From the sequence record NC_049438.1: a stretch of DNA of 64,000 bases; one strand, given 5' to 3'. The stretch's first letter is position 1. Each line of letters begins with the position of its first letter. The notes beneath the pieces are model-generated. The model made no database searches. It had not been told where the DNA came from and saw only the letters and a program-made list of their open reading frames with translations. The position numbers and the translations under genes are program-made. This DNA is from Acinetobacter phage vB_ApiM_fHyAci03. This document shows, in pieces, positions 1 to 64,000 of this stretch.

Positions 1-134
1 ACGAGATGTTCGATAACAATGTACCATGATACTGGCGGAATAAAGATCGACGCAGCGGTCCACCAAAATCCTTTAGCTAAAACAATACCAGTGATGTACA
101 CTGCAAATGCAACAAGGCCAACTAATGCTCTCAT
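1..134 (-). CDS. partial small membrane protein (C-terminus beyond window start)
   Basis: ATG at 134..132 preceded by GAGGT SD; hydrophobic translation MRALVGLVAFAVYITGIVLAKGFWW...; open to position 1. Confidence 0.3.
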   Translation of the reverse strand, partial: MRALVGLVAFAVYITGIVLAKGFWWTAASIFIPPVSWYIVIEHL

Positions 135-141
135 AATTACC

Positions 142-1095
142 TCAGGCAGGTTTGTATGGTAAAATTTTACCAGATTGTAAAGCGAATTTAAATTTATCCA
201 CGTATGATGAATCATACATACGTACAACAATGTGATAGTTCTCCCAAGCAAATTCTCTGAACCATCCACTTGTGATAGAGGTGCAGACCTTTTCAAGGGC
301 TATCAAAAATGACTCTTTAGGGTCAACTTTAAAATTTGTTGGAATTTGTGAACGTTCTAATGCCAGGACGTAAGTTTCTTCGAGAACACCCAGCAATTGT
401 GTTGTCAAATCCAGTTTAAAGAATAAATCTCGAGAACAATTTACTTCAGCATCGCCATCCATGTAAAATGTATACGCAGGGCGTTCAAGGAGTTTTACTG
501 CTTCATGTATAGAATCATGATCATAGATGTAATCAAAATTTGATGTAAAGAATTCATCTTTACGAACATTAAGCATAGGGTGCCCATAATCATATGTCTC
601 TTTAGCACGTCGTTGTAACCATGCTGGATCATGAGGAATTGCACCAATTGCTGGACTTCGCAAATTCCGAATTGTGTTCATAGTCTTCAAGAAATGTGGT
701 GAATTCTTGAGAAAGCGATGAGACAATTTAAGTGAGTACAACATATTTATTGTTGCAATAGTACATGGAATTGAGCCGACGTTAACACTATCACGAATAG
801 TCCAAGAACTTTCTACCAGTTCATACGTGGTGCAATTTTTAGACATCGGATACGTGACTTCAAAGATTTGTCCGTTGATTCGATAGGCGCGAGTGTGAGT
901 ATTGAACTTCTTCGATTTTGCATCAAATATTAATTCGGACAACTCTGCATTGTGTTTAAGAGTTTCAATGACTTCATTTGCATGTTTTTCATCAATGCAA
1001 ATCATATCAATGTCTTTAGGTTTTAAGTTGTTAGGAATTTTCATGCGCTCTAAATGTTGAGCTAAAGCATACGAACCAATAATCAACGGTCTCAT
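142..1095 (-). CDS. Pol-beta-superfamily nucleotidyltransferase-like protein (317 aa)
   Basis: ORF track; N-terminal hG[GS]x(n)DhD motif (IIGSYALAQHL...KDIDMICID); occupies the position where T4 has primase 61 but lacks primase zinc finger. Confidence 0.5.
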   Translation of the reverse strand: MRPLIIGSYALAQHLERMKIPNNLKPKDIDMICIDEKHANEVIETLKHNAELSELIFDAKSKKFNTHTRAYRINGQIFEVTYPMSKNCTTYELVESSWTIRDSVNVGSIPCTIATINMLYSLKLSHRFLKNSPHFLKTMNTIRNLRSPAIGAIPHDPAWLQRRAKETYDYGHPMLNVRKDEFFTSNFDYIYDHDSIHEAVKLLERPAYTFYMDGDAEVNCSRDLFFKLDLTTQLLGVLEETYVLALERSQIPTNFKVDPKESFLIALEKVCTSITSGWFREFAWENYHIVVRMYDSSYVDKFKFALQSGKILPYKPA

Positions 1096-1326
1096 TTCAT
1101 ACCTCTACTATTTACAGCGTGTTTGATTTCTAATTGCATTTGATTAAAAATGAATGACAGCTGGATATCAGCTTTAGATGCATTAGGATCATCACGAACA
1201 GATTTGACAACCTGCTTGAGGGCTTTACGAGCCTTAATTATCAATTCAATATCTTTATCTTTCATAACAATTTACTCTTTAAGGTAATAGAGCTATTATA
1301 TCAAAACAAACAGCTCTATGTAAATA

Positions 1327-1647
1327 TCACGAATAATATTTTTTGCATGCAGTATAAATGCGATCAAGCCATTTCTCTTCAGTCATTTCGCCTTCATCGA
1401 ACATCGTCGGATCATAGCCATAATTGAGATATCGAACCCAAGCCATCATTGGGATTTGATTATCGATTACTTCGTAGATGTTACGACAATACTCGTCAAA
1501 ATAGTAATACAACTGTTTCGCTTCAAGCTGAAATGCTATGCTTTTGAAGTTGCCATTGTACTTTCGATAAAGCATTGTAAACACAGTGTTAGCGAATTCT
1601 GCACGTGGATCTGTAGGTTTGTCATAAAAATCATAATACATCAACAA
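1327..1647 (-). CDS. hypothetical protein (106 aa)
   Basis: ORF track, same-strand tandem array with neighbours. Confidence 0.5.
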   Translation of the reverse strand: MLMYYDFYDKPTDPRAEFANTVFTMLYRKYNGNFKSIAFQLEAKQLYYYFDEYCRNIYEVIDNQIPMMAWVRYLNYGYDPTMFDEGEMTEEKWLDRIYTACKKYYS

Positions 1648-1880
1648 GACTCCGAGCTATTATACCATGTGATTTCAGTTGTGCCATGACTTTGAGTGAT
1701 GTCAAAATTCATGAAGTGTAACTCATGTTCTTCGATAATTTCGCCTACATGTTCAGCTAGTGTACGAACAGTGCCAAGAATTTCTTTTACACGAATTTCT
1801 GCAGTGAGCCGAGCTAAACGTTTAGCCTCTTTTTCATCTTCACGTTGTTGCTTGACAACTAATGCGCCTTGTTTACTCAT
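1641..1880 (-). CDS. hypothetical protein (79 aa)
   Basis: ORF track, start/stop overlap with flanking ORFs (translational coupling). Confidence 0.45.
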   Translation of the reverse strand: MSKQGALVVKQQREDEKEAKRLARLTAEIRVKEILGTVRTLAEHVGEIIEEHELHFMNFDITQSHGTTEITWYNSSESC

Positions 1881-2132
1881 TTAACTCTCCGAATTCGACC
1901 AATTGCTGTTATGCCATACTTGTTCAATGACGCCATATCCATTGTTAGATGTAATAGAGAAATCTAAACGTTCTTCAATTGAAACTCGTTCGGCTTCATC
2001 TAATAAGTCTTGAATGCTGTTGACAAGTTCTTGTAAATATTGCTTACTTTTGCTCATAATGGCACCTTTAACATGTTTCCGATGATGGCGACCATGAAGA
2101 AGTCGAACCGTAATAGCGACCACCCATGCCAT
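1881..2132 (-). CDS. hypothetical protein (83 aa)
   Basis: ORF track; tandem small early-gene array. Confidence 0.45.
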   Translation of the reverse strand: MAWVVAITVRLLHGRHHRKHVKGAIMSKSKQYLQELVNSIQDLLDEAERVSIEERLDFSITSNNGYGVIEQVWHNSNWSNSES

Positions 2133-2259
2133 ATGCGGGTTGAATATAAAAATTTAACTCATGCTTGTCAGCAAAAGCCTCGGCTTCATGAATAGCAGCA
2201 TAGATTTTCTTACGCAATGCTTCCATATGTTCATCGATTTGGTCTTCAGACATTCCCAT
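2068..2259 (-). CDS. hypothetical protein (63 aa, start uncertain, overlaps next ORF)
   Basis: ORF track. Confidence 0.35.
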   Translation of the reverse strand: MGMSEDQIDEHMEALRKKIYAAIHEAEAFADKHELNFYIQPAYGMGGRYYGSTSSWSPSSETC

Positions 2260-2321
2260 GTGTTTATCCTTAAAAAGTAATAGGACTATTATAACATAGT
2301 CCTATGATGTTGTAAACCACT

Positions 2322-3818
2322 TTAGAAATTTAATTGTGCTGCAAGATCTTCAAGCTCAGATCGTGATGCTGCAGAAATTCGATGAACTTTTTCTAGTTCT
2401 TCACGATTAGACAATTTGATTGACTCTTCTGTGATAGGAATATTCTCCTTTGCATCAACACATGCTTTAATAATGATGTCATCAGTCATCATTTCGTCAG
2501 GAATAACTGGTGCACTCGGTCCATCTGCTTCATACCAGCGCTGATTACCTTTCTTAACACATAACGTGAATTTGTTATTGATTGACTTGTCGCCATAACG
2601 AGATTTAATTTGTTTCATTAGCTGAACACCTTGTGCTGCAAGCTCTTCAGTTTCAATTGCAGCTAAAATGAAGTCAGCGGTATGGCTTAAGCCTGCAGAT
2701 TCTGCAATATCGCTCATGGTAATATCAGAGTTATCCCAGCCGCCACGAGTTGTTTGAGCAGCAGTCCAAATTGGGACTCCTTCTTCAACCGCTAATGCAC
2801 GTAGTTCTTCAGCGATTGCTTTAACAAGTGTATATGAATTTTCGCTAAACACCTTAATTCGAGATGATGCACAAATACCCAAGTAATCGACAACAATAAC
2901 ATCTGGCTTAAATCCCTTCTTGAGTTTGAGTTCATTCAATAACGCTTTAAATGTTAATGCATGTGCACCGCCAATAGGATATTGTTTGATGTACAATTGT
3001 CCTAAAACATTTGCTCGTCTCCAACGTTCCATACGAGCTTTATATTCGGGGTAACTAACATGTCCATCATCTAAGTCATCCATTGAGATATCTAGCAAGT
3101 TTGCATCAATACGTTTTGCAACAACTTCTTCTGCCATCTCCATTGAGATATAAAGAACATTTTTACCGGATTGCAAATAGTCGGCAGTTAATGAACACAG
3201 CCCTAAAGATTTACCAACATTAACACCTGCTAAAATGATGTTAAGTGTTCCAATTTCTACACCGCCTTTAGTGATTTTTCCAAGTATAGAAAGTTTGAAT
3301 GGAATCTTACGTGCTTTGTTCTGATATGATAACCAACGAGATTCATAGTCATCCATCCAGTTATGCCCAATAGATGAATCAAAGCATACTGCTAATGCCT
3401 CTTTCATGATATCTGGGATTGCACCTACATCAGGCAATCGTTTATCTCGTTGGTTTATAGGTTTATCAGCATTGTTCTGAATTTGAACAATTTTTACAGT
3501 GGCATTATATATCGCACGTTTTTTGATAAACGCTTCTGTTTCTGGTACTAACCAATCAATAGATTCCTTTTCAGTTTTGAGATTGTTTAATAAAGTAGTT
3601 GTGCCGTTGAAGTCTACTTCGTTTAAACTTGAATTGTTGACAACTAAGTCTAATGCTACTTTTGATGGAACTCCATGGTATGCATCTACATGCTTCTTAA
3701 TAGAGTTATAGAGAATTCTTGCTGGACCTTTGTCAAAATATTCCTCTTTGAGATATGGCCATACTTTGCCAAAATACTCTTGATTCGAGATCAATTGTCC
3801 TAAAATAATATCAATCAT
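2322..3818 (-). CDS. 41: replicative DNA helicase gp41 (DnaB-like)
   Basis: 498 aa; Walker A GVNVGKS, RecA-like helicase motifs; synteny with T4 41. Confidence 0.9.
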   Translation of the reverse strand: MIDIILGQLISNQEYFGKVWPYLKEEYFDKGPARILYNSIKKHVDAYHGVPSKVALDLVVNNSSLNEVDFNGTTTLLNNLKTEKESIDWLVPETEAFIKKRAIYNATVKIVQIQNNADKPINQRDKRLPDVGAIPDIMKEALAVCFDSSIGHNWMDDYESRWLSYQNKARKIPFKLSILGKITKGGVEIGTLNIILAGVNVGKSLGLCSLTADYLQSGKNVLYISMEMAEEVVAKRIDANLLDISMDDLDDGHVSYPEYKARMERWRRANVLGQLYIKQYPIGGAHALTFKALLNELKLKKGFKPDVIVVDYLGICASSRIKVFSENSYTLVKAIAEELRALAVEEGVPIWTAAQTTRGGWDNSDITMSDIAESAGLSHTADFILAAIETEELAAQGVQLMKQIKSRYGDKSINNKFTLCVKKGNQRWYEADGPSAPVIPDEMMTDDIIIKACVDAKENIPITEESIKLSNREELEKVHRISAASRSELEDLAAQLNF

Positions 3819-3868
3819 GTGAACACCTTAATTAACTAAATCAATTATATCATCATCTCATAGAAGCA

Positions 3869-3886
3869 ATAGGCCCGAAGGCCTAT
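3869..3886 (-). terminator. rho-independent terminator, GGCC-UUCG-GGCC tetraloop hairpin
   Basis: AGGCC-CGAA-GGCCT (UUCG on transcribed strand) + U tract, directly after ORF 3888..4190 stop. Confidence 0.6.
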
Positions 3887-3887
3887 T

Positions 3888-4190
3888 TTAAAAACTGAAC
3901 GGTTTCTTACGTTTAGAGAAGTTCACAATCATTTCTTTTAGAATATATTCGATATGTGGAATCAACTCTGCCTTACGATCTTCACTTGGAGTACTGAAGC
4001 CATATGTTACTCCATTGCCGGAAATTTGGAATTCTGTAATGTAAACAATATGATCTGTACCATCTTCAAGCTTAATTAGGAGTTCATGTTTTACATCTTT
4101 CATTGCATCTTTAATAATACTTAAAGACTTTTCATATAAAGCGCCTGATGGGCCTTTATCATCTTCTTGAATTGCTTCAACTTGTTCCAT
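3888..4190 (-). CDS. hypothetical protein (100 aa)
   Basis: ORF track; followed by UUCG-tetraloop terminator. Confidence 0.5.
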   Translation of the reverse strand: MEQVEAIQEDDKGPSGALYEKSLSIIKDAMKDVKHELLIKLEDGTDHIVYITEFQISGNGVTYGFSTPSEDRKAELIPHIEYILKEMIVNFSKRKKPFSF

Positions 4191-4193
4191 ATG

Positions 4194-5312
4194 TTACTCC
4201 AATAATGCCTTTTCCCACATCGCGTACACACGAGATGGATTGTATTGTTCATATAATGCATTAGCACGTGCAACACGTTGTTCATATGTGTCTTCGAACT
4301 CATTTAATGCTTTAGAATATGCGGCAATAATGTCATTAGTTGTCATACCTTCTTCAATCCAAACAACTTTAGTTAATGGATCATGTTCAAGTGTTGCATG
4401 ACTATAACCACGTTTGATGAGTTGAAGTACAGGCACACCTTTCTCAATAGCTTCCAATGAACCATGTTCAATAGTGCCTGTGTCATGACAAGTGTTAACA
4501 AGGACTAGCGCTTCGGCTAATGTTGCCTGGATAGTTGCACGCGGAACATCAATATGTACAAAAGGCTCTTTGAGATATTTCTTAGGTGGTGCCCATTGAC
4601 TTGGCAGGAATGCAGCAATTTTATGGTGAGATTTACTCATTGCTTCTAAAGCTACATTTGTCTTTCTGAATTTCAAATCATAGCGCTGTGCTGAAACTAC
4701 AACACCATTAGAAGGCAGCACTTTAGGACGATTTTCGATTAATGTAGCCGGGAAGAAATTATCTGAGATGATGTCATGCTCTTGCCAATAATCGAAATCA
4801 ATTGCACCTTTAGCAACTTTGATATTCATTTTTGAATACACTTGAGCCGTAAGGTCTTTAAATGTTTGAGTTGGCACAAGATTCTTGCCGCCATTTTGGT
4901 GAATAAAAACAGCAGTACGCCAAATTGAAACAAGTGTTCGAATACTAGGATCGAGTGGCGTGGCTAAAAGGTTTCGAATTTTAGGTCCTAACCCGAGTTT
5001 GATCAAGCCATTGATAACACCTTTTGCACCTTCAACAGTAACAACTACATCATATTTTGAATAGTCCAATTGTGAAATTTTGTCAATGATTTTGTTGCCG
5101 TGTTTGATAGTGTACTTGTCCACAATTGGGTAGTCAATAGATATTGCATTGACTTTATATGGACCAAAGTTCTCATCGCCGAACGCCATGTAATCGATTT
5201 CATGGTGCTTACTCATTGTTTTGATGAAATTCAATTGAACTGATTCTAAGCCACCGGAAATATAATCAGCATTAAATGTAATAAATCGACATGGAATGTA
5301 TAAAATTTTCAT
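4194..5312 (-). CDS. GT-B fold glycosyltransferase (paralog 1), candidate DNA hydroxymethyl-base glycosyltransferase
   Basis: 372 aa; C-terminal GT4-like motif EHGSLEAIEKGVPVLQL; ~50% identical to adjacent ORF; sits where T4 has beta-gt. Confidence 0.7.
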   Translation of the reverse strand: MKILYIPCRFITFNADYISGGLESVQLNFIKTMSKHHEIDYMAFGDENFGPYKVNAISIDYPIVDKYTIKHGNKIIDKISQLDYSKYDVVVTVEGAKGVINGLIKLGLGPKIRNLLATPLDPSIRTLVSIWRTAVFIHQNGGKNLVPTQTFKDLTAQVYSKMNIKVAKGAIDFDYWQEHDIISDNFFPATLIENRPKVLPSNGVVVSAQRYDLKFRKTNVALEAMSKSHHKIAAFLPSQWAPPKKYLKEPFVHIDVPRATIQATLAEALVLVNTCHDTGTIEHGSLEAIEKGVPVLQLIKRGYSHATLEHDPLTKVVWIEEGMTTNDIIAAYSKALNEFEDTYEQRVARANALYEQYNPSRVYAMWEKALLE

Positions 5313-5341
5313 GTTTCATCTCAAAGAAAGTGTAGTATTAT

Positions 5342-5360
5342 GGAGCCCGAAGGCCCCAGT
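5342..5360 (-). terminator. UUCG-tetraloop hairpin after glycosyltransferase paralog 2
   Basis: GGAGCC-CGAA-GGCCCC between the two GT genes. Confidence 0.45.
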
Positions 5361-5367
5361 TTCAAAA

Positions 5368-6492
5368 TTATTTTAAAACATTTTCCCAGAGTTTGAAATA
5401 TGCTTCTTCGTTAAATTTGTTGTAAAGATATTCAGCCCGTGCAACACGTTGTTCATATGTATCTTCAAACTCATTTAATGCTTTAGCATACATCTCGATT
5501 AATTCTTGAGTACTTGCACCTTCTTCAAATTCAACTCGAACAGTATTAGGGTCGTACTCAAATGTAGCATGGTTGTATCCTTTTTGAATGAGTTGAAGTA
5601 CTGGCGTACCTTGAGAAATAGCTTCAAGCGATCCATTTTCTACTGTACCAGTGTTGTGGCACGTATTGACAAGAAGTTTGGCAGTTGAAATTTCTTTTTG
5701 TATGGTTTGTCGTTTAGCATCGATAATGACCCAGTGATCTTTCTCCAGCCATTTTTTGCCAGGTGCCCATTTCGACGGACAGAATGCGATCTTAGGCCCA
5801 TCAAATAAATCCATTGCACCGAATGCAACATTAGATTTTCTGAATGCATTGTCAAACCGTTGGGCTTGTACAATATGCCCTTCAGAATGAAGGACTTCAG
5901 GTTTATTTGCAATCAAAATCGGCGGATAAAATTCATCTGCAATAATATCATGATTTTGCCAATAATCAAAATCAATGACTTCTGCGGCAATACGTTCATT
6001 CATTTTAGAATAAACCTTTGCAGCTAAATCTTTGAACGTTTGAGTAGGAACGATATTCTTTCCGCCAAGTTTATGGACCATTACTGCATTGTTCCAGCAT
6101 TGTACGATACCACGAACTGATGGGTCAAGTGGAGTAGCAAGAATATTACGAACCTTTGAAATTTGTCCAAGTTCGGCTAATGTATTAAGAACCATTTTAC
6201 TGCCTTCAATGATCACAATAGCATCGTACCGATCCCAGTCTGTGATTTCTTGAAGTTTGTATTTGATTTTATACGCATGTGCGGTAGTGAACTTTGCGCC
6301 AATAGGTTTATCAATTGATAATTCGTTAACTTTAACACTGCCGAAGTTTTCGTCGCCAAATGAAACGTAATCGATATCATGCACTTTTGACAAGTTGACA
6401 ATAAAATTATACTGAACCGCTTCAAGGCCGCCAGCAACACGATCAATATCAAATGGCACTGAACGGCAAGGTAAGTATAAAATTTTCATATT
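5368..6492 (-). CDS. GT-B fold glycosyltransferase (paralog 2)
   Basis: Paralog of 4194..5312 (MKILYLPCR..., ENGSLEAISQGTPVLQL); likely start at second Met (6492) abutting upstream kinase gene. Confidence 0.7.
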   Translation of the reverse strand, partial: NMKILYLPCRSVPFDIDRVAGGLEAVQYNFIVNLSKVHDIDYVSFGDENFGSVKVNELSIDKPIGAKFTTAHAYKIKYKLQEITDWDRYDAIVIIEGSKMVLNTLAELGQISKVRNILATPLDPSVRGIVQCWNNAVMVHKLGGKNIVPTQTFKDLAAKVYSKMNERIAAEVIDFDYWQNHDIIADEFYPPILIANKPEVLHSEGHIVQAQRFDNAFRKSNVAFGAMDLFDGPKIAFCPSKWAPGKKWLEKDHWVIIDAKRQTIQKEISTAKLLVNTCHNTGTVENGSLEAISQGTPVLQLIQKGYNHATFEYDPNTVRVEFEEGASTQELIEMYAKALNEFEDTYEQRVARAEYLYNKFNEEAYFKLWENVLK

Positions 6493-7033
6493 ATGCTCCA
6501 ATAAAATTTTCAAGGTTTAAATCATAAACCACATCAGTAAATGATTTAGCTTCATTAATATTGTTGTGTACATCATGATCGAGGATTTTATATGGAGTTA
6601 TATTAAATTCATCATATACTTCATTAAACCGATCTACGATTGCATTGAATTGATCTTCACTTACTGTAATTAAATCATCAGTAAAGCTATCTACAAGTTT
6701 GTTTCGTGTTAGCCCAATAACCAAGACTTCATTGTTTTGAATGAAACGTCTGAAATCATCTTTGAAGATTTCAACTGGCTTTCCACGAAGAACACTTTCA
6801 TATACAATGTTACTTAAACCGCCTCGATCCAAAACATAGATTTTACTGTTATCGACATAATTTAACATCGTTTCAAAAATTGCGACTTCATTTCGAGTTA
6901 GACAAGTGAAACGTCCTTCACTTGTCTTTTTCGGAAATTCCATCAAGGTTACATCAAAATGACGAGTAAGATTGCTAATCAAAGTTGTCTTACCAGCATT
7001 ATCAGGCCCTTCTACAAGAATTATTTTTGCCAT
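6491..7033 (-). CDS. thymidylate-kinase-like nucleotide kinase (180 aa)
   Basis: P-loop GPDNAGKTT and TMPK DR-motif LDRGGLSNIVYE; distinct from gp1 dNMP kinase found at 46572. Confidence 0.6.
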   Translation of the reverse strand: MAKIILVEGPDNAGKTTLISNLTRHFDVTLMEFPKKTSEGRFTCLTRNEVAIFETMLNYVDNSKIYVLDRGGLSNIVYESVLRGKPVEIFKDDFRRFIQNNEVLVIGLTRNKLVDSFTDDLITVSEDQFNAIVDRFNEVYDEFNITPYKILDHDVHNNINEAKSFTDVVYDLNLENFIGA

Positions 7034-7965
7034 ACATCTTCACCAGGTTGAATAACTACTTCATCATATGATGGCATTATATACTCACTAATGATGTTAG
7101 CATCAAAATAAATCAATTCACCTAACCCAGGATGAAACACATTTTGTGGATTTTCGTTGTAGATAATTGTTGGACGCTGAGACAACGTAATGTAATACGC
7201 GATCTTTGACATTTTAACATCCATAATGGTTACATCTGGATATAGCTCAGCAATCTGATCTTTAAAATCAACATATGTGTCATTTGGATCTGTGATAATG
7301 AGCATATTACCAGTTTCTGCACAATCTTTTACAACATCCATGAATCTATAACATTTGTCAGAGAGTCTGAATGGAAAGAATACAATATTAGAACCCATGT
7401 GCTGAGTGTCATCGATATTTTTTATATATCGTGCAATGACATCAGGATTGACTACCTTTTGAGTCATCACAATTTTATCTGCATCAATTCCATGAGCAAT
7501 AAATTCTGCTCGTTGAGATTCATTCAATACAAATACTTTAATAGATTGCCGTGCAGTTTCAAGATCCGATTCCCACCATTTATCAATGTATGGACGATCT
7601 AATCCAGGAACTTTGGAAATATTTGCATTGAAAATAAATTCATGAACTCCATTATAACCAGTGACATCAGTTATTAATACGTCGATGTTGTTTATTCGCA
7701 TAATTTCATCAACATTAGATTCATTCCAATACCAGAACCATTGGCGAGTTTCTTCAGCATTAGTACCATAATGAAATTGTACAAAGTTGAAATCTGGAAA
7801 TAAGAATTCTAATTCAGATTTGTCTGAAATGTTGAATGGTACAGCAATCAAATCGCCTTTCTGTGCACGATGTAGATGCAACTGAAAGTTGCCGTCTTTG
7901 AGGACGGCATACTCACGAGTAGCATATGATCGCATTGAAAAAATTGGCACAATCATTCTGCTCAT
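7021..7965 (-). CDS. hypothetical protein (314 aa), possible glycosyltransferase-like
   Basis: ORF track; weak C-terminal GT-B-like pattern (HPGLGELIYFDANII); within modification island. Confidence 0.5.
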   Translation of the reverse strand: MSRMIVPIFSMRSYATREYAVLKDGNFQLHLHRAQKGDLIAVPFNISDKSELEFLFPDFNFVQFHYGTNAEETRQWFWYWNESNVDEIMRINNIDVLITDVTGYNGVHEFIFNANISKVPGLDRPYIDKWWESDLETARQSIKVFVLNESQRAEFIAHGIDADKIVMTQKVVNPDVIARYIKNIDDTQHMGSNIVFFPFRLSDKCYRFMDVVKDCAETGNMLIITDPNDTYVDFKDQIAELYPDVTIMDVKMSKIAYYITLSQRPTIIYNENPQNVFHPGLGELIYFDANIISEYIMPSYDEVVIQPGEDVWQK

Positions 7966-7968
7966 AGC

Positions 7969-8679
7969 TTATTCTTCCAAAAATGATTTAACATATTCAA
8001 TATCCCGTTCAAATACATGTGCAGATACAATTGAGTGTGCATAAGTGCCAAGTCCTACACCACATTCTTTAGCAACATGTTCCATGAATCGATGCATAAG
8101 ATAAAAATCTAATTGCATTACCACTGCACAGTTTTGACTACGCATATGAGTATGCATATAAAGTAGCCCTTCACGAATATAAAACGTAATAGAATCCGTG
8201 CATGGGTATTCTAAAGTTTCATCTGAATCTAAAAGAACTTGGTCTTGCTCCTGAAGAATTTGGAAAACTACTCGTCGTGAGTTTGGTTTTTCTTTAAGTT
8301 CTTTAATAAGAGCTGGCATTTGGGCTGCGATTCGTGGCCCGTAGAAGGTGTTGAAATTCGAAGGAAGAGTATCCGTCTTCGGCTTTGCAATGAACTTCGC
8401 GACATTTGGATACTCCTTAAACGCTTGTTCCGCATCTGTGCCACCTTGAATCATGAATTCCCAGAATTTTTCAGCATAACCATAATCAATACGATTGATA
8501 CGTTTGTCTTTAAATGTTGCACCTTGTTCAGGTAATCCGATTTCAATAAGAATTGAACCAATTTCATGACACTTACCGATACGAGAATCTGTGACGAATT
8601 CCGGTGCTTCAACAACAAAATTATTGATACGTTTGAATGCCTCTTCGAACGTGCTAGCTAAAATATATTTTGACATCAA
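7969..8679 (-). CDS. 42: deoxynucleotide hydroxymethylase, thymidylate-synthase family (gp42-like)
   Basis: 236 aa; TS-family motifs NSRRVVFQI and PCTDSITFY...MRSQN; synteny with T4 42. Confidence 0.65.
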   Translation of the reverse strand: MMSKYILASTFEEAFKRINNFVVEAPEFVTDSRIGKCHEIGSILIEIGLPEQGATFKDKRINRIDYGYAEKFWEFMIQGGTDAEQAFKEYPNVAKFIAKPKTDTLPSNFNTFYGPRIAAQMPALIKELKEKPNSRRVVFQILQEQDQVLLDSDETLEYPCTDSITFYIREGLLYMHTHMRSQNCAVVMQLDFYLMHRFMEHVAKECGVGLGTYAHSIVSAHVFERDIEYVKSFLEE

Positions 8680-9071
8680 ATCACCTTTGGGGTATATGGT
8701 TGTTTAGATAATAACTCATTTTTTAGAAAAGCATCTTTGAACTCACGTGGGTTCATTGCTTTGTCATCAATGATCCAGTCATAAACCGGCTTATGAGTTA
8801 TCAAGTGATGATATTTCAATCCGATTTTCTTAAGATTTTTTATTAAAGGTGGCAAGATAATCGAATCAATTAATTCTGGGCCTACTGACTTCATGCCTCT
8901 GGCTGTGAACAGTGTGATTGTATGCCCTTGATCATATAACGAATTAATAGTATCGACCATCTGTTGGTCTGGAACGAAATTCTCATAATCTCGATTATCA
9001 TTCCAGACAGTAATGGTGTTATCGATATCTATGCAAAAATGTTTTGCACCAGTCATTAAAGTTTCTCCCAA
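8676..9071 (-). CDS. HAD-superfamily sugar phosphatase (131 aa)
   Basis: DxDxT motif FCIDIDNTIT; small KdsC/GmhB-like HAD. Confidence 0.55.
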   Translation of the reverse strand: MGETLMTGAKHFCIDIDNTITVWNDNRDYENFVPDQQMVDTINSLYDQGHTITLFTARGMKSVGPELIDSIILPPLIKNLKKIGLKYHHLITHKPVYDWIIDDKAMNPREFKDAFLKNELLSKQPYTPKVI

Positions 9072-10717
9072 TGCATACCATCAACTAATTTATTTGGACG
9101 ATATTTTTCACCGGTTTCTAAATCAATTAAGAGCCATTTATCAGGATTTTTGGTTGTCAATGTAGCGCTGACTAATCCTGTGTCATACGCTACTGAACCA
9201 TCCTGAAGACGTCGTCCCATGTGACTAAGTGTTTTCGATAACAAATACATGCCATAGTAGTATGCACTTACAGCTTTAAGTGGATTGTTTTTGAAATATC
9301 CCGCAAGCGCGATCCAAATAACAGCAACCCATAAATGATGATACTCATTAAATGGTTCTGCATCAACATTTGTCAAGCCTAATGGCTCAATATTCACAAT
9401 AGCTGAATCGCCATCAATCGATAATCCACCCCACATAGGATCCGCATTAAATTTATCATAACCAGTTAATGCATAAAATACTTTAGCTTCATCATAAATT
9501 CGTGGACCATAAATTTTTGTTTTGCCAAAGTATCCACGTGGATCAATCAAACGAACTTTGCCTTTATCATCTAACATCAAGTTACTAAAGTTCGGGTCGC
9601 CATGAATAACATAGTAATCTTTGTCAGAGGCTTCATACATTAAATGAGCGTATGCTTGTTCAAGCATAGTTTCTAAACGTCCAATTTTATGATGATTCAC
9701 ATATTGAATATCGCCAAATGATTGTATTAGCCCTTTAATTTCATTACAACGAGCTAAAACTTTATCAACGACTTCATAACGATAGTCTTCAGCGATTTGT
9801 TCACGTGATGTGAATTCATTCATTTTAGGGAACTTAAGTGTTTCAAGAATTTCTGTGAGCATTTCTGGTTTATATGCCTCAAACATTGGAACACCTTTAA
9901 TTCGTTCCATTTTAAAAGACATATATTCACCAAAATCACGTCGATCAATGATTTTTGGCACCGCATCACTTTCTACACTATCGTACCATGCAAGCTCTTC
10001 ACGTTGAAGTTCTCGCCCCTTTTCATTCAATGCAGTTTTATACACAACATCATTTGCTATTGTAATTGAATTAAATTCTCGATTTAATTCACGGTGACGA
10101 TGTGCGTGTTGGAGTTTTGGCTTATCACCAAGATCAATAAGATTAATCAATTCTTCTTGATACATATTTTTTGCATCAAGCAATTCTACAAAATCACGCC
10201 CTTTGAAGAATTCGTTCGCTTCATCTTTATCATCAAAGTTACTAATAAAGAAATCTTTAAATTGATAGATGCCGACAACATTACCACCAGTACCACCAGT
10301 TTCAGTTAATGTTTTGCCATCAAAATTATATCGACATTCATCACCAAATGTATAAACCGAATTGCTATTCCATGAGAATGCATCAAATTGTGGAATGACA
10401 TCACACCAATTGAATACTACATTATGCAGATTGATCAAATGAGAAATTCGAGAAATTGCATAAGCCGAGCCATAAGCTTCATCAACAGTTTCAACAATTA
10501 TGTCTAACTTGAAAATCTTTGCATACTCACGTACTTGTTCTGCAAATTTGCTATGTACAACCACAATAATTTCATCTGCACCTAATTTTTTGTAGATGCC
10601 ATGCAAATGATGTAGAATTGTATGCTGTTTGTAGTTCACCAAAACTTTAGGAATATGATGTGTGATAGGATACAAACGAGTAGCTAAGCCTGCACCTAAA
10701 ATAACCGCTTTTTTCAT
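9056..10717 (-). CDS. bifunctional sugar-1-phosphate nucleotidyltransferase / APH-type sugar kinase (553 aa)
   Basis: N-term GlmU/RmlA-like motif AVILGAGLATRLYP; C-term APH/ChoK-like catalytic loop HGDPNFSNLMLDDKGKVRLID. Confidence 0.65.
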   Translation of the reverse strand: MKKAVILGAGLATRLYPITHHIPKVLVNYKQHTILHHLHGIYKKLGADEIIVVVHSKFAEQVREYAKIFKLDIIVETVDEAYGSAYAISRISHLINLHNVVFNWCDVIPQFDAFSWNSNSVYTFGDECRYNFDGKTLTETGGTGGNVVGIYQFKDFFISNFDDKDEANEFFKGRDFVELLDAKNMYQEELINLIDLGDKPKLQHAHRHRELNREFNSITIANDVVYKTALNEKGRELQREELAWYDSVESDAVPKIIDRRDFGEYMSFKMERIKGVPMFEAYKPEMLTEILETLKFPKMNEFTSREQIAEDYRYEVVDKVLARCNEIKGLIQSFGDIQYVNHHKIGRLETMLEQAYAHLMYEASDKDYYVIHGDPNFSNLMLDDKGKVRLIDPRGYFGKTKIYGPRIYDEAKVFYALTGYDKFNADPMWGGLSIDGDSAIVNIEPLGLTNVDAEPFNEYHHLWVAVIWIALAGYFKNNPLKAVSAYYYGMYLLSKTLSHMGRRLQDGSVAYDTGLVSATLTTKNPDKWLLIDLETGEKYRPNKLVDGMHWEKL

Positions 10718-10784
10718 AATTAAAAATCCTAAAAGAGTTGTGATACGACTTATAATATCACAACTCTCAATTAAAGTACAATGC

Positions 10785-11414
10785 TTATTTAGATTCTGCT
10801 CTGAGCATAGCTCCTAATGAGCCACCAGGATGGTAAGAATAAAAGTCTTCGCGGGTGAATTGTAAATAATCTGAAAGTGTTACGCCGATAGTGTCAAGTA
10901 GCGTTAATAGAACCGTGGTGCTGGTAGTTGGTGCCAATTGATTGACATCACACTCTACAATATTCGGTACACCGAATTCCATATCAAATGGTGCTTTTTG
11001 CTCATCGGTTAAATTAGTATTACAGTGTAATAAGATTTGAGTCACATTAGGGCGGATTGTGCGAAGATGTTTTGCCATGTATTGCATTTCATCTGTTTTG
11101 CCGGAACGTGATACATGAATAACTACATCGTCATGCCCAATAAAACCTGCATCACCATGAGAGTAATGACATGTATTTAAGTACATAGACGGGATGCCAA
11201 GGCTCGCAAATGATTCTGATGCTTTAGTAGCCAAGTTTGAGTTTTTGCCGACGCCAGTAATCATAATACGCTGTCGATAATTTGATGCTGCCACAGGCTT
11301 CAAAATTTCAAGTAACTTTTCATATTTCACTTGATTTTCTGCAATAAAATCGCCTAGTATTTTAAGCGCCTGTTGTTGAGCCGCTACTACATCTAATGCT
11401 AATTTGATACTCAT
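10785..11414 (-). CDS. SIS-domain sugar-phosphate isomerase, KdsD-like arabinose-5-phosphate isomerase (no CBS domains)
   Basis: 209 aa; GVGKNSNLATKASESFASLGIPS...HGDAG...DVVIHVSRSGKTDE matches KdsD-type SIS signature better than GmhA. Confidence 0.7.
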   Translation of the reverse strand: MSIKLALDVVAAQQQALKILGDFIAENQVKYEKLLEILKPVAASNYRQRIMITGVGKNSNLATKASESFASLGIPSMYLNTCHYSHGDAGFIGHDDVVIHVSRSGKTDEMQYMAKHLRTIRPNVTQILLHCNTNLTDEQKAPFDMEFGVPNIVECDVNQLAPTTSTTVLLTLLDTIGVTLSDYLQFTREDFYSYHPGGSLGAMLRAESK

Positions 11415-11449
11415 AATGTTTACCTCTAAATTATGGAACTATTATATCA

Positions 11450-11773
11450 TCAATCTTTCAAAATTGATCTGCTTATAGAAAAGTGAATTTTGGCTGGCTC
11501 ATAATGACGCCCTTGTTCAAATTCTTTAGTGAAACGAACCGAGAGTTGAGTTTTGTTCATTCGAACAAAATTTGTATCGATGTACTCAAACAACTCTTTT
11601 ATTGCACCTGCGCTTTTTTCGCCGTTGAAGTATACGTGAGTCCACATCTCATTATCAGGCGAGCTGATAATTCGATCTTTAAGAATGTGCTCGGCTTCAG
11701 TTACAATAGCCTCAGCTTCTGCATGGTTGATGAAACGTGGAGTCTCGCTCAATAATTTTTTAAAGTTAATCAT
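11450..11773 (-). CDS. hypothetical protein (107 aa)
   Basis: ORF track. Confidence 0.5.
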   Translation of the reverse strand: MINFKKLLSETPRFINHAEAEAIVTEAEHILKDRIISSPDNEMWTHVYFNGEKSAGAIKELFEYIDTNFVRMNKTQLSVRFTKEFEQGRHYEPAKIHFSISRSILKD

Positions 11774-12315
11774 TAGTATAAATTCTCTGAATATAATGTT
11801 CCGCCATTAGATTTGTCTCCGCCTACACGTCTAACAATTTGTTTTTGCTCGACTGCAATATGCCATGCTTCTTGGCGATCAACAAATCTAAAGTGATTTG
11901 TCACGAAGCCTTGAATTTGCTCTGGCATTTCATAAGTTCTATCGCCGAGACGATCAAGTATTTGCCATGCCAATTCGTCGAAGTGTCTGACACTTGGAAT
12001 AACAAGGTCACCAAATTTTGTTGCAGCACATACAATGCGTTCAGGCACATTTACTTCATTGCCATTAGGCAACTCATCAACATCATAATGCTCTAAACGT
12101 CTGCACTTCTCTTGCCATGCCAGATTAGCATGTGCTAAATGATTAATCTCAAACTCGTGAGCCTGTTTAAGTTTTGAAATTTCATCTTCTTTAGTAGGCA
12201 AAGAGTTGTCCACTAAATAGGTACTTTGACGTGCCATGTCCGGTTCCCAAGTATATTTACCTGCAGTGTTTAATTCTGAAAGATCTGTACCATTATCAAT
12301 CATATCATTCACCAA
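11773..12315 (-). CDS. hypothetical protein (180 aa)
   Basis: ORF track. Confidence 0.55.
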   Translation of the reverse strand: MVNDMIDNGTDLSELNTAGKYTWEPDMARQSTYLVDNSLPTKEDEISKLKQAHEFEINHLAHANLAWQEKCRRLEHYDVDELPNGNEVNVPERIVCAATKFGDLVIPSVRHFDELAWQILDRLGDRTYEMPEQIQGFVTNHFRFVDRQEAWHIAVEQKQIVRRVGGDKSNGGTLYSENLY

Positions 12316-12655
12316 TACATTGCTTTAAACGCTTTTGGTAGTTTGAAGACTTAAGATAACCAAATTCAATCAAGGTTTGCTCGATTGCCATTTGACGACA
12401 AGTGTGAATTACAAAAGTTGCTGCATCCATTTGTGGCTTATTACGAAGTTTCTCCAGTACAGGACGCTCACGTTCTACTGCATCATCAATATGTGTCTGA
12501 AGCATCCTGCGATGATTTTGCATATCTTCTTCTAAATCAATTCGACGTTGTTGATCAGCTAAACATCGTTTGTCCCATCCTTTGCACATTTGTATATCTT
12601 CAGCAAAAGATAAACTTGGAATAGCTAATGCTAGTGCAATCAATACAAATTTCAT
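12305..12655 (-). CDS. secreted/periplasmic hypothetical protein (116 aa)
   Basis: N-terminal signal peptide MKFVLIALALAIPSLSFA. Confidence 0.5.
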   Translation of the reverse strand: MKFVLIALALAIPSLSFAEDIQMCKGWDKRCLADQQRRIDLEEDMQNHRRMLQTHIDDAVERERPVLEKLRNKPQMDAATFVIHTCRQMAIEQTLIEFGYLKSSNYQKRLKQCIGE

Positions 12656-12948
12656 TACATTGCTCCCAATAAGCTTGCGATAATTGCAAGGTCACCGACA
12701 CCTGCTATAGCAACAATTAGTAATAAGACTAATGCAAATGCGATAGATTTTAAAGCATTCATCACACCGATCGATATTGCAGCTATGATAAATGCAATGA
12801 ATGTTGTTACGCCCATTGTAACGAAGCCAAGTAAGTTTAGAATAACCACAAGGACTGTAATCGCAGTAGAACTCTTATAGAATACTACCATTGCAATAGG
12901 AAATATTGACAAAAATAACGCTACGATACTTCCAAATAAGAGACTCAT
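12655..12948 (-). CDS. small polytopic membrane protein, Imm-like position
   Basis: 97 aa, almost entirely hydrophobic; located between 43 and 42 like T4 imm. Confidence 0.45.
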   Translation of the reverse strand: MSLLFGSIVALFLSIFPIAMVVFYKSSTAITVLVVILNLLGFVTMGVTTFIAFIIAAISIGVMNALKSIAFALVLLLIVAIAGVGDLAIIASLLGAM

Positions 12949-13256
12949 GAGGCGTCTCCTTTAAGTAAAATTAACTCGGTTGTAGTATAGTTAAGTTGAT
13001 CGATAGTGATACAAGTATCTTCCCAACGTTTAACAACATCTTGAACTTCAGCAATGACTTCGTAGTCAGATCCTGGATAGTTGTCCCAATCTTCTGCACG
13101 TCGAATCGGTTCATCACTAAATGCAGTAATAGTTCCATCTTTGTCGACTGCTACATGAGCAGCCCATTCTGGCAAGTATACTGTTACGGGACCAGATTTT
13201 TCAGAACCTGAGATTAGTGTAACATTTAACGCATGCGGATAGTAAGTAATTTTCAT
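12945..13256 (-). CDS. hypothetical protein (103 aa)
   Basis: ORF track, coupled to upstream ORF. Confidence 0.5.
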   Translation of the reverse strand: MKITYYPHALNVTLISGSEKSGPVTVYLPEWAAHVAVDKDGTITAFSDEPIRRAEDWDNYPGSDYEVIAEVQDVVKRWEDTCITIDQLNYTTTELILLKGDAS

Positions 13257-13344
13257 GACGATTTCCTCATTAGGAATAATTATTTGATAGAGTTATTATA
13301 CTAACAAAAATAGCGAAAGTAAAACAAAACTTTCGCTATTTTAA

Positions 13345-13647
13345 TCATTTGCCGTAACGATTTACGAAATGTTCTACCATGTTGTCTGCAATAGTCGCAG
13401 CTGATGAAGAAACTCCATCGCATCCACGAAGGACACCGCTATTTGGCAGATATGCCAATGCACAAGCCTTCCAGAATTCACGTTTCTCTAATTCTGTGAT
13501 TGCAGGAGTAGGTGTACTAAAAAGCTGGTATTCACGAGCTTCATCCACCGATACAGTAGTTCTACATTTAGTACAACGAACTTTAGGTGGACTACTTAGC
13601 AATACTGCGTCGAAATTAAATTCATGATTGCATAATAAACTGTTCAT
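13345..13647 (-). CDS. hypothetical Cys-rich protein (100 aa)
   Basis: ORF track; CxxC pairs (CTKCRT). Confidence 0.45.
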   Translation of the reverse strand: MNSLLCNHEFNFDAVLLSSPPKVRCTKCRTTVSVDEAREYQLFSTPTPAITELEKREFWKACALAYLPNSGVLRGCDGVSSSAATIADNMVEHFVNRYGK

Positions 13648-13680
13648 AACTTACCTCTAGAGGGCATAGAGCCCTCGTTT

Positions 13681-14853
13681 TTAAAAGTCAAATAAATCTT
13701 CTAATGAAGAACGTTTTTCTGCTTGCATACCTGCAGATTCACACATACCTTCCAAAGGTTTCTTATATGTTTTTGTAAACAATGACATAACGTCAATATG
13801 TTTTAAAACATCTTCACGAATTTCTTTTGGAAGTTCGTTACCTGATGGCCATGCAATAACTTTGTCGCCGAATGGATTTCCAGGTTTCAAAGGCAAGATC
13901 ATAACTTTATCACCTTCACTAATATCCGGTAAGTTATCGAATGCCTTAATTGCACGTCGATACGTCAAAACACCACGAATATGACTAGGACATTTCAATC
14001 CAGGGAAGCCATTATCATCATATTTTGCAATGTTATTTGCAGTTCTTACACCTGCAATAACTTTGTAATCAAGATTTCTAAATTCATTTTCAAATTTCTT
14101 GAAATAGTCTTGAAGTGGCTTTTCACCTTCTTGGAGCATAATACGAATACTTTCTAACAATGCATCTTTGACCGCTTTAGGTGTAGATGATTGTTGAGTT
14201 TCCATGCCCATGATTTTCAAGTATGGCTCTTTAAAACGAGTACCTTCCATGTCATACACATTTAATGCATAACGTTTCTTAGCTCGCCAGAATCCACCAA
14301 TACCGTTTGAACCGAGTGGTGGACATGCAATTGCTTCGCGATCCATGAACATTAATTGCTCATAGTTGTTAAGATATTCGCACAGTTCTTGGAAGCCTGC
14401 ATTAATAACTGGTTCGATTTTCTTTGAACCTACTGCATCTAAGAAGTCAACTAATTTTTCAGTTGATGCAAATTTTTCAATGCCAACTTTATCAATGAGT
14501 GGACTCAATTCAATATACAATGAATCTGTATCACCATAAATTACATACGGATGATTAGTTGTTCCACACATTTCATTAAGGTATGCATTAATTTTTCGTT
14601 CTGTCCATTGAAGGACCAATTGTCCGAAAATAGTAATCGCTTCTGCATTACGAAGATCGTAAAATCTAAAGTAGATATTGCCGAGTGCACCATATAATGA
14701 ATTAATCAATAATTTTCGATTAATTTGATTCGTATCACACAAAACAATATAGTTTTCACATTCATGCTCAAGTTCAAGCAATTCTTCTTGTGAAAGTGTT
14801 TTGAGATATTCGATTTCGGATTCAGTTAAGTCACGACTAAAATCTAATTTCAT
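13681..14853 (-). CDS. 43: DNA polymerase gp43 C-terminal subunit (43B: palm motifs B and C, thumb)
   Basis: 390 aa; KLLINSLYGALG (motif B), YGDTDS (motif C), colinear with T4 gp43 residues ~520-898; own GGAG SD + ATG. Confidence 0.9.
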   Translation of the reverse strand: MKLDFSRDLTESEIEYLKTLSQEELLELEHECENYIVLCDTNQINRKLLINSLYGALGNIYFRFYDLRNAEAITIFGQLVLQWTERKINAYLNEMCGTTNHPYVIYGDTDSLYIELSPLIDKVGIEKFASTEKLVDFLDAVGSKKIEPVINAGFQELCEYLNNYEQLMFMDREAIACPPLGSNGIGGFWRAKKRYALNVYDMEGTRFKEPYLKIMGMETQQSSTPKAVKDALLESIRIMLQEGEKPLQDYFKKFENEFRNLDYKVIAGVRTANNIAKYDDNGFPGLKCPSHIRGVLTYRRAIKAFDNLPDISEGDKVMILPLKPGNPFGDKVIAWPSGNELPKEIREDVLKHIDVMSLFTKTYKKPLEGMCESAGMQAEKRSSLEDLFDF

Positions 14854-14874
14854 ATAAACTCCAAATTGATGGGA

Positions 14875-15040
14875 TTATTCTATAACATCATAATCAACTG
14901 ACACTATAGCTTTAATTGTTAGTTCCTTTGAACAGGATTCGCAATTGACTTTGAATTCTTCATCGGCATGTCTCCAATGCTCAAAGTAATCGGACGTGTC
15001 AAGTTCAGAATTGCAGTGTGGGCAGTATATTTCAAACATT
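14875..15040 (-). CDS. small zinc-ribbon protein (55 aa), not in ORF track
   Basis: Hand translation MFEIYCPHCNSELDTSDYFEHWRHADEEFKVNCESCSKELTIKAIVSVDYDVIE; GAGG SD 8 nt upstream; two CxxC pairs. Confidence 0.4.
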
Positions 15041-15149
15041 TCTATGCCTCAAAAGGGATATGACAATTATATCATATCCCTTATCAAAAGCTTAACTATA
15101 ATTCAGATTGTATAATGTAATACGAATCACTTTAGGCGTACGTTTATAT

Positions 15150-15368
15150 TCAAAACATCGCATTGATAACTTCGGCGCCGGCAATTACAGGATTTTTAAA
15201 CATGATACAACCTGTAACAAATCCGGCTAAAAACAACACAGGAATACAGATTAATAGGGCTACAAAAACTCGATACCACAAGCTAACGTATTCACCAATT
15301 GATTCACAATTTTCATTTGCTACTTTAATTTGTTCGAAGATATTCATAGGCCTAACTCCCACAGGCAT
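15150..15368 (-). CDS. small membrane protein (72 aa)
   Basis: ORF track; hydrophobic core VFVALLICIPVLFLAGFVTGCIMF. Confidence 0.35.
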   Translation of the reverse strand: MPVGVRPMNIFEQIKVANENCESIGEYVSLWYRVFVALLICIPVLFLAGFVTGCIMFKNPVIAGAEVINAMF

Positions 15369-15661
15369 TGGTTTAATAACTGATTGATTGAACGTTCGTT
15401 ATGTATAGATTCATTAAGAAGCTGTGCTATAACACGATAATCTGTTTCACTATTGCATCGAGCGTTAAGAATTGTTTGTGCATTTGTGCGACACATATCA
15501 AACGTTTTGAAGAAACTGTCATAACGAGGCAAACGAATTGCATTTAACACATTAGGTTTCCAAACAACATTGAACTTGCCATTGACTTCATCAATAAAGA
15601 ACAACATAGTTTCAATAGATTGAGTATATGTGTACTCTTCGGGCGATGTATAAACTCTCAT
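15344..15661 (-). CDS. hypothetical protein (105 aa) inside gene-43 split
   Basis: ORF track; 4-nt overlap with upstream ORF. Confidence 0.5.
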   Translation of the reverse strand: MRVYTSPEEYTYTQSIETMLFFIDEVNGKFNVVWKPNVLNAIRLPRYDSFFKTFDMCRTNAQTILNARCNSETDYRVIAQLLNESIHNERSINQLLNQCLWELGL

Positions 15662-16002
15662 CGACTTACCTCTGCATCAAAATCTACAAATTTAGCTCTA
15701 CATTCATGATAGACACTATGCATTAAATCTAACACTCCATAATTGAATTGAGAATTTTCTGATTTCCCAAGCAGAGCTCGGGAGCGTGCCGCTATTTCTG
15801 AATTTATAAATTCTAGAACTTCTTTACCTTGTGGATATCGTAACATCTTAGGCACGAATTGTGCGTCAATAGTAATATTACATCTGCCTCTTAACACAGT
15901 AGCTATAAATGGATAATATTCTATCCAATGCTCGCCTGTCGAGCTTGATATTACTCTATTTTGTCCATACATAATAACCTCGTAATATATCAAATTAATC
16001 AA
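15658..16002 (-). CDS. hypothetical protein (114 aa; alternative start at 15972 with GAGG SD)
   Basis: ORF track; preceded by conserved promoter/leader repeat and GC hairpin. Confidence 0.5.
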   Translation of the reverse strand: MINLIYYEVIMYGQNRVISSSTGEHWIEYYPFIATVLRGRCNITIDAQFVPKMLRYPQGKEVLEFINSEIAARSRALLGKSENSQFNYGVLDLMHSVYHECRAKFVDFDAEVSR

Positions 16003-16016
16003 ATCATCTAATTTCG

Positions 16017-16119
16017 GCGCACAGCGCCGGCTGCGCAGCAGCTATTCTGTACCGAACGGCAGATATAATTAGAGCGGTGAACCGGTAGAACCATTATAAC
16101 ATCAAAATTTTGCAAAGCA
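16017..16119 (-). repeat. copy A of ~58-bp conserved promoter/leader block + GC-rich palindrome (GCGCACAGC-GCCG-GCTGCGCAGC)
   Basis: 16061-16118 is reverse-complement-identical to 47922-47979 apart from 1 nt; followed by TTCGGT and GCTGCGCAGC-type hairpin. Confidence 0.7.
16093..16119 (-). promoter_or_regulatory. middle-promoter-like element (TGCTTTG + TATAAT) upstream of ORF 15658..16002
   Basis: Minus-strand TGCTTTG (16113-16119) and TATAAT (16093-16098); identical to the 47921 copy over 53 nt. Confidence 0.45.
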
Positions 16120-16167
16120 CTCGTGTGCTTTACGAATATAGATCATTTTATGAACACTCAAACCAAA

Positions 16168-16395
16168 TCATAACAATTCTTGGATTCTTCTAGATTTATA
16201 CTGCATAAGTTCGGTACGTGTCATTCCTGAAGTGTCCTGTTCACACTGCGCGTTAACTGTTTTAATCATAATGAGGGTATTATGATTTATATTATCTATA
16301 GGAAGTTGTCGGCAGTGTGTGTCTGACATAACTATTCTGCATGGATATTGCTTTGCGATATCTCTAATACTTTCATAATATTGCTTAAGTGACAT
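16168..16395 (-). CDS. hypothetical protein (75 aa)
   Basis: ORF track. Confidence 0.45.
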   Translation of the reverse strand: MSLKQYYESIRDIAKQYPCRIVMSDTHCRQLPIDNINHNTLIMIKTVNAQCEQDTSGMTRTELMQYKSRRIQELL

Positions 16396-16466
16396 ATCAA
16401 ATCTCCATAGATTTTAGAATAATTATATCATAATCAAAAAGCAAAGTAAATATTTTAGACAAAAAT

Positions 16467-16488
16467 AAAGGACCCATTTGGGTCCTTT
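16467..16488 (-). terminator. rho-independent terminator (bidirectional)
   Basis: AAAGGACCC-ATTT-GGGTCCTTT perfect 9-bp stem. Confidence 0.6.
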
Positions 16489-16501
16489 AGATAAAATGAA
16501 A

Positions 16502-16858
16502 TTATACAACGCTATACATTGTAACCGCAATAGGTAGAATTTCATTTGTCAATGTATTAAGGCTACCTTCAGTGATAGGAGTTCCTTGGAAACGATGAAC
16601 GATACGTTCAATTTCAACAACTTTTCGTTTATTAGTTTCTCGATCACGTGGATCAATTACCAATTTGATATTATCATCTTTAAATTCCAGTGCAAGGATC
16701 CCGAGAGTAATTTTTGCATCTAACGAGCGTGTAGAACGAGTATCAATTACTGGAGCTGCTGTGTTAAATTGTAATTTAGATTGCTGGATCATAATATCTC
16801 TACGTACTTTGTAAGTTGATAGGATTATTATATCAATAACCCTATCACATGTAAACAA
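16502..16858 (-). CDS. hypothetical protein (118 aa, TTG start abutting 43A stop; real start possibly internal Met)
   Basis: ORF track only; no SD at TTG. Confidence 0.3.
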   Translation of the reverse strand: MFTCDRVIDIIILSTYKVRRDIMIQQSKLQFNTAAPVIDTRSTRSLDAKITLGILALEFKDDNIKLVIDPRDRETNKRKVVEIERIVHRFQGTPITEGSLNTLTNEILPIAVTMYSVV

Positions 16859-16859
16859 A

Positions 16860-18368
16860 TTATTTCATTAATTTTTTAATCACTTCGGCATTACGCTTTG
16901 CAGCCATCATTTTCTTCTTCCATTCTTTACGTTGGAAGAACACTTTAGTAATTTCTTGTGGAATGATACCTTGCTTTGTCTTCGAATACATCATACCGCT
17001 TGGCGAGCATGAGAATTCATTTGAAGGACTCGGTGCAATCTTATTAATGAAATCACTAAGTTTAGGCGGTGCAAATTGTCCTGCAATTGTTTCTGGGCTA
17101 ATGTTTACCTGGCGAATGATTGACGGATACAGAGATGTTACGTCAAACGACAAAACATATTTGTACGCACCAGGCACAGGGTTTTTAACATATGCGCCTT
17201 CATACGGTTGTCGAACATTTGGCTTAGCTTCCGGTAAAACTAAGTGCTCGGCTTTTAATGAGTTGAAGATAATTGCATCCCAAGTTTTCACAGGACTCAT
17301 TACTGTTGCAATATTCATTCGAGCGTAATAGCCCATTGAAATTGACAGGTTGATAAATCCTCGTTTTGCGTCAATTGCTTGTACACAGTACACATCGACA
17401 ATGTTATATGAAATATAACGCTGGTGGTTTGATTCACGTAATTTGTCGATTGGCCCATCATATTCTAATTTGTTGATGCCAGCTTCATATTCTGCAATAT
17501 AATCGAGTTTATATGATGGCTGTGAAGTAAACGCAAACTTTTTGTATAAATCCATGTAATCGAGAATCATGATTCCAGAAATATTGAAAATTTCTTTATC
17601 TCCATACATGTTTTGAATGACTTTTGACGTTACTTTACCAAAAGGACTTAAACGTTTCATGTTCGAGACGCCAAGAACGTTTTTGATACGATTTACAATA
17701 TATGGAATATCAAATCCTTCAACGTTCCAACCGGTGAAGATGACAGGAGTTTTTTCTTCCCATAAACGAATGTATTCTAACAGCATTTCCTTTTCTGTTT
17801 CGAATGGCATATACACAACTTTATCTAAAATATGTTGTGGAACTTCATCGCCGCCTTCATCAATTGATTTGCCTGCAAGAACCGGATCCCACTTTGAAAC
17901 ACGTCCACGTTGAGAGTTCAACAAGTCAAACACGTAGTATTTGTCATCAATAGAATCATAGTGTGTAATTGCATCAATTTCATATTTTGCAAAAGTCGGA
18001 TTCGGGAACTCTCCTGCTGTTACCTCGATGTCACAGTTTGCAACACGAATTGCATTTCTGTTATATGTGATGTCCTTTTTTCCATACACATCAGAAATAT
18101 ATGCAAGTTTGAAGTCATCCATACCTAAAATTTCTACAATTCCACGTGTCTTTTGCATCCAGTCTTTAGCCTCACGAATGGAGCTAAAACGTTTAGGAAT
18201 ACATGGCTTGCCATAAATGTCTTTATATTTTGATTCAACGCCTTCTTTGGCATGAATGAACAATGTAGGCTCATATGGAATTTCACGAACTTTTTCGACG
18301 CCATTTTCCACATAACGCTCTTGAATAAGGTCACCAGATTGTTCAACTACTAGATAGAAATTATCCAC
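16860..18368 (-). CDS. 43: DNA polymerase gp43 N-terminal subunit (43A: 3'-5' exonuclease domain and palm motif A)
   Basis: 502 aa; FDIEV exo I, DVTSLYPSII motif A; ends ...AEVIKKLMK* exactly where T4 gp43 continues; GTG start with AAGGAGA SD. Confidence 0.9.
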   Translation of the reverse strand: MDNFYLVVEQSGDLIQERYVENGVEKVREIPYEPTLFIHAKEGVESKYKDIYGKPCIPKRFSSIREAKDWMQKTRGIVEILGMDDFKLAYISDVYGKKDITYNRNAIRVANCDIEVTAGEFPNPTFAKYEIDAITHYDSIDDKYYVFDLLNSQRGRVSKWDPVLAGKSIDEGGDEVPQHILDKVVYMPFETEKEMLLEYIRLWEEKTPVIFTGWNVEGFDIPYIVNRIKNVLGVSNMKRLSPFGKVTSKVIQNMYGDKEIFNISGIMILDYMDLYKKFAFTSQPSYKLDYIAEYEAGINKLEYDGPIDKLRESNHQRYISYNIVDVYCVQAIDAKRGFINLSISMGYYARMNIATVMSPVKTWDAIIFNSLKAEHLVLPEAKPNVRQPYEGAYVKNPVPGAYKYVLSFDVTSLYPSIIRQVNISPETIAGQFAPPKLSDFINKIAPSPSNEFSCSPSGMMYSKTKQGIIPQEITKVFFQRKEWKKKMMAAKRNAEVIKKLMK

Positions 18369-18411
18369 GTTATCTCCTTGGTAGGGTATTTTGTATCATT
18401 ATAACACCACA

Positions 18412-18435
18412 AAAGAGGAAGCTAACTCCCTCTTT
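18412..18435 (-). terminator. hairpin upstream of gene 43 (terminator and/or operator)
   Basis: AAAGAGG-AAGCTAAC-TCCCTCTTT; overlaps putative -10 TATAAT (18399-18404, minus). Confidence 0.4.
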
Positions 18436-18446
18436 TATTTTAAAAA

Positions 18447-18680
18447 TTACTTAGATTCAACAACTGTAGTCTTTGTCATTTCTTCGCGAGGTATCCAAGT
18501 GTTCTTGTCGGTTTTGACATAACATCCGGTGATAAAACTATATTTGGTTTGACGACCTGTAATAGATTCATAACTGTTACATTTAACATAACCACTTACC
18601 GTATTGTATGTTAAGCCTACTACAACAATAACACAGACGATAATAACAGAGAATACGAGTTCAGTTAAATTATTACTCAT
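18447..18680 (-). CDS. small membrane protein (77 aa)
   Basis: ORF track; TM segment VFSVIIVCVIVVVGL. Confidence 0.4.
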   Translation of the reverse strand: MSNNLTELVFSVIIVCVIVVVGLTYNTVSGYVKCNSYESITGRQTKYSFITGCYVKTDKNTWIPREEMTKTTVVESK

Positions 18681-19063
18681 TATGCACCTACGACATATTT
18701 TGATTTAAGAGTCCACTCAGCTTTCTGTGCAGCTTTGATAACACGGAAATTGTTAGTAACTTCAATTTCAGGTGGGACATATTCAACCTCAATAAGCCCC
18801 CATGCTTCAAGTGTCTTAGCGATAGAAACGGTACGTTGAACATCTTCATCACTAATATTAACTACTTTACCGTCGAGGCGCATCATATCTTTAAAATGAA
18901 CGATGTACATTTGATCAGCGCCAGTTTGCGGAGACTGCTTCTTCAAAATATGGCAGGATTGATAAAGTACTTTATCTCGTTGGTTAGCGATACCCATACG
19001 AGTCAAAGTTTCTTTAACTTTAAGAAAATTTTCTGGGTGTACCAATTTAATAGGGATCATCAT
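18680..19063 (-). CDS. regA: translational repressor RegA
   Basis: 127 aa; FLKVKETLTRMGIANQRDKVLYQSCHIL matches T4 RegA closely. Confidence 0.85.
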   Translation of the reverse strand: MMIPIKLVHPENFLKVKETLTRMGIANQRDKVLYQSCHILKKQSPQTGADQMYIVHFKDMMRLDGKVVNISDEDVQRTVSIAKTLEAWGLIEVEYVPPEIEVTNNFRVIKAAQKAEWTLKSKYVVGA

Positions 19064-19629
19064 AGCTGCTTCAACTCTTTAATTTCTTTAGGATTTTTAG
19101 TGATAGATTTAAGGAATTCATCTGTTGCTAAAGCTTTAGCCTCTCTAAGAACTGTTTGCAATTTGCCTTTTCGTTCAAGTAATTGACGATAGTTGTAGGC
19201 AACCTGTGAATTCACTTTATAGTAAGCCATAAGAAGCTTGAGTATGTATTGATCTTTAATGCTTTCATCTAACTTTAGTGATTTAGAAAATCGTCGTCCA
19301 TACGGAATAAGGTTCATCAAATAATTATGATGCACTTGATCTGGCAATGAACTTAACATTAAATTAGCATTGTACACAGTAGTCAAGCAATCCATATGCT
19401 GGCTTAACATATTATCAATCATGAATTTTGAATAGTTTTCAAATTGACTGACATTCAATTCACCCTTTACAGAGTTGATGTTATTAAGAATCACAAAGAG
19501 TTCATTTTCAGGTTTCTCTTTATATTCTTCAATAAGTTTTTTAACCATGTCCCAGTCTTTATTAGCCCAGGCTGCCTGATGCGGATTTAGAACTTCCTCA
19601 TCATCGTCAAATAAACATATCATGCTCAT
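19060..19629 (-). CDS. 62: clamp-loader subunit gp62
   Basis: 189 aa; position between regA and 44; overlapping stop/start. Confidence 0.7.
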   Translation of the reverse strand: MSMICLFDDDEEVLNPHQAAWANKDWDMVKKLIEEYKEKPENELFVILNNINSVKGELNVSQFENYSKFMIDNMLSQHMDCLTTVYNANLMLSSLPDQVHHNYLMNLIPYGRRFSKSLKLDESIKDQYILKLLMAYYKVNSQVAYNYRQLLERKGKLQTVLREAKALATDEFLKSITKNPKEIKELKQL

Positions 19630-19690
19630 TTTAATTTACTCACTTAAATTTTAAGGCTATTATATCACATAATAGCCTAAATTGATAACC

Positions 19691-20671
19691 TTATTTTACC
19701 CATTTCATCTCTTTGAGGAGTTGAACGAATAAGTACATCAAATGAATTTCTGGATTTGCTGCAATCCCATGCATTTGATTGTTTTCACCTACAAGTTCAT
19801 ATAAACGAAGAACCGAAACACGATCTACGCGGGTGTATAACTCATCAATAAGTTTCTCAATGAATACTGCATAATCCGGTGCATATTTCTTTGCAAGCTT
19901 GCGAAGTTCTGCAAATTCACCTTTTTGTCCATTTGCTCCTAACGCAGTTATAACGTCATCAATCGAACTTCGAGATTCCATGACCATAGACAGAATGCCT
20001 TGATCAATAATACCATTTGTTGAATAGTGGTCTAAATCACTAATTGTTTTACGAAAATCTGGGAAGTTTTTCTTGACTAATGCTGCAATAACAGTCGGAG
20101 TTTCGACTTTAATGTTTTCATTTTTGCAGATTTCAATGCAACGAACTACCATTTGACGCATCATATTTGTTACGTCTTCACCTATCGGTGCACCGAACTT
20201 AATGACCTTTGCACGAGATTTTATTGGGCGAGAGATGCCATCGAGATTGTTTGCGGTAATAATCACAGAACAATTCTTTGCATAAGCTTCCATGAATGAA
20301 CGCAAGTATCGTTGTGCTTCAGCTAATTGAGGTCTATCAAACTCATCAAGAATAATGACCTTTGGCTTACCTTCAATTGATTTTGATGTTGCAAACCGAG
20401 TTAATTCATTTTTGACAAAGTCGATGCCAATACCTGAACCATTGACAAAAATATATTCTGCACCAATGTCATTACACAATGCCATAGCTACGGTAGTTTT
20501 ACCAGTCCCAGGAGAATTTGATTGAAGGACTAGATGTGGCAGTTTGCCTTTAGCCACTAATCCTTTGAAAATATCTTTATCTGCTTGAGGTAAAATACAT
20601 TCATCCAAAGTAGTTGGACGATATTTTAATTCAAACATATGTTCACGTTCATTAACTGATAAAGCTGTCAT
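19691..20671 (-). CDS. 44: clamp-loader ATPase gp44 (RFC-like AAA+)
   Basis: 326 aa; Walker A SPGTGKTT, DEFD Walker B; synteny. Confidence 0.9.
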   Translation of the reverse strand: MTALSVNEREHMFELKYRPTTLDECILPQADKDIFKGLVAKGKLPHLVLQSNSPGTGKTTVAMALCNDIGAEYIFVNGSGIGIDFVKNELTRFATSKSIEGKPKVIILDEFDRPQLAEAQRYLRSFMEAYAKNCSVIITANNLDGISRPIKSRAKVIKFGAPIGEDVTNMMRQMVVRCIEICKNENIKVETPTVIAALVKKNFPDFRKTISDLDHYSTNGIIDQGILSMVMESRSSIDDVITALGANGQKGEFAELRKLAKKYAPDYAVFIEKLIDELYTRVDRVSVLRLYELVGENNQMHGIAANPEIHLMYLFVQLLKEMKWVK

Positions 20672-20701
20672 AATATTTCTCTCTAATTCAATTCAAAGGA
20701 T

Positions 20702-20717
20702 TGGGCCCGAAGGCCCA
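20702..20717 (-). terminator. UUCG-tetraloop hairpin between genes 45 and 44
   Basis: TGGGCC-CGAA-GGCCCA perfect 6-bp stem. Confidence 0.55.
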
Positions 20718-20722
20718 TACAA

Positions 20723-21412
20723 TTAAAAGTTATGTGTAGACCCATCTTCTACTGAAAGTACATAACTTGATTGAGTGCCAGCAAATTTAACTGCAAACTT
20801 TTCACCAACAGCCCATAACTTAACTCTATAATCATCTGGCAATAATTTCATGTTTTGAATATGAAGAATGAATTTGAATTCTTTATCACCAGTATAATCT
20901 GCAACATCGAATGTTGATAATGGCTTTTCAAAATTAGGATCAATTTCTTTGTTGTATGTTTTGAATACAACTTTGCCATTTGCATTTTCGATTGTTAGAG
21001 TGGTTGCACCGAGTCCGTGAGAGATTTTCATCAATTGTTTGTAATCGTCACCGCTAAGATCAAATTCAACCGATGCTTCTGGGAATTTAATCGCTTTCTT
21101 TGGATAAACAATTGCTGATGGATCTGCTGCCGGCCATGTAATAACTGAACGTTTGCCTTTAATAAGAATTTCATCGCCGTTTGATGTGATTTCTGAATCT
21201 TCACCGGATAGAGATAAAATACCTAAGAATGCATTCAAATCATAAATTGCAACGTTAAATTCAATTTCTTCACCTGGAGGCAATGTAGTTTCACCATAAG
21301 TTGCACCGGATGCAGAACGGGTCATTACAAAATCGCCGGCTTGAAAGTAAATTCCTGAGTTAATTGTTGCAAAGTTTTTAAGGATTGACACAAACTGTTT
21401 AGAAAATTTCAT
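20723..21412 (-). CDS. 45: sliding clamp gp45
   Basis: 229 aa; strong colinearity with T4 gp45 (FATINSGI..., FWPAADPS..., LLWAKG...). Confidence 0.85.
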   Translation of the reverse strand: MKFSKQFVSILKNFATINSGIYFQAGDFVMTRSASGATYGETTLPPGEEIEFNVAIYDLNAFLGILSLSGEDSEITSNGDEILIKGKRSVITWPAADPSAIVYPKKAIKFPEASVEFDLSGDDYKQLMKISHGLGATTLTIENANGKVVFKTYNKEIDPNFEKPLSTFDVADYTGDKEFKFILHIQNMKLLPDDYRVKLWAVGEKFAVKFAGTQSSYVLSVEDGSTHNF

Positions 21413-21450
21413 AATTACCTCTTAATTGTCTTTAAAATTATATCACATCA

Positions 21451-21825
21451 TTATGCTTTAGCTTGTGCTTCACGTTGTGCAAAACGTTCAATAAAGATTT
21501 GAGCAGCTTGGATAAGTAATTCATCTGGGTCTTGGCAATATGCATCTTCAAGGCGTTTCACACCATCGATTCGAACTTCTTTAGCACCTTGTTCACCGGC
21601 ACGTTTATTTGCAGTGGCCATCATATTGACCCAGATTTCATTAACTTCTTTATCAAATGAAACATATAGCTGGCGTTTGACTTCGCCCGGGAAATGTGAG
21701 AACTTAGCTTTAACTTCGTCTGGCATCTGTAAAGACCATGCTTTACGAATACGATTATCGGCTGATTCACCACGAGAATGTTTAGGTTGCAAGTCATTAA
21801 CCGTAATTTCTTTAAAATTTAACAT
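21451..21825 (-). CDS. RpbA-like protein (124 aa)
   Basis: Position downstream of 46 and upstream of 45 as T4 rpbA; size similar. Confidence 0.4.
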   Translation of the reverse strand: MLNFKEITVNDLQPKHSRGESADNRIRKAWSLQMPDEVKAKFSHFPGEVKRQLYVSFDKEVNEIWVNMMATANKRAGEQGAKEVRIDGVKRLEDAYCQDPDELLIQAAQIFIERFAQREAQAKA

Positions 21826-21859
21826 AATGTATTACCTTGTATCATTTGATGAATGTATT

Positions 21860-22096
21860 TTAAATCAAATTATTGAAAGCACTGATAACTTGATTTTGTC
21901 TGTGTGGATCGTATGTATTTTCAATAACAGTCCACGCTGGGCTCCGATTGGACATGATTTTCATACGCGTAGTTTCATCAGGAAATGCCTGAACTAGTTG
22001 TGCTTCTGTGACAATTAGTTCAGCGCCTGTGTATAGATTAATCAATGTCCATGTAGGAATTTCAGGATATGTTATTATATCACTAAATGGTTCCAT
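21860..22096 (-). CDS. hypothetical protein (78 aa)
   Basis: ORF track. Confidence 0.45.
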   Translation of the reverse strand: MEPFSDIITYPEIPTWTLINLYTGAELIVTEAQLVQAFPDETTRMKIMSNRSPAWTVIENTYDPHRQNQVISAFNNLI

Positions 22097-22105
22097 TGTA
22101 CACCT

Positions 22106-22306
22106 TTAATTTACACAAATTACTCGTTGACCGCATTCATCGAATGCTTCTTCTATAGGATCCCACTTGCAAACTGATGGTCTGAAGTGGACTTCTTTAA
22201 CTACATTGCCTTCGTCATCCGATGCTGAAACTATTTTGCAATTCAATAATTCGGGGTCATTTTTAACAAGTCTATTTAGATGGTTCAAATATTGCTTAAG
22301 ATTCAT
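22106..22306 (-). CDS. hypothetical protein (66 aa)
   Basis: ORF track. Confidence 0.4.
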   Translation of the reverse strand: MNLKQYLNHLNRLVKNDPELLNCKIVSASDDEGNVVKEVHFRPSVCKWDPIEEAFDECGQRVICVN

Positions 22307-22500
22307 ATGCCTTTAATCTCTTCATACGGATTTTTGTCTTGTGGATGGCACTCAATAAAGAGTTCCCAGTGTTGTCTAACTTTATGCATCCACTTTTCAT
22401 AATCACCTAGATTGCGATCGTTAAAATCGTGTATGGCTCCATCTAGACAATATAACATATCTTCTAGAACTTCTTGGCATTCAGGTGTTAACTTTTTCAT
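22303..22500 (-). CDS. hypothetical protein (65 aa)
   Basis: ORF track; overlaps neighbours by 4 nt. Confidence 0.4.
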   Translation of the reverse strand: MKKLTPECQEVLEDMLYCLDGAIHDFNDRNLGDYEKWMHKVRQHWELFIECHPQDKNPYEEIKGI

Positions 22501-24182
22501 GATACCTCCATTACAGTAAAACGTCCAACTTTCTTCATTTGAAGATGTTGTCCATAATCTTGCGGGTTATGATCCCGATGGCTGATAATAAACACATTTG
22601 AATCAGGCATATTATTCAAGATAGTAGTGACAGATTTTGTGGCTGATGCATCGAAGGCGCCGTCAAAGATTTCATCTAAAAAGAGACATGAGATTTTGAT
22701 GCCAGATATTTTTTCGGCAATATCTCGCCATGTAAACATCAATGCCAGATCAATTCGTCCTTTTTCACCTTGCGAGAATGATGCGTATGAAAAATCTTCT
22801 CGACCGCGAGATTTAATAGTTTCAGAAAATTCTTCATTTAATGTGAACGAATAGTCTGCTTCCATCATCGCCAAATACGAATTGATTTGTTTGTTGAAAA
22901 TAGGGATGTATTTTTTGATGATGGACCCTTTAATGCCAGAATCTTTTAACATTTCGGTGATGACTGTTCGACGTTGCTTGTCAATGACAAGTGCACTTTT
23001 TCGTTGAATCACATCAGTCAATTCATCTTTGAGGCGTTGAACTTCAGATGTGTTGTCTACAAAATCCTTTTTGGCTTCTTCAAGCGCGGCATTGACCTTT
23101 TTAATACGTTCTATTTGTTGAAGCGCTAATTGGCGATTAGTTGCAATTTTATTTTCTAGGCCACGTATAACTTCTTTGGCATTCAAATATGCAGCCTTAC
23201 GATCATGTATCTCTTTGTGGATTTCCTTGAGGCGCTCAAGTTCTGCGCTGAGTGTGAGTTTAGAGTCTTCGATTTTTTCCACTAATGAGTTGTCTGAAAG
23301 CAATTGAAGGCATGTAGGACATGATCCACCGCCTTCATACAATTTCAATACACGTAAGGTCGAATTAAGTTCACTTTCAGCTTGAACGATAGCTCGATGA
23401 GAATTATGAGACTCTTCACTCGGATCATCGCCTAGTTCTATGGCTAAAATTTGCTCATTGTATGATTGATTTTGTGCTTTAATCTTGTCTACTTCGGCCA
23501 CGGCTTCATCTTTCATAGCTTCCAAACGAGTGATGTTATCGCCAGATAGTTTTTGCTGGCGCTCATTCGCTGTAATAAGAGTTTGAATTTGTGTTTGAAG
23601 ATGCGTAATTGTCAATTCGGTTTTCGATAATTCAGCATTAATGTTGCGAATTTCATCCTTATTGAGCTTGTCCATGTCAGCAAGAATTGACACTTCTAAT
23701 AGGTCTTCAACAAGTTTACGGCGAGCACCAGTAGATAGGCTCATAAATGGTGTGTAACCTGCAGTACCCAGAACTACAACCTGCTTGTATGAGTTATAGT
23801 TCATCCCAATCATTTCTTCAAATTCGCTTTGGAAATCTTTAGCGCTTGCTGCAACATCGAGCGGCTTGCCATCTTTATATACTTCGAAGATATTTGGCTT
23901 GATGCCGCGTTTGATGTAATACTCATGATTGTTGTACTCTAATAACAATTTAACCAATAGGCCCTTTTTGTTAGTTGAGTTAAGTAATTGTCCCTTTTTG
24001 ATGTCACGAAATGGTTTACCAAACAATGCAAATGTAATGGCCTCGAGAAGTGTAGACTTCCCTCCGCCATTTGGTCCTGTGATAAGAGTTTTATGAACCT
24101 TATCCAATTGAATGAATATTGAATTGTCACCGACCGACATGATATTACAATATTCAATTTCTTTAAGTTTAAACGTTTTCAT
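22497..24182 (-). CDS. 46: recombination endonuclease subunit gp46 (Rad50/SbcC-like ATPase)
   Basis: 561 aa; Walker A GPNGGGKST, long coiled coil, signature/D-loop LFLDEIFD. Confidence 0.9.
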   Translation of the reverse strand: MKTFKLKEIEYCNIMSVGDNSIFIQLDKVHKTLITGPNGGGKSTLLEAITFALFGKPFRDIKKGQLLNSTNKKGLLVKLLLEYNNHEYYIKRGIKPNIFEVYKDGKPLDVAASAKDFQSEFEEMIGMNYNSYKQVVVLGTAGYTPFMSLSTGARRKLVEDLLEVSILADMDKLNKDEIRNINAELSKTELTITHLQTQIQTLITANERQQKLSGDNITRLEAMKDEAVAEVDKIKAQNQSYNEQILAIELGDDPSEESHNSHRAIVQAESELNSTLRVLKLYEGGGSCPTCLQLLSDNSLVEKIEDSKLTLSAELERLKEIHKEIHDRKAAYLNAKEVIRGLENKIATNRQLALQQIERIKKVNAALEEAKKDFVDNTSEVQRLKDELTDVIQRKSALVIDKQRRTVITEMLKDSGIKGSIIKKYIPIFNKQINSYLAMMEADYSFTLNEEFSETIKSRGREDFSYASFSQGEKGRIDLALMFTWRDIAEKISGIKISCLFLDEIFDGAFDASATKSVTTILNNMPDSNVFIISHRDHNPQDYGQHLQMKKVGRFTVMEVS

Positions 24183-24796
24183 TTAAGACCCTTTGGTATA
24201 GCGTATGCACCTGAATGAATGTCTAAGTATATAGAACGTGTAGCGCTCCGTATTTCAGGTGACACTGAGCCTGAAATAGAGTCATAAATTGATGCATAGT
24301 AATGTTTTCTTGCTTTAATTATATCACGAATCTGATAAAGCGCGATAGGTTTATAGTCGGTGTTTTCTAATGATGTATTGACATAACGACAATCATTTAA
24401 AGTGGCAAAATGAACATGCCCATGGATATTAATCTTTCCACGTAGTTCTGTCGGATGTAGTGGTGCATGAGACAACCAAAACTCTTTGTACTTACGCAAT
24501 GCTGCTACTTCATCAAATGTTTCACAAAGTTGATGCATTGTCAAATTATCGGTGTCGTGATTTCCACAAATAAGAATCTTTTTGCCTGGCCATTTAGCGA
24601 TTTGACGTGCACGTTCCAATGAAAATACTGCATCGCCTGTAAAGTAACAGACATCTCGTTTTGTTACTGCGTTATAGTATTCACGCTCAACATGTTCAAA
24701 ATGGTCTTGTTCGTCACGAAATTGAGTGCGATATTTTGCGATAGCTTTATGTCCTGCATGCAAGTCGCCATAAAATAATACGTTAGCCATTACCAT
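24179..24796 (-). CDS. calcineurin-like metallophosphoesterase (205 aa)
   Basis: GDLHAGH, GDAV, GNHD motifs; inserted between 46 and 47. Confidence 0.6.
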   Translation of the reverse strand: MVMANVLFYGDLHAGHKAIAKYRTQFRDEQDHFEHVEREYYNAVTKRDVCYFTGDAVFSLERARQIAKWPGKKILICGNHDTDNLTMHQLCETFDEVAALRKYKEFWLSHAPLHPTELRGKINIHGHVHFATLNDCRYVNTSLENTDYKPIALYQIRDIIKARKHYYASIYDSISGSVSPEIRSATRSIYLDIHSGAYAIPKGLK

Positions 24797-25047
24797 TCTC
24801 CAGGTGGAAGTTCTTCACCGATATTTGCATCTATAACTGAATCGACTGCTGCCTCTACTTGATGAGGATATAAACGCATTGAACGCCCAGTCTCTTCGCA
24901 TGTAATTGTAAGTTGTCCGACTTTGCCTCCTTTACGAGTAACAAGATATTCAATCTTGAATCGAGCAGGATATTCGGATGCTAGATTAAACATAATGTGT
25001 TTTGTCTTTGGTTTCTCGTTGACCAATAGAACATTTTTCAATTTCAT
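24790..25047 (-). CDS. hypothetical protein (85 aa)
   Basis: ORF track. Confidence 0.45.
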   Translation of the reverse strand: MKLKNVLLVNEKPKTKHIMFNLASEYPARFKIEYLVTRKGGKVGQLTITCEETGRSMRLYPHQVEAAVDSVIDANIGEELPPGEW

Positions 25048-26054
25048 TTTGAAGCCTCCAAATATAACAATTTTGACATATCTTTGATTGCAGCTGCATC
25101 TTCGGATGTTAAGTCTTCAATCGATTCAACATATTCATCGATAAGTTCAGATAATGACTTTACTTCAGTTGTGTCTTCCTCTTCAATAACTGCACTTGTA
25201 TCTACTCGGTTGACCACTTTAAGTTCATGAACTACATTTTCTAATGCAGTTTCAAATGCAGCTAATTGTTTATCTACTTTAGTGACATACAATCTAACTG
25301 ATAGATTTTTATAGATTTCAGGATTTATTTGAGTAGGATAATCGATACGTCTGTGCCACATAGTATTGTTCTGAATGAATTTTGATTCTTCAGTATCTGA
25401 ATCAAATTCCCAGAATCCACGTGGATCATTTTCATCACCTGCTGTCAATGACCATGGTGTCCCGATATATGTTACATTTTTATTTTCAGAAATTGTATGG
25501 AAATGCCCAGACCAAACACGTTTATACGACTTCAAGAAATCAGGTTCTTCGCCATGAGATTCCATACCTTTGTAGAAATAGAACCCATTGAGTTCAAAAT
25601 GCCCCATGCAATATTTCGATTTAGATGCCTTAATAAATTTTAAAATTTCTTCTCGATTCTCTTCACAGATCCAAGGCACCATATCAATCTCTACGCCTAA
25701 ATCTATAGTTGTAGGAGAACTAATGACTGTGAAATTTTCAAATTGTGTCAATAATTCGTCACATGCATTAGGGAAGATAGTATTTTTAAATGTTGCATCA
25801 TGGTTGCCGACAATAACATAAACTTTAATGCCAGCATCAAGAATCTCTTGGCAAATTTTTCTGTTGAAATTCATTGTCTTATGTGTGATTGCCTTACGAA
25901 CATCAAACCAATCGCCAGCCTGCAACCAAGTTGTTATTCCTCTGGATTTAGAGTAATCAATGGCCTGTCTAATTCCTTGCAATTGGATGTTCTGGATCCA
26001 TGGATCATCTTGACGAACACCAATATGCAAGTCTCCTAATTTCAAAAATTTCAT
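25044..26054 (-). CDS. 47: recombination nuclease subunit gp47 (Mre11/SbcD-like)
   Basis: 336 aa; phosphoesterase motifs GDLHIG, GDWFD, GNHD, GHFH. Confidence 0.9.
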   Translation of the reverse strand: MKFLKLGDLHIGVRQDDPWIQNIQLQGIRQAIDYSKSRGITTWLQAGDWFDVRKAITHKTMNFNRKICQEILDAGIKVYVIVGNHDATFKNTIFPNACDELLTQFENFTVISSPTTIDLGVEIDMVPWICEENREEILKFIKASKSKYCMGHFELNGFYFYKGMESHGEEPDFLKSYKRVWSGHFHTISENKNVTYIGTPWSLTAGDENDPRGFWEFDSDTEESKFIQNNTMWHRRIDYPTQINPEIYKNLSVRLYVTKVDKQLAAFETALENVVHELKVVNRVDTSAVIEEEDTTEVKSLSELIDEYVESIEDLTSEDAAAIKDMSKLLYLEASK

Positions 26055-26115
26055 ATGAATACCTTATCTAATCTATGGATCTATTATATATCATATAGTA
26101 TGCATAGTAAACAAC

Positions 26116-26131
26116 AAAGGACCGAAGTCCC
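26116..26131 (-). terminator. UUCG-tetraloop terminator upstream of gene 47
   Basis: GGAC-CGAA-GTCC; minus strand reads AAGGGAC-UUCG-GUCCUUUGUUGUUU. Confidence 0.5.
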
Positions 26132-26136
26132 TTAAA

Positions 26137-26499
26137 TTATTTTTGTTCTAGTTTAGCGGCTTTGTGAGCTATATCCAACATCGCTTCGCGAGAAGAGTTC
26201 CACATTGCACGAATTAATTCATCATTATATGGCTGACGATAGAACTTACGAAGTTTTTTAATTGCATAAGAATATCCAGTGAAATTATTTGTAATTAGAC
26301 ATTCACCTGCATGTTTTTTGAGGCGTTCTAATTCCTTTTTGTTACGTTTAATTAATTTCTGCGCTCGTTTTTGCGCTTGAGCTTCAATGCGTCTCTGAAT
26401 TTTCTCTGCATCATATTCATCTATAACTGAGTCTAAGAATTCGTCATCACGTTCAACAGTTTCAGATTCGATAAATAACTGTTCGATATTAGCTTCCAT
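26137..26499 (-). CDS. hypothetical protein (120 aa)
   Basis: ORF track; UUCG terminator downstream. Confidence 0.5.
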   Translation of the reverse strand: MEANIEQLFIESETVERDDEFLDSVIDEYDAEKIQRRIEAQAQKRAQKLIKRNKKELERLKKHAGECLITNNFTGYSYAIKKLRKFYRQPYNDELIRAMWNSSREAMLDIAHKAAKLEQK

Positions 26500-26503
26500 A
26501 GCT

Positions 26504-26725
26504 TTATCCTTGATTGAGTGTTAAGTAAAGACCGGAATCTTGTACATCAAATAAGTATTCAGATTCCGGGTCGATTTCAAATAATTCAGATTCAGAGCTG
26601 AAAAAATCTTTCTCTTCATTCAATAAGTGTGTTAAATCAAGTATTCTCTCCATACAAAAAGTCCAGTGCATCATTGTCTTCGACCTTTGGCTTTTCTTTT
26701 GGCTGTGCCTTTGTCGAAGCTTCAT
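26504..26725 (-). CDS. hypothetical small protein (start uncertain; overlaps gp55 3' end)
   Basis: ORF track only. Confidence 0.3.
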
Positions 26726-27179
26726 ATTGTGTCATCTTATCGTAAATGTCCTGAATAAAGCCTTCATCTGCAATAGATGCCATTTCAGGATCACGAGAAT
26801 CATACACGTTGTTAATAAAGTAGCTGTATTTTACCGCAGTTTGCTTGCGTTCTTTTTTGATACGCTGAATAAACGCGTTGAAACAAGCCATAGTGATATA
26901 TGCATGAGGATTATCATATTTTGTCTCATCAAAATTGATGAGTCCTTTAATTGCAGCCTCTACACCATCACCAATCATTTCTTCTTTCCATGCTGGCGTG
27001 TAACCAGAGAAATTGAAACGTTTTGATAGTCCACGTGAAATTAGCAGAATAGCACGCCCAATAGTGTCATTTTGCTTTACTATTTTACCTGCAGCTCTAC
27101 ATTCTTCTTTCCATGAACATATTGCTTCATATAATTCTTTGTTATTCACATAATTGTGCTTAACTTGTTCATTACCCAT
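26637..27179 (-). CDS. 55: late-transcription sigma factor gp55
   Basis: Very strong colinearity with T4 gp55 (NYVNNKEL..., [48 protein letters not shown]); start placed at Met with GAGG SD (ORF track start 27251 is upstream). Confidence 0.85.
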
Positions 27180-27250
27180 AAAAACCTCGTACATCTTAAT
27201 AGATGAAGCATAATAATATTTATTCATTATAACACATTTTTCATACAGCA

Positions 27251-27270
27251 AAGGGACCTTGTGGTCCCTT
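27251..27270 (-). terminator. hairpin between glutaredoxin-like gene and gene 55
   Basis: AAGGGACC-TTGT-GGTCCCTT. Confidence 0.5.
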
Positions 27271-27553
27271 AAAATGTATCATAACCTAATTGCAGAAGAT
27301 AGTTCTTAAGCTCTTTGATTTTAACACGTGTCCCATCTATGAAAATATATGGCATGAATAATTTTGACACTGCGATCTTTGTCTTTAACTCCGCATACAA
27401 TTCATCATCGATCTTTGGAATACCATCTACAAGTTTTACAATACGCTTGAATGTATAAGGCAAACCTGCCTCATTAAAGGTTTTCTTTGCACTTTCACAG
27501 CCTGCACATCGAAACGTTTCTTCTTCAATACCGTAAATTTCAATATTCATCAC
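27269..27553 (-). CDS. glutaredoxin/thioredoxin-like protein (94 aa)
   Basis: CAGCES CxxC motif in glutaredoxin-like context. Confidence 0.55.
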
Positions 27554-27794
27554 GATTAAATCCGCTATAATAAATGAAGTTGTAGATTTCTACTAAATCA
27601 AATCCGCTTATATTGAGCTCACATAACGCTACTTCAATATCTCTCATTGATATATCACGATCTGTTGGCATATCGACGCAATGTTTATAACCATTGCTCC
27701 ATGTTTCAAAGTGTACTAAATCTTCTTGCGCAATAATATACAATCTATCGCCTGTATCGCCTTCATAATTGATTGAGACTGATGTAACTTTCAT
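27540..27794 (-). CDS. hypothetical protein (84 aa)
   Basis: ORF track. Confidence 0.45.
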   Translation of the reverse strand: MKVTSVSINYEGDTGDRLYIIAQEDLVHFETWSNGYKHCVDMPTDRDISMRDIEVALCELNISGFDLVEIYNFIYYSGFNRDEY

Positions 27795-28273
27795 TGCTTA
27801 TCCTTTAAGAATAGTCTGAGAGCCTTTTTAAACAAGGGTACTCGTTTTGCCTTAGTGCATTTTGCCGGGAATTCTAAACCTATTGATGCTGCAAGATTAT
27901 CCATGCCATCAAGATCAAGTTTAGAAAAGTACTTTGTTAAATCATTGATATAAGCAGGGTGAGTGTTGTGCTCGGATAAATCTTTTTTGTAATATTCAGA
28001 CAACGTCATAAAATATTCAGAGATGTCAACACCTTTGGATTTCAATCCTGAAGTATCAAATTTATGTTTGAGTTGTCCTTCTAATGCATTACAATAATTG
28101 CATAAGAGAGCACGTACTTTGCCTGCATTTGGACCATGTAATGTATGGTCATGGTCTAGATGATTAGATTTTATATCTGGAGAAAGAGCTCTTCGGCATA
28201 ATGGGCATATTCCATTTTGTGCATGATACAATCTAATCTTTTCTTCTTCAAATTTTTTGCCGATTAATAACAT
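27791..28273 (-). CDS. 49: endonuclease VII (Holliday junction resolvase) gp49
   Basis: 160 aa; MLLIGKKFEEEK..AQNGICPLC..NHLDHDHTLHGPNAGKVRALLCNYCNALEGQLKHKF nearly colinear with T4 EndoVII. Confidence 0.85.
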   Translation of the reverse strand: MLLIGKKFEEEKIRLYHAQNGICPLCRRALSPDIKSNHLDHDHTLHGPNAGKVRALLCNYCNALEGQLKHKFDTSGLKSKGVDISEYFMTLSEYYKKDLSEHNTHPAYINDLTKYFSKLDLDGMDNLAASIGLEFPAKCTKAKRVPLFKKALRLFLKDKQ

Positions 28274-28305
28274 ACTATCACCTCAGTAGATGATAGTATT
28301 TATTG

Positions 28306-28581
28306 TCAGCCGATCACACGATATGAATCATCGGCGTCTAAGATACACCAATAATCCTTTAGTTCTTCAACAGTCGAAATGTCAATAATTTCACCTGTTT
28401 CGGTATTTTTTAGCTTATCGATTCCCCAGATGTCATCGATTAAAATTGTGACACTTTCAACCGTATAGGGAATTCCCGGCTTTAATTCCGGGAAATATTG
28501 TGCAATAAAAACATTATCGTCGAAATATTTTTTGTTGATAATGACAGTATTGCCTATACTAGGCTTCACTCGAATCGGCAT
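28306..28581 (-). CDS. hypothetical protein (91 aa)
   Basis: ORF track. Confidence 0.45.
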   Translation of the reverse strand: MPIRVKPSIGNTVIINKKYFDDNVFIAQYFPELKPGIPYTVESVTILIDDIWGIDKLKNTETGEIIDISTVEELKDYWCILDADDSYRVIG

Positions 28582-28858
28582 TTAGCACCTCATATTCTTG
28601 TGGATTAGATGTAGTAATGAATGCCCACCATTTTGCCTTTGGCTGTTCATTTTCTGGAAGTCGATGAACTTCGTGGACATTAAACTTTTCTGATGTTTCG
28701 ACACAAATCATCTCAACAACGCCAGATATTTCTCCAAGATTTCTGATGCAAGTAGCTCTATATGATTTACCCAGAGATAGCTCTGGGTAATGTATTAAGA
28801 AATCATCAGATGTATTGAAGAAATGGTCTGTCAATTTAAAAACCATTCCAGTTTGCAT
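28559..28858 (-). CDS. hypothetical protein (99 aa)
   Basis: ORF track. Confidence 0.45.
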   Translation of the reverse strand: MQTGMVFKLTDHFFNTSDDFLIHYPELSLGKSYRATCIRNLGEISGVVEMICVETSEKFNVHEVHRLPENEQPKAKWWAFITTSNPQEYEVLNADSSEA

Positions 28859-28859
28859 A

Positions 28860-29186
28860 TTACACCTTTACAAAGAAATGTGAAGTGAAGTTAGTGAAGA
28901 ATGCCCAGAAGTCTTCATCCAATGGATTAATTTCAAATACTACGCCAGTAGATAAAGCTTTGAGAGCGACACATCCTTTAGTCATATCTAAAAGTTCAGT
29001 GAATTCATCTTCTGCAGGAGTTTCACGAACTTTTTCAATAACAAAAATACTATGTTTACCCAATTCTGGAGTTTTCTTAATTAAAGGCTTGATGTGGCGA
29101 AGACCTTCAGGAGTGAATGAAATTTTATCGCCTTCAACAAAATCAACAGGGTTCAAATATGTAGTATTCATTTCAATTTCCTTCAA
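28860..29186 (-). CDS. hypothetical protein (108 aa)
   Basis: ORF track. Confidence 0.45.
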   Translation of the reverse strand: MKEIEMNTTYLNPVDFVEGDKISFTPEGLRHIKPLIKKTPELGKHSIFVIEKVRETPAEDEFTELLDMTKGCVALKALSTGVVFEINPLDEDFWAFFTNFTSHFFVKV

Positions 29187-29213
29187 TTAATAACAACTTA
29201 GGTATTTTAAACC

Positions 29214-29492
29214 TTATTTCGATAAAGCAATGTCTTGGCGAAGCTCATGGAACCCACCAATAAGTGTTTCACCTTTAAAAATAACAGGTAATGAGATTCC
29301 AGCAGGAGAGGTTTTACCAAGTTTTGCTAACAAGCTATGAAATTCTGGAGTCCATATCGGTCCATTTTCATTTACACCTGATGCAATACTAATAAATTTG
29401 AACTCTTTGCCTTTTGCCGTACATAAACGTTTTGCACTATCGCAATTGATACATTTTTGGACTTCAGGCAAATAACCATAAATAGTGTACAT
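29214..29492 (-). CDS. nrdC: NrdC-like thioredoxin/glutaredoxin
   Basis: 92 aa; YGY...KCINCDSAKRL matches T4 NrdC N-terminus and CxxC. Confidence 0.7.
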   Translation of the reverse strand: MYTIYGYLPEVQKCINCDSAKRLCTAKGKEFKFISIASGVNENGPIWTPEFHSLLAKLGKTSPAGISLPVIFKGETLIGGFHELRQDIALSK

Positions 29493-29580
29493 TTTGTTTC
29501 CTCTGTTAAATACGATAATTAATCTATCGTATTTATTTTATGAGGCTATTATATACAATAACCTCATATGTGTAAATACT

Positions 29581-30588
29581 TTATTTTGAAAGAATTTTAA
29601 TTGTTTCTTCGAGTGCAGAAACTTTTCGTGCAAATTCTACCTTTGCATCACGAAGTGTTTGAATTCGTGAAAGTAGTTCAGCGATAGTATCATCAGTCTC
29701 GCTATCCTGTTTTTTCAGTGCATCTATATTAGCCTGAACTAGTTCTATTGCAACAGATGTGCCAAGCTTTTCTCCTGGATTTGACACCATGAACAGTGGT
29801 GACTTGCTCATTACTGTAACTTGTGGTGCCTGTTCACGTAGCGTGACTTTTAATGAATATGCATTAACACCTTGTTCAATTTTTAAATTAGTGCACTGCG
29901 ATAATAACTTGTACATCTTTTCCGCAATCGCAAGGGCATTTGAACGTGCAGTCGGATGATCAAATGTAGGATGGAATCGAATAGTGCACGTAGAATTATT
30001 TACACCTGAATCTACACTAATTATGGTATGCTCAAGCTTAACACCCGGAATTGTAGCACCATTCTGAGTTCGATGCCCAATGTTTGCCAGATTTTGAATA
30101 CTTCGATTATTAGTTCGTTCTAAACGTAGCATACCAGAAATAATTGATGCCAACTGATCGTCAACAAATTTACTTAATGAAAATGAAGTTCGATTTGCAG
30201 CCTTCACATTAGAATTATAATCTGTTATGTAAAATTCTTCGCCTGTGCCTTTAACACTACAAAAATTTCGTATGCGATGGGTAATTAATATACGTGTGGC
30301 CCAGTTGGTTTTGATTAATTTTGCAATTAAATTTGGTGCTTGAGAAGCACTTAATGCAGAGTAATGTGTAAGAATTCGTCTAAGAATCTTTTCGATTTCA
30401 TCAGATGGTGCGCTGTCAAAAACACGACTCAATTCAAAGTGGATATTTCGTTGTACAGTGTTTGCTATAACATGTGGCAAACCTTCATTTGATAAGATTT
30501 TATGACGACATGCATTAGCATTGATTGTGTCTTCAAATTGACGGTGAACGATGTCACTAATAATAGATTTAAATGTAGATTTATTCAT
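29581..30588 (-). CDS. hypothetical protein (335 aa), C-terminal coiled coil
   Basis: ORF track. Confidence 0.55.
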   Translation of the reverse strand: MNKSTFKSIISDIVHRQFEDTINANACRHKILSNEGLPHVIANTVQRNIHFELSRVFDSAPSDEIEKILRRILTHYSALSASQAPNLIAKLIKTNWATRILITHRIRNFCSVKGTGEEFYITDYNSNVKAANRTSFSLSKFVDDQLASIISGMLRLERTNNRSIQNLANIGHRTQNGATIPGVKLEHTIISVDSGVNNSTCTIRFHPTFDHPTARSNALAIAEKMYKLLSQCTNLKIEQGVNAYSLKVTLREQAPQVTVMSKSPLFMVSNPGEKLGTSVAIELVQANIDALKKQDSETDDTIAELLSRIQTLRDAKVEFARKVSALEETIKILSK

Positions 30589-30652
30589 GCCATATAACCT
30601 TTAGGATATTATGAGACTATTATAACAATACTCTCATAATATGTAAACACCT

Positions 30653-31237
30653 TTAAATTAAATTTACAGCCTTTGCAATTGCATATGAAATTCGTGGCAT
30701 AGCAATACCTGTTCCAAAGTATACAACCTTGCCTTCATGTGTTCGCTTGCCATAGGACCCAAGTTCGACGCCTTTATATTCAATATCTAAACCCTGCGGC
30801 GTATCAACGACAATTGCGTCCTTTAATCCTTCCTGTCGAAAGAATGCCAGAGCATCTGTCACAACAGATCGTTCAAATGACACTAACTCGAGTTTAAGGA
30901 AGATTTCTAAGTGTGAATCGTCAATTACTCTTTCATTTCGTTGACAAGGCGTAAGCATCATAAACTTGCCTTCAGACGGGACAGGTACACCGGCTTGAGC
31001 ATATTTAGTCATCATATCATAAAATGACTGTTCTGCACTTCCAACGTAAAAATTGTCCTCATCATGCGCCATAGGTACAGCACCTTCAGGTATAGTTTTG
31101 TTTATCGCTGGCATTCCAACACACTGCGCAGCTGAAATAGGCTTATAGCCTAGCTTTTTATAAAACTCTATAGCGCGTAATAACTGTGGTAGATTAATTT
31201 CAAATCTTGGGTCAATTGTTAGATGTCGTTCAAACAT
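30653..31237 (-). CDS. hypothetical protein (194 aa)
   Basis: ORF track. Confidence 0.5.
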   Translation of the reverse strand: MFERHLTIDPRFEINLPQLLRAIEFYKKLGYKPISAAQCVGMPAINKTIPEGAVPMAHDEDNFYVGSAEQSFYDMMTKYAQAGVPVPSEGKFMMLTPCQRNERVIDDSHLEIFLKLELVSFERSVVTDALAFFRQEGLKDAIVVDTPQGLDIEYKGVELGSYGKRTHEGKVVYFGTGIAMPRISYAIAKAVNLI

Positions 31238-31842
31238 TCAAGTGCCTCTGCAATTTTGTCAGTATTTCCTAATTTGGTGAGACGTTCAGTTCGTGTGAAT
31301 TTCACAAGTGTGCCCTTTGTTGCCACCCAATGATATGAATCATTACGGTGAAATAACTGGCCGGGCTTCTTGTGCATTTTCGTTTGTGGTACATAGATTT
31401 CACCACGAATGACTTCGCCTACTGTAGTGAATCCTTTAATATCACTTTCGGATACCATAGGCAAGCTGGTAGAGTTTTCAGTGAAAATAATGTAGTAAGT
31501 GTTGTAGTCGACCCAAATCTTTACTTGGCCAATGCCATCAACAAAACTTGTTGCATTTTCGAGTAAATATTTCTTCCACCCAGCGGTTGAGCCAAATGAT
31601 GGTCTACCATTAGCTTCAAATGCGCCTTTAGTAGTTTCAGACATTATGTCTAAATCTTTTAATGAGACACCTAACTGATTTGCCTGATGTTTTAATGCAC
31701 CATACAAATCTGATAACTCAACTTGTGCCATTATACGATTGTCTGAAGCAAGAGCATCAATAAATTCTTGAGCCTCTTCAATAAGTTTGTATGCACTTGA
31801 GTGCACACTTTTCTTTATGTCTGCTACATGATACCCAGCCAT
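31219..31842 (-). CDS. MazG-like nucleotide pyrophosphohydrolase domain protein (possible dCTPase-type)
   Basis: N-terminal EEAQEFIDAL...ELSDLYGAL pattern typical of MazG/dCTPase all-alpha NTP-PPase; extra C-terminal domain. Confidence 0.4.
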   Translation of the reverse strand: MAGYHVADIKKSVHSSAYKLIEEAQEFIDALASDNRIMAQVELSDLYGALKHQANQLGVSLKDLDIMSETTKGAFEANGRPSFGSTAGWKKYLLENATSFVDGIGQVKIWVDYNTYYIIFTENSTSLPMVSESDIKGFTTVGEVIRGEIYVPQTKMHKKPGQLFHRNDSYHWVATKGTLVKFTRTERLTKLGNTDKIAEALECLNDI

Positions 31843-32540
31843 TATTTATTCTCCCAGACTATTTTGCCGCCATATTGTGCAAATTGACTACGATATTCAT
31901 ACCCATTGTCTTCCCATTCGTGTTTTTCAGGATTCCACATTTTGAATGGCTTTTGCGTAGTATCATATACCGCAACCTGATCTTTAGATGAATCTTCTTC
32001 ATCCATAAAATGCACGGCTACTGTTGCACGTTCAAGCTGTTTTTTAATTTTTTGATTTTCCCAATAGCCTGGATTGCTATAGAGTGTTTCTTCTGAAGTT
32101 ATTGGGCGCATTGTAATGCTATCAATAGTGTGGATGCCAAATTCACCGAATGGCAGATTATCATCAAGTGCCTCTTTAACCCGAAGAATAGCTTCATATG
32201 CCTTTTCATCACCGTGTTTTTCAATAAACTCGTGACCATTAGGATCGATGCCAAACAATGTAATGAAGACCCACGTAGATGTTTCTATGGCCGCACTAAC
32301 ATCATCAAATTCACTTCGCGACCATGTGTGAGTAGTTTTTCGTGGCAAATGTAATGAACTTGCTAACGCGTTGATCAATTCCATAAAATTGACTGCACGA
32401 CTACCTTTGAATACTTCATTAGGTTCAAAGATCCGATTTGGGAATTCAGGATTAATTCGATGCTCAATATTAATCATATCAGCGTCGTTTTCATCGCCTT
32501 CAATTTTAAGAATATGTGTAGGTGCTGCAATATTTGCCAT
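31842..32540 (-). CDS. hypothetical protein (232 aa)
   Basis: ORF track. Confidence 0.55.
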   Translation of the reverse strand: MANIAAPTHILKIEGDENDADMINIEHRINPEFPNRIFEPNEVFKGSRAVNFMELINALASSLHLPRKTTHTWSRSEFDDVSAAIETSTWVFITLFGIDPNGHEFIEKHGDEKAYEAILRVKEALDDNLPFGEFGIHTIDSITMRPITSEETLYSNPGYWENQKIKKQLERATVAVHFMDEEDSSKDQVAVYDTTQKPFKMWNPEKHEWEDNGYEYRSQFAQYGGKIVWENK

Positions 32541-32570
32541 GTCGATTCTCCAAAGGAATATGTGTTTTAA

Positions 32571-32888
32571 TTATACTATATTATCAGGTGTTTGTAAACT
32601 AAAATGTTTAATAAAACCTCGAATTGTATCTCGCATTGCATTTTCACGTTCGCGATTTGAGGCACAAACTTTCAAGTACGCATGGTTCATACTAATAACT
32701 TGTGCAGCATCTTCTACCGTGTCATATACACCTAACACTGCAGACTTCCAATATTTTGATTGGCGAGATCCGATTTGAACGTCAATTGAATCATCGGCTT
32801 CATCTACCACTTTGTATGCCTTGTCTAGCATAAAATTAGGACTAGAATTATAGGCAATTATAACATATTTTCCGACTAAGCTAGACAT
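32571..32888 (-). CDS. hypothetical protein (105 aa)
   Basis: ORF track. Confidence 0.45.
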   Translation of the reverse strand: MSSLVGKYVIIAYNSSPNFMLDKAYKVVDEADDSIDVQIGSRQSKYWKSAVLGVYDTVEDAAQVISMNHAYLKVCASNRERENAMRDTIRGFIKHFSLQTPDNIV

Positions 32889-33175
32889 TTTGATTTCTCC
32901 GTACGATATTTTGCAATTTCTTCCGCAACAGCTAAGGCTACATCAGAACGCATAGGTCTAACCTCAAGATACGTCGAATATGAGCCTATAACTATTTCAT
33001 ATTCAAGAAGAACTTCACCGTTTAAAATATAACGAGTTATATTTGGCTTGTTAATTTGTTGCTGAGAATGTACTTCAACATTACAAGGGTATCCTTCAGT
33101 GTTCAAAATGAATTTAATTATTGCATTAGACACACAAAGCTCTTGTTCACATATACGCTCAAAGATGCTTAGCAT
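32876..33175 (-). CDS. hypothetical protein (99 aa)
   Basis: ORF track. Confidence 0.45.
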   Translation of the reverse strand: MLSIFERICEQELCVSNAIIKFILNTEGYPCNVEVHSQQQINKPNITRYILNGEVLLEYEIVIGSYSTYLEVRPMRSDVALAVAEEIAKYRTEKSKCLA

Positions 33176-33968
33176 TATACACCTCTTTGTTCCAAATTAC
33201 ACCATCACGAAGTACATGATTTGGCAGCATATAGTCAGAGAACCACCAGTCATTATCATACATCGCTTCAATATAGTTATCAATACACTCCTTGTACATC
33301 CAGGATTTCTTATACTCTTTTATCGACAACAGTTTGCGTCGAATTTTAGAGATTTCGCAATGGTGCTTTGCCATTTTGTTGATAATTCGTACAACATGAT
33401 TTCTTGCTACATGGTAACCATGATTGTGTGCAAAGGTATGAATAGGGTCGTACCAATGCACCTTATTTCTTACGTCAGGGTGAGCGATTTTAGGATCATA
33501 CCACTTGTATTGGTTACTCTCTTTATTGAATTTTTCGAGTTTATGCTGGTTAACATGTTTTAAATCTACGTAGTGCGAACATCCCATCTCATAATCGAAA
33601 TGGTAATCAAATTCGACAGGCTCAAGTTCAAAGAACGTGTCATCATTGAAAAATACATCAGATGTGCAGGCATCATAATTAGACTCATCCCATGATGCAT
33701 TAAAAACTGAATAGTCAATAATACTTGGTGCAGAGACTTCTTCAAAATGAAACCATGATCCATGATCAGATACTGCCTTAATCATAGACTTATCAAGCTT
33801 TAAATTATTCTGTTTTGCAAAATCTATGATTTCATCATAGTCTAGCCCGAATGCAGATCCACAACGCAAATTTAACGTATCACATAATGTTTGTGCTTCG
33901 AAATCAGATTTAACAATTGTTACTAAGTCTTTGTGCTGTTCATAATCTTTTAAAAATACAACAAACAT
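33159..33968 (-). CDS. hypothetical His-rich protein (269 aa)
   Basis: ORF track. Confidence 0.55.
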   Translation of the reverse strand: MFVVFLKDYEQHKDLVTIVKSDFEAQTLCDTLNLRCGSAFGLDYDEIIDFAKQNNLKLDKSMIKAVSDHGSWFHFEEVSAPSIIDYSVFNASWDESNYDACTSDVFFNDDTFFELEPVEFDYHFDYEMGCSHYVDLKHVNQHKLEKFNKESNQYKWYDPKIAHPDVRNKVHWYDPIHTFAHNHGYHVARNHVVRIINKMAKHHCEISKIRRKLLSIKEYKKSWMYKECIDNYIEAMYDNDWWFSDYMLPNHVLRDGVIWNKEVYNAKHL

Positions 33969-33994
33969 CTTAAACCTCCATGGTATAGAGCCTA

Positions 33995-34420
33995 TTATAC
34001 AAAATGATAGTATGCTTGTAAACAGTTATGTATGTCAATTTGTCCAGAAGTCAATTTCATGACATGACGCACCCATTCATTTTGTGTGTAACGCCCAGGG
34101 TAGTCATTCCATTGTGTACAATATTCGATTATCTGATCTGCATGAATTCCACATGTCTGATATCCTATATCGCTTTCAATTGTTGCAATTGCAGTTTCTA
34201 ACGGCAAATGTTTAACTTTATTATATGTTGGAAATGAAATCATACCCCATTTATACATTTCTGATACTGATTTTGGTGTTGTACGAATTCTGCTATCTAC
34301 GCCTTTCATATTTTTACTCACTAGATTAGGCTCATTAGAGCCTAAGTTAAACATTAAGGAATTAACGAAGTTGTGTAACTTCAGCAATTTCTTTCCAGTT
34401 TTGTTCATCAGTTTTAACAA
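33995..34420 (-). CDS. hypothetical protein (141 aa; start may be downstream, overlaps ATPase gene 3' end)
   Basis: ORF track. Confidence 0.4.
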   Translation of the reverse strand: MLKLMNKTGKKLLKLHNFVNSLMFNLGSNEPNLVSKNMKGVDSRIRTTPKSVSEMYKWGMISFPTYNKVKHLPLETAIATIESDIGYQTCGIHADQIIEYCTQWNDYPGRYTQNEWVRHVMKLTSGQIDIHNCLQAYYHFV

Positions 34421-35369
34421 AACTTGCTAAATATAATGCTGTACGTAATGATACATTACGAAGTCTTGAAATGTTATCCTTCATCCATTCTAAAATTTGT
34501 TTAGTTTCAGATTCAAGCAATCCAGCTTTGAACATCATATCAGTGTTTAAAATAACATCTTCAACACGGACCATGATTTCTTCGTTGGTGTGAACTCCAA
34601 GATCTAAGTAAACTGAACGAGATACTAAAGCATCAAGATGTGGTGCTAATTTTGATCCACGATCAATTTCACGATCGATATCAGTGTTAGTAATGAAAAC
34701 GATTGTACCTTCAAATTCAAATTCTTGTGGAATTTCTTTTTCTTCAAGATAAGATGATGCAGTCGTCCAACAAACTTTACGAGTTTCGGAAGTATCTAAT
34801 GCAGCTTTCAAAAGGTTAAGAGAATCTTCGGATGAGAAAACATCTACATCGTCTAAAACTAATACACTGTTTGGTCCCGAGCATTCATACAGTTTACAGA
34901 ACATACCAATTGGAGACATTTTACCGTTTACGATTGTATACTCGATTTTACCTTCAGCGTCAGCTTTTTCTAAGTCACGATTTAACGTGTATGTCTTGCC
35001 AATGCCTGGTGCACCTGAGATAATGAGTGAACGAATAGATTTATTAATTAACCCTTTAGTCATAATATCCATAACTGAAAAGCGTTTATTAATTCGTGCT
35101 TTCATTTCTTCAACTGATTCAGCAACATATTGAGCAGCAAGTGGAGATTCAACTTTCATTGTTTTTGGAAGTTGTCCTTCGATTGAGTAATCACCGTGAT
35201 AAACCCAAATTCCACGTTGTTTACCATTAAAATTAATAATGACTTTACCATCGCCAAATTGACTGTCATAATCATTTAGTTCTGCAGGGAACCAAGTATT
35301 GATTAATTCGAACGTACCATGAAATTCATTTCCACGATAAATTCCTTTGTTGATAGTAACTGTAGCCAT
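34362..35369 (-). CDS. AAA+ family ATPase with ~110-aa N-terminal domain
   Basis: Walker A ISGAPGIGKTYT, Walker B VLVLDDVD; no T4 counterpart at this locus. Confidence 0.6.
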   Translation of the reverse strand: MATVTINKGIYRGNEFHGTFELINTWFPAELNDYDSQFGDGKVIINFNGKQRGIWVYHGDYSIEGQLPKTMKVESPLAAQYVAESVEEMKARINKRFSVMDIMTKGLINKSIRSLIISGAPGIGKTYTLNRDLEKADAEGKIEYTIVNGKMSPIGMFCKLYECSGPNSVLVLDDVDVFSSEDSLNLLKAALDTSETRKVCWTTASSYLEEKEIPQEFEFEGTIVFITNTDIDREIDRGSKLAPHLDALVSRSVYLDLGVHTNEEIMVRVEDVILNTDMMFKAGLLESETKQILEWMKDNISRLRNVSLRTALYLASFVKTDEQNWKEIAEVTQLR

Positions 35370-35469
35370 AATATTTTACTCAATGAAGTATTTGATTTGA
35401 TATGTCTATTATACCATAAAGTGTAATAGGCGTAAACATTTATTGAAAAATATTTACGCCTATTTGTTG

Positions 35470-35751
35470 TTATTTTGCAAATAGCGCGATGAGAGCTAGG
35501 CCTAGAACTATCCATCCGAGCAACTCGATGATTGAACTAAGGCGATAGACTGACACATTTTGAGTGTCTTCTCTAGGCCAAGTTGCTTGCAATGCAAAGT
35601 TATTTTCACCACGTAATGTACTCAAAGAGAATTCATGGTCTCCGCTTTTGAGCCATAGTGTATCAACTGAACGAACTTTACGAATAGCGACAATTTTTGC
35701 AAATCGCATTAATGGCACTATTAAAACAGTTTCACCGACTTTATATTTCAT
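35470..35751 (-). CDS. hypothetical protein (93 aa)
   Basis: ORF track. Confidence 0.4.
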   Translation of the reverse strand: MKYKVGETVLIVPLMRFAKIVAIRKVRSVDTLWLKSGDHEFSLSTLRGENNFALQATWPREDTQNVSVYRLSSIIELLGWIVLGLALIALFAK

Positions 35752-35755
35752 ATTA

Positions 35756-35962
35756 TTACTCCAATGGATATAATTTCAATAAGAAGTCACGAAGTAAAAT
35801 TTGTTCACGAACAGTCAAAACTAAGCCTTCATATTCGTCTACACAATCAATGTACAAATCCTTGTTAGGAAGAACTTCTACAATTGTGTCACAAAATTCA
35901 CCTGTTTCTTTTTCTTCAGGCGTTTGTTCGATGATCCAACGGTTCTCGGCGATTTGTTTCAT
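35756..35962 (-). CDS. hypothetical acidic protein (68 aa)
   Basis: ORF track. Confidence 0.4.
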   Translation of the reverse strand: MKQIAENRWIIEQTPEEKETGEFCDTIVEVLPNKDLYIDCVDEYEGLVLTVREQILLRDFLLKLYPLE

Positions 35963-36534
35963 AGTTTCAATCCCATTTTAACTTGATCTTTGTACACATC
36001 AAAAATAAATTTATCCCAAAACTCTTTGTCGACACTAGATCGCATGCCATTCTTGGCAGCTTCGGCTGATAATTTATCAACATCACTGATAAGGTCTTCA
36101 AGAATTGTGGAAACCTCTTTAAACTCAAGTTTGCCTAATTTAATATCCATTAGCAATTCACGATCTTTTAATGGGTATTTAAGGTCACCAGTCTTATAGA
36201 TCTCTTGTAATTGTAATCCACCTCGAATCGCATGATGCATTGCTTTCCAGTCGATGCCGTTATTTAATTCAGCCTGACGTGCACGTTCACCATACTTATC
36301 CCACTCGGTAGCAATTTTCCGCTTGAGTTCTGACATTTTAATAGTGAGTTGGTGCTTTACACCCATGACATTGTAGAATGTTGATCCAGTTTTAGGATCT
36401 GTTTCAATTTTGCAATATTCATTGATAGGTAATGCATCCACAAAATCTGCAACACGATAATCTCTAGTTCTAGAAATATATCGATCTGGGTAGAACGTCA
36501 CATCAGTAATATCAATGTTATGCTGAGTAGGCAA
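35959..36534 (-). CDS. hypothetical protein (191 aa)
   Basis: ORF track. Confidence 0.5.
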   Translation of the reverse strand: MPTQHNIDITDVTFYPDRYISRTRDYRVADFVDALPINEYCKIETDPKTGSTFYNVMGVKHQLTIKMSELKRKIATEWDKYGERARQAELNNGIDWKAMHHAIRGGLQLQEIYKTGDLKYPLKDRELLMDIKLGKLEFKEVSTILEDLISDVDKLSAEAAKNGMRSSVDKEFWDKFIFDVYKDQVKMGLKL

Positions 36535-36555
36535 GTCTTTAATAGCATCATGAAC

Positions 36556-36999
36556 TTAGCGAAGTGCCGCCATTCGAGTACCTTTGATGCCATATTTTGC
36601 CGCTTGCTTTTTGACATAGCCTAAATATGCTTTCATGTCGGTAGTATAGAACATTGAACGATTCGCAACAATAAAGTCCCATGGCTCTATGAAATCGTAA
36701 TCGACAATAAACTCTGGTGGTGTATGGAGCATGTCTAATGCAATAGTTTCACCTTTAATTGCAAGTTCAATGAAATATTTCAATGAGTACATTTCCACAT
36801 CAACATCGTCTGCAGTATTTTTGGTGTGGCTGTTGTTTGTGTTCTTATTATAGTGAGACAATGCGTTGCCCATAATGATACTTTTTGCATCAGGGATAAA
36901 GATGCCTTTGATGTCTAAATCGCTTGTTGGCGTAGATGTACCATACAACTTAGATCCAAACACACATTGCATAACTAAACGTTCTTTCATAATATTCAT
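36556..36999 (-). CDS. minimal nucleotidyltransferase (MNT, Pol-beta superfamily) protein (147 aa)
   Basis: FGSKLYGTSTPTSDLDIKG fits hG[GS]x9-13DhD NTase signature. Confidence 0.5.
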   Translation of the reverse strand: MNIMKERLVMQCVFGSKLYGTSTPTSDLDIKGIFIPDAKSIIMGNALSHYNKNTNNSHTKNTADDVDVEMYSLKYFIELAIKGETIALDMLHTPPEFIVDYDFIEPWDFIVANRSMFYTTDMKAYLGYVKKQAAKYGIKGTRMAALR

Positions 37000-37065
37000 C
37001 TCATTGATCAGATAGTGGTATTATAATATCATAATTCATTAAAGTAAACAATTAAATGCACAAAA

Positions 37066-37090
37066 GGAGAACAATGTCCTCCTTTTATTT
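37066..37090 (-). terminator. rho-independent terminator
   Basis: AAAGGAG-aacaatgt-CTCCTTTTATTTT. Confidence 0.5.
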
Positions 37091-37359
37091 TAGATTGATT
37101 CACGTAAATCAGCCATCCAGGCTCCACCGTCATATTCAAGTTCGAATGGCAATGGTGCACTAAAATCCAATTCATTTGTGAAAGTTTTGACAGAAACTTC
37201 AACTGTAGTGCTATCAGGCCAAATGAATTTTGCAACAGGTACTTTGAAAAATGTCTGTGTTTTTATTTCAGCTTTAAACTGAACTCGTTCACCATTTACC
37301 CAATAGTACTTTGTGTGTTTAAGAAGGTTTGAGTTTGACATGTTAGTCCTTAAAGTCAA
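37090..37359 (-). CDS. hypothetical protein (89 aa)
   Basis: ORF track; terminator downstream. Confidence 0.45.
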   Translation of the reverse strand: MTLRTNMSNSNLLKHTKYYWVNGERVQFKAEIKTQTFFKVPVAKFIWPDSTTVEVSVKTFTNELDFSAPLPFELEYDGGAWMADLRESI

Positions 37360-37804
37360 GTTGTTGACATATTTTTGAATGTTTCGCCTTGAGGTAATTG
37401 AATATCAATGAAGACGATTTATATTCATCAGAAGAACGCTTACGAAGCATGTTATTGATATATGATGCGCCTTCAGCCACGCCAAAGACTCCACCGAGCG
37501 CTATAGCAAATATACCAGCAATAGTCATTGCACCTAAAGGAATTGCTACAATATTTACCCAAATGATATTTGTGTACCACTCAGGTCCTGCAATAACAGC
37601 TAAATGAGTTATTGGCTCAGACAAAATGAATACTGATAGGCCAACCAGTCTGCATACAGCAACTATAAACAATGACACTATGCTGAATAATGATAATTTT
37701 ATCAAAAGCGTTCTAACATATCCGCAAAGATTGTCTGGAACACGCCCGTTTGAACTAGACCAGCGCAAGAATCGATAATGCCATGATGATTTGTTAATTT
37801 CCAT
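37343..37804 (-). CDS. membrane protein (153 aa, multiple TM helices)
   Basis: ORF track; hydrophobic segments. Confidence 0.45.
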   Translation of the reverse strand: MEINKSSWHYRFLRWSSSNGRVPDNLCGYVRTLLIKLSLFSIVSLFIVAVCRLVGLSVFILSEPITHLAVIAGPEWYTNIIWVNIVAIPLGAMTIAGIFAIALGGVFGVAEGASYINNMLRKRSSDEYKSSSLIFNYLKAKHSKICQQLDFKD

Positions 37805-37809
37805 AATAA

Positions 37810-38076
37810 TTACCTCAATTGTGAATCTTTATTACCACGACGATTGTAGTAAGATTGATGATTTGTGTCATGTGATGATTGGCATGTTACACAAAATTGT
37901 ACACCTTTAACAAACAAACGGCGCTTTTCTGGAATCTCGTCTCCGCAATCGTCGCAAAACTTGTTTGATTCTCGTTTTGCTTGAAGTTCAAGTTCCAATC
38001 TAGCCCAGTCAACTGCATCGTCAATTGTTGCTTTATTAGTTTCAAAAACCGGATCGTTAGGACCCCAGCCGTTCAT
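37810..38076 (-). CDS. TraR/DksA-family C4 zinc-finger protein (88 aa)
   Basis: CDDCGDEIPEKRR...CVTC spacing typical of TraR/DksA zinc finger. Confidence 0.5.
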   Translation of the reverse strand: MNGWGPNDPVFETNKATIDDAVDWARLELELQAKRESNKFCDDCGDEIPEKRRLFVKGVQFCVTCQSSHDTNHQSYYNRRGNKDSQLR

Positions 38077-38137
38077 TTTAATTTACTCATATTGGTTGAT
38101 ACAGTGCAATTATATACACTGTATCATGTTATGTAAA

Positions 38138-38416
38138 CTACTTTTTAGCTTTAATTTCAATATTTTTCTCCTTTGCGTATTGTCGCCCGATTACATAGCC
38201 AACATGTGTGCAATCTCTTGAGCATTCAGATTTATTCCATCTGTCTTGTATAAACGTGTAAAAACGTTCGGACTCTTGCTTAGAAGGCGTTTTGAATTGA
38301 GAGTAAACTATCAATGCTCCTTCAACAAATTTATCAAAATCTTTATCTTCTTCAGCGGCAAGACACTGTTGGATACTGCATCCAACTAGCATAGCAAAGA
38401 GTAAAACTGTCTTCAT
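38138..38416 (-). CDS. rI: lysis-inhibition antiholin RI
   Basis: 92 aa; signal/SAR N-terminus; DKDFDKFVEG...SERFYTFIQDRWNKSECSRDC...YAKEKNIEIK colinear with T4 RI. Confidence 0.7.
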   Translation of the reverse strand: MKTVLLFAMLVGCSIQQCLAAEEDKDFDKFVEGALIVYSQFKTPSKQESERFYTFIQDRWNKSECSRDCTHVGYVIGRQYAKEKNIEIKAKK

Positions 38417-38712
38417 TGATACTCTCCTCTATGAGGATTTAGCTGTAGACATGTTTCCATGAATCTACTATCAAAATTATCATTGATCCAGCCTAGTTTT
38501 GTTACATTATTGTTATTCACGGTTGACACATATTCATCTCTAATTTCTTTAAGGATTGCACGATTTGGACAAACTGACGATTTGTATACACGATATGAAA
38601 ACGCCAATGAGTCCACTTCATGCTCATACTTTTTAATTTTTATTGCAGGAATGTAATAAATTCCTGCCCCTAATAAAATTAGAGATGATGCTATTAACAC
38701 CATCTTTTTCAT
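38413..38712 (-). CDS. membrane-anchored hypothetical protein (99 aa)
   Basis: N-terminal TM MKKMVLIASSLILLGAGIYYI. Confidence 0.45.
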   Translation of the reverse strand: MKKMVLIASSLILLGAGIYYIPAIKIKKYEHEVDSLAFSYRVYKSSVCPNRAILKEIRDEYVSTVNNNNVTKLGWINDNFDSRFMETCLQLNPHRGEYQ

Positions 38713-39137
38713 TATTCTGTCTCTGGTAAGGCGCCGCCATTTTCAAATTTGTATGTAACATAATCATTAGATGTGTTCCAAACTCTGAAAAATATAGGGC
38801 GTTTGCAATCTAAAAATATATTATCTAGTTGGTCTTTAGAAGAAATATCAACTAGAGCGGGACCTGCAATTGCACCAAGTGTATTAATTCCACAAGTTCT
38901 CATATTGAACATACCATATGGGATAGTAGTTCTAATTCCATTTGATCCTATGAATGAGATACCAAATGAATCGGTTTCTTTATCATAGCTAATCTCAGCG
39001 AAAGGAGGCAAAAGCGGAGTTCTGGACTGGTCAATCCGTGTACCGTATATTGTAAAGATTGATGGTGTCAATTGTTCCCAAGCTGCTGCAAAGGGACTTA
39101 CTAAAAGTAGGCTTAACAACGCAGCTTTTAGTTTCAT
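38712..39137 (-). CDS. secreted hypothetical protein (141 aa)
   Basis: signal peptide MKLKAALLSLLLVSPFAAA. Confidence 0.45.
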   Translation of the reverse strand: MKLKAALLSLLLVSPFAAAWEQLTPSIFTIYGTRIDQSRTPLLPPFAEISYDKETDSFGISFIGSNGIRTTIPYGMFNMRTCGINTLGAIAGPALVDISSKDQLDNIFLDCKRPIFFRVWNTSNDYVTYKFENGGALPETE

Positions 39138-39463
39138 CTATCTAATAGTCCTGTTATATATTTTAGCATTAATTGATTTTTGTAATTTTCGCACATGACT
39201 TTATCTTCAGCATGTTCACATAATGAATCAAGAGATCTAGATTTTCTATTAATTAATGTACCAATAGATGCTCGTCGATCCCGTTCATTTAATCCCATAA
39301 AATACATGCCATCGAGTTGCATTGAAACTATGTCAATACATTCTGCATTAGATGAACATACTAAGCTTGCTGCCTTTGACGTGCGTCTGTCTTCTACTGA
39401 AGCGTTTGTCAAAATAGGTGCAACTAGTGCACCTGTAATAACAATGAGTTTTAATAACTTCAT
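39134..39463 (-). CDS. secreted hypothetical protein (109 aa)
   Basis: signal peptide MKLLKLIVITGALVAPILTNA. Confidence 0.45.
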   Translation of the reverse strand: MKLLKLIVITGALVAPILTNASVEDRRTSKAASLVCSSNAECIDIVSMQLDGMYFMGLNERDRRASIGTLINRKSRSLDSLCEHAEDKVMCENYKNQLMLKYITGLLDR

Positions 39464-39984
39464 TATTCAACCTTTAGAACATTGTTATCCTTAAGATAAT
39501 TTGCTTTCTTAAGTACATTCCGAGAATATAATGCTCCTCTTTGATGTTTCCAACCCGCATTATATGATGCTAATGCTCGATTGATATCCCCGTTATGTAC
39601 CTTTAGCCAAGATTGCATCTCGACTCTAGCCCAGTGGGCTGAAACATTAGGATTTTGAAGCTCCTTTGTAATTTGAGCTCGACTTTTTTGTATGCCATTT
39701 TGGGCCATACGTGATTTTACAGTCGTGACCAAATTTTGATATTGGCCAGCTGCATGTTTGCCTGTTCCGCAGTTGATTCCTGCACTAGTCTCTTGCCAAA
39801 TGATGGCAGCCATAATGTATCCAAAATCAACTCGTGAACCGTTAAACTTTAGTGGTTGAGAGCGGCCGTATTTATAGGCCTTTTGCATGTTTTTGATTTG
39901 AACTTCGCTAAAGTTGTATTTGGCGAAGATCGTGGGCGATACCATTAACGTGATTGAAAGTAATAATAACTTTAAGTATTTCAT
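39463..39984 (-). CDS. SLT-domain lytic transglycosylase with N-terminal signal peptide (endolysin candidate at T4 e position)
   Basis: 173 aa; WQETSAG...AAGQYQ...ASYNAGW lytic transglycosylase motifs; signal peptide. Confidence 0.6.
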   Translation of the reverse strand: MKYLKLLLLSITLMVSPTIFAKYNFSEVQIKNMQKAYKYGRSQPLKFNGSRVDFGYIMAAIIWQETSAGINCGTGKHAAGQYQNLVTTVKSRMAQNGIQKSRAQITKELQNPNVSAHWARVEMQSWLKVHNGDINRALASYNAGWKHQRGALYSRNVLKKANYLKDNNVLKVE

Positions 39985-40102
39985 AGGGGTCTCCTGCTGA
40001 TTTCAGCTTCGTTTCATTTACGCTACGCGCATCCTTCTAATTAGTTGATAAAAATATTTATACCATGATCAACTTTTGACTATTATAACATACAATACAC
40101 AA

Positions 40103-40125
40103 AAAGGACATCAAAAATGTCCTTT
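40103..40125 (-). terminator. bidirectional rho-independent terminator after GIY-YIG gene
   Basis: AAAGGACAT-CAAAA-ATGTCCTTT perfect 9-bp stem flanked by A and T runs. Confidence 0.65.
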
Positions 40126-40227
40126 ATTTTTTGCCCTTTTCTTGCCTTCCATCATCCTAGAATACCAAAACTTATAGAACTCTGGGTCCTTGAGTTTCTC
40201 TTGAAAGACTTTAGATGCTTTGCGATT

Positions 40228-40548
40228 TCATTCTAAAATAAACTCTTTGCTGTTAGTAGCATTGACATAATCAAATCCGCCATGGCCTCCGAGTTTAATA
40301 TTGTACGACTTTTTGTTTAATACCAAATCGGCATTGACTAACTCCTTTTCATGCTCATACATTTCTTCTTGTGAATCGTGAAATTTAAGAATTTGTTTTT
40401 CAAATTTATCTGCACCGTACTTCTTTATGGCATGTTTAAGAGCCGTACCAGAGCCCATATAGCCATCATTTAAATTAGATGTCTTGTGGGCTCCGATATA
40501 AAAATGACCATTAACTTTGTTAGTGATCTTGTATGTGTAATAATACAT
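40228..40548 (-). CDS. stand-alone GIY-YIG nuclease domain protein (106 aa, possibly truncated Seg-like homing endonuclease)
   Basis: YTYKITNKVNGHFYIGAH...YMGSG...N GIY-YIG core; no DNA-binding C-terminal extension. Confidence 0.55.
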   Translation of the reverse strand: MYYYTYKITNKVNGHFYIGAHKTSNLNDGYMGSGTALKHAIKKYGADKFEKQILKFHDSQEEMYEHEKELVNADLVLNKKSYNIKLGGHGGFDYVNATNSKEFILE

Positions 40549-40602
40549 CTTTCCACTTTACAAAATACCACGATAGTAATATTTAATAAAGTAGGAATAT
40601 TG

Positions 40603-40863
40603 TTAGTCACCGTATGTGCCATATTTCAAATACGCTTCATGATTTGCATCGCCTTGATCTCGAATTGCTATAGACAATTGTTCAGCAATGTAATCTTCAT
40701 CTGCCTCGTTTTCTGCTTGACAAGTGATCCAATAATCACTAACACATCCGAGCTCGGTGCCAAGTTCTTTAAGCACTTCAATGACTTCATTTGGATCATT
40801 GTACTCAATCAAATAATTATAATGATCTGTAGATTCAGTTACTAAATGGACGGATACAAACAT
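40603..40863 (-). CDS. hypothetical acidic protein (86 aa)
   Basis: ORF track. Confidence 0.45.
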   Translation of the reverse strand: MFVSVHLVTESTDHYNYLIEYNDPNEVIEVLKELGTELGCVSDYWITCQAENEADEDYIAEQLSIAIRDQGDANHEAYLKYGTYGD

Positions 40864-40866
40864 ACT

Positions 40867-41397
40867 TTACTCCAATGTGATAGATTTAACAGATAGAACG
40901 CGATAATGGCAAATGTCAAAGAAGAACATACCTTGAAACGAACTAACATTTTTATGTAGGTTCAGGATACCATACTGAACTTTCATGTCACGTGTATTCA
41001 GAACTTTTGCGAGATATTGACCATCAGGCAGGTTTAACGCCTTTCTAGACATAAGAGTCTCACATTCAAACACTTTGTCAATTTGCGGTTCAGGAATTTC
41101 AAAATCAATATCAAATGACATTTTTACAGACTTCATGTTCCACCGATAAATGGCTTCATCTGTGACCGCATTAACAAATGCAGGATCAAACAAATTTTTA
41201 TCAATAATTTTGATTGGCACTTCTGAATCATCTTCTAATATTGCGGTGAATTCAATAAGGCTCTTACCTGAGTGTTTGTTATACAATTCAGATATTGTGT
41301 ATGAATCAGAAGGAGCGAATTCTTGTGTTATTTTAGCCATAACAATATGCTCCCGAATAAAAATAATAACGTGCCAAGAATCAATTGTTGCTTGCAC
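40867..41397 (-). CDS. hypothetical protein (176 aa)
   Basis: ORF track. Confidence 0.5.
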   Translation of the reverse strand: MQATIDSWHVIIFIREHIVMAKITQEFAPSDSYTISELYNKHSGKSLIEFTAILEDDSEVPIKIIDKNLFDPAFVNAVTDEAIYRWNMKSVKMSFDIDFEIPEPQIDKVFECETLMSRKALNLPDGQYLAKVLNTRDMKVQYGILNLHKNVSSFQGMFFFDICHYRVLSVKSITLE

Positions 41398-41516
41398 AGG
41401 TTCAAATCTTTTCCACGAGTAACAAATACGCCGTGGACAATAAGGATTATTCCAATGTACATACCTAAAATATATGTGAAAGCATCTATTGACATATTAC
41501 ATACCTTTGAGTGCAC
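41328..41516 (-). CDS. small membrane protein (62 aa, overlaps both neighbours)
   Basis: ORF track; hydrophobic. Confidence 0.3.
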   Translation of the reverse strand: MHSKVCNMSIDAFTYILGMYIGIILIVHGVFVTRGKDLNLCKQQLILGTLLFLFGSILLWLK

Positions 41517-42129
41517 AGAACTCTACAGCTTCTACAAATTCTTTATCATCTTTAATTGACATATTATTTGCAGCGCATACTGGCAATAATTCTTTGAATC
41601 GTGGATCATTACGATACTCAGTACCTTCATAGTTTTCTACTATTTTAGGGTAAACTGTGTTAAATCGATCTTCTGAATTAAAGTTTGCCTCTTCTTCTGC
41701 TGATAACTCTAGGCCTTGTCCGGGCTCGTCAGCACGTGGAATTTTATGTCGCTGTGCTTCTGGTATAACTGAATAGTTTCTTAAAGAATTAGTTGCACAT
41801 TCTCTGACATTTGCCTGGTATTCGGATAGAACAGTCGAGCCATAGTCAGTTGATGTGTCAATATTCGACAGCATACTGTCATAATTCTTACCGCAATAGT
41901 AGATAGCTTTAAATCCATTTGTGCCATAACGTTCAGCTAAGTCATATTCCCAGTCGAATTCTAAATCGAATCCTTGGATATTGCCATCGACTTTAGACAA
42001 GTCAACGTATGCTTTATTTGTTTGATGTGTAGGAAGTGGCACTGTACCAACATCTGATTCTTTAGATAAACTAGGCTCTGAACATCCTACTAATCCGATA
42101 ATTGATGCTACAATGAATAACTTTTTCAT
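41497..42129 (-). CDS. lipoprotein (210 aa)
   Basis: lipobox LVGCSEP after signal peptide. Confidence 0.55.
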   Translation of the reverse strand: MKKLFIVASIIGLVGCSEPSLSKESDVGTVPLPTHQTNKAYVDLSKVDGNIQGFDLEFDWEYDLAERYGTNGFKAIYYCGKNYDSMLSNIDTSTDYGSTVLSEYQANVRECATNSLRNYSVIPEAQRHKIPRADEPGQGLELSAEEEANFNSEDRFNTVYPKIVENYEGTEYRNDPRFKELLPVCAANNMSIKDDKEFVEAVEFCALKGM

Positions 42130-42204
42130 GGTTATCTCTTTTGTGTATTTGATAGTTTAATTATACCAAACTTAATTGTAGATGTAAATAGTTTTGACAA
42201 AAAA

Positions 42205-42228
42205 ATAGGACTCAATTGAGTCCTATTT
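42205..42228 (-). terminator. rho-independent terminator downstream of tRNA-Trp
   Basis: AATAGGACTC-AATT-GAGTCCTATTTT perfect 10-bp stem. Confidence 0.65.
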
Positions 42229-42279
42229 TGCCTGATGGTAAGTTCATCAGGTCTTACAAGCCCTTAAAGGAACTTAATC

Positions 42280-42354
42280 TGGCAGGCCGTCTTCGATTTG
42301 AACGAAGATTAACGGAGTTGGAGTCCGTCGTGGTACCAATTACACTAACGACCT
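42280..42354 (-). tRNA. tRNA-Trp (anticodon CCA)
   Basis: Hand fold: acceptor AGGTCGT/ACGGCCT (one GU), anticodon arm ACGGA-CTCCAAC-TCCGT, T arm CTTCG-TTCAAAT-CGAAG, discriminator G, CCA encoded; 75 nt. Confidence 0.7.
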
Positions 42355-42443
42355 GTGGCGGAAAGCAATGTAGTCGAAACATAACCGAATTAACGGTCCA
42401 CTCGCTTAGCAGGCGGTGCCAATCACCTTATTGGTTTACTTTC

Positions 42444-42719
42444 CTACATTAAACATAATGATGTGACAAGCCATTGATTTTGGCGTCGCATATTATCAGT
42501 GAGGCGGCGAGAACGTTCTTCATCTTCTTTGCGACGTTTTTCCCGCTCAGCCTCTTGTCTTGCAATTCTTTTACGTGTCTCTTCTTCAATTGATCGTTCA
42601 CTATGGCCGCTATATCGTGGAAATCCAGTGCTATACGAAGGTGAATCAAAACCTGTTCCATTACGCATTGCCATTTCATTCATGCGTCTTGAGAAATCAA
42701 CATATTGAGAAACGCTCAT
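42444..42719 (-). CDS. small highly basic Arg/Glu-rich protein (91 aa)
   Basis: ORF track; GGAGG SD 5 nt upstream of ATG; embedded in tRNA cluster. Confidence 0.5.
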   Translation of the reverse strand: MSVSQYVDFSRRMNEMAMRNGTGFDSPSYSTGFPRYSGHSERSIEEETRKRIARQEAEREKRRKEDEERSRRLTDNMRRQNQWLVTSLCLM

Positions 42720-42821
42720 ATTTCCTCCAAGGAATATGGTGGAGTGTGATGGAATTGCACCATCCTAATCCTGCTCTTCAGGCAAGCGCTAATCTATCTC
42801 AGCTAACACTCCAAAAGTAAA

Positions 42822-42898
42822 TGGTCTCCGTAAAATGATTTGAACATTTGACCCTTCGCTCCCAAAGCGAATGCTCTACCAGGCTGAGCTATACGGAG
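42822..42898 (-). tRNA. tRNA-Pro (anticodon UGG)
   Basis: Hand fold: CTCCGTA/TACGGAG acceptor, TAGCTCAGCCTGGTAGAGC D arm, anticodon loop TTTGGGA, T loop TTCAAAT, CCA encoded. Confidence 0.8.
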
Positions 42899-42903
42899 TT
42901 AAA

Positions 42904-42994
42904 TGGCGGAAGGTGAGAGGATCGAACTCTCAAGGCTTTTACACTCGACTGTTTTCAAGACAGTTCCCATCGCCGGCCGTTGGGTTGACCTTCC
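42904..42994 (-). tRNA. tRNA-Ser (anticodon UGA), type II
   Basis: Hand fold: GGAAGGT/ACCTTCC acceptor, anticodon arm ACTGT-CTTGAAA-ACAGT, long variable arm, T loop TTCGATC, CCA encoded; 91 nt. Confidence 0.75.
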
Positions 42995-43183
42995 AGTATT
43001 TCAACGTCGCACTTAAGGTAGCGTATCACCCTTTTAAACATTGACGACCTAAGAACGTTTACACCGACAAGGCGACTTAGGGCCCTTTACGTCAATTTGG
43101 CTCCCCATCTGGGTAACGATCCCAGCTAACCACGGATTAACAGTCCGGCCCATGCACCATGCTCGGGTTCTGAGGAATAAAGT

Positions 43184-43268
43184 TGGAACCGCAAGGAGGA
43201 ATCGAACCTCTCACTTCCTTCCCACTTTTTAAGTATCTGCTTAGAAGGCAGATGTGGGGACATGCGGC
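43184..43268 (-). tRNA. aberrant tRNA-like element with UCU (Arg) anticodon hairpin, no recognisable D arm
   Basis: Intact T arm (GGTTCGATTCC), acceptor 3' strand + CCA, anticodon stem-loop TCTGC-CTTCTAA-GCAGA, but only ~10 nt between acceptor and anticodon stem; 85 nt. Confidence 0.35.
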
Positions 43269-43282
43269 TTAAATTCTTAAAG

Positions 43283-43353
43283 TTCTGGCACGAGGAATCG
43301 AACCTCGGTGACTGGAGTACAAAACCAGCATAATACCACTATATGATGCCAGA
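43283..43353 (-). tRNA. tRNA-Thr (anticodon UGU), CCA not encoded
   Basis: Hand fold: perfect 7-bp acceptor TCTGGCA/TGCCAGA, anticodon loop TTTGTAC, T arm CGAGG-TTCGATT-CCTCG. Confidence 0.7.
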
Positions 43354-43666
43354 ACTTTAAAAACTTGATAATGTTATTTATATAACCATAAAGGCACCGT
43401 CATGACCACTCATCAAGAACACAGTGAGTTAAAACTTTTTGTGATGAGATTAATAAGGTTTGATCGAAAACATTTGAACTCTGCTAAATAAAAACTTTGA
43501 TCTTTAAGATTTTAGCTTTGAACTTTAGCCTTGGGATAATGTACAGGATTCGCGCTCGGAAACCTATATCATTATCAAAGTTCTATAACCTTAGAAGTTA
43601 GCCGGATTTAGGAATACCGGCTCGAACCCTCTACAGTTTTTGATCATGACGATTAAAATTTACCTA

Positions 43667-44233
43667 TCAGTCGATAACGATTGTAGGATTTGTTTCAGTT
43701 AAAATTGCATCGAATTCAAGATCGAAGAAATCAATTGTAGATTTGAGCTCATCAATTTGTTCTTGAATTTCCATAATTGTAGGTTTTTCTCGTTTTTCCA
43801 TTAATTGCTTGAGCTCATCATCATGTGCGGCTTTAGACAATTTAACTTCATAATCACGTTCGATGTTAGCAAATGTAGCACGAGCACTAGCTAGCTCTTT
43901 AACTAAACGTGTATACAAAGCTTTAAGTCGAGGTAAAATATGTGTACGATACGTTAATGCATCGTTGATAGACATTTGTTCTTTGCCTACGGTTACCATC
44001 GTTTCAAAATTTGCTTTATTGACCTTTTTGCGAAGATCGAATTCTGCATCAAGTTTGTCTTTAATCGATTGAATGTTTTTGCGAGATTTGTCAACAAATT
44101 CAGCAGTTTTGATTCCAGTGCTAATCTCTACACCATTACGGAATACACCACAGAATGTCATTTCACGAAGATTTTCGTCGAAAGACACTTTGTTGCGTTT
44201 AAGTGTTACTAATGCACGAGCGATGGTAGTCAT
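43667..44233 (-). CDS. hypothetical coiled-coil protein (188 aa)
   Basis: ORF track; between tRNA sub-clusters. Confidence 0.55.
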   Translation of the reverse strand: MTTIARALVTLKRNKVSFDENLREMTFCGVFRNGVEISTGIKTAEFVDKSRKNIQSIKDKLDAEFDLRKKVNKANFETMVTVGKEQMSINDALTYRTHILPRLKALYTRLVKELASARATFANIERDYEVKLSKAAHDDELKQLMEKREKPTIMEIQEQIDELKSTIDFFDLEFDAILTETNPTIVID

Positions 44234-44309
44234 TCAAATTTCCTCTAATCAAAATAATCTTTAATTTATGTAGTTAATTATATAACATAAATCATTAAAA
44301 AGCTTTGCT

Positions 44310-44546
44310 TTACGAATAAGTTTGTGTTGGTTCATAAAATAAACGTTCTTTCAACATTCTATCGAGCTTTGCAATTGCGGCAGATCGATTAAGGTACTGT
44401 GAACGTTTATTTGCACTTTCAGCAATTAAACCAGTCGGTAAATGAGTAACACGTACTGCATTAAAGGGGCGATTGACCCATCGACGTGCACCACTTGTTC
44501 TATACTCATCAATTCTCAATTCACTGGGTTTGAATGAATAATCCAT
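44310..44546 (-). CDS. release-factor catalytic-domain (RF/ArfB-like) mini-protein lacking GGQ
   Basis: 78 aa; SGARRWVNRPFNAVRVTHLPTGLIAESANKRSQYLNRSAAIAKL aligns to class-I RF GGQ domain ([35 protein letters not shown]) with GGQ replaced by RRW. Confidence 0.55.
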   Translation of the reverse strand: MDYSFKPSELRIDEYRTSGARRWVNRPFNAVRVTHLPTGLIAESANKRSQYLNRSAAIAKLDRMLKERLFYEPTQTYS

Positions 44547-44559
44547 ATCAATATTCTCA

Positions 44560-44802
44560 TTACTTCAATTTAATTTTGGCTTCAAATACGTAGCGATAAT
44601 TGTTATCACATAATATTTCAGCTCGTTCATATGTTGTGGCCATTCGCAATACTGCTCCAGTATATGAAACGATTGCAAAAACACAATCAGTTGAATCCGG
44701 TGATGCGATATCACCAACTTTAAAACGAAGTTTTCTATAAGTATATTTATCATCATACTTACATAAGAATTTGGCTAAACTTAACGAGAATGTGAATCTC
44801 AT
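44560..44802 (-). CDS. hypothetical protein (80 aa)
   Basis: ORF track. Confidence 0.4.
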   Translation of the reverse strand: MRFTFSLSLAKFLCKYDDKYTYRKLRFKVGDIASPDSTDCVFAIVSYTGAVLRMATTYERAEILCDNNYRYVFEAKIKLK

Positions 44803-44907
44803 AACTTTACCGTCTTCGTTAAAAATTCCATAGATGCTTCGTTGAGAAGTTTTATCTATGCAGTTTCGACAGATCTAATGTTTCATATTTATCCTCATTA
44901 AATTAAA

Positions 44908-44985
44908 TGGTACATGACCTCGGACTCGAACCGAGAGGCTCTTGTTTCTAAGACAAGAAGGTATACCAATTCCCGTCAGTCATGC
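44908..44985 (-). tRNA. tRNA with anticodon UAG (Leu codon CUA) but type-I (short variable arm) architecture; identity uncertain
   Basis: Hand fold: acceptor GCATGAC/GTCATGT (one GU), anticodon arm CTTGT-CTTAGAA-ACAAG, T arm CTCGG-TTCGAGT-CCGAG, CCA encoded; irregular D arm. Confidence 0.5.
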
Positions 44986-45064
44986 ATGGTGGATACTGGG
45001 AGTGCTCGCACCTCCAATCAACTACGTTGTCCGCTGCTTTACTATTTAAGCTAACAGTACCCAA

Positions 45065-45140
45065 TGGAGACGTCGACTGGACTTGAACCAGCATCGTCAC
45101 GGATTTGCAATCCGTCGTATAACCATTCTACCACAACGTC
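45065..45140 (-). tRNA. tRNA-Cys (anticodon GCA)
   Basis: Hand fold: acceptor GACGTTG/CGACGTC (one GU), anticodon arm ACGGA-TTGCAAA-TCCGT, T loop TTCAAGT, discriminator T, CCA encoded; 76 nt. Confidence 0.65.
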
Positions 45141-45147
45141 TTAAACT

Positions 45148-45222
45148 TGGTGGGCCCAGGGAATTTCGAAATCCCAACCTTCAGATTATGAGTCTGCTGC
45201 TCTACCATTGAGCTACACGAGT
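45148..45222 (-). tRNA. tRNA-Ile/Met-like (anticodon CAU) with non-pairing acceptor stem; possible pseudo-tRNA
   Basis: Canonical D arm TAGCTCAATGGTAGAGC, anticodon loop CTCATAA, T arm GGGAT-TTCGAAA-TTCCC, 3' TGGGCCC-A-CCA; but 5' strand ACTCGTG cannot pair with 3' TGGGCCC. Confidence 0.45.
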
Positions 45223-45306
45223 ATAAAAGTAACTTTTTAATATCAGCATCTATTAATTGATATTAAAAAGTTACCTCAATTAAGAGGTAACCCGAGGTAA
45301 TTCAAA

Positions 45307-45582
45307 TTATTGAACCAAACCTAATTGAGCAGCTTCTTCATAATCCGATTGTTCGATAGCATCTAAGATCGTATCAAATGATTCATCAACAATAGTTTGA
45401 ATGACTTGTCCATTTCGAGCTTCAAATGTTACAGCTACTAAGCCGTTTTCATATTGTAAGAGGCCAATGATTTTAGCAGCATCAAGAACAAAACGGCTAA
45501 CATTTGTGTTTTGTTCAACAGCGCGAGATACAGTAAGAGCAATGCGAGTAGCCATGATGTTTTCCTTTAAGGTTGAGTACAA
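45307..45582 (-). CDS. hypothetical protein (91 aa; internal-protein position)
   Basis: ORF track. Confidence 0.45.
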   Translation of the reverse strand: MYSTLKENIMATRIALTVSRAVEQNTNVSRFVLDAAKIIGLLQYENGLVAVTFEARNGQVIQTIVDESFDTILDAIEQSDYEEAAQLGLVQ

Positions 45583-45588
45583 AAATAT

Positions 45589-45804
45589 TTATTCAGCAGT
45601 TTTTGAACGTTTTTCAATAATTGCTGAGATTAATGCAAAAATCATTGAGATTGAAATAAATTTTAAAGATGTTAATCCTAAAGCTTTAATTTCAGCATTA
45701 GTCATGAATATACCGAATACTGCAGTAGTCAATGCAATTACCATGCCAACGAAAAAGATCCAATAGGCAGAAGTTTCAAAAAATTCAATAACTTTAGCAT
45801 TCAT
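45589..45804 (-). CDS. small membrane protein (71 aa)
   Basis: ORF track; two hydrophobic helices. Confidence 0.4.
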   Translation of the reverse strand: MNAKVIEFFETSAYWIFFVGMVIALTTAVFGIFMTNAEIKALGLTSLKFISISMIFALISAIIEKRSKTAE

Positions 45805-45890
45805 GATAATTTACTCAATGATTTATTTGATAAAACTATAATAACACAATTAATTTGCAATGTAAACTGCTTTATGAAATAATTTTCAAA

Positions 45891-46346
45891 TTATGCAGTC
45901 CACTCTAAATCAAGATCTTGTACATATTCACTTGCAGCAATAATCGGGTTGCTAATGAAATCTGCCTTTGGTAACTCACGTTGTCCAATATCATATGATA
46001 ATGTAACATGTGGTTGATAGTCAGGAAAATCATAAGTTGCACCTAATGCCATTGCATATTTAAAGCGCTCATGAAGATAATCTGAATCAATGAGTATAAC
46101 AAGAGCTCGTTCACCTGTTTTAGTGTCAAAAACCTTTAACTTACCGGTGACACCAATTTGTTCGCCTATCAACTGTGGCTGATAAGGAATTTTCACCCGA
46201 GAATATGCAATTGTGCAATGCAATTTGTCTCGCGGGACAGGCTTGTAGAGATCCAATGATTTTTGGATCTCTTGTAACAAGTCTAATGTTTCATCAGCGA
46301 AATTGATTGCGGCATAAGTACCTTTGCCAACTTCACTTAGTTTCAT
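45891..46346 (-). CDS. 57B: gp57B-like protein (151 aa)
   Basis: Size and position upstream of 57A/1 as in T4. Confidence 0.5.
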   Translation of the reverse strand: MKLSEVGKGTYAAINFADETLDLLQEIQKSLDLYKPVPRDKLHCTIAYSRVKIPYQPQLIGEQIGVTGKLKVFDTKTGERALVILIDSDYLHERFKYAMALGATYDFPDYQPHVTLSYDIGQRELPKADFISNPIIAASEYVQDLDLEWTA

Positions 46347-46585
46347 TATTCAGCCTCTGGTTCAGCTTTGGCTTCTTCATCACCAACAGCAAGACCAGCT
46401 ACAGCTTGAACGATTGTATCTAATTCAAGGTTGCCGGTTTCATCCGGTTGCAAACCTAAAATTTGTGCAATAGATTGAAGTGTTTGAGATAATTGTTGAT
46501 TGTGCTGATGAAGCGCCTGATTAGCTTCGATAGCATCTAACAATTTTGCTTTAGTTTCAAGTAATGTTTGGTTAACGTCTGTCAT
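46346..46585 (-). CDS. 57A: tail-fibre assembly chaperone gp57A
   Basis: 79 aa, Gln/Leu-rich coiled coil, acidic C-terminus; same size and position as T4 gp57A. Confidence 0.6.
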   Translation of the reverse strand: MTDVNQTLLETKAKLLDAIEANQALHQHNQQLSQTLQSIAQILGLQPDETGNLELDTIVQAVAGLAVGDEEAKAEPEAE

Positions 46586-47309
46586 TTTGTAATACCTCTG
46601 TGTGAAATAAATTCGAAATTTTCTGTTTAAATTCCTCTAATGTTCCATCATTATGGATGACTGGATCACCTGGTTGCCGTTGAAGTCCTGCTTCAGTAAT
46701 GTGATTGTCTGCATTAGTGTTAGTATTTATACTATCACGCTCTACAAAAATTAATCGTGCGTTGATGAAACGCATAAAATCAATTTCATGTTGTTGACGA
46801 ATGTCTGTGACAATAAAAATCTTCGCGCCATTTGCAAATTCGGTGATGTACTGATTCATCATTAAACGAAGCCAGAAATATTTGTCATAGTGTTCACAAA
46901 CAAGATCTGTGCCTAAAATTTGCATAAGTCTGCGAACTGTCCACGGCTCTATATTTCTATTGATGCTATTAAAAACACTCAAATAACTTTCGAAACCAGA
47001 GGTCAAGTTTTCACGAAGACCGTATTGCTCAATGAGAATTTTAATACATTTTCGAAGCCAATCATTTACATCAGAATTTGACAAAATCAACGGGGATTCT
47101 CTATCGTATGGAGAGTCGCCATTAAAATCAGCAAATGATAAGCTTAACCCAGACTTTGTTGAAAGATTCAATTCAGAATAGGTTTCAAATAATACCTTTT
47201 TGATGGGCAGAGCAAGTGCATATTTGACCGCACCTAGCTCTTCTACCATGTAATCAGCCATAGTGTCTTTGCCACTACGTTTCTTACCTACAATAGAAAC
47301 AATTGTCAT
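46572..47309 (-). CDS. 1: deoxynucleoside monophosphate kinase gp1
   Basis: 245 aa; VGKKRSGKDTMADY P-loop, RRLMQILGTDL, HITEAGL motifs colinear with T4 gp1. Confidence 0.85.
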   Translation of the reverse strand: MTIVSIVGKKRSGKDTMADYMVEELGAVKYALALPIKKVLFETYSELNLSTKSGLSLSFADFNGDSPYDRESPLILSNSDVNDWLRKCIKILIEQYGLRENLTSGFESYLSVFNSINRNIEPWTVRRLMQILGTDLVCEHYDKYFWLRLMMNQYITEFANGAKIFIVTDIRQQHEIDFMRFINARLIFVERDSINTNTNADNHITEAGLQRQPGDPVIHNDGTLEEFKQKISNLFHTEVLQNDRR

Positions 47310-47875
47310 AAGATTTCTCGTTTGCCGTTCATTAACATATCCGAAATACTTTTCCGTGTTTCTATTATAACACCATTTTTTTCTACAGTGAAGTAGCTAT
47401 ATTGAAAGGTTACGTTAGCAAAAATAGCCGGGTCTGATTCTTCTGTGTAATTGAATTCAAGGTCACCAATAACTTGTGGCCACGCGTCATGATAGTGAAT
47501 TGACATAAGTGGTGTCGTTTTATCATTAGATAATATGTGCAGTGTTATAAATTCTGGCAAGACACCAGGATTAGCACCATTATTGTCATGAGTTAGATAG
47601 TTATTGATTGATAGCATCCATGTATAAATGTCTGTCCATGCATCTAGATTTTCATCGATTAGCACGCGGCATACCAATGGCTCAAATTCAAATGTTGAAC
47701 CTGGGCGGTTAGCACGCCCGAGGCCTTTATTGCCTAGTGCCATATTGACTGTTGGTATACTGATACCTGGGATTAATGCAGATTGGACATTGAGTTTGAA
47801 AGCATCGGTGATTTTAGCATCAGGGATGTCCAATACAAAGTTAGTTATGTTAGTTTGGTTAAATTGTAGTGTCAT
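47306..47875 (-). CDS. 3: tail completion / sheath stabiliser gp3
   Basis: 189 aa; synteny 4-2-3-1 as in T4. Confidence 0.6.
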   Translation of the reverse strand: MTLQFNQTNITNFVLDIPDAKITDAFKLNVQSALIPGISIPTVNMALGNKGLGRANRPGSTFEFEPLVCRVLIDENLDAWTDIYTWMLSINNYLTHDNNGANPGVLPEFITLHILSNDKTTPLMSIHYHDAWPQVIGDLEFNYTEESDPAIFANVTFQYSYFTVEKNGVIIETRKSISDMLMNGKREIL

Positions 47876-47920
47876 AATGTGCCTTGTTTAAAATTTGATC
47901 ACTTAGCTTGTTAAGCCCTG

Positions 47921-47947
47921 TGCTTTACAAAATTTTGATGTTATAAT
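47921..47947 (+). promoter_or_regulatory. middle-promoter-like element (MotA-box-like TGCTTTA + TATAAT) in gp3-gp2 intergenic region
   Basis: TGCTTTA at 47921-47927, 14-nt spacer, TATAAT at 47942-47947; part of duplicated 58-bp block. Confidence 0.45.
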
Positions 47948-47953
47948 GGTTCT

Positions 47954-48092
47954 ACCGGTTCACCGCTCTAATTATATCTATTCGGTCGGAGAAGATAGAG
48001 TTTCAGATGATATAGATGTATCTGATATATCTGCATTGAAAATATAGAATATTGTGCTGCGCACAATGATGCGCAGCATCTAATTTATTTCT
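47954..48092 (+). ncRNA. candidate ~135-nt small RNA (promoter to bidirectional terminator) between gp3 and gp2
   Basis: Promoter-like -10 at 47942, no ORF >8 codons, strong terminator hairpin + ATCTAATTTATTTCTT at 48056-48093. Confidence 0.3.
48056..48077 (-). terminator. terminator hairpin immediately after gp2 stop (also 3' end of candidate + strand sRNA)
   Basis: GCTGCGCA-CAATGA-TGCGCAGC perfect 8-bp stem. Confidence 0.6.
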
Positions 48093-48924
48093 TCCATACT
48101 TTTGAGGCTGCAAAACGTTTACCTTGTGATACAAATTGTTGAAGTGGCATTAACACGACATTACCCCAATCAGCAGGTTTAATTTCAACGAATCTGCCTT
48201 TTACATGAGCAGGCAAATATGCTTTAATCATTACATCAGCGCCATTGAAGCCTTTAACTTTTGACCAATCAATTTTAAGCACAGTATTATTTGTGATAGT
48301 TTTTGTAGATGAATAACTTTTTAATAACTCTTCTAAAAATTGTTGTCGTGCTTTAGGTGGAATATAATGCAAGTTAAGGCCATGAAATAAAGTTGTGCCT
48401 GCAACTTTGGAACGGGACGTTCCTAAAAATATGATAAGTGGATATTTATCCCAAAATGGTAACTTATCTTTATGTTTAGCATCATATATGAAAGCATAAA
48501 GTTTACCCGGCTGTGGCTTGACCACAGAGTGTCCTCGGACACCTTTAGCAAGAGTTTCTTTAAACCATTTCTCAGATTTATTGTTTACTGCTGCACCTTC
48601 ATTACGAATTTTTTCTCGCATCGATTGTCTAAAGCTATTAATCAAAATTGCTTCACGTTCTTTAGGTGTCAACTTATTTTTAGGTTTGTTCTTAGCCACT
48701 TCAGCTGCATAAGCGAGCTTGATTTTATCTCTATAACGTGTCATGCTTCTAGTAAAAGTCGCATATGGGATTCCACGTTCTTCGGCAAATGCTTTACCTT
48801 GTACGCCTTTAGCTTTGGCCTTGTACCAATCAACACCAATATTAACCCATGCTAGTTCTTGGCGTGTGATTTTAGGCTGAAGATTTTTTGGCACTTCGGC
48901 TTCATCTAATTGAAAAATACTCAT
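48085..48924 (-). CDS. 2: DNA end-protector protein gp2
   Basis: 279 aa vs T4 274 aa; synteny; basic protein. Confidence 0.7.
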
Positions 48925-48932
48925 AATAACTC

Positions 48933-49388
48933 CTAAATTTTCATCCCAAGTTTCCTGAGTCCTTCTTCCGTCAGTACTCTGAATTTTACATTTCGTTTTT
49001 CAGCTAGCGCTTGTGCTGCTTTCCACTTATCTAAGTTCACTTGCCATGTGTAGCATTCATTTTCATATCTACGTTTTGCACCGGCGGTCAATTTTGCAGG
49101 AGGCTTTGGAGGCATAGTTTCTTTCTTTGGCTTAATTTCAATGAAGAATTCTTGCCCTTCATGTGTTTTGAACCAAATGTCCATAAAGTAACGACGTTTA
49201 CGTCCATCTGCATGAGAAAAATATTGGATGACCACCTCTTCACTTGACCAGTACTTTACACGAGGATCAGTATCTAACCAGTTGAAGTACCACTTCTCCC
49301 ATGACGACCTATATGTTACTTTGTCAACATGCCCTTTGTACTTTGACTTATTTTTGACGATGTACTTACCGCTGTATGCCACATTCAT
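48933..49388 (-). CDS. 4: head completion protein gp4
   Basis: 151 aa vs T4 150 aa; synteny; late promoter TATAAATA upstream on minus strand. Confidence 0.7.
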
Positions 49389-49397
49389 ACCTCCATT

Positions 49398-49405
49398 TAT
49401 AAATA
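49398..49405 (+). promoter_or_regulatory. T4-type late promoter TATAAATA (for 53-5-6... baseplate operon)
   Basis: Exact TATAAATA ~35 nt upstream of gp53 GTG. Confidence 0.6.
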
Positions 49406-49420
49406 CTTTTATTAAAATTT

Positions 49421-49428
49421 TATTTATA
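49421..49428 (-). promoter_or_regulatory. T4-type late promoter TATAAATA (for gene 4, minus strand)
   Basis: Exact TATAAATA on minus strand ~30 nt upstream of gp4 ATG (49388). Confidence 0.6.
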
Positions 49429-49441
49429 AATGGAGATCGTT

Positions 49442-50035
49442 GTGATTAATTCTTACTTTGATCCAGTTCCTTATGCTGCAAAAACAGTTAACATCAATGC
49501 TCCAGAAAGATTGATGACTAACATATTCAAAAATTATACTGCGTTTTTTAAAAATGTTGCATCAAAATACAATCTTATAACATATTATATCCAAGGTGCA
49601 CCAAGACCTGAAGCATTGTCATATGAGCTCTATAACAACACACAATTTTATTGGGCTCTAACAATGGCAAATGATTGCTATGATCCTTATCATGATTGGA
49701 TCAAATCACAAGAAGCATGTTATGAATCAGTTGCACAAATATACGATCGACCTGAAGAAGTAATAGTTTACCATATTGATGCCAGAGGCGAACGATATTA
49801 CAATCTTATTCAATACGATGACGAGCCTGGCGTTTGGTACGACAAGGGCGATAAAAACAGAAAATATCCGCAATTTAAAGGTGCTTTAGCAGCGGTCAAT
49901 GCATATGAAGATGCATTAATGGAAAATGAAAAGAAGCGTGAAATTAAAATTATTTCACCTACTGATATTGACAACTTTGTTGCAGATTTGATTAAAGAAA
50001 TGGAGAAGAGCTTAAATGAGACTACAATCAGATGA
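49442..50035 (+). CDS. 53: baseplate wedge protein gp53
   Basis: Colinear with T4 gp53 (FDP..YAAKTVN.NAP, YYI.G.PRPE, YWDKGDK.RKYPQ..GALAAV); GTG start at 49442 with GGAG SD preferred over ATG 49430. Confidence 0.8.
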   Translation: MINSYFDPVPYAAKTVNINAPERLMTNIFKNYTAFFKNVASKYNLITYYIQGAPRPEALSYELYNNTQFYWALTMANDCYDPYHDWIKSQEACYESVAQIYDRPEEVIVYHIDARGERYYNLIQYDDEPGVWYDKGDKNRKYPQFKGALAAVNAYEDALMENEKKREIKIISPTDIDNFVADLIKEMEKSLNETTIR

Positions 50036-51800
50036 TGTTAAATGGTGGGTAGGAGTCGTTGAAGATCGTCTTGACCCATTGCAACAAGGACGTGTCAGAG
50101 TACGTGTTGTAGGCGTTCATCCATTTTCAAGGATTCAAGGCGAGTTTTCAGGGTTGCCGGTCGAAGATTTACCTTGGATGAGTGTACTTTTGCCTGTAAC
50201 TACTCCAGCAGTAGCAGGTGTATCTGGTGCGGTCACTGGACTCTTGCCTGGTTCTGGAGTATTTGGTATTTGGCTTGACAAATATAAAACAAACGGGCTT
50301 GTTCTAGGTTCATATTCAGGTAATCAAGTTAATATTCCAAATTCTGAAGAGGGATTCAGTGATCCATCAGGTCAATACCCTGATTATGCTGGGCCTGATA
50401 GTTCTGCGCTTAATGCCGGTGGTGCCTATGGGGATGCTGCAGGCGCCAATGCTAGTCAAAATGCCAACTCATCTACAGGTTTATGGCCTGGAGGAGCAGA
50501 TATTTCTGGGCCAGACGATTCGCCAAATTTTACTATCGAGAAAATGCTTAGAGGCGATGAAGGTGTTAAGAATACCGTGTATTGGGATCATTTAGGCTAC
50601 CCTACTGTAGGAATTGGTCACTTGATTTTATATCGTAAAACACGTGATATGGGGCTTATCCTTAAAAAGTTATCTAGTGACCTTGGACACTCGGTTGGTG
50701 CCACTATTTCACAAGCCGATATCTCTAAATTGTTTGTTTCTGATTTAGGCAAAACACAAGCTGAAATCAAAAAGAATCGTATTACAGGTCCAGTCTATGC
50801 TAAATGCAACCGTTCTAGACAAATGGCACTAGAAAATATGGCCTTCCAAATGGGAACTGGTGGTCTGGCCAAGTTTAAAAAGTCTTTAGCATTAATGGCA
50901 GAAGAAAAATGGGATGAGGCTGCAAAACAGCTTAAAAATTCTTTATGGGCTAGACAAACTCCGGGTAGAGCTAATCGTGTTTGTATGGTGATTAAGAACG
51001 GTAATCTAGGAGCTTATGGTGTTATACCTAGAAAACCACAACCGAATAGTAAATCTTTATCTGTTGTTCAGCCACTAAGCATGGGTTTTATGGATAACAA
51101 TTTTGACCCATATGACAAGTCAGATACAGAAATTTATCCTAATTATGACACTACTGAGACTAAGGATGGCATTGATGAAGATCTTAGTGTACCGTATGTT
51201 AGAGAACCGTCAGCCACATTATTTGTAGAGCCAAATAGCTCATATCAAGGAAATTATCCTTATGTGCAGGCTCTAACTACTGAAGGCGGTCATTCACAAG
51301 AATTTGACAACACTCCTGGACAAGAGCGTTATCGTATTCGTCATCCATCAGGCTCCTATGTCGAGGTGGCTCCAGATGGAAGAAAGACTGACAAATGCAC
51401 TGGTGATTTGTACCATTTAACTGATGGAGACAGAAATGAATTAACTTCTGGCGAACGCAGAGTTAATGTCGGCGGCAACGAGACATATATTAATTTTGCT
51501 GATGTGGTACGCCAAATTGAAGGATCAAACAGCACTAAAATCGCAGCTGATAATACTATCGAAGTAGCAGGCAATGAGACAAGAAAAATAACTGGCGATG
51601 GCACTATAGAAGTTTCTGGCAATTTAAAAATCATAGTTGCAGCAGATGCTTCTATTGAAGTTGGCGGCAATGCAAATCTTAAAGTGTCAGGGAATCTAAC
51701 TTCTAATATTAGTGGAAATTATAATATGACTGTCGGTGGCACATATACTATCAATTCAGGTACAGTTAATTGGAATGCACCACGTTACAATATGGTATAA
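50016..51800 (+). CDS. 5: baseplate hub / tail-associated lysozyme gp5
   Basis: 594 aa; N-term WWVGVVEDRLDPLQQGRVRVRV, central T4-lysozyme-like domain (YWDHLGYPTVGIGHL), C-terminal beta-helix repeats. Confidence 0.9.
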   Translation: MRLQSDDVKWWVGVVEDRLDPLQQGRVRVRVVGVHPFSRIQGEFSGLPVEDLPWMSVLLPVTTPAVAGVSGAVTGLLPGSGVFGIWLDKYKTNGLVLGSYSGNQVNIPNSEEGFSDPSGQYPDYAGPDSSALNAGGAYGDAAGANASQNANSSTGLWPGGADISGPDDSPNFTIEKMLRGDEGVKNTVYWDHLGYPTVGIGHLILYRKTRDMGLILKKLSSDLGHSVGATISQADISKLFVSDLGKTQAEIKKNRITGPVYAKCNRSRQMALENMAFQMGTGGLAKFKKSLALMAEEKWDEAAKQLKNSLWARQTPGRANRVCMVIKNGNLGAYGVIPRKPQPNSKSLSVVQPLSMGFMDNNFDPYDKSDTEIYPNYDTTETKDGIDEDLSVPYVREPSATLFVEPNSSYQGNYPYVQALTTEGGHSQEFDNTPGQERYRIRHPSGSYVEVAPDGRKTDKCTGDLYHLTDGDRNELTSGERRVNVGGNETYINFADVVRQIEGSNSTKIAADNTIEVAGNETRKITGDGTIEVSGNLKIIVAADASIEVGGNANLKVSGNLTSNISGNYNMTVGGTYTINSGTVNWNAPRYNMV

Positions 51801-51803
51801 CTT

Positions 51804-52262
51804 ATGGCAAAGATAGTTCCAGCAAGTACTAAATTATCTACAATTATGGAAGGTGATAACGTTAGTTTCACCTTCTCAGCCGAATTGGCTGCAACAGAAA
51901 AATTGGTTAGTTTAAAAATTATACAACACGACTTCCCGTCGTATATTTCTATTAATGGCGCAACATTTTCAGGAAGATTTACAAATTTATTCAAACTTCC
52001 GCTGAATTCATTAAAATATCGTAAAGGTCTAGAATATGGACAAGCAACAACTTTCGCTGAGTTACCGCCTAAAGGAACTGCTGACATATATTCGTTTACC
52101 GCTCCTAATGTTATGTTGAAAGATTTTAATTTAACAGTTCAATTAACATACACTGAAGAGGCAAACCCTACAACTGAATTAAATATAACTAATAGTTATA
52201 TTCAGCCCGTACAAGGAAATTGGGACACATTTAAACATCAATTTTTAGACTATGTGAGATAA
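51804..52262 (+). CDS. gp5.1-like protein (152 aa)
   Basis: Position between 5 and 5.4. Confidence 0.5.
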   Translation: MAKIVPASTKLSTIMEGDNVSFTFSAELAATEKLVSLKIIQHDFPSYISINGATFSGRFTNLFKLPLNSLKYRKGLEYGQATTFAELPPKGTADIYSFTAPNVMLKDFNLTVQLTYTEEANPTTELNITNSYIQPVQGNWDTFKHQFLDYVR

Positions 52263-52263
52263 T

Positions 52264-52539
52264 ATGGCATCTTTATCATTTGACAAGGCCATGACTACTG
52301 GTCACGGGCCATATCCACCTACACAAATAAATTCATCACAATCTAAATTCTTTGTAGAAAATAAAGCTGCATTAGTAACAGGCGATCTTGCCAATAATCA
52401 TGGGCATAGTCCTGTTGGTGCATGTATAGCATCTTCAACAAAATTTTTCATTGGTGGTAAGGCTGCAGTTCAGATAGGTGATCCACTTACAGATGGGGAT
52501 ACCGTTGCACAAGGCAGTTCAAAATTTTTCATAAATTAA
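52264..52539 (+). CDS. 5.4: PAAR-repeat spike tip protein gp5.4
   Basis: 91 aa; PAAR-like repeats (VTGDLANNHGHSPV...). Confidence 0.7.
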   Translation: MASLSFDKAMTTGHGPYPPTQINSSQSKFFVENKAALVTGDLANNHGHSPVGACIASSTKFFIGGKAAVQIGDPLTDGDTVAQGSSKFFIN

Positions 52540-52548
52540 GAGGCATCT

Positions 52549-54498
52549 ATGGCAGATTTACCAAATTATACTCATGGGCAACTTCAACGAACAGTTAATG
52601 CTATTCCAGATGTTTTTGTTGGTGCCACATTCCAAGAAATAAAAAATTCTTTAATTAACTGGCTCGCTGGTCAAAAAGAATTCAAAGACTATGATTTTAG
52701 CGGGTCACGCATTAATGTATTATTAGATTTATTAGCATACAATACATTGTATATTCAACAATTCTCTAATACTGCAATATATGAATCATTTTTAAGAACC
52801 GCTAATTTAAGAAGTTCTATTGTTCAAGCCGCCCAAGATAATTCATACTTACCTAGTGGCATGACCGCTGCTGAAAATACCATTCAGCTACGTGTTTCTA
52901 ACCCGACTAAACCAAATAAAATTACAATTCCACGCGGAACAAAATTTCTTGCTTATGCACGCGAAACTTCGGCTGATCCATACCCATTTGTTGTTACAGA
53001 AGATGTAGTAGCAGTTAAGGATTATCAAAATGAGTATTGGCCTATTGTTCGATTAGCACAAGGGCGAATTGTTAGAACTGAATTATTATTTAACAGAAAT
53101 GAACCGATTATCATACGAGACGAATTCATTGATCGCAATCATATTCAAGTCTTTGTAGATGGAGCAAGATGGACTAACTGGACTCATAAATCTATGGTCA
53201 ATGCTGGTTCAACATCTACGATTTATTATGTTCGTGAGACAATCGATGGCTTCACTGAAATTTATTTTGGTGAAGGTGAATTATCAGTTTCAACAACCAA
53301 TGGTGCTTTAGAAGCAAATTATATCGGTGGGCTTAAGCCTACACAAAATGCATCAATTGCCATTGAATACATTCGTACTGATGGTGCAAAAGCAAATGGT
53401 GCAAAAGACTTCACATACGCCGATACTTTGCAATATATCACAATTGATGAAGTGATTGAAAACTTCAATAACGACCCAGATTATGTAGGTGCTGATGGCG
53501 GCGGTGATCCTGAAGATAAAGAGCGTATTCGTGAGATGGCCGCGGTTAAGCGTGAAGCTCAAATGCGATGTGTTACTGCATCAGATTATGACTCATTTGT
53601 GTCTGAAAGATTTGGTTCTATTGTTCAAGCTGTTCAAACATTTACTGATTCAGATAAACCCGGCTATGCCTTTATTGCAATTAAACCAAAATCTGGATTG
53701 TACTTGACAGCTGTTCAACGCGAAGATATCCAAACTTATTTGAAAGAATATAATTTAGCGCCTATTACGCCTTCAGTCATTTCACCTAACTACTTGTTTA
53801 TAAAGCACAATATTCGTGTTACATATGCCATTAACAAGTTGCAAGAATCTGAGCAATGGCTTGAATCACAAATTCTTGATCAAATCGATAGATACTATAT
53901 CGAAGACGTCGAATTGTTTAACAAATCCTTTGCTAAATCTAAAATGTTAACCTTTATCGACAATGCCGATCATTCTATTGTGGGTTCATCAGCTTCAATT
54001 CAACTGGTTCGTGAAATTCAAAACTTTTATGTTACACCAGAATCTGGGATTAAATACTATAACACTGTTAAACCTAGATCAATTGAATCTAATGAATTCC
54101 CATTTCTCCCTGGAAATGATTCAGATGCATATAATGTTAAAATTGTTTCTACTGATGCAGATGCAAATAATAAAGGCAGTATTTTAGTAGGCCCGTTTGT
54201 GCCTGGTGATATTCCTTCTCATATTGCGCCGTATACTAATGACGATTTTACACGTGAAGTTATCGGAGCACAACGAGTTTATTACAAAATAGGTGAAGCC
54301 AATTACACAACAGATTATGTGTATTGGAATATGGGAGCGTTAGATGTAACATCTGATAAGTTTGAGGTACAACAAATTGAACTTTATTCAGATCCAACTA
54401 CGGATAATATTTTCACACGTGATGGATCATTGATTGTATTTGAAAATGACTTACGCCCACAATACACAAAAATTACATTAGAGGCAATCACACAATGA
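52549..54498 (+). CDS. 6: baseplate wedge protein gp6
   Basis: 649 aa vs T4 660; synteny. Confidence 0.85.
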   Translation: MADLPNYTHGQLQRTVNAIPDVFVGATFQEIKNSLINWLAGQKEFKDYDFSGSRINVLLDLLAYNTLYIQQFSNTAIYESFLRTANLRSSIVQAAQDNSYLPSGMTAAENTIQLRVSNPTKPNKITIPRGTKFLAYARETSADPYPFVVTEDVVAVKDYQNEYWPIVRLAQGRIVRTELLFNRNEPIIIRDEFIDRNHIQVFVDGARWTNWTHKSMVNAGSTSTIYYVRETIDGFTEIYFGEGELSVSTTNGALEANYIGGLKPTQNASIAIEYIRTDGAKANGAKDFTYADTLQYITIDEVIENFNNDPDYVGADGGGDPEDKERIREMAAVKREAQMRCVTASDYDSFVSERFGSIVQAVQTFTDSDKPGYAFIAIKPKSGLYLTAVQREDIQTYLKEYNLAPITPSVISPNYLFIKHNIRVTYAINKLQESEQWLESQILDQIDRYYIEDVELFNKSFAKSKMLTFIDNADHSIVGSSASIQLVREIQNFYVTPESGIKYYNTVKPRSIESNEFPFLPGNDSDAYNVKIVSTDADANNKGSILVGPFVPGDIPSHIAPYTNDDFTREVIGAQRVYYKIGEANYTTDYVYWNMGALDVTSDKFEVQQIELYSDPTTDNIFTRDGSLIVFENDLRPQYTKITLEAITQ

Positions 54499-57400
54499 CA
54501 GTAAAAGCGCCTATTATTACAAGTTTAACCATAGCTAAGCTTTCTGCTAATGCTGTACAATTGACTTGGGACGATGTAGGTGAGAACTTTTATTACTTAG
54601 TAGAGCTAGCTGAAATTAGAGAGGATGATCAACCACGTTGGACTCCTCTCGGCTACACTGCAGACAATAGATGGTTCTCATCAGAATTAACAGCTTCATC
54701 ATTTTATAAAATTCGTGTTGCAGTAGCATCAGAAGGCTTCGAGCAATCTGATTGGGTAGAAACTGAACAATTCCAGACATTTGAGCAAAACGCGTATACG
54801 TTTGAATTGATGAATGAGTTAACACTCAACAAAAAATTCATTGATGAAAAATTCATCAAAGGCAACAACTCATATGTTAATTTTAGCACAGACGTTATTC
54901 ATGCTGCGTTGACTAATGAAACATTTACATATTCTGATGCATACACTGACATCTCACAGATTCGCCCTTTCATTATAAAGGAAAATGAATACCATGAGAT
55001 TCAAGGCGACATAACTTCAATTTGTCGTGACTTGGATCGTATGTACTTGATGGAAGATGAAGGTGTATTATACTTATTCGAACGGTGGCAAAATCTTGTT
55101 AAGGTTTCAAATGATAAAGGGCAAAACTGGCAAGCCGTAGGCTTGATGAATGACCGTGTAGGTTGGCCTTTGTCTAAAACCGTTTTCTATCAAAATTCAA
55201 CAACTAACTTTGTGTTAGGATGGGATTACCTATTCTACGGCAGAAAATCTACTGATACACGTTGGTCATCCGACACGGTTAGATTTTCCAATGATGACAT
55301 CACCTTTGCTAAAATTGGTGACACACTTAACTTAGGATTTGATGTCAATATTTTTGGTAATTATGCAATGCTTCCTGGGGATGTGGCTAAAATTGCTGAA
55401 GCCATTACATGCAATGAAGATTATATCTACATTGTCGCTCGTGATAAAGTTAGATTCATTAAAGCAAAAAATCCACCAGTTGATAATACTCCTGGGTCTC
55501 CTACTGAAGGTCAAAAAATATTTGAAACTGCGTTCCATAACATTACTGGCAATAACAAAGCAGTTACATGGAAAATGGACTCAGTTGGAGGACAAGTATT
55601 TGCTTTAGTCATTGGGGAAGTGGCTAATTACGGTGATGATCCACGCAAGGTGCCTATTCTCGATTCAGAGTCTAAAGGAGTCTGGATGCTTAAAGACCAT
55701 GATGCTGGTACATGGGTGCGTGTATTTGGTAACACAGAAGAAGAGCGTCGCCGCATTGAAGTTGGCTATACAAACATGTCATGTGATGAAAAGGAAATAT
55801 TCATTTCATCTAGCAACTATAAAGTCATTGAATCTGACATTGTGGATGACCCAGACACAGTTGCTAAATATCCAGATCAAGTTAATGCTGCCGTAAAAAA
55901 TCTTTATGAACCACAATGGATTCATGATAAACATTTAATGATGATGACATTTAGGGCTAATGGTGAAGACGGCTGGGACAAATGGGCTCCTGGACGCATG
56001 CGTTATTATGCTGAGCCATATTTTAGCAAATGTACTAATTCTGGCACAAGATGTTGGGTAAACAACTCTAACAAAGTTGTGATGGTTTATTCTGATGTAC
56101 AGCATGAGTACGCTATTGATCCATATCCTGTTACATCGCCTAGTAGATATATGGAAGAAGTTTGGAATACTGGTGATTGTACAGTGATTTTCCCTAATAT
56201 TGAATTTAACAACTTCACTCAGTACTCTAATGGGATAATTTTCTTCAAACAGTCAGGCGAGTTGATTGGATACTTTGAATTTAACTATCGTGTTAAAGAT
56301 AACGTTCGTGTAGTATGGAAGCCATCAAATACTTTCCTTAAAGCATTTATGCAGAACCAGACTAGAGAAGATCCATGGACTCCTGATGATGGAGGCGGCT
56401 ACAATAACCCTGACTTAAGGCCATTCTTAACTAGAATGATTCCAGATAGCTATTTGTTAGAGAATTCAACATTTGAAAAGTTCTGCGAATATTACATTCA
56501 ATATATTTCAGATGGTTATGGAACACCTTATAATAATTTGGTTAACCTAATTCGCGACAAATATCCTAAAGAGAAACATTCGTGGGAGTACATGTGGTCA
56601 GAAATTTATAAACGTAACATTTATTTGAATAGAGATAAGCGCGATCTTGTAGCTAGATTCTTTGAGACACGCAAAAATGATTTCTACTCTACTAAAGGTA
56701 TCGAGGCGTCATATAAATTCTTATTCAAAGTGCTCTATAATGAGGACGTTGAGATCGATATTGAATCACTCAATGGACTTGAATATGACATCATTGTGGA
56801 ATCAGACAACATCACTGAAGATTTAGCTGGTAGAACAGTTTACACTGCAACTGGGCGTTCAAACGTTACGTATATTGAGCGTCATTATACTAAAGGTAAA
56901 CTCCAGTGGAAATTGACAATCCATAATTTGCTTGGACGGTTTATTGCCGGACAAGAGATCAAATCGGAACGAACTAATTTTGAAGGCATGATTGTACAAG
57001 GTGTACGTGGCAAAGACATGACATCTAACACTATTGAATATATCAATAGAGGACGTGCATATTATGTTATGAAAATTAAATCCGCATTGCCATCGTCTCG
57101 ATATCGTGATGACGTGTTACGATTTGTCCATCCGGTGGGTTTTGGCTTCATTGGTATTACATTGATCACAATGTTTATTAATTCAGGATTAAGTATGAAA
57201 CATACTGAAACGATAATAAATAGATTAAAAGTGTATAGATGGGATTCTGGTATTCCAACAATGTGGCCAGACAGAATTGCTAAATTAGGGCCTAATGGCA
57301 AGATTGATAGAGACCCTGTTACAGGTGAACCTATCTATTTAGATCATCCTAATAAAGGCAAAGAATATGAATTGTCCGATGCAGAAAAAACACAATATCT

Positions 57401-57587
57401 TAAAGATAATCCGGGTACATTCTATGGATTTAATGCATTAGAATTGCGTCGTCCTATGAGTCCACTATTTGATCAATCTGCAGTAACATTCGCTAGATTC
57501 AGGAATCTTGTAGATGAGCGCCTTAAAGACGATATTGGAAATCCTCGAGATCCATCGAACCCAACACAGGTACAAATAAATGAATGA
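54495..57587 (+). CDS. 7: baseplate wedge protein gp7
   Basis: 1030 aa vs T4 1032; synteny. Confidence 0.85.
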   Translation: MTVKAPIITSLTIAKLSANAVQLTWDDVGENFYYLVELAEIREDDQPRWTPLGYTADNRWFSSELTASSFYKIRVAVASEGFEQSDWVETEQFQTFEQNAYTFELMNELTLNKKFIDEKFIKGNNSYVNFSTDVIHAALTNETFTYSDAYTDISQIRPFIIKENEYHEIQGDITSICRDLDRMYLMEDEGVLYLFERWQNLVKVSNDKGQNWQAVGLMNDRVGWPLSKTVFYQNSTTNFVLGWDYLFYGRKSTDTRWSSDTVRFSNDDITFAKIGDTLNLGFDVNIFGNYAMLPGDVAKIAEAITCNEDYIYIVARDKVRFIKAKNPPVDNTPGSPTEGQKIFETAFHNITGNNKAVTWKMDSVGGQVFALVIGEVANYGDDPRKVPILDSESKGVWMLKDHDAGTWVRVFGNTEEERRRIEVGYTNMSCDEKEIFISSSNYKVIESDIVDDPDTVAKYPDQVNAAVKNLYEPQWIHDKHLMMMTFRANGEDGWDKWAPGRMRYYAEPYFSKCTNSGTRCWVNNSNKVVMVYSDVQHEYAIDPYPVTSPSRYMEEVWNTGDCTVIFPNIEFNNFTQYSNGIIFFKQSGELIGYFEFNYRVKDNVRVVWKPSNTFLKAFMQNQTREDPWTPDDGGGYNNPDLRPFLTRMIPDSYLLENSTFEKFCEYYIQYISDGYGTPYNNLVNLIRDKYPKEKHSWEYMWSEIYKRNIYLNRDKRDLVARFFETRKNDFYSTKGIEASYKFLFKVLYNEDVEIDIESLNGLEYDIIVESDNITEDLAGRTVYTATGRSNVTYIERHYTKGKLQWKLTIHNLLGRFIAGQEIKSERTNFEGMIVQGVRGKDMTSNTIEYINRGRAYYVMKIKSALPSSRYRDDVLRFVHPVGFGFIGITLITMFINSGLSMKHTETIINRLKVYRWDSGIPTMWPDRIAKLGPNGKIDRDPVTGEPIYLDHPNKGKEYELSDAEKTQYLKDNPGTFYGFNALELRRPMSPLFDQSAVTFARFRNLVDERLKDDIGNPRDPSNPTQVQINE

Positions 57588-58584
57588 TAGTTCAATGGTA
57601 TATCGTGCGATAATCACATCAAAATTTCGCACTGAAAAAATGCTAAATTTTTATAAGTCTATTGGAGACGGCCCAAATGATAACACTATCTACTTGACAT
57701 TCGGGCGAGATACTCCATGGTCGCCATCAGAAAATGAACCCGGCTTCGCGCCACCGTATCCTGTAGATAATCCTGCAGGCGTTACTGATGTATGGACAAA
57801 TATTCTCGGTGCGGTAAAGGTACAACAATCATATCTTGATGCAGTTGTACCTCGTAAAGATTGGGGTGACAGACGTTACCCTAACCCTTTAACATTTCAC
57901 ATCGGCGATATTGTTGTAACAAATACTATGCCAAACAACAGAGCACCATCTGCCGAAGGTTGGATGGTCTACAAAGTAGTCGATGTGCCTGAAGATGGTA
58001 CATGTTCTATTAGCTCGATAACTGAGAAAATGGAATGTTTAAAACTTGGTGGCAAATGGACGCCTGGTGTTGAAAGTTTCTTCCCACCTACAGGCCGTGG
58101 AGATACTGAAGGCATGGTAGATACTGGCGATGGATACAAATGGGAATATTTGTACGAAATTCCACCTGATGTGTCTATCAATAGATGTACGAATGAATAT
58201 ATTGTTGTGCCATGGCCAGATGAAATTGCAGCAGACCCTAAACGCTGGGGATACCAAAATAATTTGACTTGGCAACAAGATGATTACGGGCTGCTTTTTA
58301 GAATTAAAGCTGTTATTATGAGATTTAAAGCATATCTTGATTCGGTCTACTTCCCTGAAGCATCCGTTCTTGGTAACAAAGGGTTCAGACAAATCTCAAT
58401 GATTATGAATCCATTAGAAGCTAAATCTGATCCAACACAACCTAACAAGAAAGCCATTGCAAATTATTATGGCAAAAATGGGTTAAATAGGCACTCTGGT
58501 GAAATGGTCTATATCGAAAATCGACAGCCGATTATTAGAGCACTCGATCAGACGGAGGAAGTTTCCATATTTTTCGAATTCTAA
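57580..58584 (+). CDS. 8: baseplate wedge protein gp8
   Basis: 334 aa, identical length to T4 gp8; synteny. Confidence 0.8.
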   Translation: MNDSSMVYRAIITSKFRTEKMLNFYKSIGDGPNDNTIYLTFGRDTPWSPSENEPGFAPPYPVDNPAGVTDVWTNILGAVKVQQSYLDAVVPRKDWGDRRYPNPLTFHIGDIVVTNTMPNNRAPSAEGWMVYKVVDVPEDGTCSISSITEKMECLKLGGKWTPGVESFFPPTGRGDTEGMVDTGDGYKWEYLYEIPPDVSINRCTNEYIVVPWPDEIAADPKRWGYQNNLTWQQDDYGLLFRIKAVIMRFKAYLDSVYFPEASVLGNKGFRQISMIMNPLEAKSDPTQPNKKAIANYYGKNGLNRHSGEMVYIENRQPIIRALDQTEEVSIFFEF

Positions 58585-58589
58585 CAACA

Positions 58590-58605
58590 GGGACCTTTAG
58601 GTCCC
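58590..58605 (+). terminator. hairpin after gp8 stop, before gene 9 late promoter
   Basis: GGGACC-TTTA-GGTCCC perfect 6-bp stem. Confidence 0.5.
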
Positions 58606-58612
58606 AATGTTG

Positions 58613-58620
58613 TATAAATA
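58613..58620 (+). promoter_or_regulatory. T4-type late promoter TATAAATA for gene 9
   Basis: Exact TATAAATA 24 nt upstream of gp9 ATG, after gp8 terminator hairpin. Confidence 0.6.
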
Positions 58621-58643
58621 TTAAAATTATAAGAGGATTACGT

Positions 58644-59510
58644 ATGTTCATACAACAACCAAAGATGGAAATCGATGTCGGCGAAATTGGCAATGCATCT
58701 ACTGGTGATATTCTTTTTGATGGCGGTGAGAAAATCAATAGCAATTTCACTGCAATTTATAATCAGTTTGGTGATCAACGGATGTATAATGCTAATACTC
58801 AAGTAGGCAACCAAACGATACATGCTACTGGCTATTATCAAAAAGTTTCAGGCATAGACCTCCGTTCAGCAGTAACTTTAGGTTCCATGTGGGATATTGA
58901 TACTAATCCTACAGGTGGAGCTAACCCAATTTTGCCTAAAGGCAAACCCGGCGAATGCGTAAAATTCATCAACTCGAATGGTAGTTGCTCAGTCAATCAG
59001 CCTATTGATATTCAAGTTATTGATGGTTCGTTTGTAGGCATTCAAGGTGGATTGAAAATTACTCAGCCGTATTGCATGGTCGATTGTTGGTGTATAGCAG
59101 TTAATAACAATATTGCTATTTGGAACTATTCTATTAAATCAATGTTTGGTTCATTCGAGACTCCAGTAGAAGTCACAAAATCTGTACCTGCAAACACGCC
59201 TACGGAGATTCCTATTGCGCACTTTAGTGAATATAACTCATTGAAACTACTTATTACCGCTCAAACTCAAAATGGTGAGATTTCTCGCCAATCAGAAGTA
59301 AATATCCTAATTGACAGATATTTAAAAAATGTCCATCACACAGAGTTTGGTGTTATCCGAATCGGTAACAAATCTGAAGAAGATGAGATTGTAGATATTA
59401 AATACAATATATCTAGTGCTGGTGTACTAACATGCACAGTATCTACAAAGATTAATAATATGAGAGTTGCAATCAAAAGTATAGCTACACAAAGACTTGG
59501 ATCAGCATAA
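58644..59510 (+). CDS. 9: baseplate protein gp9 (long tail fibre socket)
   Basis: 288 aa as T4 gp9; own late promoter. Confidence 0.8.
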   Translation: MFIQQPKMEIDVGEIGNASTGDILFDGGEKINSNFTAIYNQFGDQRMYNANTQVGNQTIHATGYYQKVSGIDLRSAVTLGSMWDIDTNPTGGANPILPKGKPGECVKFINSNGSCSVNQPIDIQVIDGSFVGIQGGLKITQPYCMVDCWCIAVNNNIAIWNYSIKSMFGSFETPVEVTKSVPANTPTEIPIAHFSEYNSLKLLITAQTQNGEISRQSEVNILIDRYLKNVHHTEFGVIRIGNKSEEDEIVDIKYNISSAGVLTCTVSTKINNMRVAIKSIATQRLGSA

Positions 59511-61327
59511 TGAAAGAATTAGTAAATATTGGACAAATGGTTGATGATGGCACAGGAGATTATCTTCGTGAAGGTGGCATCAAGATCAATAACAACTTTA
59601 CCGAGACCTATGATGAATTAGGCGATGGGAAGAATTTGCATCCTGCTGGTGCTTGGCAGACTATTGAAGCACATAAACTCACAAATGGCACACTGAATGC
59701 TGTATTCGGGAAGTCATATGCAGTTGATACGGGAACATCTAAAGCAACAATAAAATTACCTAAAGGCACTCCAGCCGATTACAATAAAGTTATTAGAATT
59801 CGAGATACATTTTCTACCTGGCAGGCCAATGCAGTTACAATTGAGCCTGCTAGTGGAGACACATTAAAAGGTGGTGGAACACGTGTCTTTAGTACAAACC
59901 TTACTGACTTAGAATTAGTTTATTGTCGTCCTAATCGCTGGGAATATCTACCAAACAAATTACTTAATAAAATTTCAAATGGCGATATTGCTACAGTAAT
60001 GAAAAAGGAATATTTGTGTACTGAAGGGCAAACAGATTTTCTTAATATTTTTGACAATAATGACTATAACTTAGTCAACACACATGTCTATTTACGTGGC
60101 AACTTGCTTTATTACGGCAAAGATTTTTCTGATGATTCCGATTATGGTAGCCCTGGAGCAACGGCTGGCGAACTAGTTCCATTAGATGGCAAAAGTATCA
60201 GATTACGTACACCTGCTCAAAAAGGCGATTCATTAATGGTAGTAACTTACCTAGATGGCATCGCACAATTCAGATCAACGTATAACCGTTTGGATTGTAC
60301 TATTCTTGATGCTAAATTAACCAATGAAGTTACCGCACCAGGTGCACGTTTAGTTGCAGATCTTGAAACATTGGATTCAATAACTGTTGAACAGCTCGGA
60401 TACGTCTTCAATAGCAATAGTGGTTTAATTAATACCAATACACTGGAAGTGTATGTCAATGGTGTTATTTTGAATATGGCAGGGCGTGCAGGCTTACCGA
60501 TGATGTATTGTGAAGGCGCTGATGCCAATAATTTGACTGATTGTCAATTAATGGGTGGTAATTGGGTTACTTCACACAATGACTACACAATTACTACAAA
60601 TGATAACGGAGCGGTAACAAGCATAGAATTTGGGCGAAAATTTGAACATGGTGACATCGTAACTATTAAATGGTTCAACAATGACATTGGCACAACAATG
60701 GAAATTGATGAAATCACAGATGTAACAGATGACATGTATATCCAACGTGGTCCTGAATACAATATTTCAGGTGCAGTTCGTGTAACAGATTATACAAACC
60801 CAGTTTTACCGAATGTAGAACCAGAAGCTCAGAAATTTGTACGTGTACAAGTGCCGGGCGACATGTTTGATTTGCTATATCCCGTTGGCACCATCTATGA
60901 AAATGCTATCAACAAATCTAATCCTGTAACATATATGGGCTTTGGTGTTTGGACAAGATGGGGCGAAAAACGAGTACTTGTTGGCTGGACTGAAGACAAC
61001 CAAGATACACAGTTTGGTTTAAATAATAATGACCTTGACATTAATGGGCAGCCAACACATACTGCAGGTGGTACAGGCGGAAATCGAACAATTACTATTA
61101 CAAATGATAATATGCCGTCAACAGTTACTGATAAAGAGGTTCTTGTTGCTGATGTAGATGGGCCTGTTGTAATTGGCGGATGTCAATTTGATCCTGATGA
61201 TTCCGGGCCGGCATATTATAAATATCGCCAAGAAAAAGTTACAACTAATGTTACTCATATTCCACCTAAACCTATTGAAACACTAGATCCATACATCACA
61301 GTGTATCGTTGGATGAGGATTGCATAA
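59510..61327 (+). CDS. 10: baseplate wedge protein gp10
   Basis: 605 aa vs T4 602. Confidence 0.8.
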   Translation: MKELVNIGQMVDDGTGDYLREGGIKINNNFTETYDELGDGKNLHPAGAWQTIEAHKLTNGTLNAVFGKSYAVDTGTSKATIKLPKGTPADYNKVIRIRDTFSTWQANAVTIEPASGDTLKGGGTRVFSTNLTDLELVYCRPNRWEYLPNKLLNKISNGDIATVMKKEYLCTEGQTDFLNIFDNNDYNLVNTHVYLRGNLLYYGKDFSDDSDYGSPGATAGELVPLDGKSIRLRTPAQKGDSLMVVTYLDGIAQFRSTYNRLDCTILDAKLTNEVTAPGARLVADLETLDSITVEQLGYVFNSNSGLINTNTLEVYVNGVILNMAGRAGLPMMYCEGADANNLTDCQLMGGNWVTSHNDYTITTNDNGAVTSIEFGRKFEHGDIVTIKWFNNDIGTTMEIDEITDVTDDMYIQRGPEYNISGAVRVTDYTNPVLPNVEPEAQKFVRVQVPGDMFDLLYPVGTIYENAINKSNPVTYMGFGVWTRWGEKRVLVGWTEDNQDTQFGLNNNDLDINGQPTHTAGGTGGNRTITITNDNMPSTVTDKEVLVADVDGPVVIGGCQFDPDDSGPAYYKYRQEKVTTNVTHIPPKPIETLDPYITVYRWMRIA

Positions 61328-61986
61328 TGGTAAGTAAAAATTTATCTCTAACATATAACACATCTAGAGATGCTACTCAGCATGAATTTGATGTTCAGAA
61401 AGGTAGTATTATTGTTGGTAACACTCAGCCTTATGGGTCTCCGACAATTAGAAGCACCGCTAAAGGCGTAAAATATCCAAATGTACAAGCGGCCATTGAT
61501 GACATGGCTGCAATGTATGAGTTGCCGCTTAACACAGTTATCGCCAATGATGATGGTATAGAACCAGGCGGCAAACCGCAACAAGATGAATTCAAATTTT
61601 CTGGTATTGTAGCGTATCCTGGAAAAACAAAGGACCAACCAATCCAGTTTAATTTCTTAGGCTTTGTTGTTACAGCATTAGTTGGGGAGACAGGTGAAAT
61701 GGTTGCAGCTAAAGTTTTACGAGAGTTGCAAATTGCAATGAATAACAATTTTGTAATTAATCGTGTCAACTTTGGTGCATCAAATGATATTTTGCAAATA
61801 GTATATAATGACTGTCAACCTCACAACATCGGTGAATTTGTAGAATGTGGTATTAGAATATCGCAAACTATTACCTCTCCAGCACGTCCAGGATATGGAG
61901 TCTGGAGTCGTTTAGGTACGCAAACTATTGCTTTAGATAATGCCGGCGGTAACACAGTTCTTTATTATTTTAAGAGAGTAAGCTAA
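61309..61986 (+). CDS. 11: baseplate wedge protein gp11 (short tail fibre attachment)
   Basis: 225 aa vs T4 219. Confidence 0.8.
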   Translation: MDEDCIMVSKNLSLTYNTSRDATQHEFDVQKGSIIVGNTQPYGSPTIRSTAKGVKYPNVQAAIDDMAAMYELPLNTVIANDDGIEPGGKPQQDEFKFSGIVAYPGKTKDQPIQFNFLGFVVTALVGETGEMVAAKVLRELQIAMNNNFVINRVNFGASNDILQIVYNDCQPHNIGEFVECGIRISQTITSPARPGYGVWSRLGTQTIALDNAGGNTVLYYFKRVS

Positions 61987-63512
61987 TGGAGACACCACTT
62001 AATAATACATACAAACACATTGCAGATGCAGCACAATATATCTCATTCAATCCAACAGATACAAGTTTTCCTGCAACTGTAGTAGATGTTCAAGCTGCAT
62101 TGGCTCTTACTTCTCCTACTACATACGCCACTGCCACTACCGCAGGTGTCGTCAAAATTGCTACCAAAGATGAAGTTTTAGCAGGGGTTGATAACACAAA
62201 AATGGTGACACCATTCACTCTAAATGAGAGAATGAAATATCCTGATGCCACTACAACAGTTAAAGGGCTTGTAACTTTAGCTACTAATGCAGAGGCTCAA
62301 GCCGGAGCCATAACTTCAAATAAAGCTATCAATCCAGCAAGTTTGAAATACACACTTGATTGGTGGTGGGACAATAAATTAGCATCTGAATCTGCACAAG
62401 GTGTTATTAAATTATCTACACAACAAGCTGCACAAGCCGGAGTAGATGATTCTACCGCAATGACACCATTAAAGGTCAAACAAGCCATTGCAGCTGCCAC
62501 AGCACAAATTCCGCAACCTGTACAAGCTACTGAGACTGCACCGGGTATAGTTCAACTTGCAACAATTGGACAAGCACAACAAGGCACTTTAAGAGATGGA
62601 TATGCAATCTCGCCATATACTCTTCAACGTATTACAGGAAGTCTTACAACACGAGGATTAGTCCAAGCTGCAACTTTAGCACAAGCTAACACAGGGGCGG
62701 ATGACACCTTATACATTTCTGCTAAAGGATTCAAAACATATAATGCTACCACTACAAATTATGGTACAGTTAAATTAACCGATACACCTGGGACCACCGG
62801 TGCTGGTGTCGTGTTAAGTTCTAATGCTAAAGTATTAAGCACTGTATCTACCGGTACACAAACTGTCACAGGCATTGTTAATTTTACTGAAACACTTCAA
62901 CTTCAAGGACAACCAGTAGCCAATCAAAAATTTGTTAAAGATTCTATTCCGATTGGCGTCATGATGGAATGGTTCGGTGATTCAGCGCCTCCTGGAGGTA
63001 TGTGGGCGTTATGCGACGGTGGAGCCGAATCAAAGGCTGCACGCCCAGAGCTTTTTGCGGTTATTGGCTATAAATTCGGCGGTTCTGGTGATACATTCTA
63101 TCGCCCAGATATGAGAGGTCTTTATGCTCGTGGTGCTGGGCGTGGTAAAGACATCATTGCAAACACCGGATATGATGAGTTCAATAAACCTCTATTAGGT
63201 AATGGTGTAGATGGCGGTGTTGTTGGACAAGTTCAAAAGCAACAAATTCGTGAACATAAACACATTGTTTCTTGGGGCGAAAATCGTAGAGAGACGCCTA
63301 ACTTCCCATTTGGTGGCACACAGTTAAGTAAATATTGGGGGACCGCTGGTAAGGAAGATCATGATAATGGTTGGATGTTCTCTAACGATGGAACAGAATT
63401 TGAACCTGCATCAGTGCGGACCGAATATTCTACTGTCAACCCTAAAGAGTTAATTGGAACAGAGACACGCCCATGGAGCATGTCAGTAAACTATATTATT
63501 AAGGTGGCTTAA
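61986..63512 (+). CDS. 12: short tail fibre gp12
   Basis: 508 aa; Ala/Thr-rich repetitive shaft then C-terminal receptor-binding domain with HxH-type metal-site region. Confidence 0.8.
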   Translation: METPLNNTYKHIADAAQYISFNPTDTSFPATVVDVQAALALTSPTTYATATTAGVVKIATKDEVLAGVDNTKMVTPFTLNERMKYPDATTTVKGLVTLATNAEAQAGAITSNKAINPASLKYTLDWWWDNKLASESAQGVIKLSTQQAAQAGVDDSTAMTPLKVKQAIAAATAQIPQPVQATETAPGIVQLATIGQAQQGTLRDGYAISPYTLQRITGSLTTRGLVQAATLAQANTGADDTLYISAKGFKTYNATTTNYGTVKLTDTPGTTGAGVVLSSNAKVLSTVSTGTQTVTGIVNFTETLQLQGQPVANQKFVKDSIPIGVMMEWFGDSAPPGGMWALCDGGAESKAARPELFAVIGYKFGGSGDTFYRPDMRGLYARGAGRGKDIIANTGYDEFNKPLLGNGVDGGVVGQVQKQQIREHKHIVSWGENRRETPNFPFGGTQLSKYWGTAGKEDHDNGWMFSNDGTEFEPASVRTEYSTVNPKELIGTETRPWSMSVNYIIKVA

Positions 63513-64000
63513 TGACTACAAAACTTAAACTTCCATATGTTGATGGAATTCCAGAAGACGGGCAACGCCGTCTTTCTTGGATCAGAGATGGCGAACTCCT
63601 TGAAGGTGCCAAAAGTAGATACGGGAGTGAAGGCAACCTGAATCTTATGCAAAAACAACTCCAAGAAAATATTGTTGTTATTGCAAATGAAATTGATAAC
63701 GCTAATGTGTCTAATGCTATTATTGAAGATGAATTAGAAAAAATCAAAGAAATTTTAGCAGATGTAGGCAATACTTCGCTCATCGAACAGGTTAACGAAA
63801 ATAAAAATAACATTGATGATTTAAAGGATTCTTTAGACGAGTATTCTAAAGGTGTAGAACAATCTGTTACTGATCTCAAATCTTTAGTGGGATCACCTAT
63901 TCAATTTGTAGATGGAAATCTAACGGCATTTGAAAACTTGCACTTTATCAAATCAGTAATAGGTAATGAAAAAGATTTTGATGTTAATGGTGATTCAGCG
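63512..64000 (+). CDS. wac: fibritin (whisker) Wac, N-terminal part (continues past window end)
   Basis: ATG overlapping gp12 stop; LPYVDG.P.DGQRR.SWI..GE.L.GA.SRYGSEG matches T4 Wac N-terminus; open to window end. Confidence 0.75.
   Translation, partial: MTTKLKLPYVDGIPEDGQRRLSWIRDGELLEGAKSRYGSEGNLNLMQKQLQENIVVIANEIDNANVSNAIIEDELEKIKEILADVGNTSLIEQVNENKNNIDDLKDSLDEYSKGVEQSVTDLKSLVGSPIQFVDGNLTAFENLHFIKSVIGNEKDFDVNGDSA

Follow-up and report, generated by a model that had tools for sequence, protein, structure and literature searches.

A stand-alone release-factor domain without the GGQ motif in the tRNA cluster of Acinetobacter phage fHyAci03

The mini-RF gene and its surroundings

Acinetobacter phage vB_ApiM_fHyAci03 is a T4-like phage of the Lazarusvirus group (Straboviridae, Twarogvirinae), and the 64,000-nucleotide stretch of its genome analysed here (record NC_049438.1; hereafter the window) carries a cluster of tRNA genes on the minus strand. 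At 44310–44546, also on the minus strand, lies a gene with an ATG start and a TAA stop whose 78-residue product is MDYSFKPSELRIDEYRTSGARRWVNRPFNAVRVTHLPTGLIAESANKRSQYLNRSAAIAKLDRMLKERLFYEPTQTYS. The protein is a stand-alone homologue of release factor (RF) domain 3 without the GGQ motif, and we have named it mini-RF. The original prediction, made by a model from the letters alone, had placed the gene within a tRNA cluster, and this setting holds: tRNA genes for Leu and Cys lie upstream and those for Thr, Ser, Pro and Trp downstream. tRNA-Leu(UAG) (44908–44985) and tRNA-Cys(GCA) (45065–45140) stand on one side of a trio of protein-coding genes to which mini-RF belongs, and tRNA-Thr(UGU) (43282–43353) is the first tRNA downstream of that trio, all three being on the minus strand. 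The downstream neighbor of mini-RF (43667–44233, minus strand; PHROG 1491) encodes a 188-residue protein that is labelled "tail fiber protein" and predicted to form a helical bundle (AlphaFold2 pLDDT 85.5). It adjoins mini-RF in Lazarusvirus, AbTZA1 and AB1I1T, and the one resemblance that sequence and fold searches gave, to 3kdq (function unknown), was not significant (E 0.11).

The upstream gene (44560–44886, minus strand) ends 13 nt before the mini-RF ATG and lies immediately downstream of tRNA-Leu(UAG). The database annotation covers only its last 80 codons (44560–44802), as does PHROG 29342; the reading frame extends 28 codons beyond the annotated ATG to an ATG at 44886, which is preceded by a strong GAGGA Shine-Dalgarno sequence at 44892–44896. 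The resulting gene of 108 codons begins ATG AAA CAT TAG ATC TGT CGA AAC TGC and thus contains an in-frame TAG at codon 4 (44875–44877). This TAG is conserved, as the same arrangement is found in Lazarus, Kimel, KARL-1, AbTZA1, AB1I1T and ZZ1, where the gene starts MKH*ICR(N/K)C or, in ZZ1, MNK*ICRKC (the asterisk being the UAG). Over the 24 codons from the TAG to the annotated ATG, comparison of four genera gives pS of 0.52–0.86 vs pN of 0.07–0.19, and a Ser in this stretch is written AGC or AGT in three genera and TCA in ZZ1. No ATG, GTG or TTG occurs between the TAG and the conserved stretch. A window-wide scan for other TAG-interrupted genes found that alternative-frame translations of conserved genes match after TAA and TGA as well, and so does not single out TAG.

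The tRNA cluster of the relatives includes a tRNA with the anticodon CUA, which is conserved among Lazarus-, Hadassah- and Zedzedvirus, is shared by AB1I1T, and is annotated in ZZ1 as a "possible suppressor tRNA". At the corresponding place in fHyAci03 (45148–45222, minus strand), comparison with the relatives reveals a chimeric tRNA in which the 5′ part of the suppressor tRNA(CUA) is followed by the 3′ part of a tRNA-Met/Ile(CAU), with about 84 bp missing. Its acceptor stem is unable to pair, and judged from its sequence the chimera is probably non-functional. Among 42 matching records, every match of full coverage is in two pieces and spans 315 nt instead of 231, and none is in one piece; the chimera reflects either a recent 84-bp deletion or a collapse during assembly. 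In phage T4, Cef is a "modifier of suppressor tRNAs". We considered Cef as a relative of mini-RF and dropped it, as neither tblastn nor a viral fold search returned a T4 match.

Domain assignment and the former catalytic loop

Profile searches support the predicted homology to the RF catalytic domain. Residues 4–67 of mini-RF match the Pfam RF-1 domain (PF00472) with an E-value of 6.9e-12 and 45.8 bits, above the gathering cut-off of 35 bits, and residues 5–73 match positions 2–72 of the 73-position profile of PHROG 20323 (E 3.3e-20); mini-RF is therefore a member of both. A phmmer search of the PDB ranks E. coli RF2 first (E 3e-13, residues 226–291) and RF1 next, and mini-RF is 40–47% identical to RF1 and RF2 across about 65 residues. 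The original prediction had pointed to class-I release factors and ArfB alike. The first part of that likeness stands, since mini-RF carries the VRVTHxPTG motif of the RF1/RF2 type and has no ArfB insertion; the second is marginal, the ArfB match in the same search having an E-value of 0.055–0.08 and being confined to the helix region.

Mini-RF also falls far below the NCBIfam equivalog cut-offs for each of the known factors, scoring 50.3 bits vs 423 for prfA, 48.3 vs 370 for prfB, 38.2 vs 166.65 for prfH (TIGR03072) and 16.8 vs 100 for ArfB (NF006718). Together with the missing GGQ, codon-recognition domains and tail, these scores indicate that mini-RF is not RF1, RF2, PrfH or ArfB. When seven full-length RFs were compared with the whole window by tblastn, only the domain-3 stretch was found and no other RF domain, from which we conclude that the domain stands alone. 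One tblastn alignment extends into the upstream open reading frame, where it passes through a stop; BLASTP does not support this extension. A piece of a longer, disrupted RF gene is ruled out by the same two observations. A Pfam search with the extended homologues found no additional domains, and PADLOC, with its models of host defence systems, returned no match for mini-RF.

An AlphaFold2 model of mini-RF, built from a 30-sequence alignment, has a pLDDT of 84.7 and a pTM of 0.70 and shows the domain-3 fold, a three-stranded sheet (residues 10–15, 30–35 and 41–44) on a long helix (residues 50–71). Confidence is lower in the former GGQ loop (residues 16–29) and in the last seven residues. A Foldseek search of the PDB with this model returned only domain 3 of RF2, RF1, mtRF1 and PrfH, mostly from ribosome complexes. 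The top matches to RF2 and RF1 have TM scores of 0.7–0.8 and rmsd values of 2–3 Å, the best being RF2 domain 3 in 8p16 (E 1.2e-6, TM 0.78, rmsd 2.8 Å). The predicted fold thus superposes on domain 3 of ribosome-bound RF2, in line with the homology assigned from sequence.

The HMMER alignment to RF2 confirms that the GGQ motif has been replaced. Where the RFs read SGAGGQHVN, mini-RF reads SGA-RRWVN, with a loop that is one residue shorter. Both glycines and the glutamine are absent, and Arg21, Arg22 and Trp23 (codons CGT CGA TGG, 44478–44486, minus strand) stand in place of GGQ(H), with Trp23 at the position of the RF histidine that follows the glutamine. The original prediction had given the replacement as RRW and also as Ala-Arg-Arg, and the two are the same apart from the placement of the gap. 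A sequencing error or frameshift that hides a GGQ, which would have undone this result, is ruled out: no frame and no single insertion or deletion gives GGQ (at the loop, the two remaining frames give VVHVDGS and WCTSMGQS), and 37 independent genomes agree on the sequence.

To see what is retained in such proteins, we compared conservation column by column between 146 true RF domains and 27 short phage proteins without GGQ. In the true RF domains the two glycines and the glutamine are each at 1.00 and the histidine is at 0.90; in mini-RF numbering, S18, G19, A20, the GGQH positions, N25, T27, S29, A30, V41, C44, Q45 and Q50 range from 0.86 to 1.00. In the GGQ-less phage proteins all of these drop to 0.48 or less, counted as 14 RF-invariant positions in and around the loop together with Q45 and Q50. 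Conservation at 0.85–1.00 is instead seen at V31, R32, V33, T34, H35, G39, S49, N53, A57 and L61. These residues fall largely in two places. The first is the beta2-turn motif VRVTHLPTG (residues 31–39; 44430–44456, minus strand), for which the general form VRVTHxPTG is specific to the RF1/RF2 type and reaches 0.93 for V, 0.96 for R, 0.96 for T, 1.00 for H and 0.96 for G in the GGQ-less set. The second is the start of the long helix, RSQYLN (residues 48–53; 44388–44405, minus strand), where S49 (0.89) and N53 (0.93) are kept and Q50 is relaxed (0.44 vs 1.00 in true RFs). The helix pattern RS..N..A..L is common to ArfB, and the alignment shows that VRVTHxPTG is absent from it. ArfB has the same fold without VRVTH, so that the fold alone does not account for the motif.

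The former catalytic loop itself is unconstrained across the family in both sequence and length (8–15 residues), and the net charge of the proteins runs from −3 to +7, the fHyAci03 protein being basic at +6. One feature recurs within the loop, which is an aromatic residue, Trp or else Tyr or Phe, after the position of the former glutamine (RRW, SNW, SQW, SSW, SAW, TAW, IGW, SGW, RTW). Trp occupies this position in mini-RF of fHyAci03, AbTZA1, ZZ1, TehO, P0011, P0018, P0034, L020 and L044, and the aromatic might make a new contact or serve a collapsed loop as its hydrophobic anchor. In the database protein P0055, two GGQ-less domains stand in tandem.

Peptide release is described as needing both GGQ glycines and the glutamine (Frolova 1999, Mora 2003, Shaw & Green 2007; cited in PMC6514570). 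With the catalytic motif absent and the loop relaxed across the 27 phage domains, mini-RF is almost certainly not a hydrolase, in agreement with the original prediction. A conserved role for the loop as a plug of the peptidyl-transferase centre (PTC) is also unlikely, since the loop is unconstrained across the family.

Relatives, selection and repeated loss of GGQ

Over 1.6 kb the window is 96–99% identical to DLP3, Berthold, KARL-1, Kimel and Lazarus, and a protein 98.7–100% identical to mini-RF is encoded in 37 phage records. There it is labelled variously as "RF-1 domain peptide chain release factor", "peptide chain release factor 1" or "2", "putative peptidyl-tRNA hydrolase" and "hypothetical protein". 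Within the gene, which has about 52 synonymous and about 182 non-synonymous sites, fHyAci03 differs from Lazarus by nine synonymous and no non-synonymous changes, from Kimel by seven and none, and from KARL-1 by six and one; pairwise, close Lazarusvirus genomes differ by 5–9 synonymous and 0–1 non-synonymous changes. These counts indicate that mini-RF, Arg-Arg-Trp included, is under strong purifying selection, which agrees with its being a phage accessory gene that is maintained. Taken together with the state of the loop, we consider it very probable that mini-RF is a non-catalytic RF domain under selection.

The survey of homologues that had been proposed as a check shows that the absence of GGQ extends well beyond Lazarusvirus. 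Orthologues in the same neighborhood are present in four other lineages of T4-like Acinetobacter phages, namely AbTZA1 (Hadassahvirus; 53% identity, loop GASNW), AB1I1T (about 50%, KPTCM), ZZ1 (Zedzedvirus; 41%, HSNW) and Ac42 (34%, QGHY), and none has GGQ. Gp01 in the group of the Pseudomonas siphophage TehO / phage 73 likewise contains this domain (GASAW), with an extension of 100 residues behind it, and a viral-model fold search adds proteins from Acinetobacter phage 133 and from Vibrio, Aeromonas, Pseudomonas and Mycobacterium phages. A word-indexed protein search gave only two homologues, so that a profile search was needed. A HMMER search with the family profile against 1.84 billion representatives returned 15,222 matches, mostly true RF1 and RF2, and did not separate the phage family from them.

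A pattern-seeded scan of IMG/VR gave 47 viral loci with an RF-1 domain, in which GGQ is kept in 31 and absent in 16. Those that keep it include full-length RFs, ArfB-like proteins and a mini type that reads "GGQHVG". Two related phages with syntenic loci (65–88% nucleotide identity) encode orthologous fusion proteins that read VGGQRVG in one case (L027/L028) and PRTWVG in the other (L044), which shows that GGQ has been lost more than once in phage mini-RFs with the core motifs kept. The metagenomic homologues without GGQ lie in small early or accessory gene blocks of diverse phages, mostly with no tRNA nearby. One adjoins vs and rI, as in Ac42, another (P0030) is 287 bp downstream of an anti-defence gene of the Acb2/Tad1 type, and another is within a replication module. 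Across the 47 loci, tRNA genes lie within 10 kb of the RF-1 domain gene in 20, and suppressor tRNAs (CUA or UUA) in six, from about four lineages; some of the RF-domain genes near suppressor tRNAs still have GGQ.

The gene family itself is already catalogued, with PHROG 20323 drawing its members from T4-like Acinetobacter phages and phage 73-like Pseudomonas siphophages. What is new is its recognition as a non-catalytic and repeatedly evolved derivative. The RefSeq name "RF-1 domain peptide chain release factor" denotes this same family and is misleading, as the family is without the catalytic motif; judged by sequence, the labels "peptide chain release factor" and "peptidyl-tRNA hydrolase" are wrong in dozens of genomes of therapeutic Acinetobacter phages, and the same mislabel is found in the genomes of phage 73-like Pseudomonas phages. 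In the literature searched, we met with no description of an RF domain without GGQ from a phage, and the word "phage" is absent from the text of Burroughs & Aravind 2019 (PMC6514570).

Mini-RF shares with domain 3 of RF1 and RF2 the topology of three strands and a long helix, VRVTHxPTG and RSQ..N..A..L. Unlike them, it is without domains 1, 2 and 4, and hence does not read codons, and it has lost not only GGQ but the whole conserved loop SGAGGQHVN.T.SA. ArfB (YaeJ)/ICT1 is likewise small and stand-alone, with the RF-PH domain as its basis; however, ArfB has GGQ, an inserted helix and a basic C-terminal tail, the last of which is reported as required for ribosome binding (PMC3950681), and mini-RF has none of these. 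The closest parallels in kind are non-catalytic descendants of bacterial-type RFs, namely plant PrfB3 (PMC5897788), MRPS35 (PMC6514570) and the divergent mtRF2a of Microchloropsis (PMC13449250), which are RF-PH homologues that have lost GGQ and taken another role. These are eukaryotic organelle proteins, full-length or with extra domains and highly divergent, whereas mini-RF is a bare domain in which the core motifs of RF1/RF2 are strongly kept. Dom34/Pelota and Balon are described as RF relatives without the catalytic glutamine that occupy the A site (PMC6514570; PMC10901736). Their likeness to mini-RF is an analogy in proposed mechanism only, as they differ in fold and ancestry (aeRF1 superfamily, with an RNase-H-like domain), are multi-domain and are delivered by a GTPase.

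Possible modes of action

The repeated loss of the catalytic loop alongside a selected RF1/RF2 core points to a binding function whose target is either the host's termination machinery or something by which that machinery is recognised. Since the RF1/RF2 core surfaces are kept and the catalytic features have drifted, mini-RF has probably retained a partner of RF domain 3, and would act by binding and not by catalysis. Our main reading, to which we give a probability of roughly 0.4, is that mini-RF acts on the ribosome and that its partner is the A-site side of the 50S subunit, the docking place of RF domain 3. By competing for or occupying this site, mini-RF may tune termination or peptide release during infection, and in the Acinetobacter group it could help the phage-encoded suppressor tRNA to read through UAG. 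Several observations weigh against this reading. An isolated GGQ domain is not known to bind ribosomes well; ArfB is reported to need its C-terminal tail for binding (PMC3950681), and mini-RF is without a tail of this type. Charge (−3 to +7) and loop length (8–15) vary within the family, with no common RNA-binding surface evident, and the loop that would extend to the PTC is unconstrained. Aminoacyl-tRNA, too, would be impeded by a domain in the A site of the 50S subunit, and an effect selective for termination is therefore not obvious. Should the termination machinery, or something that recognises it, nevertheless be the target, mini-RF would be a small and tractable viral handle on termination, peptide release or read-through, and a bacterial-type counterpart of Dom34 and Balon. 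The original prediction had named two possible outcomes of such binding. Modulation of termination has circumstantial support from the amber-suppressor tRNA in the relatives' cluster and the conserved UAG in the upstream gene; a block of host ribosome rescue has found no support, and would seem to work against a phage by which the mRNA of the host is degraded.

Alternatively, mini-RF might be a protein decoy that mimics RF domain 3 and titrates the RF glutamine methyltransferase PrmC, domains 2/4 of host RF1/RF2, whose closed-to-open switch it would disturb, or an effector of host defence by which RFs are sensed or targeted. The confinement of VRVTHxPTG to codon-dependent RFs, with its absence from ArfB, is in keeping with this idea, as the motif could be an inter-domain or protein-contact surface. 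So are the position of P0030 downstream of the Acb2/Tad1-type gene, the early or accessory blocks in which other homologues lie, the tandem of two domains in P0055 and the existence of a PrmC–RF1 complex structure (2b3t). Yet PrmC recognises the GGQ loop, which is the very part that is variable or deleted in the mini-RF family, and RFs that are already methylated would presumably outlast a short lytic cycle. The defence option has no PADLOC match behind it, and in its different lineages the family has no partner gene in common. We regard a decoy as unlikely. It is slightly less likely still that mini-RF is an RNA binder that works off the ribosome, binding the acceptor end or precursor of tRNA, or mRNA, and aiding maturation or protection of the phage tRNAs. 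Here the gene's place within the tRNA cluster of five Acinetobacter phage lineages, the 20 of 47 IMG/VR loci with tRNA genes close by, the charge of +6 in fHyAci03 and the recurring aromatic residue would all be accounted for, and PrfB3, an RF2 homologue that has lost SPF and GGQ and protects petB mRNA (PMC5897788), is a precedent. Against it, the family also occurs in phages without any tRNA gene (TehO, L010, L013, L016), and the charge is not conserved. The tRNA regions of T4-like phages are, moreover, general sites for accessory genes.

Two further explanations can practically be dismissed. The activity that the database labels imply, of a peptidyl-tRNA hydrolase or a release factor, is very improbable: the Pfam RF-1 match behind those labels is its sole support, and it is opposed by the absence of GGQ, with both glycines replaced or deleted and neighboring RF-invariant residues lost, by the lack of a codon-recognition domain and of an ArfB tail, and by NCBIfam scores far below the equivalog cut-offs. 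Hardly credible is a decaying remnant of a captured host prfA or prfB fragment, or a sequencing artefact. The protein is indeed short and its motif degenerate, and it lies in a recombination-prone tRNA region with an apparent tRNA deletion in the same window. However, the excess of synonymous differences (5–9 vs 0–1 per pair of close relatives), the near-identical protein in thirty-seven phage records, the intact orthologues of 34–53% identity that keep the core motifs in other genera and in Pseudomonas phages, and the confident predicted fold all speak against decay.

A more specific form of the ribosome-directed reading joins three elements of the locus into an amber-suppression module, in which mini-RF, tRNA(CUA) and the upstream gene with UAG at codon 4 belong together and the dead domain 3 serves as an anti-terminator. 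By competition, mini-RF would keep domain 3 of RF1/RF2 from accommodating on the 50S subunit, or it would put the host RFs out of action in another way, and at UAG the suppressor tRNA would then prevail. We consider such a module improbable. The link to the suppressor tRNA is largely inherited synteny in one phage subfamily; Ac42 has mini-RF yet lacks both tRNA(CUA) and the UAG gene, and in the Pseudomonas phages mini-RF likewise occurs without tRNA(CUA). Should the module be real, it would represent a switchable, partial reassignment of a stop codon by a phage in a host with the standard code, and the combination of suppressor tRNA, UAG-interrupted neighbor and mini-RF makes programmed amber read-through testable in a T4-like phage that uses the standard code. 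Outside the Acinetobacter phages, the syntenic pair described above also combines an RF-domain protein with tRNA(CUA), with GGQ present in L027/L028 and absent in L044.

An in-frame UAG codon upstream of the mini-RF gene

Directly upstream of the mini-RF (44310-44546, minus strand) lies a gene whose true reading frame is 108 codons long (44560-44886, minus strand), rather than the 80 amino acids annotated. This frame starts at an ATG preceded by a strong Shine-Dalgarno sequence (44892-44896, minus strand) and is interrupted at codon 4 by an in-frame TAG (44875-44877, minus strand), so that its translation, with the UAG shown as an asterisk, reads MKH*ICRNCIDKTSQRSIYGIFNEDGKV-MRFTF... The 24 codons 3' of the TAG are under clear selection at the protein level, and the arrangement with UAG at codon 4 is common to Lazarus-, Hadassah- and Zedzedvirus and to phage AB1I1T. 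The gene looks like a case either of programmed amber read-through, with the tRNA(CUA) of the phage decoding the UAG, or of re-initiation at AUY; a literature search returned no publication on it.

At least four lineages of T4-like Acinetobacter phages, which use the standard genetic code, conserve a tRNA with the anticodon CUA in their tRNA cluster. Among the phage loci compared, it is found at 16-90 in L007, 15-89 in L008, 1594-1668 in L001, 1562-1633 in L004 and 21200-21270 in L017, and it has been variously labeled tRNA-Pyl, TERM or Sup. It is absent from Ac42, which was also examined.

A chimeric tRNA-like element in the window

In the window, the minus-strand element at 45148-45222 consists of the 5' half of the amber-suppressor tRNA(CUA) joined to the 3' half of a tRNA-Met/Ile(CAU), and its acceptor stem is unable to pair. 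The full-coverage database matches to this stretch all span 315 nt, as compared to 231 nt in the window, and therefore the relatives retain both tRNAs; all 42 relatives with a database match there lack the deletion. The chimera is either a recent 84-bp deletion that arose by recombination between the two D-arms or a collapse in the assembly. If the deletion is real, the phage would be without its suppressor tRNA, yet the UAG-interrupted gene is still present.

Release factor domains in other phages and contigs

A separate phage clade, represented by tRNA-rich contigs of 107-131 kb with a tRNA(CUA), encodes the RF mini-domain as a fusion with a C-terminal domain that is conserved (EPHPDD.AVDKFAAMMKAKLA..; L044, 9968-10600, and L027, 9959-10501). 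One of these fusion orthologues retains GGQ, while the other reads PRTWVG. The metagenomic protein P0055 (129 aa) is a tandem of two GGQ-less mini-domains with very short loops, which hints that such domains may work as dimers. On the phage-like contig L013, another GGQ-less mini-RF, P0030, is encoded 287 bp downstream of a gene for an Acb2/Tad1 hairpin domain (the pair at 5478-5714 and 6001-6207), a known family of anti-CBASS/anti-Thoeris sponges.

Some nominal phage records look like host DNA rather than phage genes. In OQ572403.1 (L006; "Pseudomonas phage Y1", unverified), the tblastn match is a bacterial RF2 that is full-length, high in GC and has GGQ. The same impression comes from several short "phage" contigs (Listeria, Staphylococcus, Salmonella, E. 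coli).

Neighboring features of the tRNA cluster

The conserved 188-aa neighbor of the mini-RF (43667-44233, minus strand) is labeled "tail fiber protein" by RefSeq and PHROGs. This label looks unsupported; the predicted structure is a helical bundle, and the only protein it resembles, at a level short of significance, is 3kdq, whose function is unknown.

Rfam detects two additional minus-strand tRNA-like elements that ARAGORN overlooked (42740-42812 and 43187-43269). One scores 49 bits; the other, a long-armed element, reaches 31.7 bits against tRNA-Sec, under the threshold of that family. In the equivalent region of AbTZA1, pseudo-tRNAs are annotated.

Follow-up and report, generated by a model that had tools for sequence, protein, structure and literature searches.

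Architecture of the gene 3-gene 2 unit

The window analysed here (the whole stretch of DNA, 64 kb in length) derives from a T4-like Acinetobacter phage of the Lazarusvirus group. A compact unit of opposite orientation lies between its gene 3 and gene 2, which are both encoded on the minus strand. The features of this locus, together with those of a sister copy elsewhere in the window, are as follows:

47306-47875, minus strand: gene 3 (tail completion and sheath stabiliser), the left flank, from the ORF list and 98-100% identity to annotated gp3 of AM101 and related phages
47920-47979, plus strand: core of the repeated cassette, comprising box and extended -10 plus ~26 bases at the 5' end of the predicted transcript (inverted repeat I1; length 60 nt, 98%, partner 16061-16120)
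47921-47927, plus strand: MotA-box-like TGCTTTA, 14 nt 5' of the -10 hexamer, read from the sequence
47939-47947, plus strand: extended -10 TGT-TATAAT (TATAAT at 47942-47947), without variation in any copy of three genomes
47948-48002, plus strand: conserved leader GGTTCTACCGGTTCACCGCTCTAATTATATCTATTCGGTCGGAGAAGATAGAGTT with tandem GGTTC(T)ACC / GGTTCACC, showing 3-4 differences from Hadassahvirus while the region upstream diverges
48003-48033, no strand assigned: AT-rich repeat zone with one 18-nt unit TCAGATGATATAGATGTA (48003-48020) plus TCTGATATATCTG, of 9-nt periodicity
48054-48079, no strand assigned: GC-rich hairpin of 10 bp, terminator-like on both strands by fold energy
48080-48095, plus strand: interrupted U-rich tail (CUAAUUUAUUUCUUCC), overlapping the gp2 stop codon
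48085-48924, minus strand: gene 2 (DNA end protector), the right flank, from the ORF list and annotated relatives
15990-16120, minus strand: sister copy with box TGCTTTG, -10 and leader, GC hairpin insert (CGGCGC-tgt-GCGCCG), AT-rich stretch and SD, from the sequence and a repeat search

The initial annotation had described a promoter-like element facing against gp3 and gp2, followed by about 100 nt of non-coding sequence and a hairpin. Such a discrete plus-strand unit is indeed present, with TGCTTTA beginning at 47921, TATAAT at 47942 and a stable bidirectional hairpin closing the non-coding stretch. Transcription is predicted to start near 47954. As the longest ATG ORF past this position has 7 codons, the earlier description of this stretch as lacking any ORF of more than 8 codons is valid for the transcript. 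The hairpin, reported as 8 bp with a caatga loop between the arms GCTGCGCA (48056-48063) and TGCGCAGC (48070-77), extends to 10 bp at 48054-48079 and abuts the gp2 stop. Its predicted free energy is -17.1 kcal/mol on the plus strand and -17.5 kcal/mol on the minus strand, with z about -3.7 on either. The tail CTAATTTATTTCTTCC follows directly 3' of the hairpin and overlaps the final gp2 codons; its U-tract is interrupted and of moderate quality only. A hairpin of different sequence occupies the equivalent place between gp3 and gp2 in phage AB1I1T.

The core of the unit (47920-47979) matches 16061-16120 on the reverse strand at 59 of 60 positions. The 44-nt core of this repeat occurs twice against 0.00 occurrences expected, which is far above chance. 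The sister copy precedes a 104-aa ORF (ATG 15972, stop 15658) within the split DNA-polymerase region. A leader common to the transcript and to the unit upstream of ORF 15658-16002 had been claimed; what the two share is a 60-nt segment that includes the promoter. From the predicted start, transcription would cover about 26 nt of it (47954-47979), with weaker similarity beyond. The accompanying suggestion of trans action on the other leader is not supported, the two leaders being identical in sense and not complementary. A regulator binding site common to both leaders is compatible with the data.

Copies of the cassette in Acinetobacter phages

A search for homologues in related phages, as the initial annotation had proposed, was productive and recovered five copies per genome together with T4-type counterparts at the same site. 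What had been called the second copy of a cassette is thus a genuine copy, but one of five per genome in Lazarusvirus and Hadassahvirus. Their five sites are shared between Lazarusvirus (AM101, Kimel) and Hadassahvirus (AbTZA1), and the number of copies per genome is five, rarely six, across 50 records. Three of them lead genes, namely the split-polymerase ORF, uvsY.-2 and rnh, and the downstream genes are the same in both genera. The other two (gp3|gp2 and srd|tk.4) are orphans that are oriented against their neighbours and are each closed by a bidirectional hairpin. From AAAATTTTGATG to TATATCT, the cassette core does not vary among the five copies of AM101. The copies of Hadassahvirus all read CTCTAAATTTA(T/G)CT and those of Lazarusvirus all read CTCTAATTATAT(C/T)T; by this comparison, the copies evolve in concert within each genus.

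Two other forms of spread were considered and rejected. Gene shuffling at the polymerase-region cassette is not seen, as the ORF downstream of this copy in AbTZA1 is a diverged homologue of the 104-aa ORF of the window and not a replacement. Likewise, the cassette does not behave as a widely spreading mobile element; scans of IMG/VR with the core sequence returned only AbTZA1, Kimel and a chance match.

The gp3|gp2 locus itself is variable in other respects. By alignment, the 18-nt unit is present in fewer than one copy in Minot, one in the window, two in AM101, three in MD-2021a, four in phi1_092060 and five in vB_AbaSI_3 (TRF scores 6.1 copies in the last, partial units being counted). In Maestro, the -10 and leader are tandemly duplicated at this site. 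Homing-endonuclease genes are inserted beside the cassette in Konradin, Maestro and X20, and RB49-like phages carry an antisense ORF at the gene 3|gene 2 position. The 16-kb and srd copies have a 7-bp stem, AAAGCAC/GTGCTTT, at or before the box; the gp3|gp2 copy has AAGC...GCTT only.

Promoter class

The MotA box of T4 has the consensus (a/t)3TGCTTtA and lies 12 +/- 1 bp from the -10 (PMC2988021). The gp3|gp2 copy matches it with TGCTTTA, although the three preceding bases are CTG and not A/T. The box of the copy adjoining gene 25 reads ATTTGCTTTA, and the rnh copy carries TTTACA at 17 nt (a sigma-70 -35) in place of a MotA-like box. In every boxed copy, the spacer between box and hexamer is 14 nt, outside the range of T4. 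Other TGCTTYA...TAWAAT sites of AM101, for example those upstream of gene 39 and dsbA, have spacers of 11-13 nt, and the gene 3|gene 2 counterparts in T4, Bp7, X20, CF-SP2 and myPSH1140 have 13 nt. The TGT-TATAAT element (47939-47947) is an excellent sigma-70 -10 with TGn. A canonical sigma-70 promoter was nevertheless rejected: a simple sigma-70 scan made no call because of the 14-nt spacing and the lack of a -35 at 16-18 nt. In AM101, which is 98% identical to the window, motA and asiA are annotated beyond the span that matches the window.

Counterparts in T4 and other genera

T4 carries TGCTTTA-N13-TATAAT in its gene 3|gene 2 spacer, antisense to both genes and in the same orientation as in the window. 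The 18-mer TATAATGRRTCTAAGTCC occurs at exactly three sites in complete T4-type genomes: 3|2 (plus), srd|modA (plus) and 25|uvsY (minus). The T4 3|2 promoter therefore has its -10 and first ~20 transcribed bases in common with only two others, the orphan at srd|modA and P_uvsY, the promoter of oriF. By position and strand, these sites are three of the five Lazarusvirus sites. The two T4 orphans are missing from the published middle-promoter table. Their predicted transcripts lack a terminator and would reach modA ~10 nt and gene 2 ~60 nt from the start.

Similar pairs are found beyond T4. Karamvirus has one 18-mer, of its own sequence, common to 25|uvsY and 3|2. The corresponding pair in Aeromonas phage 31 consists of two annotated repeats, repeatA_5 on the gene 25 side and repeatA_3 at 3|2, whose sequences agree almost completely for ~70 nt. 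The repeatA elements of Aeromonas phages 31 and 44RR2.8t (GenBank repeat_region) resemble the cassette in being multi-copy, in having a hairpin, a TATATAAT hexamer and a conserved ~25-nt segment downstream, and in their placement, antisense between genes 3 and 2 and sense beside gene 25. They differ in their unrelated sequence and in having no TGCTT box. The record notes for repeatA give only similarity to other repeatA copies. Antisense MotA-type promoters at 3|2 are also present in Bp7 (Dhakavirus), CF-SP2 (Gelderlandvirus), X20 (Winklervirus), myPSH1140 and Acinetobacter phage AB1I1T. Pairing with the uvsY promoter is established for T4, Karamvirus and Aeromonas phage 31, and for Bp7, CF-SP2 and X20 the match is one of position and orientation only. 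The exact Bp7 17-mer is single-copy in Dhakavirus genomes, so co-variation is not demonstrable there. Overall, at least seven genera keep an orphan promoter at 3|2, and three of these lineages show its co-variation with the uvsY promoter. A literature search found no published description of the cassette, the T4 orphan promoters or repeatA.

On the basis of these sequence comparisons, the gp3|gp2 unit is shown to be one member of an ancient, multi-copy family of predicted prereplicative promoter-plus-leader modules of T4-like phages.

Coding potential and RNA structure

A mechanical 33-codon ATG ORF spans 47946-48047 on the plus strand and could in principle encode a small protein with an acidic repeat, given that the 18-nt unit amounts to 6 codons and that an 83-aa version is annotated as hypothetical in phi1_092060. 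This product is most improbable. The ATG lies inside TATAATG, upstream of any start from the cassette promoter, and has no Shine-Dalgarno sequence; close relatives differ in frame and stop through a 1-nt indel and a TAG/TAC difference. The same ATG opens unrelated short frames in the other four copies, and the protein has no Pfam match. It was therefore rejected.

The transcript was also compared with known RNAs. Searches with Rfam (gathering and permissive thresholds) and ARAGORN returned only the tRNA cluster at 42-45 kb, and the best Rfam match over 47850-48150 was a eukaryotic snoRNA with E = 0.41. Structure prediction, a check suggested by the initial annotation, gave no conserved secondary structure for the leader: single-sequence fold z-scores were -1.6 and -0.5, with no significant structure apart from the terminal hairpin, and an 11-sequence alifold yielded a 3-bp stem only and no covariation. 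The leader is under sequence constraint and not structure constraint. A k-mer search found no site of at least 14 nt complementary to the 142-nt transcript elsewhere within the 64-kb window; a single 13-mer is at chance level.

A possible origin-type function

We consider that the gp3|gp2 unit may be an origin-type element, that is, a promoter for a cis-acting primer or R-loop, and assign this reading a probability of roughly 0.4. Since the T4 sister copy of the module is oriF, the unit more likely acts on DNA in place than as a free regulatory RNA. oriF (ori(uvsY)) and oriG (ori(34)) each comprise a MotA promoter and an AT-rich unwinding element downstream (PMC3016281). Like these origins, the gp3|gp2 unit has a predicted prereplicative promoter with a MotA-type box and a perfect -10; an AT-rich stretch that may unwind easily lies within ~50-100 bp of it. 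In the T4 record, oriF is placed at 115321 and its primer given as the uvsY transcript; P_uvsY starts at 115371, which places the origin point 50 nt downstream, and the equivalent distance at oriG is 64 nt. In the window, the segment at 47994-48053 (+40 to +100) ranks within the lowest 0.8% of 60-bp segments of the 64 kb by duplex stability (z = 2.5). The family also includes a member at the position of oriF, between gene 25 and the uvsY cluster and on the same strand, and another beside gene 34; the positional match is one at the family level. The primer RNAs of T4 oriE and oriG are antisense to late genes (PMC3016281), as the predicted RNA of the unit would be.

Under this reading, the module would fire prior to replication, as oriF and oriG do in T4. 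A short non-coding transcript would invade the low-stability DNA about 50-100 nt downstream and form an R-loop, the RNA of which may prime rightward leading-strand synthesis or otherwise open the DNA for it. The hairpin would restrict read-through into gp2, and the RNA would act in cis on DNA instead of as a diffusible regulator. The identity of the leader among copies probably reflects a common recognition step (by a protein, or by RNA polymerase with phage factors), gene conversion, or both; a candidate target for such a factor is GGTTCTACCGGTTCACC.

Several observations count against an origin role. The sister copy at 16 kb has a stability rank of 14.5%, since its GC hairpin comes next, and a DNA unwinding element is thus not common to all copies. 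Three of the five copies serve as ordinary promoters of genes. A distance of 3-5 kb separates the T4 orphan promoters from the annotated oriE and oriA, and the gp3|gp2 copy itself is 3.3 kb from the equivalent of T4 oriE. Plasmid screens reportedly yielded oriF and oriG only, and not the T4 orphan promoters. The cassette also differs from oriF and oriG in its spacer (14 nt instead of 12 +/- 1), in the closure of its transcription by a hairpin after ~130 nt and in the putative status of its origin role. T4 origins reportedly have neither a common motif nor a specific downstream sequence (PMC3016281), in contrast to the ~55-nt leader that is identical in five copies of the cassette. Because R-loop formation at oriF needs no specific sequence (PMC3016281), origin function alone fails to explain the conserved leader. 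A purine-rich transcript was examined as an R-loop signature and set aside. It is strong in the T4 3|2 transcript (purine fraction 0.80) and oriF (0.72) and unremarkable here (0.65, the maximum over many windows).

T4 oriE, which has 12-nt iterons, offers a further comparison. It shares with the unit a late-gene neighbourhood (genes 4-53-5), a primer RNA antisense to a late gene and short direct repeats beside the promoter. It differs in lying ~3.3 kb away, inside gene 5, with an early promoter of the opposite direction; the repeats of the unit are 18 nt long (9-nt period) and vary in number between isolates.

Alternative explanations

An unlikely alternative is that the orphan is a promoter-terminator cassette of the PeSL/PmSL type (PMC2839356, PMC4122927): a gene-less module kept similar by gene conversion that serves mainly as a recombination or insertion point and yields a functionless transcript. 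Both systems pair a short, repeated intergenic stem-loop with a strong early or Mot-box promoter, and indels and inserted genes accompany both. Several copies have a stem-loop that overlaps the box or lies ahead of it (e.g. AAAGCAC-n-GTGCTTT), and PmSLs with TGCTT boxes are described in phage nt-1 (PMC4122927). The concerted evolution of the copies fits gene conversion, and the plasticity of the locus (variable 18-nt repeat, Maestro duplication, homing-endonuclease insertions, RB49-like antisense ORF) agrees with this reading. However, PeSLs are numerous and found mainly in hyperplastic regions, whereas the unit has just five copies at fixed positions in core regions, with the same downstream genes in two genera. 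PeSLs also conserve the promoter and stem-loop and run straight into an SD and start codon (PMC4122927), while the unit is conserved 3' of the -10, at least ~55 nt into the transcript. No gene directly follows the gp3|gp2 or srd copy, and in the other copies a conserved leader of 60-110 nt intervenes. The retention of the orphan at 3|2 in at least seven genera and its co-variation with uvsY in three lineages argue for selection and against a relic.

Two further readings, both rather improbable, concern the RNA and the act of transcription. A trans-acting small non-coding RNA of ~135 nt might work as a decoy by capturing a protein that recognises the mRNA leader shared by uvsY.-2, rnh and the polymerase-region ORF, or might pair with a host target. 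The unit starts from a promoter-like element of its own and ends in a stable hairpin, the leader is conserved without coding, and two orphans per genome with a 5' end identical to three mRNA leaders are the layout expected of a titrating decoy. No such RNA is yet characterised in T4-type phages (PMC3014915); the small non-coding RNAs C and D of T4 are similar in kind (PMC3014915), but are located in the tRNA cluster, are processed from a tRNA precursor and have no sequence or positional relation to the unit. Against a trans-acting role stand the results above (no conserved structure, covariation, Rfam family or complementary site in the window) and the variation of the RNA body by 0-5 copies of the 18-nt repeat among phages that are >95% identical. 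The T4 orphan transcripts, which lack a terminator, would continue into modA and gene 2, so what is conserved is not a discrete RNA. This same read-through suits transcriptional interference or antisense control, in which a convergent prereplicative promoter would block minus-strand read-through, or an antisense RNA would act against the 3' ends of neighbours (gp2; modA and gene 2 in T4), and thereby time their expression. In all lineages examined, the two orphans point towards the 3' end of the gene beside them, and the moderate U-tract makes some read-through into gp2 plausible. Nevertheless, strong bidirectional hairpins close both Lazarusvirus orphans before the neighbouring gene, the gene faced varies by lineage (gp2, a homing endonuclease, tk.4 or modA), and interference leaves the co-variation with the uvsY promoter and the conserved leader unexplained.

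Significance

The comparisons flag two T4 promoters that the published middle-promoter table omits, and the variable 18-nt repeat is a ready strain marker for Acinetobacter therapeutic phages. Should the RNA prove to be trans-acting, this phage family would gain its first characterised example (PMC3014915). A review of T4 replication recognises no local motif common to T4 origins (PMC3016281). The findings here indicate that the oriF promoter is not unique in sequence, with gene-less twins at conserved sites in four lineages. What defines a T4-type origin could be tested on the small targets that these twins offer, namely the -10 hexamer and a leader of ~20-55 nt.

More doubtful, though possible, is a generalization in which a promoter-plus-leader module, conserved in sequence but specific to each lineage, marks some of the replication origins of T4-like phages, such that the five Lazarusvirus copies are its origins. 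If this were true, T4 would possess, at gene 3|gene 2 and srd|modA, two orphans of the oriF kind that have gone unrecognised as origins or primer promoters, and these may underlie the broad 'oriE' and 'oriA' signals. The identity of the leader within each genome would then imply a further factor that recognises it.

Sequence elements and genomic context

The orphan cassette, a promoter-like element with a leader and a terminal hairpin at 47915-48095 (+), occupies the 209 bp that separate gene 3 from gene 2. Lazarusvirus genomes (T4-like Acinetobacter phages) match a 2-kb query around it at 96-99% identity. Neighbouring genes were named from ORF positions and the annotation of AM101, a relative about 98% identical:

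46572-47309 (-), gene 1
47306-47875 (-), gene 3
48085-48924 (-), gene 2
48933-49388 (-), gene 4

Genes 53 and 5 come next, on the plus strand. Elsewhere in the window, Rfam gives a partial tRNA match at 45159-45216 (-) (39 bits, model positions 7-64) where ARAGORN makes no call; ARAGORN calls tRNA-Ser (42904-42994) and tRNA-Leu (44908-44985), neither of which is on the Rfam gathering-threshold list.

The promoter-like element and hairpin described in the initial annotation are both present. The former consists of TGCTTTA (47921-47927), a 14-nt spacing and TGT-TATAAT (47939-47947); a simple sigma-70 scan does not call it, since a -35 is lacking at 16-18 nt. The hairpin, GCTGCGCA/caatga/TGCGCAGC, has 10 pairs in full (48054-48079) and folds stably whichever strand is considered (-17 kcal/mol, z about -3.7). 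An interrupted T-rich tail 3' of it overlaps the gene 2 stop, and the U-tract is only moderate. In duplex stability, the 60-bp window 47994-48053 ranks within the lowest 0.8% of the 64 kb, and position +50 (48004), counted from the predicted start, is the beginning of the AT-rich repeat zone. A T4-type early-promoter motif (TTTAC..., 17 nt, TGATATAAT / TATAAT), which differs from the cassette promoter, recurs upstream of small minus-strand ORFs at 16395-16445 (-), 1262-1303, 19626-19667 and 29533-29561.

A family of five copies

Promoter and leader recur on the opposite strand at 16061-16120, with 59 of 60 bases shared and none expected by chance. The repeat initially proposed is thus real, but the family has five members rather than two: the 209-bp spacer finds five places (rarely six) in each of 50 phage records. 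The AM101 copies were located by the core GGTTCTACCGGTTCACC (n=5 sites).

Copies of the cassette in AM101
16.2 kb (+), srd / tk.4 spacer; orphan, opposed to its neighbours
47.1 kb (-), within the split DNA-polymerase region; leads a small ORF; the 16-kb copy of the window
81.0 kb (+), gene 3 / gene 2 spacer; orphan, opposed to its neighbours; counterpart of the window cassette
119.3 kb (-), gene 25 / uvsY.-2 spacer; leads uvsY.-2
150.2 kb (-), rnh / gene 34 spacer; leads rnh

All share AAAATTTTGATGnTATAATGGTTCTACCGGTTCACCGCTCTAATTATATCT. On its 3' side lies a looser TTCGGTCGGAGAAGATAG, and beyond that AT-rich sequence bearing TAGATGTAT / TGATATATC motifs; two copies contain an inserted GC hairpin. 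The srd copy resembles the gene 3|gene 2 copy in leading no gene and in ending, after about 150 nt, at a strong bidirectional hairpin. In the rnh copy a TTTACA -35 at 17 nt replaces the TGCTTTA box, and the shared module therefore starts at the extended -10. The same five sites are occupied in AbTZA1 (Hadassahvirus) and in Kimel, with five copies in each.

About 3 kb (window ~13000-17000, AM101 43730-49410) separate the two parts, 43A and 43B, of the DNA polymerase gene. This stretch carries small ORFs and one copy of the cassette; in AM101 it also has a MobE HNH endonuclease gene on the opposite strand, which AbTZA1 lacks. No uvsY is annotated beside gene 25 in this lineage (AM101 118443-119372, stretch L004); the cassette there leads directly, via a TATAAATA late promoter, to uvsY.-2, which encodes DUF2685 (Pfam E = 1e-23), and the following 105-aa ORF in AM101 has no Pfam match.

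Kinship with the T4 origin oriF

On the strand antisense to genes 3 and 2, the T4 spacer between them has the sequence TGCTTTA-N13-TATAAT-GGGTCTAAGTCC. Two complete T4-type genomes (IMG/VR) each contain the 18-mer TATAATGRRTCTAAGTCC exactly three times, and three T4 stretches contain it once each. The T4 sites are:

gene 3|gene 2 spacer (+)
srd|modA spacer (+), AAATGCTTTA-N12-TATAAT, also antisense to its neighbours
gene 25|uvsY spacer (-), P_uvsY

At P_uvsY the T4 record annotates the replication origin oriF and gives the uvsY transcript as its primer RNA. By position and strand, the three T4 sites correspond to three of the five Lazarusvirus sites. Karamvirus has another 18-mer (TATAATGGTTTTGAGTTC), found twice per genome, at 25|uvsY and 3|2. 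In Aeromonas phage 31, the annotated repeats repeatA_5 (beside gene 25) and repeatA_3 (antisense at 3|2) show near-identity across some 70 nt, a stretch that takes in TATATAAT and the next 25 nt. Such sharing in T4, Karamvirus, Aeromonas phage 31 and Lazarusvirus-type phages means that, in four lineages, the predicted gene-less 3|2 promoter and the uvsY-side promoter have in common a -10 and an initial transcribed sequence that are specific to the lineage.

Both T4 orphans are perfect MotA-type promoters, antisense to genes 3/2 (NC_000866 75955-76060 (+); L027 2956-3061) and to srd/modA (11786-11907 (+); L028 2787-2908). They share TGGTATAATGRRTCTAAGTCC-TCCA with P_uvsY/oriF; neither the published 2010 table of about 58 T4 middle promoters nor the feature list of the T4 record includes them.

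Equivalents in other genera were judged by the same strand and position in the 3|2 spacer.

Promoters in the gene 3|gene 2 spacer of other phages
Bp7, antisense, TGCTTAA-N13-TATAAT
Salmonella phage CF-SP2, antisense, TGCTTTT-N13
Enterobacter phage myPSH1140, antisense, CGCTTTC-N13
Serratia phage X20, antisense, TGCTAAA-N13
Acinetobacter phage AB1I1T (more distant), antisense, TGCTGTC-N14-TATAAT-GGTTCTAC

Leader and terminal hairpin are both different in AB1I1T. An 84-codon antisense ORF replaces the promoter in RB49-like phages; that of Whisky (L033 257-511) has its own terminator and looks coiled-coil-like by eye. Jiaodavirus and a Vibrio phage lack the spacer altogether. In Klebsiella phage 05F (Slopekvirus), where gene 2 is not adjacent, a gene-free, very AT-rich region of about 370 bp upstream of gene 3 (L038 114-482), with numerous AGATCT/GATC motifs and a recurring tgatctataat unit, looks origin-like.

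Interpretation

The simplest reading, tentatively held at a probability of about 0.4, is that the orphan promoter may be an origin-type, cis-acting element, because an orphan prereplicative promoter has kept its position for very long and has its sequence counterpart in the oriF promoter. In T4, oriG and oriE have primer RNAs antisense to late genes, and the annotated origin point is 50 nt downstream of the mapped start at oriF and 64 nt downstream at oriG. The hairpin would block transcription from entering gene 2 and would also terminate the gene 2 message. Against this reading, the T4 orphans are 3-5 kb away from annotated oriE and oriA, the 16-kb copy has no low-stability region downstream, and the box spacing is 14 nt instead of the 12 +/- 1 of T4. 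In addition, R-loops form in T4 without any specific sequence requirement, which leaves the conserved leader in need of a further explanation.

A relic of the promoter and stem-loop cassettes already known from T4-type phages (PeSL/PmSL; PMC2839356, PMC4122927) is unlikely: upstream stem-loops, local plasticity and gene conversion all fit, but the leader conserved downstream, the five fixed sites and cross-genus retention would be left unexplained. Somewhat less probable still is an RNA acting in trans or as a protein decoy. Two orphan RNAs do have their 5' end in common with three mRNAs; however, their length is not conserved, the T4 versions have no terminator, and neither structure nor a target in the window was found. 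An Rfam search returned no family, the 142-nt transcript folds ordinarily except for the terminal hairpin (z = -1.6; leader alone, z = -0.5), and an alignment of eleven leaders gave only a 3-bp stem and no covariation. The action on the 16-kb leader suggested initially is not supported, since the two leaders are identical in sense and cannot pair, and no complementary site of at least 14 nt to the transcript exists elsewhere in the window. These are not the properties of a structured or base-pairing RNA.

An antisense or insulator role is comparably doubtful: the promoter always points toward its neighbour's 3' end, but that neighbour changes between lineages and the units here are closed by strong hairpins. 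Very unlikely is a small protein from the 33-codon mechanical ORF that opens within TATAATG; it has no ribosome-binding site, and its frame is unconserved among near-identical relatives.

The oriF and oriG architecture is already known, and repeatA is annotated, unexplained, in two Aeromonas phage records. In a limited library, we found no description of the Acinetobacter-phage cassette or the two T4 orphan promoters, and no account of the latter's sequence kinship with P_uvsY.

Plasticity of the spacer

Between Lazarusvirus and Hadassahvirus, the gene 3|gene 2 spacer diverges freely upstream of the -10, while only 3-4 positions differ from the -10 to about +55. Genus differences are common to the copies within one genome (Hadassahvirus CTCTAAATTTA(T/G)CT, Lazarusvirus CTCTAATTATAT(C/T)T), which indicates either gene conversion or co-evolution with a sequence reader.

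In Maestro, tandem duplication of the -10 and 50-nt leader (L012, alignment A2 columns 70-150) yields two promoters in series. Konradin and Maestro carry a mobC-like endonuclease gene between cassette and gene 2. Insertions of this or other homing-endonuclease genes between orphan promoter and gene 2 occupy L009 645-942 (Konradin), L012 560-859 (Maestro) and L030 1-604 (Serratia X20); several phages being affected, the spacer counts as a hot spot for insertion.

The AT-rich part contains an 18-nt unit, TCAGATGATATAGATGTA (48003-48020), repeated in tandem with a 9-nt sub-period (window 48003-48033, L006 420-527). Its copy number varies from <1 to 5 by alignment among phages >95% identical, and the TRF copy score in vB_AbaSI_3 is 6.1. 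This variable-number repeat separates therapeutic Acinetobacter phages that are otherwise >95% identical, and may serve as a strain marker or represent an iteron-like array.
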